Positions 1 to 20,000 of a stretch of 20,000 bases of DNA are shown piece by piece; position 1 is the stretch's first letter; every line of letters starts with the position of its first letter. Source of the DNA: an uncultured virus (IMG/VR IMGVR_UViG_3300008267_009160) (lineage: Duplodnaviria; Heunggongvirae; Uroviricota; Caudoviricetes); IMG/VR virus record IMGVR_UViG_3300008267_009160, positions 54,186 to 74,185 of that record. One strand, given 5' to 3'. Position numbers and translations under genes: made by a program. The notes under the pieces are model-generated. The model was not told where the DNA came from. It did no database searches and was given only the letters and a program-made list of their open reading frames with translations.

Positions 1-1
1 G

Positions 2-535
2 TCGGGATGGTATACTTCCTACAGAGTCCCATAAGAATAACAGGTCGTAAGGTAGGTTACCTTTCTTCTGCTCATCTAAAAGATCTGCGATAAAAGCTGC
101 TACATCCTCGATAGTATTTAAGGATGATCTATCCACATAGATAAAGAATCCTTTATAGTCTACAACTTCGCCAGTATCGGGGTCTGCAATTTCATCTACT
201 TGAAAGCCCATCTGTTTAGCATGTTCCCAAGACCATTTCATCTCGGTTATAATGAATACAGGTAAGATACCTTTCTTCTGTGCAGACACTGCTGCTTCTA
301 GAAGGGCGGTTGTCTTACCTGTATCAGAATGTCCTCTAAGTAGTGTAATATGGCCCATCGGTATTCCTGGGATAGATAGAACGTCTTGGTAAGATTGGGA
401 TAGTTCAATCCACTTATCTTCTTTAAACTTTACATTCCCTACTAGGAATTTATTTTTCTTGAAACCTTCTAAATCAAATCCGCCTTTGATAGCTTTTGAA
501 ATAGTCGTATTTAACGATTCTTTAGCTTTTGCCAT
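2..535 (-). CDS. RecA/UvsX-like recombinase, 5' part (runs off the left edge)
   Basis: Not in the ORF track; translated by hand from ATG at 535: MAKAKESLNTTISKAIKGGFDLEGFKK...IPGIPMGHITLLRGHSDTGKTTALLEAAVSAQKKGILPVFIITEMKW...YDLLFLWDSVGSIPSR. Has Walker A (GHSDTGKTT), a Glu at the RecA catalytic position (ITEMK) and Walker B (LLFLWDSV). Open to position 2 and directly downstream of the SSB gene. Confidence 0.9.
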   Translation of the reverse strand, partial: MAKAKESLNTTISKAIKGGFDLEGFKKNKFLVGNVKFKEDKWIELSQSYQDVLSIPGIPMGHITLLRGHSDTGKTTALLEAAVSAQKKGILPVFIITEMKWSWEHAKQMGFQVDEIADPDTGEVVDYKGFFIYVDRSSLNTIEDVAAFIADLLDEQKKGNLPYDLLFLWDSVGSIPSR

Positions 536-547
536 ATTTTGTTTTTA

Positions 548-1396
548 TTAGAACGGAAGGTCATTACCGGGAGTATCTTCTTTAAAAAGATCATCGAACT
601 CTTTATCGATATCCGGCTTTTGTTTTACGTTTAGAGAATACTTACTGTTCTTAGGAGCAGCAGGCTGTGCTGTTGCTGGAGCTGGTGTTTCAGTCTCTTC
701 CTCTTCTTCTGTAGCTTCAGTACTACCGGGGTTCAACCATTCGTAAAGACCTTGCTTAAGTTCTTCGTATGTCGGCTTTCTGTACAGCTCAATCGGATCT
801 GGTTGTGTTTCAAGCCAGACTTTAAGCTGTTTAGCATCTTCAGAAGCAGGAGTTTGTTTAGTCTTAACACGAACTGAAGTCTTGTTAAACTGACGTCCGC
901 TCTGATCAGGACCTACTGTCTCTACGATAAGATCGCGACCTTGGTAAGTATCGGTGTAATCTCCTACATCTTCGTCTTCTGCTACAGCAAGAAGCTCCAT
1001 ATAAACCTCTTTACCGAATTCCCAAAGACGTACGCCCTTGTCTTCTTCGCCTCTAACGATAACTGGTGCAAATACTCTCATCTTCGGTTCTAGCTTTTTA
1101 GCTAGTTTAAAATTCTCAACCGTGTAAGTTTGCTTTTTCAAGCTTTCTGAAAACTCTACGATTGGGTCTTTCTCTCCGAAGTTAACAAGAGAGATCATAG
1201 TACGGTTGTTAATACCGTAGTGGAAAAAGACTTCCTTAAAAGGATTTTCTTTATTCCATTTGGCAGGAAGCATCCTTACCTGGAATTTGCCAATTGGCGC
1301 TTTCCAAATTGACTCAGCGATCTTGCTTTTGCCACCGCCACCGCGGGTTTGCAAGCTGGCCAATTTTTGCTTAATTAAACTTACGTTCATAGCCAT
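548..1396 (-). CDS. Single-stranded DNA-binding protein, T4 gp32-like
   Basis: gp32-like pattern W.....G...VR.LP, PF.E..FHY, GVRLWEFGK.VY, D.TD..QGRD. Acidic C-terminal tail ending EFDDLF...DLPF. Adjacent to the recombinase. Confidence 0.85.
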   Translation of the reverse strand: MAMNVSLIKQKLASLQTRGGGGKSKIAESIWKAPIGKFQVRMLPAKWNKENPFKEVFFHYGINNRTMISLVNFGEKDPIVEFSESLKKQTYTVENFKLAKKLEPKMRVFAPVIVRGEEDKGVRLWEFGKEVYMELLAVAEDEDVGDYTDTYQGRDLIVETVGPDQSGRQFNKTSVRVKTKQTPASEDAKQLKVWLETQPDPIELYRKPTYEELKQGLYEWLNPGSTEATEEEEETETPAPATAQPAAPKNSKYSLNVKQKPDIDKEFDDLFKEDTPGNDLPF

Positions 1397-1437
1397 TTTG
1401 ATGTATTTTAAAATTAAAAGTGAACATATATCTTAAA

Positions 1438-1473
1438 CTAAGATAATGAAAAAAATGATAACAGCCAACTTTT
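1438..1473 (-). promoter_or_regulatory. Putative host-sigma-type (early/middle) promoter upstream of SSB
   Basis: Minus strand AAAAGTTGGCT-N17-TATCTTAG. Same geometry as the site upstream of the polymerase gene. Confidence 0.5.
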
Positions 1474-1474
1474 T

Positions 1475-1897
1475 TTAGAGGCTAATTATCTTATGTATCT
1501 TAGTGCTTAGGAGGCGGATATCATCTCCCTGTGTTAGTAGTACTGTATTTTTATAATCCGCCCATGAAATTCTATAGCTTGTATCTAGAATCCCTTCGTT
1601 TAACTGCCTTATTAGAATGTTTAAGGCATTAATAGTATACAGTGTGTTTGATTCTTTCTTTCTGTGAAGAAGGATCGTATTGTTGAGAATATAAGGAGTT
1701 GTATTTTCTGTATCAATATTATATGTGCAGAGCAAATCCGTACAATCCTTAGACTCTAATACAAATATTTTATTGTACAGAATCTTATAGTGGGATTTAA
1801 TCTGATCGAGAGTAGTGTCTAAACTCTCCTTTGATGTGAATGTACAAAACAGTCTATTCATATAATCAATACCGCTGTAGTCGAAATTATCTATCAT
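1475..1897 (-). CDS. Hypothetical phage protein, translationally coupled to the polymerase gene
   Basis: 140-aa ORF (LFCTF, LLCTYNID, ILLHRKKESNTLYTINALN). ATGA start/stop overlap with the polymerase at 1894-1897. Alternative start at 1861 (MNRLFCTF). Confidence 0.75.
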   Translation of the reverse strand: MIDNFDYSGIDYMNRLFCTFTSKESLDTTLDQIKSHYKILYNKIFVLESKDCTDLLCTYNIDTENTTPYILNNTILLHRKKESNTLYTINALNILIRQLNEGILDTSYRISWADYKNTVLLTQGDDIRLLSTKIHKIISL

Positions 1898-3225
1898 AAA
1901 TAGTTGGTTTTCATTAAAGAATCGTAATCCTTACCGTACTTTGCTTTTACCGGATATTTACTTTCTCGCAAGAGGCTAACAATCTCTAGCAGGAGTTCTT
2001 TTCCGTCCTCTACGTTAAAATCTAATAAGAAAGAGTCGTATACTACTAGGCTTATAAAACTCTTCTTCCCTTCTAATATAGCTTGAAGTTTTGTCAGTAA
2101 TTCTACGTTTGTTTTAGTTTCTAAATTTTGTATAAAGTAATTAAATAGTTTGAGTAAGTATATGTCTTCGGATACTTGTAAGGTTCGTCCAGTCGGTAAT
2201 TGAACTCCTTTCCCGTACTGGTATGTATTCCAAAGATCATCAAGGTAGGTGCTTAGAGCTTTGTAGAAAGGAATCTCTCTATACTCTTCTTTAATGCCTC
2301 CGTATATGTTTTGGAAGGTTATTTGCTTAGCTTCCTTATATTCTTCTTCTGTGATAGTATCTCTGTTAAAGTACTGTTTTGCAAAATATGTATGAATCGA
2401 TTGATCTTCTGGTAATTCGAAGTTAATCAAATTAGCAATAAGTCTTACGTGGTATGCATCAAAATCAAACTCGACAAAGTAATGGTTCTGAGGTATGAAG
2501 CATTTTCTAGAGTGGTTTTCTTTATTTAGGGCTAGAAAGTTAATACCGTTGAATGCATTTGTAGGTCTCGCAGTTACATTGTACAGGTTATAGTTTGTAT
2601 ATATTATCTGATCTTCGTAAGAATCTGTTATACTGTGCGGAGTAAAAAATTCTCCAAAGCATTGAGTATCTATTTTAAGTCCTGCTTCTTCTACCTTTTT
2701 ATAAACTTTTTCGTATTGAGAATAAAATTCTAGATCTAAACGAAAAGTCTTAATACAGGTCTCAACTTTAATATAAAGCTCTTCCCAGTATTCGTAGAGT
2801 TTCGATATCGGTATAACTCTGTTTATATCTTTGTAAACACCGGTGTATCGTTGATAGTAGATGTTTATAAGGGGTGAATCTCCCCTATTCTCCATAGGTT
2901 TCTCCCCTCTTTCTAAAAAACAATAATTGAGGTCTATTAAAGAAAGATCTAAGTAATATGAATGGTATTTACTGTTTAAACAGTATATCTTACTAGCTTT
3001 CGATAGTACCTTAACTACTTCGAGTATATTAAGTGAAAAGCCTTCCGAATGATCTAGAACTACAATATATCCTTTGTTTTCCGATACGGGACGTATGTAA
3101 AGTAGAGAAGGTTTTGCTAGACGGGGATGCTGATTATCGTTATTAGAGATTAGATTTATGAAGCATGAATCTAGCTTCTCTCCTAACTTTTCTAACTGTT
3201 CTTGAGTTTCTACTATGTAGTGCAT
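1894..3225 (-). CDS. Short, divergent family A DNA polymerase-like protein
   Basis: Motif A-like FVEFDFDAYHVRLIA, SIH, motif B-like EAKQITFQNIYGG, NYFIQ, motif C-like LVVYDSFLLD, and TARPTN at the TGRLSS position. No recognisable ExoI/II/III acidic residues in the N-terminal region. Confidence 0.8.
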   Translation of the reverse strand: MHYIVETQEQLEKLGEKLDSCFINLISNNDNQHPRLAKPSLLYIRPVSENKGYIVVLDHSEGFSLNILEVVKVLSKASKIYCLNSKYHSYYLDLSLIDLNYCFLERGEKPMENRGDSPLINIYYQRYTGVYKDINRVIPISKLYEYWEELYIKVETCIKTFRLDLEFYSQYEKVYKKVEEAGLKIDTQCFGEFFTPHSITDSYEDQIIYTNYNLYNVTARPTNAFNGINFLALNKENHSRKCFIPQNHYFVEFDFDAYHVRLIANLINFELPEDQSIHTYFAKQYFNRDTITEEEYKEAKQITFQNIYGGIKEEYREIPFYKALSTYLDDLWNTYQYGKGVQLPTGRTLQVSEDIYLLKLFNYFIQNLETKTNVELLTKLQAILEGKKSFISLVVYDSFLLDFNVEDGKELLLEIVSLLRESKYPVKAKYGKDYDSLMKTNYL

Positions 3226-3241
3226 TAACCTTTATTTACAA

Positions 3242-3277
3242 TAAAAATATAGAAGTTATTTCTACTTATCAACTTTT
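3242..3277 (-). promoter_or_regulatory. Putative host-sigma-type (early/middle) promoter upstream of the polymerase gene
   Basis: Minus strand AAAAGTTGATA-N17-TATTTTTA. Shares AAAAGTTG-N20-TAT(C/T)TT with the SSB upstream site. Confidence 0.5.
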
Positions 3278-3931
3278 ACTTGGTACCGCAAACTTGCTAT
3301 ACTCTTCACCGATATAAGTCTTTAATCCAGGAAAAGTTTTATCTTTAGTCTCCACAAGTCTTTTATTCGTATCTACGATACCAGCAACAGGGTATTGCTT
3401 ATTTACTCTATCGTCCTTTAGAGGTCCTGTTAGCTTCCAAAATAAGTCTATAACTTGATAAAGATAATCTTGTAGTCTAGACTTTCTATTCCTCATAGTA
3501 TCATAATTCTCTTTTGAAATCTCTATAATGTTAGAAGATTCATTTACTTTTTTTGCAAAGTACCTTAAAAAATAACCTCGTTCATAATCCTCCTGGGTGG
3601 GTTGTGGGTAGTAGGGAGTCAACTCTCTTAAGACAACTCCATAAGCGTCTGTATCAGGCTCTCCTTGTGCGAGAGAAACATTTTTAATTTGTTCGTAGCT
3701 CAATACAGCGTCTAGGTCAAACTTACCAGTGCTAACTGATAAATTAGAGGCGGTTTCTATCGGTGTAAGTTTTACATTAGCGTTACTATCAAAAGGATCT
3801 GATCCTGTAAAAAATTTTCCATCAAAAGTCTTATAATAAGAACCTCTGTATTCTTCTCCTTTTATTGTAAATTCACCTCCGGTTGTTACCTGGTTTGTTA
3901 TTATTCTGTTTTTAGGATAATATCTAATCAT
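3269..3931 (-). CDS. Hypothetical protein, last gene of the tail/baseplate run (possibly virion structural)
   Basis: 220-aa Tyr-rich ORF starting 13 nt after the hub/amidase stop. No motif that I can assign. Confidence 0.7.
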   Translation of the reverse strand: MIRYYPKNRIITNQVTTGGEFTIKGEEYRGSYYKTFDGKFFTGSDPFDSNANVKLTPIETASNLSVSTGKFDLDAVLSYEQIKNVSLAQGEPDTDAYGVVLRELTPYYPQPTQEDYERGYFLRYFAKKVNESSNIIEISKENYDTMRNRKSRLQDYLYQVIDLFWKLTGPLKDDRVNKQYPVAGIVDTNKRLVETKDKTFPGLKTYIGEEYSKFAVPSKS

Positions 3932-3944
3932 ACTACATTTAGTT

Positions 3945-6900
3945 TTAACCAGTCCAGTTTATAGAAGGTAGAGTATCTTTTTTTCCACTTGCTGCAATAA
4001 CATCTAGTTCTGATAGCATATCCAGTAAATTGCTTTGAGGCATCGTATCTATCTTTCTGCTAGGGTCTTGTCCTGTACCGTGTGTTACAACACAAGGTTT
4101 AGGCGCTGTTCGTAAACCTTTATCTGGGAATAATATATCATAGCCGGGATTAAATTTGAATCCAGGAGCTAAGATACCGTCCTTGATAAAGGTTAGTAGT
4201 AGATTAGCTAATGCTGATATTTGAACGCTTGTTAGAGATTGCCATAAGTTATGTCCTCGATAAACCGGATAAGAGAGATGACACTCATCGTAAGGTATGG
4301 CTCGCTCGCCGCTATAATTTAATATTTGACCGCTAGAAGTACACAGCAAGGCAGGACCGTAAGATTCCATTTCAATTCCTATACTATTAGCATTCATACT
4401 AGGAGATGCACCCCAAGTCGGATCACCGTAGTGGTTAGATTTCCATTTTTTAAATCCTCTAAATCCAGCTATCTTTCCTGTTCGTCCGATAGTAAAATCA
4501 GCACTGGCAGGGTTTACATCTACGGATCTATTCCAGGTGTTTTGATAGTGTGTTAGCGGATTGTCGTAACTCGATACCGTGTAGTGTATGGTTACATATT
4601 TAAAGATGCCGCTGGCATTACCTTTTGCTGCTCTGGTCCAAGTCTTTCCATCGGTAATAGATGCCATTTGGAAAGCAAAAGGTTGATTATTATAGTCTGA
4701 TGCTTTTTCTTTACAGTTGAGTACGGCTTGAACTGGAACTCCTTGAGCAGCTGTTCTTAGAGGAAAAGTTTTCTTTACATCAGCCCATTTCTTAACACCG
4801 ATTTTTCCACGTTCTGCTGCGGGAACATACTTATTAATATCCTCCAGGGTTGCAATTTTAAGAGCTTTGCCGGAACATTTAGCTGCTTTCTTTGTTGTAC
4901 TGTAAGTCGGCGTACCTACTACTTCTTGCTTTTCAGGTGGTTTGTAAGCTCCTTTCTTTATAGACTGGTTTAAGACAGATGCTGCTACCTTAACATTTTT
5001 AGGTAGATTAATCATAGATCCCTTTATGGTAGTATTCCATGCGTTATTAGAAATATCATGTGTTATTCCGGATACAATAAATCCTACTTTAGGGAGTCCG
5101 TTAGTTTTGTACTTTGAAGGAAGTCTATCTCCTGGAATGCAAAATCCTTCATACAGCACCAGGTTACTTATTCCTGCCATAGTCAAGTTGATTGATATCG
5201 GCATAATACCGTTAGCACTTACTCCCATAGTCGCTCCTCCTGCTTCACCGGGGTTCGATTTAAGAAGAGTTGCAGCAGTAATGTAGTAGTTCTTAGCAGC
5301 GTCCAGATTTTGAATTTTAACCTCTCTAGGAGCTGCTAAGGAGTTAGCAGAGTAGAATCGAAACATAAACTCATTAAAGCTTTGAGCTTCTTGTAGCACT
5401 CCAGCATTATCTACCGGTTGAACCGGCCCTGATTTTTGCTCGGTTTTTTGACCGGCATCAGTAGTTTTATTTTTCATAAGTCTGTCTACTACACCGGCAT
5501 TAAACTCGGCAAAAGTAGAACCGTCTTTATTAAGGGTTGATACCTGATTGCCGGGGTCCATTGCTGTGATTGCAAGCATAGATCCTAGCTTGGTGCTAAA
5601 TTCAGTATTAAGGGAGAAGCTCTTAGCAACCGAAGGTAGTCCTGTAACAGGTATTCCTTGGTATATACTCGACTCTTTACCTTTTGGGTTTGCATCTAAT
5701 ATCTGGTCGTCGTATATTGTAAGAGTATTGCTGTCGTCGTCATATCCTACTCTAAATTCATTAACATTACCTAAACTTTTTTGTACATCTGTTAGAATTT
5801 GCTCTAAAAAAGCTGCTAGAGTAACGTTAAAATTTCTATCACTATCTGTAAAATTTCTTATAACTCCTAGAAGGTAATCTACATTCAAATAGATCTCCAT
5901 TATTCTTCCTTCGGTATCACTTGCTTTATACTTGCAGTTTTTTAAAAAAGAAGAACCGAAAGGACTTCCCGTTGGTGAAAAGAGCTCTGCTGTGTTTACA
6001 GCTGTATTAGGTACACTACCTGGGCTTACTTTGTTAATTGTGAAAAGCTTTCCGTAATCAGCATCTGATGCATCTAAGGGTACTATGCAGACTGTAGGAT
6101 CGGCAGAAAACTGGTGATTAGTTCTATAACAGAGGTTATTGTTAGGATTAAAGTTTAAGTAGATTAAGGGTTTTTTCTGATTAGCGCTTTTGTTAAACTC
6201 GTAAATCATGGCCGAGTTATGTATGTAGGCTAATAGCAATCCTAGTTTGATATAGCAGTAGAGAGATTGAGAGGTGGTTGCTTCATCTCCGGTATCTCCA
6301 GATACTGAACTGAAAGGTACTAGTAGAACGCTATCTAATCCAGCAAGAGCGTTTCCGCCTGTTGATTTTCCTGTTAGTAAATATTCAGGGTCGTTTCCGT
6401 TTTGAAAAGCACTCACTACCTCGGGTGCTGCTGTCGAACCACCAGACCATAGTCCTAACCCTGGTGCAAAGTAAGTAGTCGCAATATCCGGAATTGTTGT
6501 CTCCACAGGGGTGGGGTCAGCAGCCGTTAACGTAGTTGTTGCGATAGGTTCAGAAAGAGATCCGGTAGATCCAAATCTTAGTTTCATATCTACTAAGAAT
6601 CCTTCTAGAGCAGAAGCCGGTGCAGATCTACCATCTAATAAAGCTTGGTATTGGGATACTGCATCAGCAGCCTCTCCGTTACCGGCTGAAGGAGCTCCTT
6701 CTCCGCCGCTATTTGATCCGGCGTTTGCACTTGCTAGTAGTTGTTTTCCAATTTTTGAATCAGGGAAAGAAGATATGTTATTTATCTTCAAAGAATCTGT
6801 AACGCTACCTATACCTGTTAATTTTAAAGTACAGTCGTAACTACCATCCGGACCAACACTCCAGTTGAAGTTAGTTACTGTTCCTAACATACCGTCGTAG

Positions 6901-7532
6901 TTGCCGTCTGTCTTTCTTCTAATCTGGTAAATCTTTCTTAGAAGATCTTCTTTAGAAAGGTCTTCATCTTTAAAGACGTCCACCGTGATTGAATCATCTG
7001 CTGTATCGAAAGTGTCATTGTTCTTAATGTATGAACTATGTCCCCACTCTAATAAACAGGTAAATCCGGTTCTAAAAAATAAAGCATCTATAACATCTAA
7101 CTGAGCTAGGTTATTGACTCTAAATTTAACATCAGCTACTTTAAGAGATCCTAGGGTACCTACTGTATTTATTGTTGCTGATGTGATGCCGGGCATAGGT
7201 CTGTATCCGAATTCATCTAAAGCTTTTACTCCTATGTTGTAGGAAGCATCCCAAGATCTCAACCTAGATCCTCCACCAGCAGTCTCAATTGCTGTACCTC
7301 CAAACAGTACCCATTTTCTAGCAAGATTTACTCCACCTTCACCGAGACTTTTTACTAAGTCGCCACCAATAACGGATGCTAGAGAAGTAAGTTTGATCCA
7401 GCAGTTATTATCGGATATAAATTCTATGTTTTTATTATCCCTAGCTTCGGTCTTAACTAGTTGTCTACTTCTAGCAAAGATCTGCCCTATAGCTTCGTTA
7501 TTTATCGGAGAACCTATTAAATTTTTTGCCAT
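3945..7532 (-). CDS. Baseplate hub-like protein with C-terminal N-acetylmuramoyl-L-alanine amidase (Amidase_2-like) domain
   Basis: 1195 aa, following the LysM gene as hub genes do in contractile-tail modules. Beta-rich N-terminal blocks (RPMPGITS, LLEWGHS, GTVTNFNWS..DGSYDC) and FIVSGITHDISNNAWNTTI. The C-terminus has TIHYT, SADF.IG..G, N..SIGIE, T..Q..AL..L, VVTHG and RKID, as in the AmpD/T7-lysozyme family. Confidence 0.7.
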   Translation of the reverse strand: MAKNLIGSPINNEAIGQIFARSRQLVKTEARDNKNIEFISDNNCWIKLTSLASVIGGDLVKSLGEGGVNLARKWVLFGGTAIETAGGGSRLRSWDASYNIGVKALDEFGYRPMPGITSATINTVGTLGSLKVADVKFRVNNLAQLDVIDALFFRTGFTCLLEWGHSSYIKNNDTFDTADDSITVDVFKDEDLSKEDLLRKIYQIRRKTDGNYDGMLGTVTNFNWSVGPDGSYDCTLKLTGIGSVTDSLKINNISSFPDSKIGKQLLASANAGSNSGGEGAPSAGNGEAADAVSQYQALLDGRSAPASALEGFLVDMKLRFGSTGSLSEPIATTTLTAADPTPVETTIPDIATTYFAPGLGLWSGGSTAAPEVVSAFQNGNDPEYLLTGKSTGGNALAGLDSVLLVPFSSVSGDTGDEATTSQSLYCYIKLGLLLAYIHNSAMIYEFNKSANQKKPLIYLNFNPNNNLCYRTNHQFSADPTVCIVPLDASDADYGKLFTINKVSPGSVPNTAVNTAELFSPTGSPFGSSFLKNCKYKASDTEGRIMEIYLNVDYLLGVIRNFTDSDRNFNVTLAAFLEQILTDVQKSLGNVNEFRVGYDDDSNTLTIYDDQILDANPKGKESSIYQGIPVTGLPSVAKSFSLNTEFSTKLGSMLAITAMDPGNQVSTLNKDGSTFAEFNAGVVDRLMKNKTTDAGQKTEQKSGPVQPVDNAGVLQEAQSFNEFMFRFYSANSLAAPREVKIQNLDAAKNYYITAATLLKSNPGEAGGATMGVSANGIMPISINLTMAGISNLVLYEGFCIPGDRLPSKYKTNGLPKVGFIVSGITHDISNNAWNTTIKGSMINLPKNVKVAASVLNQSIKKGAYKPPEKQEVVGTPTYSTTKKAAKCSGKALKIATLEDINKYVPAAERGKIGVKKWADVKKTFPLRTAAQGVPVQAVLNCKEKASDYNNQPFAFQMASITDGKTWTRAAKGNASGIFKYVTIHYTVSSYDNPLTHYQNTWNRSVDVNPASADFTIGRTGKIAGFRGFKKWKSNHYGDPTWGASPSMNANSIGIEMESYGPALLCTSSGQILNYSGERAIPYDECHLSYPVYRGHNLWQSLTSVQISALANLLLTFIKDGILAPGFKFNPGYDILFPDKGLRTAPKPCVVTHGTGQDPSRKIDTMPQSNLLDMLSELDVIAASGKKDTLPSINWTG

Positions 7533-7533
7533 A

Positions 7534-7836
7534 CTACTTTACGTTAAGCCTATTGTACTGTCTTAAGATAGCACTTACATCAACGGGTACTCTGAGCTGT
7601 ATTCCCGGTTCTGGGAATAGAGTATCACAAGGTAGGTTGTTTGCTGTAGGTATAATCCACCATAGTGTCTTATCTCCGTAGTAGTTATGTGCTAGGAGAT
7701 CGTACCTATCTTGTTGAGTTGATATAAGGTAAATATCGTTATTTGTTGGCGCAATATGCGGGTAGTAATTGGTTGTATAGAGCCTCTTACCTGAATCGCT
7801 TTTTACTACTTCTATATCTTGGTATCTGCGGTTCAT
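7534..7836 (-). CDS. LysM-domain baseplate protein (P2 gpX / T4 gp53-like)
   Basis: DRYDLLAHNYYGDKTLWWIIPTANNL...PGIQLRVP is the phage-tail LysM pattern. Sits between the tube-initiator-like and hub-like genes. Confidence 0.85.
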   Translation of the reverse strand: MNRRYQDIEVVKSDSGKRLYTTNYYPHIAPTNNDIYLISTQQDRYDLLAHNYYGDKTLWWIIPTANNLPCDTLFPEPGIQLRVPVDVSAILRQYNRLNVK

Positions 7837-7840
7837 ACTT

Positions 7841-10555
7841 TTACGCTTTTAACTGTTGTTGGAAAGAAAGAGGTGTTATATTAGTAGCACTTGTACTACG
7901 GCGAGGTAAGAAGTCATGTATAGGCGTAAACTGACAGCTAACATCTACTAGCTGAGGAGCTTCAAACATATCACCGTCTAGGTTAATTTCCCAAGGGTAA
8001 CTGTCTGCAACTGTTATATTCATACTAGTAAGAAATCCGGGTTGTTTATAAATATAATCACCTAGAGTCAATTTAACAACTGGGCTTCTCATAAATCCGC
8101 TAGATTGGTAATCTGGATATAGTTGTGATTGTAGGAAGTTCAACTTCTGATACATGGGTTTAAGTTCTTGCTTTGATTCTGCTGCAAGCTTAAAATTAAA
8201 AGAAAGAGTTCTTGAAAATCCATTGTATACGTAAAAGTTCTCACCTCTACCTACATATCTAAACGGTGATAATTCTGCAGTATTATTATCAGAGAAAGAA
8301 GTTAAATAGGCTCTAAAGAGGACAGGTATAACAGCTCCACTGTACATTAAGGCTTCAAATCTAAACTTAATAAGATCTGCAATAGATTTTTCCGGGTCAT
8401 AGTCTTGCCCGACTGGTGCTGCTGTTACTTTATCAGATCGGCCAGGTCCTGCAATACCGATTCTACTCTGAAGATTGTTAGTAGTGTAATCTACAAGCTT
8501 GTAGCCTATTTTATCTGGAGAGAAAGAACCTGCTCCACCTGCTGCTCCTTCTATCGTACTTCTAAAATCAGTTAAGTTAGCATCAGTCCATTTTTTTCCA
8601 GATGCACCTAATACCGATTGTTTGTAGAGTAAGCTATAGTTAAAAGTTTTAGCCCCGTTATTAGAGTTGTTTGGGTCGCCTGGGTTAGCACTAGAGTTAA
8701 GGGTATCGGTTTTATCTCCAGTATTTGTTTCTCTTTTTAGAATTACTTTATCACTAGGGCCGATTGGGTACTCATATATAACATTTGGATTAGAAGGATT
8801 AGTAGTTACCTTATCGTTTCCTTTTATAATTTGCTTATCGGAAAAATCAGCAGACTTGCCGATTAGTTTTCCTGCTAACACTGCTAACCTACTCTCGTTA
8901 TTAACGTCTACGGTATTGTTTGTTAAAGTTTGACCGTAAGGAACAGATCCGAAAAGACCTGCTTTAGCAACTGTTACAGTTTTGTCGACATACGCTGTTG
9001 TCTGTAAAAGTTCTTTTAATGTTTTATAGGTTCCGTTTTGATACAAAGGTATCGGCGGGTTTACGTCGTATAGCGGACTTGTATCAAAATCTGGATTTCT
9101 TTTTATAATGGTTTGGCCAATACCTCTCTTTGCTCCTGGACCTCCTTCATACTTTAGTAAGGTAAATCGATCTTCTGGAATAAAAAGGTTCTTATTAGCA
9201 GTTGTGGTTTGCTTAGTAAATATTTTAGCTTTTAAAAGAGCTACAAGTCTATTGTCTGTATCAGGTTTTGCTTTATTAGAAGTCTGAGTATATTTTACGT
9301 AGCCAGGAGCGTTAGCTTGTAGATCTTCTGGTTTGGTAATAAGAATATCCTGCAGTGTTGCATTTACTCCTTGAGCATTTGCGTAGAGAGATGTTGCAGG
9401 ATTGGCTTTATATAGATCAGAGTTATCTTGGTATCTCTGTATAGTAGTTGTTCCGAGACCTCTTTCAGAATTAGGGCCTCCCGGATACTGTATTAAGGTT
9501 GTTCTATCTTGAGGAATGTACAGGTTCTTATTTGTTGTTGTTTCTGCACTATACATCTTAGAGCGGAGTAAAGCTACTAATCTGTTATCGGTATTAGGTC
9601 TTTCTAGATTCGACTGTTCTGTGTATTTGAGATAACCTGCTTTAGTTGACTTTAATCCTTCTTTTGTAAGTACGTATATATCCGCCAAAGTAGTAGTCTC
9701 TCCTTCTTGATTCTTATAAAGAGAAGAAGCAGGATTTGTTCTCAGCAAATCTGAGTTATCAGCATATCTAGGGATGGTTGTTAATCCTATACCGTATACT
9801 GATCCAGGTCCGCCTGGGTATGAGAATAGTAGATTCTTGTTTGTTCTTGAAATACCTAGTCGCTGTAAATTTTCTAGATTAGAAGTACTAGATGTATCTG
9901 TTGCTCGAGTTGCTGGTAGTATTTTGGTATTTAAGAGAGTTACAAGTCTGTTATCTGCTCCTTGATTTGCTAAATTATAACTCTGTACGACTCTTTCGTA
10001 GGTTTGGGAAAAAGGGTTATAGGGCACAGTTCCATGTCTGTCTGCATGTATACCGCTACCTGCTAATCTTACTTGAGCTAAAGTGTTTAATCCACCGTTG
10101 TATACTCTTGTGTTTTCTATTAATCCAAAAAATCTAGCTGTTGTATTTCTTCCCGGGTTTAGGTTAGCTTGAGAGCCAACTTCCATTTTAGGATTAGTTA
10201 ACTGTAATCCTATTTGCTTTGCTACAAAGGTATATCCTTTTGGAGAGGATTTTATAAATTTTTGAATCCTCTTAAAATCATATTCTGCAGCAGAAGGTAC
10301 AATAAGTCCGTTACCGAGTCTTGTTAAACTACTACCTCTAACCGGGAAGTCTAAAGATGCTAAATTACCTGTATAGTATTGTCTAGTCTTTCCGTCTGCG
10401 TTTTCAGGGAAAGGCCATTGTATATACGGCTCATCACTACTTGCTCCAAATTGCTGGTCTCTTCCGTATTTTAAGCTCTTCTGTATAAAGTTACCGGTTC
10501 CTCCGTAGTAGTAGGGGAAGTTAGCGAGGTTATTTAATAAGTCGACTAATGGCAT
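7841..10555 (-). CDS. Large baseplate protein with C-terminal tube-initiator-like domain (T4 gp48/gp54, P2 gpU-like) and internal repeats
   Basis: 904 aa, immediately after the tape measure gene. C-terminal ~170 aa (FRAYLTSFSD, YVGRGENFYVYNGFSRTLSFNF, SPVVKLTLGD, GFLTSMNITV, PWEI, P..VDV...FT) matches the tube-initiator pattern. Confidence 0.65.
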   Translation of the reverse strand: MPLVDLLNNLANFPYYYGGTGNFIQKSLKYGRDQQFGASSDEPYIQWPFPENADGKTRQYYTGNLASLDFPVRGSSLTRLGNGLIVPSAAEYDFKRIQKFIKSSPKGYTFVAKQIGLQLTNPKMEVGSQANLNPGRNTTARFFGLIENTRVYNGGLNTLAQVRLAGSGIHADRHGTVPYNPFSQTYERVVQSYNLANQGADNRLVTLLNTKILPATRATDTSSTSNLENLQRLGISRTNKNLLFSYPGGPGSVYGIGLTTIPRYADNSDLLRTNPASSLYKNQEGETTTLADIYVLTKEGLKSTKAGYLKYTEQSNLERPNTDNRLVALLRSKMYSAETTTNKNLYIPQDRTTLIQYPGGPNSERGLGTTTIQRYQDNSDLYKANPATSLYANAQGVNATLQDILITKPEDLQANAPGYVKYTQTSNKAKPDTDNRLVALLKAKIFTKQTTTANKNLFIPEDRFTLLKYEGGPGAKRGIGQTIIKRNPDFDTSPLYDVNPPIPLYQNGTYKTLKELLQTTAYVDKTVTVAKAGLFGSVPYGQTLTNNTVDVNNESRLAVLAGKLIGKSADFSDKQIIKGNDKVTTNPSNPNVIYEYPIGPSDKVILKRETNTGDKTDTLNSSANPGDPNNSNNGAKTFNYSLLYKQSVLGASGKKWTDANLTDFRSTIEGAAGGAGSFSPDKIGYKLVDYTTNNLQSRIGIAGPGRSDKVTAAPVGQDYDPEKSIADLIKFRFEALMYSGAVIPVLFRAYLTSFSDNNTAELSPFRYVGRGENFYVYNGFSRTLSFNFKLAAESKQELKPMYQKLNFLQSQLYPDYQSSGFMRSPVVKLTLGDYIYKQPGFLTSMNITVADSYPWEINLDGDMFEAPQLVDVSCQFTPIHDFLPRRSTSATNITPLSFQQQLKA
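8740..9990 (-). repeat. Four diverged ~110-120-aa protein repeats in the 904-aa gene
   Basis: DNRLVTLL, DNRLVALL, DNRLVALL and ESRLAVLA begin at 9955, 9589, 9256 and 8896 (spacings 122, 111, 120 aa). Each is followed by Y(P/E)GGP..G.G.T.I.R, degenerate in copy 4. Confidence 0.85.
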
Positions 10556-10562
10556 TTTAATA

Positions 10563-13500
10563 TTATCTTATACGTGAGTTAGAATTTAAAACATTGCCGT
10601 AACTTGTAACGGTTGCTTTAGAAGTTGCATAGGCTAGTTTATCTGCATCCACTGTAAGTTGTTTATCTCTAATTGCAGTTAAAATAGCTGTATGCTCTTT
10701 TAGAACTTTAACCATTTCAACAATAGTATCGCGAGTATCTTTTCCTAAGAATACTTCTCCTTGGTCTACTTTTGCTACACCTGTAGTAGTTACTACGCCT
10801 CCGGTTGCTAATTTAGGTTCCTGAAGAGGAGTAGCTTCCTTGGATGGACCGGTTTTTCCTGCAGCTTTTAATTCATCTCCGTACATACCCAGTACAGCAT
10901 CACCGATAGGTTTTGCTCCTACAAAGTCTGCAACCAATCCTCCTAGCCACCTACCAGCAACATCTCCTGCCATTGCACCTAAGATAGTACCTACGCCTGG
11001 GATAGGTATGAGAGATCCTAAAGCGCCTCCTCCGATTGAGCCTAACACACCTCCTAATCCTTGCATCACTCTCGCACCGACTGCTTGTGATAGTTCAGGC
11101 CCTTTTTTATCACCTGCTATCATCTCCTTAATGTCGTTATTTGCAAATACACCTTCTATTAAGGTGCTAACAATAGGTATCTTAACTAATTTTTTTAAGA
11201 AACCTCCTATATTTGTTTTTAACCATCCTCCTATAGCCCCTTTAGGGTTAGCTACAGCAGAAGCTGTTGATTTTATACTGCTCCATATTCTACTAAAGAA
11301 TCCACCTCCGCCGGTTTTAGCAACATTAGAGGCAGCGGCAGCTGTTGTCTGAGTTGCGGGTGCAGCTGCTTTAGCTTGTTTTAGAGCTTCTGCAGATGTC
11401 ATACCGGGGTTAGCTGCTTTTATTTGAGCGGCTGTTTTAACATTCGCTGATACCGGTTTAGCACCGGGGGTGGTTGCTGCTGCAGGTGCACTAGCTGTAG
11501 CGCCTGCGCTTGCTCCGCCACCTGCGGCTCCACTCATAGCATCTGCTACACCTCCGTATCCTAAAGCTCCTAACAGTGGTGCAGCCTTTCCACCTATCTT
11601 TCCTAAAAACTTACCAGTACCGGCAAGGAATCTACCGAACTTGCCCATTTTAGCAAGCTTTCTTCCCATCTTAAACTTACTACCGGGTTTAGAGCCGCCT
11701 AGCATATCTGCTACACCTCCTTCACCTTCACCTCCTCCTGCTCCTGCACCACCAGCACCCAGATTAGTTACTTCACTAAAAGTTGGATTACTGCGAGATG
11801 AACCTCTGGTAAAGTATTTTGCAATACCTGATAATCCTTTTAACCCTATTATGATTGCTCCTATTGAAGCAAACTTCTTAAGCACGTCTCCCAGGATTGG
11901 AATATCTCCAATCTTACCTATAAACTGTCCTACACCTTTTACTGCTAATACTATACCTCTAGTTATATCTGATACAAATTTAAAACCGTCTGCTAAAAGT
12001 TCTACAAATTGTCCCATCGGCCCTTCTACTATGGAGGCTATAACATCTTTCATTTTTTCCATAGCTTCGGCAAACCTGGTCTGAGTGTCAACTTGCATTT
12101 TTGATACCTCAAAGCTCTTACCTTGGGCGATACCTTGTTCTATTTGATCCGCTAATTGACCTTTTCCTTCTGCTCTTAGTTTCTTTATCTCATCTTTTTG
12201 TGCAGCACTTAACTTATTTAACTGAGCTTGTTTCTGTAACGAATTGGCTAACTCATCAGCAGACATGCCCATTGACTCAGCAATTGCCTGTTGTTGAATC
12301 CTATTTAATTTTTGGAAGTTGTTAATACCGCCGACTTGCTTTAACATCTCTTCAGCCGCTTCTGCTGTTTTTCCTTCAAGAGCTAAACTTCTAGCTCTAC
12401 TTAACTCTAAATCACGGCCTGTTAAAACTTCTGCTTCCATTTCTGCTGCAATAGAACTCTCAAAGTCTAACAGCTTATCTGTCATATTCTTTGTTTGTTC
12501 TAGAGTTAGTCCTAGCTTTTGAGCCTGTACTACAGCTTTTGCAATTAGAGCAGGATCGTTTTTATAGAATGCAGCTAATTGCCCTTCTGTCTTAAGTACT
12601 TCTGCAAGTACTTTTTTATTGCTAAATAATCCTTTGTTTTGTTTTCCAACATTTTTTACAAGATCTTCCTGAGTAGTGTTGTACTGCATTGCGTACATCG
12701 AAAGCTTAGAAGCTTCTTCCCCGCTAAGTCCTAAGTTTCTTGTAAGTAGTATTTGTCCTTCTGTTAACTTCTCTCCAAAGATGGCTGATGTACCAAAAGC
12801 TTCGTTAAGCTGTTGTTGAGCGGCAAGGGTATTCTTTTTAGTCATATACTCCTTACCGCTATGTACTGCCATTTCTTCAGCATAGTGGTAGAGGTCTTTT
12901 GCTGCATCAGCAGATAAACCATACTGTTTACCGATATCGGCTACCTCTTTGTTGAACTCCATACCTAGATGGACTAGCTTAGTTACAAGACCGACAGCTA
13001 GTCCCATAAGTACCAGAGGATCTTTAAGGGCTGAACCAATACCTTTAAACACACCTTTAAGCCCTGCCATTGCAGTGCTCCATATGTTACCATGCTCAGC
13101 AGCATGTTCCATACTCTCTTCTATATCCTCAAAATATTTTGTATCGATACCAAACTTACCTAGAGCACCAGTTATACCGTGTATTAACTTTCCGGTTAAT
13201 CCTAACTTCTTTTGAATTTCTTCTTCATGCTTTAAACGAGTCTGGCTAAGCTTTACCAGGTCATTTAAGTAGTTACCTTCTTCTTGCTTTAATTTTCCGT
13301 TCTCATCTAGAATTCCGTTAATCTCTATAAGCTGTGCTTTCTCCTGTTCTGTAAGTGCTCTAGATTTTGCTAGTTCTTGTAATTCTTTTCTCGTCGAACT
13401 TAAAACCGATGTCTGTATTTTTATTTTTTCTTGAAGGGATAATATATCTTTTCTGTTAAGTTTAGATATACCTTCTTGGTCGTATTTAAACTTATCGGCT

Positions 13501-13817
13501 ATTCCTCCTAACGCTCTAAAAGATTTAGTTATCTCTTTACTCGCAGTGTCAACTCCGGTTATATCTTTAACTACATTCTTAAAGGTATCGCTTACTTCTG
13601 AAAATCCTCTTTTCATCCTATCTACTCTATCTTCTAAACCGGCTAGCGTTTGGTCTAGAGCAGTAGTATCTCGTTTAAGAGCGTCTAAAGTTACGCTTTT
13701 AAACTCTATATTAAGTTCACGAGCTAACTCTTTTAACCTTAAAATCTTAGCTTCTATTTGAGCTAATGATTCAGGGCTGGGAGTTTGATCGCCTGTAGGA
13801 TTTGTTGCATCTACCAT
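10563..13817 (-). CDS. Tail tape measure protein
   Basis: 1084 aa, long helical/coiled-coil Ala/Lys/Glu-rich sequence with Gly-rich hydrophobic stretches and a C-terminal LATGGVV...GEV motif. Canonical position after the tube and chaperone genes. Confidence 0.85.
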   Translation of the reverse strand: MVDATNPTGDQTPSPESLAQIEAKILRLKELARELNIEFKSVTLDALKRDTTALDQTLAGLEDRVDRMKRGFSEVSDTFKNVVKDITGVDTASKEITKSFRALGGIADKFKYDQEGISKLNRKDILSLQEKIKIQTSVLSSTRKELQELAKSRALTEQEKAQLIEINGILDENGKLKQEEGNYLNDLVKLSQTRLKHEEEIQKKLGLTGKLIHGITGALGKFGIDTKYFEDIEESMEHAAEHGNIWSTAMAGLKGVFKGIGSALKDPLVLMGLAVGLVTKLVHLGMEFNKEVADIGKQYGLSADAAKDLYHYAEEMAVHSGKEYMTKKNTLAAQQQLNEAFGTSAIFGEKLTEGQILLTRNLGLSGEEASKLSMYAMQYNTTQEDLVKNVGKQNKGLFSNKKVLAEVLKTEGQLAAFYKNDPALIAKAVVQAQKLGLTLEQTKNMTDKLLDFESSIAAEMEAEVLTGRDLELSRARSLALEGKTAEAAEEMLKQVGGINNFQKLNRIQQQAIAESMGMSADELANSLQKQAQLNKLSAAQKDEIKKLRAEGKGQLADQIEQGIAQGKSFEVSKMQVDTQTRFAEAMEKMKDVIASIVEGPMGQFVELLADGFKFVSDITRGIVLAVKGVGQFIGKIGDIPILGDVLKKFASIGAIIIGLKGLSGIAKYFTRGSSRSNPTFSEVTNLGAGGAGAGGGEGEGGVADMLGGSKPGSKFKMGRKLAKMGKFGRFLAGTGKFLGKIGGKAAPLLGALGYGGVADAMSGAAGGGASAGATASAPAAATTPGAKPVSANVKTAAQIKAANPGMTSAEALKQAKAAAPATQTTAAAASNVAKTGGGGFFSRIWSSIKSTASAVANPKGAIGGWLKTNIGGFLKKLVKIPIVSTLIEGVFANNDIKEMIAGDKKGPELSQAVGARVMQGLGGVLGSIGGGALGSLIPIPGVGTILGAMAGDVAGRWLGGLVADFVGAKPIGDAVLGMYGDELKAAGKTGPSKEATPLQEPKLATGGVVTTTGVAKVDQGEVFLGKDTRDTIVEMVKVLKEHTAILTAIRDKQLTVDADKLAYATSKATVTSYGNVLNSNSRIR

Positions 13818-13834
13818 AGTATCTCTAAATATAT

Positions 13835-13842
13835 TATAAATA
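13835..13842 (-). promoter_or_regulatory. TATTTATA motif (putative late promoter) 17 nt upstream of the tape measure gene
   Basis: Same octamer recurs upstream of five consecutive tail-module genes. Confidence 0.65.
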
Positions 13843-13845
13843 GGG

Positions 13846-13872
13846 AGTACCTACTTTTTTGGAGCAGGTACT
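13846..13872 (-). terminator. RNA hairpin over the stop of the chaperone extension ORF (possible weak terminator or processing site)
   Basis: Minus strand AGUACCUGCU-CCAAAAA-AGUAGGUACU: 10-bp stem with one G-U. Lacks a clean U-tract. Confidence 0.4.
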
Positions 13873-14114
13873 TTATAGGTAGGTTGTTTCTGAGCTATGT
13901 TTGGTTTGTAAATCTCTCTCTTATTATTAGTTGCGTCGTTTAGATCTTCTTCTCCTTTTTGCTTCTCGTACCAGTCTTTCATTTCATTAAAAGTGTATTT
14001 GCGAAGCCAAGTAGGCATTTCATATATATCTAACCAACTGTAACCTCCTTGTCCGTGAAATACTATTTCATGTATTTCTTTGAAAAGGTAGAGTCTATGC
14101 TCAGGACTTAGGCC
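13851..14114 (-). CDS. Unannotated +1-frame extension of the tail assembly chaperone (gpT / T4 gp51-like)
   Basis: 87 open codons: GLSPEHRLYLFKEIHEIVFHGQGGYSWLDIYEMPTWLRKYTFNEMKDWYEKQKGEEDLNDATNNKREIYKPNIAQKQPTYKVPAPKK*. It fills the gap between the chaperone and tape measure genes. The first ATG is at 14018 (a 55-aa product). Confidence 0.8.
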   Translation of the reverse strand, partial: GLSPEHRLYLFKEIHEIVFHGQGGYSWLDIYEMPTWLRKYTFNEMKDWYEKQKGEEDLNDATNNKREIYKPNIAQKQPTYKVPAPKK

Positions 14115-14856
14115 AAAAAAATTCTGTTCCGATTGGAATCTCTACGCCCTCCTCAACGTGTGTATCAGATTCGTAGTCAAACGTAAGAAGTACTTCTGGT
14201 TGAATTTCGGTAATATGTTTTCTTAGAGCTCTTGAATCGGGTGCTAACATAACATCGACAAAGCCTCTAATTGCTTTTGGATCTCTGTCTCCATTTATCG
14301 ATGTGATAATCTTTTTGAACCTGGTAGTTACTTCGCTAGATCCGTTAGGATTGACTTTTTTCATACCTTGAAGTTCTCTCTCAATATCTTTCTCATCTTT
14401 ATGAGTTAGTAGTTTGAAAGTGACAATATTGCCGGTAGTAGGTAGTTTAAATTCAAACTCATTCACACCGGGAGTCTTAACTAAACTTCTATCGAGTTTC
14501 TTTTCTTTTAACTTTGTTAAGTCGACGGTGACTTTTTCTGAAGTTCCTGTAATAGGATTGTAGTAGTTAAAACTGTAATCTTTACCGTATCCTAGAATTC
14601 TTGCAGCAATCAGCAAAGCATTCTTATCTGTTATTAGTAGATCGTCAAAATTAATCTTAGTGACGATTAGAGATTGTAGTAGTTTATCTAGAACCGTGTT
14701 ATTATTAATTAGATTAGCATTAGTAAGGATATCTTCCTCTTTTGCTGTCATATACTTCATTTCCAGTTTACCGCTAGATAAAGGGTTATCTTGGGGATAT
14801 AAGAGTCCTTCGGACGGTAGTTCAACTGTTTCGGTCGGTAACTTAAATTCGCTCAT
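14101..14856 (-). CDS. Tail/baseplate hub assembly chaperone (T4 gp26-like, lambda gpG-equivalent position)
   Basis: VELPSEGLLYP, MKYMTAKEEDIL, LLI.DKNALLIAARILGYG.DY, F.LP.T...VTFKLLT..DE and C-terminal FFWP. Lies between the tube and tape measure genes. Confidence 0.8.
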   Translation of the reverse strand: MSEFKLPTETVELPSEGLLYPQDNPLSSGKLEMKYMTAKEEDILTNANLINNNTVLDKLLQSLIVTKINFDDLLITDKNALLIAARILGYGKDYSFNYYNPITGTSEKVTVDLTKLKEKKLDRSLVKTPGVNEFEFKLPTTGNIVTFKLLTHKDEKDIERELQGMKKVNPNGSSEVTTRFKKIITSINGDRDPKAIRGFVDVMLAPDSRALRKHITEIQPEVLLTFDYESDTHVEEGVEIPIGTEFFWPKS

Positions 14857-14885
14857 AGATTTTTATTTAGTAACTGTATTGTATA

Positions 14886-14893
14886 TATAAATA
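14886..14893 (-). promoter_or_regulatory. TATTTATA motif (putative late promoter) 29 nt upstream of the chaperone gene
   Basis: Exact octamer in the intergenic region. Confidence 0.65.
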
Positions 14894-14913
14894 TGCCGGA
14901 GATTGATTTTCTA

Positions 14914-15477
14914 CTAGAAAACAGTCTTCAAGCTTCTAATAATTTTTTTATCCCATTTCTTAAGAACATTCTTGTAGAAGTAAGCTAAAGCATACGGTCC
15001 AGAATGTCCTAATTCTAAAGCAAAGCTCTTTATTTCAGCAGAGGTTAGTTCGATAAGAAGGATGTACTCGTCAAAAGTTGGATCGCCTTCTATATTATTT
15101 TTCTTATAATAGTCTCCTAAAGCTATTTCAGCAGTTAAGTCAAAGTATTTACCATTAGAAGAATTCCAAGCATGATCGAGAGGTACGTACCTGGAAGCTA
15201 TTCCTTCGCAGTATTTAATGCCTGATCCGCCTGAGTACGCTGTGTAGAAAGAGTTGTCGTAGCACTGCTTAGTCTTGACTTTTAATATTTTGCTTTTTAA
15301 CAAATCGTCTACGTCTTTAGCTACAGGTAGGGTTTTATAAGAAACAACTTTTATAGGTTTAGCTACTTCAGCTTTCCATTTAGCAAACTTTAATTGATCA
15401 TTTTCAGCATCAAGCATTTGAGAAAGCATTGTTGCTTCTCCGTCAAGATATCGTTTTAATTGGCTTTCTAGTAACAT
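14914..15477 (-). CDS. Hypothetical protein with a putative Cys-His-Asp triad (transglutaminase/papain-like fold)
   Basis: KQC72YDNS...YCEG...DH102AW...YFD113LT. The C/HAW/D order is typical of transglutaminase-like superfamily members. Ends in a double TAG stop. Confidence 0.55.
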   Translation of the reverse strand: MLLESQLKRYLDGEATMLSQMLDAENDQLKFAKWKAEVAKPIKVVSYKTLPVAKDVDDLLKSKILKVKTKQCYDNSFYTAYSGGSGIKYCEGIASRYVPLDHAWNSSNGKYFDLTAEIALGDYYKKNNIEGDPTFDEYILLIELTSAEIKSFALELGHSGPYALAYFYKNVLKKWDKKIIRSLKTVF

Positions 15478-15481
15478 CGTA

Positions 15482-15489
15482 TATAAATA
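15482..15489 (-). promoter_or_regulatory. TATTTATA motif (putative late promoter) directly upstream of the 187-aa gene
   Basis: Exact octamer between the tube-gene terminator and ATG 15477. The 4-nt gap implies a leaderless mRNA or a downstream start. Confidence 0.6.
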
Positions 15490-15496
15490 TTAAAAT

Positions 15497-15526
15497 AAAA
15501 AAATCTCTTGGGATTTCCAAGAGATT
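15497..15526 (-). terminator. Rho-independent terminator after the tail tube gene
   Basis: Perfect 10-bp inverted repeat AATCTCTTGG / CCAAGAGATT (15502-15511 and 15517-15526) with a 5-nt loop, running into a T-tract on the minus strand, 25 nt after the tube stop. Confidence 0.85.
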
Positions 15527-15551
15527 CTTTAAAATAATTGCTAAGGTTATC

Positions 15552-16037
15552 TTAGAAGTTAAGTTCGCAGTAATCCATAGCGATTGTCATTTCGATCGTA
15601 ATGTACTGATCGTTAGACCAATCGTATTCACCGAAGTTAGCTGATTTAACGTATGCGCCTCTGATCACCCATTCTCCTACGATATCACCTACAGGGCCTA
15701 AGATGTTTAGAGTGACATTCTTTTTATAGAAGTCAGAATAACCATCTCTACCTGTGATTGATTCGTGAGATAGACGGATCCATTCCATTACAGTTTGGGC
15801 TCCAGAAGGGGTGATAGGGTCGTAAAGCGATAGTGCCATATCCTGCCATTCAGCTTTGCCCTTAAGTTTACGGTATACGTTGATGTGATCGAGCTTGATA
15901 TCAGTAAACTGTACTTGAGGTGAAGCAGCTTTCTTGATGAGGTATGTAGGGATACCATCGATGTACATTATGAAGCGGTTCTGAACCTTGGGTTCGAAGG
16001 CCGTATACATCAACTCATTTGGATCTATTAGTGGCAT
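15552..16037 (-). CDS. Tail tube protein (T4 gp19-like)
   Basis: 161 aa directly after the sheath gene. EPK..NRF, KGKAEWQDM.L.LYD, VMEW, YKK..TL..L.P.G..V.EW...GA...S..FGE.DW and I.MT..DY fit the gp19-like tube pattern. Confidence 0.9.
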   Translation of the reverse strand: MPLIDPNELMYTAFEPKVQNRFIMYIDGIPTYLIKKAASPQVQFTDIKLDHINVYRKLKGKAEWQDMALSLYDPITPSGAQTVMEWIRLSHESITGRDGYSDFYKKNVTLNILGPVGDIVGEWVIRGAYVKSANFGEYDWSNDQYITIEMTIAMDYCELNF

Positions 16038-16052
16038 ATTCTATTCGTTTAA

Positions 16053-16060
16053 TATAAATA
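16053..16060 (-). promoter_or_regulatory. TATTTATA motif (putative late promoter) 15 nt upstream of the tube gene
   Basis: Exact octamer in the sheath-tube intergenic region. Confidence 0.65.
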
Positions 16061-16084
16061 TCGGTTTAATAAATTTTCTATAAC

Positions 16085-17878
16085 TTATTGACCAAATGTT
16101 GCTCCAGTTGGTAGAATGTTGAAGTCAAGTATAATGAATTCAGCAGTTCTAGTTGGCTGTAAGTAGATAGCACCTACTAATTGGTTTCTATCGATTACAT
16201 CTGGAGTGTTGTTTGTTTCATCCATTACAATTCTGTAAGAATATAGACCCTGTCTTTGTTGTACTGAATCTAAGTAAGGAGTCATTTGATTGACGAACTT
16301 AGTTCTTGTAGCAACTGTGTTCTGCTCGAATAAGAAGTTTTCAGCAATTTGACCAATTTGTCTCTTAAGAGCAATTAATAGTCTTCTTACGTTTACTCTA
16401 TCAAGAGCAGAAGGCTTAGTTTGTAAGGTCTTCTGACCATATACTACTGTACCTTGTCCAGGGAATATTGCAATTGGGTTTACTTTACCGTTGTAAAGGT
16501 TGTCTCTGTTAGACTTTGTTAATCTGTATTCAGGACCGATTACTGTTGGCAGTCCACCGCGGTTTAGACCTGCTGGTGCAAACCATTCTGCAGCAATCTT
16601 GTCGTTATATGCATACACACCGGGGATGATAGTTGAAGCAGGAACCCAACGCATTTTACCTGTCTCGTTAGATCTTACTTGAACCCAAGGCCAGTATGTA
16701 GCGGCATAGCTAGTATCGGCTACAGCTGCATTATTTACAGCGTTAGAAACACTTTGGTTTTTAGCTGTTGTGTCTAGTACTGCAATTGCATCACCTCTAC
16801 CTTCGACGATTGTTATTACATCTGCTAGGGTAGTTTCTGCATTTTGAATGGCTAGACCTGGAGCATAAATTACTTCGTAGTCGTACCAGTCTTTATTTTT
16901 AAGAAGACTGAAAGCTATATCGTAGTTACCTGGAACGAGTCCTTGTATGTTTTCAGTAGCGTTTGTTGAACCTTCAGGAACACCTGTTATGTTTTCAAAC
17001 AGCTTTAACGCTTTACCGCTAGTCTTTCCGCCGTATAGATCACCAGCTGAACCACTGAAAGATCCATTGTATGAACCTGAACCTATTTTAGGTATAGAGC
17101 CGGTTGCAGCTGAGTTTGCAGTTCCGTCATTGTTTAAGTATCCGGGCTGTGCATTAACGTAAGATACTCTCACGAAACGGCTCTTGTTAGCGTAAGATCC
17201 TGTAGAGAGTAACTGCCAATCGCCGTTCTCATCTTGAACAGGATACCAAGACATATTACCGATTTGGTATTCTATATAATTAGGTGTATTTGGATCTAAG
17301 CTTAAGTTAGACCAAGTCTCTAATACTGTTTTTTGTTTCTGGTAGTCATCACCTCTTCTGATCACAAGAGTGAAAAGTCCGTTCTCTTTATCTGAGTATG
17401 ATACTTCCCATCTGATATTATTCAATGAACCAGAAGGTAAATACCCCTCTGCTAGGCTTGCTGTTGCACCTTGGTAGTTGCTTTGGTCAACACCTAAAGC
17501 GAGTGTTTCTAATATAAAAGAAACAACTCCAGAGCTTGTAGCTGGTACAGAAGCAGTTGCAGGTAGGTAACCTCCGTTAGGTATAGTTGCAATTGATCCT
17601 GAAACAACTCTTGTTACAATCATAGTCTCACCTCCTTGTTGGAAGTAGTTATAAACTGCTAAAGAGGTTAGATATTCTTCGGTAGAGCTACCGGTTACAA
17701 ATATAGATCCAAACTTGCTTGTAAAATCAGAATAAGAAGTTACTACAGTAGGGTAGTTAACCGGCCCTTTAACGGTAGGACCTACTAACGCGGCACCTGC
17801 TACTACAGGTCCTTGTGCTATTTGGGATAGGTCGTTTTCGTTTAGAAATACGCCGGGTGAGATTATTGCTTCTGCCAT
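16085..17878 (-). CDS. Contractile tail sheath protein (T4 gp18-like)
   Basis: N-terminal SPGVF..E.D, YAATYWPW, WFAPAGLNRG, RD.LY...VNPI..FPG.G.VVYGQKTL, SALDRVNVRRLL, FE.N...TR and IYLQPTRTAEFI.LDF are hallmark sheath motifs. Confidence 0.95.
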   Translation of the reverse strand: MAEAIISPGVFLNENDLSQIAQGPVVAGAALVGPTVKGPVNYPTVVTSYSDFTSKFGSIFVTGSSTEEYLTSLAVYNYFQQGGETMIVTRVVSGSIATIPNGGYLPATASVPATSSGVVSFILETLALGVDQSNYQGATASLAEGYLPSGSLNNIRWEVSYSDKENGLFTLVIRRGDDYQKQKTVLETWSNLSLDPNTPNYIEYQIGNMSWYPVQDENGDWQLLSTGSYANKSRFVRVSYVNAQPGYLNNDGTANSAATGSIPKIGSGSYNGSFSGSAGDLYGGKTSGKALKLFENITGVPEGSTNATENIQGLVPGNYDIAFSLLKNKDWYDYEVIYAPGLAIQNAETTLADVITIVEGRGDAIAVLDTTAKNQSVSNAVNNAAVADTSYAATYWPWVQVRSNETGKMRWVPASTIIPGVYAYNDKIAAEWFAPAGLNRGGLPTVIGPEYRLTKSNRDNLYNGKVNPIAIFPGQGTVVYGQKTLQTKPSALDRVNVRRLLIALKRQIGQIAENFLFEQNTVATRTKFVNQMTPYLDSVQQRQGLYSYRIVMDETNNTPDVIDRNQLVGAIYLQPTRTAEFIILDFNILPTGATFGQ

Positions 17879-17905
17879 AGTTTTTTAGATTAGTTAATTT
17901 CTAAT

Positions 17906-17913
17906 AATAAATA
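17906..17913 (-). promoter_or_regulatory. TATTTATT motif (putative late promoter variant) 27 nt upstream of the sheath gene
   Basis: One mismatch to TATTTATA, intergenic. Confidence 0.6.
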
Positions 17914-17952
17914 GTACACTTTTTTCGTAAAAAGTTATTCCTAAAATATTTA

Positions 17953-18201
17953 TTATGTTATTTTAGTTGCGGTTCCATCTTCGATATTTACAGAAACTGG
18001 TCCGTATTTCTTTACTAGACTTTCTGAAGCAGATTCTTCCTCGATCATTAATTCTTGTAATTCTCCAAGGTAAGCTTGTTCTACTAAATTTAATCTAGCT
18101 TTTTGTACGGCGATTTCACCTAGATTCGCGACTAATTTTTCTGTTCTTTCTTTGATCTTTACTAGTTGATCAATTTCTTCTTGTAACAAGTTAATTTTCA
18201 T
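17953..18201 (-). CDS. Small coiled-coil hypothetical protein
   Basis: 82 aa with a heptad-like Leu/Glu/Gln-rich helix ending L.KKYG..SVNIEDG. Lies between the fibre-like gene and the sheath gene. Confidence 0.7.
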   Translation of the reverse strand: MKINLLQEEIDQLVKIKERTEKLVANLGEIAVQKARLNLVEQAYLGELQELMIEEESASESLVKKYGPVSVNIEDGTATKIT

Positions 18202-18215
18202 AAACGTTTATATTT

Positions 18216-20000
18216 TTAAGATACTTGAGTTAGAGTTGCTATAATAGACGGCACTCCGGGTATATTCCCGTTTGCAGCAAGGTAAGCATAGGTTGTATTT
18301 GCACTGTTACTCTGATATGCTATTTCTAAATAATCTCCAGCATTCAAAGAGTCTACAAAGTTCCATGCTGCAACGAGGCGATGATTCGAAGGCACAGTTA
18401 CTACTGTAGCACTATTAGGTATATTAGATCCGTTCTTCTTAAACCAGATATAGACATCAGCAGAGCCTGCTCCTTGAACAATTTGAGCTGAGAATTGAAG
18501 ATTAAAGACGCCGGTATCAGCTACTTGTATCCTCGTCGGTAACCCCATCTCATTATTTTCAATAGTAACTTCGTTACTGTAGTCTGTTGTATGATATTGA
18601 AAAGATCCAGACTGGTTAATTGAGCCGGACTGAGTTGTTAGATCGCTAAAAGCTCCGAAGTGTTTGCCTTGGAGACTGGAGCTTATGCTAGTTCCGTTTA
18701 TGTAGAGTTGGTTGTTTCCTTCTACGTAAACACTACCGGTTATATGCAACGAACCAGTCATTTCGTGACGGTTATTTGCATCTAGGTGCAACTTCTTATT
18801 TGCTATTGAATCAAATCCTCCTGCAAAGAACATTATAGGCATGTCAGAAGATGCATTACCTATGTGAAGATGTTCCCCTGTAGAATATATGTAAGCATCA
18901 TTAGGACCCCCTACCACGTTTGGAATATTATAAGTACTACTATTAATACCCATGTCAATATAGTACTCTGTTTCGCTTCCTATATCGTTTGTAGCAACTA
19001 TATCACTAGAAGCTACTACACTATCAGATAAATTTTGGATATTAATTTGAGAATAAGTAGCTACATTGCTTTCGGCTTGTATTATATTATAACTAGCGTT
19101 GTTAGCAGGTAATACTCTTAGAGCAGGAACTGCAGTACTAACTTCAGAAGCAGTAGTACTTGTGTTAATACCTACTACTCCTTCAGGATGTATATACACT
19201 TTAGCATTAGCTTCGGTATCAAACCCTCCATTAAATATTATGACTGATTTATTAGGGGCAGCGTTACCTATTAGTAGATTACTTCCTGTTACGTAAAGGT
19301 ATCCATCGTTAGGACCTCCTACTACTCCAGAAGCACTATCAAAAGTACTACTGTTAATGCCCATATTTATGTAGTTACCTTCTTCGGTAGCTTCGTCATT
19401 TGCTGCAACTACATCGGCTGATGCGGTAGATCCACTGCTGTGGTTACATATTAGATTCTGCACATATCCGTCTACTTCTGCTAAAGAAGTTATTATATTA
19501 TAAGAACCGGTATTGAGTTGTTGTACAATTAAAGCTTCAGGAGCAGCTGCTCCATGAGATGCAGATGTGTTTATTCCAATATAGTACCAATTCTCGCCGT
19601 CTACGATACTGGCTGTTTGCCAGATTGCGCTGTTAACTAGTGTAAATGTTTCATCTAGGTAGGGAATATGGTAAGGGTCTGCATCAATTCTAGGTATGTT
19701 AGAAGCTGTTACGTCTCCGAAAAATTGAATTGAACCGTAGACTGTGTGACCTGAACCGGTCACTTCTAGTGCGCCGGAAAGTATTAGATCACCGCTAGAG
19801 CTAATCTTCATCTTAACTCTATCCTGTACATTAAAGCCGCCAACGAAGAAGTTTAAACTTCCGGTTGCACCTTCTCTAGCATTGCCTATATAGAATTCGT
19901 TTGCAAGAGAGTATAAGTAAGCATCACCGGCATTACCTATTCCTCCTTCTACAGAGTATCCCGAGTTATTAATACCGAGATCGACGTACATATCCGATTC
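18216..20000 (-). CDS. Tail fibre/adhesin-like virion protein, 3' part (start lies beyond the right edge), with a C1q/BclA-like C-terminal domain
   Basis: The frame is open past ATG 19991 to the edge (GAA TCG GAT ATG). Gly/Ser/Asn-rich beta repeats. C-terminal GVFNLQFSAQI...VYIWFKKNG...LVAAWNF..SLNAGDYLEI resembles a C1q/TNF-like jelly roll. Confidence 0.7.
   Translation of the reverse strand, partial: ESDMYVDLGINNSGYSVEGGIGNAGDAYLYSLANEFYIGNAREGATGSLNFFVGGFNVQDRVKMKISSSGDLILSGALEVTGSGHTVYGSIQFFGDVTASNIPRIDADPYHIPYLDETFTLVNSAIWQTASIVDGENWYYIGINTSASHGAAAPEALIVQQLNTGSYNIITSLAEVDGYVQNLICNHSSGSTASADVVAANDEATEEGNYINMGINSSTFDSASGVVGGPNDGYLYVTGSNLLIGNAAPNKSVIIFNGGFDTEANAKVYIHPEGVVGINTSTTASEVSTAVPALRVLPANNASYNIIQAESNVATYSQINIQNLSDSVVASSDIVATNDIGSETEYYIDMGINSSTYNIPNVVGGPNDAYIYSTGEHLHIGNASSDMPIMFFAGGFDSIANKKLHLDANNRHEMTGSLHITGSVYVEGNNQLYINGTSISSSLQGKHFGAFSDLTTQSGSINQSGSFQYHTTDYSNEVTIENNEMGLPTRIQVADTGVFNLQFSAQIVQGAGSADVYIWFKKNGSNIPNSATVVTVPSNHRLVAAWNFVDSLNAGDYLEIAYQSNSANTTYAYLAANGNIPGVPSIIATLTQVS
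18780..20000 (-). repeat. Three diverged ~135-aa repeats in the fibre-like protein
   Basis: YVDLGINNS..GDAYLYS..IGNA..FFVGGF, YINMGINSS..GPNDGYLY..IGNA..IFNGGFD and YIDMGINSS..GPNDAYIYS..IGNA..FFAGGFD. Copies 2 and 3 are 411 nt (137 aa) apart; copies 1 and 2 are 615 nt apart. Confidence 0.85.

Follow-up and report, generated by a model that had tools for sequence, protein, structure and literature searches.

A probable +1 frameshift at the terminal Phe codons of a T4 gp26-family tail chaperone gene in an uncultured virus and its relatives

Two adjacent Phe codons near the 3′ end of a tail assembly chaperone gene, found in an uncultured tailed virus and conserved in its relatives, very probably constitute a programmed frameshift site. 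Standard decoding of the gene gives a protein of 251 aa (TAC-N). The ORF of a second, conserved domain (TAC-C) overlaps its end in another frame and lacks a conserved start, as in G/GT-type frameshifts. That a fused product, TAC-NC, is made by some route is highly likely, and its probable origin, judged by comparison of homologous loci, is a ribosomal +1 slip. The DNA analysed here, called the window, is a stretch of 20,000 nt. Its relevant features, all on the minus strand, are as follows.

14101..14856 (−): TAC-N, the 251-aa ORF and standard-decoding product, a gp26-family tail assembly (baseplate hub) chaperone
14115..14121 (−): predicted shift site UUU UUU U, made up of both terminal Phe codons and the base after them
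13851..14114 (−): TAC-C, 87 codons in the +1 frame, a predicted three-helix domain followed by a low-complexity tail
14142..14144 (−): TAG that stops the +1 frame upstream, the 5′ limit of the 38-nt entry window
14127..14138 (−): candidate 5′ mini-hairpin in the I-P-I-G codons (stem of 4 bp, loop of 4 nt), its end lying ~5 nt ahead of the first Phe codon
10563..13817 (−): tape measure protein, 1084 aa (phrog_167, E 2.9e-4), directly downstream of TAC-C
15552..16037 (−): gp19-like tail tube protein (PF06841, E 7e-5; phrog_4542, E 6e-25), upstream context
16085..17878 (−): tail sheath (PF04984 and PF17482; phrog_23, E 2e-76), upstream context, contractile tail

TAC-N (14856-14101) ends with GAA TTT TTT TGG CCT AAG TCC TGA, i.e. 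EFFWPKS*, with seven T at 14121-14115, exactly as described in the initial annotation of this DNA. The other sequence features listed there were also confirmed. The +1 frame is closed by a TAG seven codons before the T-run and then remains open for 87 codons; from stop to stop (14141-13851) it covers 96 codons, namely seven codons, the two Phe codons and 87 codons up to the TAG at 13853-13851. Its first ATG, GTG or TTG lies 32 codons past the T-run, and the window of entry into this frame, initially put at ~40 nt, measures 38 nt (14141-14104). One four-base step at the T-run leads to a predicted fused product of 334 aa. An in-frame TTT TTT T within the last 10 codons occurs in only one of the 74 ORFs of at least 100 aa in the 74-kb genome record (TTT followed by a pyrimidine in 7 of 74), a rarity which argues that the layout is not due to chance. 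According to Pfam and PHROG profile searches, the gene order is sheath, tube, an unrelated 187-aa ORF, TAC-N, TAC-C and tape measure. The two chaperone ORFs are thus located between the genes for tail tube and tape measure, as in G/GT-type frameshift loci; a tape measure annotation is likewise present in the relatives Immuto, SP-15, HSE3 and LIS04. The source phage is of freshwater origin. Shine-Dalgarno-like sites precede 2 of 62 ORFs of its genome, a scarcity that we take to fit a Bacteroidota host. A search of the window for tRNA genes found none, and promoter-like sites occur in it at chance frequency.

By profile and structure comparisons, the 251-aa gene encodes a T4 gp26-family tail assembly chaperone. 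TAC-N matches PF12322, the T4 gp26 family (E 2e-8, 34.5 bits versus a cut-off of 24.5), and phrog_150 (E 3e-15); an alignment to T4 gp26 extends over 189 columns (E 1.9e-4), up to the EFF in which each protein ends. Its structure model (pLDDT 90) has T4-like hub assembly proteins as top Foldseek matches in a viral library. Matches among 48,161 PDB chains concern the N-terminal domain only and are middling, all below Z 8. They comprise 3fgx (Z 6.7) and 3klu (Z 6.4), presumably chaperones, and the HK97 tail assembly chaperone 2ob9, the closest named fold (Z 5.4, rmsd 4.4, 81 aligned). TAC-C is a conserved domain that may weakly resemble gp51. AlphaFold2 folds its first 62 aa into three helices (pLDDT 82.5), and hhalign gives a weak match to five cyanophage/phiM12 gp51 proteins (E 3e-4, probability 38%). 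T4 gp51 is not matched directly (E 0.5) and is reached only via cyanophage gp51 (E 3e-4, then 0.007). Among 56 TAC-C members, phrog_634 is matched by 7 (best E 0.0016) and phrog_32580 by 28 (best E 0.007). Scanned by itself, the window's hidden ORF had no meaningful match in Pfam or PHROG, and a Foldseek search of the TAC-C model against viral structures gave zero matches at E <= 0.001. A predicted complex of TAC-C with the tail tube protein scored 0.00, which is uninformative either way on binding.

Conservation was followed in loci taken from the best 80 of 598, the best 80 of 330 and the best 80 of 576 matches, from at least 120 pattern matches and from smaller sets. Both domains were recognized by HMM in 397 of 426 loci, the other 29 being truncated or too distant. 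Dereplication (<90% identity over 180 nt) left 257 lineages among the matches listed; such lineage counts share ancestry and represent neither independent events nor a census. Among these listed lineages, TAC-C is in the +1 register in 251 of 257 and in another register in 6, so that the relative frame, which might have been random, is consistent. In all 251 listed +1 lineages the terminal Phe-Phe contains a frame-0 UUU followed by U or C, in four variants: TTT TTT T (230), TTT CTT T (14), TTC TTT (5) and TTT CTA (2). This supports the initial proposal that a +1 slip probably yields chaperones of 251 and ~334 aa. That proposal also predicted TTT TTT to be fixed and TTC depleted. Codon 0 is TTT in 246 of 250 core lineages and the second Phe codon is TTC in 0 of 250, versus a 16% background, among the matches listed; depletion of TTC in the second codon therefore holds, but the conserved signal is UUU-Y at either Phe codon and not U7. 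The longest T-run is of 7-9 in 230 and of only 3-4 in 20 of the 250 listed lineages, and cultured Flavobacterium phage Immuto belongs to the latter. The base preceding the run is C in 201 and T in 13 of 250 listed lineages, and a preceding Asn codon is AAC 122 times and AAT 5 times among the matches listed, versus a 30% AAC background. With a base other than T here, the −1 heptamer T_TTT_TTT is absent.

Selection on the +1 frame begins, as judged from codon usage, immediately after the T-run. There, the frame-0 Pro codon is CCT in 244 and the Asp codon GAC in 216 of 250 listed lineages, which spells Leu-Thr in +1. In TAC-C codons 9-32, third positions vary most (codon-position entropy 0.71/0.48/1.27), and codons 33-50 likewise vary mostly at third positions. 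Conservation upstream of the MPTWLR motif, on which the initial annotation had made its proposal depend, is as high as downstream. Among the matches listed, 247 of 247 lineages keep the +1 frame open over the 40 codons past the site, −1 being open in 3 of them and frame 0 in 0; as loci were picked by their TAC-C match, these counts describe the set and are not an independent test.

Loci that depart from the +1 pattern provide natural controls. A pattern search for TTC as second Phe codon gave 22 matches, of which 20 are T_TTT_TTC sites (reading AAT TTT TTC) with TAC-C in −1; in the two others, which read TTC TTC, TAC-C begins at its own ATG. A 3′ stem-loop accompanies the −1 sites, with a mean z of −2.4 over 14 distinct loci; the corresponding value in 60 of the +1 loci is −0.15. 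In a quick LG+G4 tree (63 rows, SH-aLRT support only, long-branch warning at the root), the eight −1 rows constitute one branch (SH-aLRT 100) nested among +1 lineages, and own-ATG loci fall at three places; L442, labelled there as devoid of TAC-C, has an own-ATG TAC-C gene. On this tree, one nested clade is best read as having switched from +1 to −1. A search for homologues lacking UUU-Y gave 33 matches with 24 homologues, several of them identical. A start-less +1 TAC-C was found at 0 of these 24 loci. In 16, TAC-C has its own ATG. Four show a T4-like layout with a second, full, in-frame TAC-N–TAC-C gene (shown in three records), and in the last four, from incomplete records (G007 34% and G008 10% complete), TAC-C was not found, an absence that is uninformative in such records. 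In five distinct loci a GIY-YIG endonuclease gene separates TAC-N from an own-ATG TAC-C. The in-frame TAC-NC fusions occur naturally in L483-L485, and that of L483 aligns with the predicted 334-aa product without a gap through the FFGL junction (E 7e-40). By its gene layout, this group displays the T4 gene 26 + gene 51 arrangement within the window's own family. These controls also bear on the earlier suggestion that Phe-Phe is kept partly for the shift site: UUU-Y is indeed conserved, but the terminal Phe-Phe persists both in signal-less genes (TTC TTC) and in in-frame fusions, so the shift site is not the sole reason for its retention.

The site is also found in more distant phages. The closest cultured relatives are Flavobacterium phage vB_FspM_immuto (Immuto, 55% identity) and Microcystis phage Mel-JY01 (48%). 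Like the window, both have the same gene order and +1 layout (TTT CTT TGG and TTT TTT TGG, respectively); their records annotate a hub gene and a short hypothetical ORF, and no frameshift. In SP-15, LIS04, HSE3, GXN1, BRock, L322 and L325, a +1 ORF, recognized by eye except in HSE3, follows a frame-0 UUU-Y, which is UUU_CGY in five of them (HSE3, GXN1, BRock, L322 and L325). L323 is an exception, with a +1 ORF and TTA TTT AAT in place of UUU-Y. T4-like cyanophages, Sinorhizobium phage phiM12 and jumbo phages have the homologous Phe-Phe with a gp51-like domain next to it, but in the other frame: in 10 records, T_TTT_TTY is found at the homologous position with this domain in −1, the mirror image of the window's +1 site. 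Several of these 10 records also carry an annotated ATG, and BCD7 (a G-run) and LR756511 (an own ATG) deviate from the pattern. Poly-T −1 signals in T4-like TAC-N genes are attributed to Vladimirov 2022 in the available text of PMC12846349.

Expression of the locus would proceed as follows. Most ribosomes would read through to TGA 14101 and produce the 251-aa TAC-N, the equivalent of lambda G. A minority would slip by +1 with tRNA-Phe on a frame-0 UUU of the terminal Phe-Phe, re-pair on UUU, and continue via GLSPEHR to TAG 13851, giving the 334-aa TAC-NC, the equivalent of lambda GT or T4 gp51. A slip at the first or the second Phe codon would create the identical junction, EFF then GL. With a non-U base before the run, the −1 site U_UUU_UUU would be unavailable as a competitor. 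All 251 +1 lineages among the matches listed, the TTT-CTT, TTT-CTA and TTC-TTT variants included, would be explained if tRNA-Phe moved by +1 from UUU to UUY. By analogy with lambda G/GT, TAC-N and TAC-NC together would presumably cover the tape measure protein and promote the onset of hub and tube assembly, in a ratio that would be set by the slip rate.

What might stimulate the slip is less conspicuous. No 3′ structure was detected in 60 sampled +1 loci. The window has A_TTT_TTT with the ORF in +1 and no canonical −1 signal, which was found only in the nested −1 clade. Well-documented bacterial +1 shifts (prfB, Listeria and SPP1 phage tail genes) mostly use a stop or slow codon. No hungry, stop or rare codon is present at the site, where the A-site codon is UUU, CUU, CUA or UGG in the 250 core lineages among the matches listed; CGN is absent from these, CGY being confined to the distant relatives. 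A conserved Shine-Dalgarno stimulator found no support, as only 143 of 250 listed lineages have Gly at codon −3 and the genome rarely uses such sites. No universal stimulator was found in the +1 loci; a small 5′ hairpin is possible in the 143 and lacks its Gly in the other 107 of 250 lineages among the matches listed. C at codon −6 covaries with G/C at codon −3 (odds ratio 18, 95 lineages among the matches listed, a figure inflated by their relatedness), a positive association seen at 0 of 13 control codons with equal GC3. The pairs are Watson–Crick in 72 of 139 cases, versus 44 ± 5 when shuffled, and mean dMFE is ~ −1.2 kcal/mol. This covariation hints that the 5′ mini-hairpin may assist the +1 slip in some lineages. 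Stimulation of +1 shifting by upstream hairpins is described for 70S ribosomes in the available text of PMC6321510.

The same fusion might arise by a −2 shift, in which the peptidyl-tRNA-Phe paired to the second UUU retreats by two bases and one extra Phe is incorporated. The U7 run permits perfect −2 re-pairing of a single P-site tRNA. In the parts available of PMC3498833 and PMC5009743, phage Mu gpGT is given as using −2, and nominal +1 sites as able to shift −2 in other hosts. This route is nevertheless unlikely given its poor fit to the variant sites: TTC TTT T/C (five of 251 lineages among the matches listed, plus GXN1 and L325) leaves no re-pairing, TTT CTA (two listed lineages) re-pairs only poorly, and a tandem slip needs upstream U residues at a place where 201 of 250 listed lineages have C. 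In-frame fusions have two Phe and not three, which is weak evidence since deletion of one T gives two Phe whichever the slip direction. Stand-alone TAC-C genes reading FFG were dropped as an argument for +1 over −2, the +1 frame reading FFG anyway.

Alternatively, TAC-C could be a small gene in its own right, translated from a near-cognate codon, from the Met of MPTWLR, or by ribosomes that re-initiate past the TAC-N stop. The existence of own-ATG TAC-C genes in the same family implies that TAC-C can work unfused, and starts are hard to recognize as Shine-Dalgarno sites are rarely used (2 of 62 ORFs). A conserved upstream start, which the initial annotation had set against its own proposal, was looked for and not found: ATG, GTG and TTG are all absent before the conserved block in 102 of 245 loci among the matches listed, and in the other 143 such codons occur at scattered positions of the open +1 stretch. 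As second codon of the +1 frame, CTG is found in 227 of 250 listed lineages, but the window has CTA there, and CTG follows from the overlapping Pro-Asp codons. Against a start at the Met, codons 9-32, upstream of it, are under amino-acid selection, and Immuto carries Phe in its place. Re-initiation is at odds with conservation starting at the T-run, 5′ of the TAC-N stop. The +1 frame has a stop one codon upstream of the site in 25 of 250 listed lineages, which pins entry to the shift site; 22 of these 25 also lack a canonical start ahead of the conserved block. Moreover, a separate start leaves unexplained both the fixed UUU-Y and its loss exactly where a true ATG or a fused copy arose. Independent initiation is thus quite improbable.

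Slippage of RNA polymerase on T7, by which one U would be lost or two added so that part of the mRNAs would already be in frame, had been offered in the initial annotation as an alternative to the +1 slip. It finds some encouragement in the runs of 7-9 T in 230 of 250 listed lineages. As the mechanism of a whole family it is very improbable, for 20 of 250 listed lineages keep the layout with runs of only 3-4 T, and the motif is fixed to frame 0, which is invisible to polymerase; the TTT-CTT, TTT-CTA and TTC-TTT variants do not fit it. Efficient polymerase slippage usually needs longer runs, and runs of at least 7 T are common in the genome (37 T-runs, 9 A-runs). The case against −2 shifting and polymerase slippage comes from the relatives, since the pure U7 of the window would allow both.

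That the locus is a pseudogene, or one gene interrupted through faulty sequencing or assembly, retains practically no probability and is refuted: homopolymer runs are prone to indel errors and naturally fused versions of the protein exist, but contigs from three other DNA runs of three studies span the site and show no gap there, the same seven T recur in the near-identical IMG/VR contigs L001 and L002, and the same break is present in cultured phages and in 251 lineages among the matches listed, at ~40-65% protein identity to the window.

The ribosomal +1 slip, as the probable reading, can be compared with known systems. G/GT frameshifts are described as widespread, with −1, −2 and +1 forms, in the available text of PMC5009743. 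As with lambda gpG/gpGT in that text, a short and an extended chaperone would come from one gene located between tube and tape measure. Unlike lambda, the window would use +1 on UUU-Y and not −1 on X_XXY_YYZ, without a 3′ stimulator, and the protein is a 251-aa gp26-family chaperone of a contractile-tailed phage. A +1 tail chaperone frameshift is proposed for the haloarchaeal myovirus HSTV-2 in the parts available of PMC5009743 and PMC8211752, and, as a proposal only, at TTT-CGC for HF1-group haloviruses in those of PMC7230728. As far as these texts go, the haloviruses share with the window the +1 register, two chaperone ORFs before the tape measure gene and a proposed frame-0 UUU-C. They differ in being archaeal, with UUU_CGC and a rare-codon argument, whereas the window, from a phage of bacteria, has UUU_YUU_U and lacks a rare A-site codon; the likeness noted is in site and layout. 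In influenza A PA-X, a +1 shift on UCC_UUU_CGU was shown by mass spectrometry, as the accessible text of Firth et al. 2012 (PMC3498833) states. There also, a frame-0 UUU is followed by a pyrimidine and P-site tRNA-Phe moves from UUU to UUY, but the ribosome is eukaryotic, the gene unrelated and the A-site codon CGU, versus UUU/CUU/UGG in the window's clade. T4 resembles the window in that TAC-N belongs to PF12322 and that L483-L485 show a T4-like two-gene layout; it differs in having separate genes 26 and 51, where the window has one gene and a predicted frameshift. Vladimirov et al. in 2022 reportedly proposed that T4 gp26 and gp51 are separately encoded short and long chaperones. Both proteins (208 and 249 aa, respectively) are hub assembly chaperones in the available text of Leiman et al. 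2010 (PMC3004832). A literature search, largely outside subscription journals, turned up no publication that describes +1 shifting for gp26-family genes; the supplements of Vladimirov 2022 may nevertheless list +1 sites already.

Collectively, four solutions for making a short and a long chaperone are encountered at one homologous position: +1, −1, split genes and duplicated fusion. While G/GT frameshifts and the halovirus +1 proposals were known, this four-state series at a single site and a cultured phage for its study are added here. With about an even chance of being right, the terminal Phe-Phe codons of gp26-family genes can be read as one ancient recoding site, its direction set by flanking bases. 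V_UUU_YUU_U would promote +1, with a refolding 5′ mini-hairpin, and not a hungry codon or a Shine-Dalgarno site, as an aid in some lineages, and U_UUU_UUC with a 3′ stem-loop would promote −1. Within one family, the site would have changed direction from +1 to −1, given way to a duplicated in-frame fusion and several times been given up in favour of a TAC-C gene of its own, in many cases with a GIY-YIG endonuclease gene between. The series is a natural set for asking what determines frameshift direction, and it bears on how T4, the textbook exception, came to have two genes. Current annotation, with a hub gene and a truncated hypothetical ORF, misses the predicted long product. Hundreds of aquatic phage lineages retain this site, which has neither a slow codon nor a stop; if the reading is true, it represents a widespread bacterial +1 class testable in a cultured phage, the junction being directly accessible in Immuto, grown on Flavobacterium. 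In that case, the duplicated-fusion state would show how T4 genes 26 and 51 originated from a frameshifted gene.

Among relatives with a +1 ORF after the chaperone, the Streptomyces phage BRock locus (L180) and four others (L085, L087, L322 and L325) carry UUU_CGY at the chaperone end, a motif of the type used for influenza A PA-X, made by a +1 shift at UCC_UUU_CGU. The distant relative L323 (L324, L326 and L327 are likewise listed) also has a +1 ORF, and its site reads TTA TTT AAT; it is an exception to the UUU-Y rule.

Other relatives use the -1 frame. A clade comprising L430-L451 and L414 has switched to -1, with the site T_TTT_TTC and a 3' stem-loop that begins 7-8 nt past the start of the first Phe codon. 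In ten cultured T4-like and jumbo phages (L169-L172 and L174-L179), gp26 ends in T_TTT_TTY and the gp51-like domain lies in the -1 frame; none of the ten records annotates a frameshift.

A T4-like layout of two genes occurs in L483, L484 and L452/L485, where the gp26-family chaperone (TAC-N) without a slippery site is followed by a diverged full-length fusion of TAC-N to the gp51-like part (TAC-C) in a single frame. In L483, a 283-aa DUF7487 ORF precedes the in-frame fusion.
L483:829-1734, two-gene layout
L484:796-1731, two-gene layout

Around the chaperone genes of the window, and elsewhere in it, the following features are found.
13846-13872 (-), stem-loop (10-bp stem, weak U tail) that encloses the TAC-C stop codon just upstream of the tape measure gene
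14914-15477 (-), 187-aa ORF that matches no known family, located after the tube gene and before the chaperone
15530-15498, 14-bp terminator-like hairpin upstream of the 187-aa ORF
1894-3225 (-), 443-aa protein, partial match to DNA polymerase family A (PF00476, 30 bits, below the cut-off)

In many relatives the final residues are APKK, a hint that the hairpin at the TAC-C stop is conserved. In the cultured relatives, the position of the 187-aa ORF holds no gene. The 443-aa protein is short for a family A polymerase. Across the whole record, a Shine-Dalgarno-like site precedes only 2 of the 62 ORFs, and 38 of them have A at -3. Few Shine-Dalgarno sites together with A at -3 are a pattern known from Bacteroidota.

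At five loci, TAC-N and TAC-C are separated by a GIY-YIG endonuclease gene, which is free-standing.
L455:1008-1631, GIY-YIG gene
L456:282-887, GIY-YIG gene
L460:940-1620, GIY-YIG gene
L466:1021-1617, GIY-YIG gene
L469:1015-1626, GIY-YIG gene
All five have TTC TTC at the TAC-N end, and their TAC-C has its own ATG and an N-terminal extension. The TAC-N/TAC-C junction may be an insertion hotspot.
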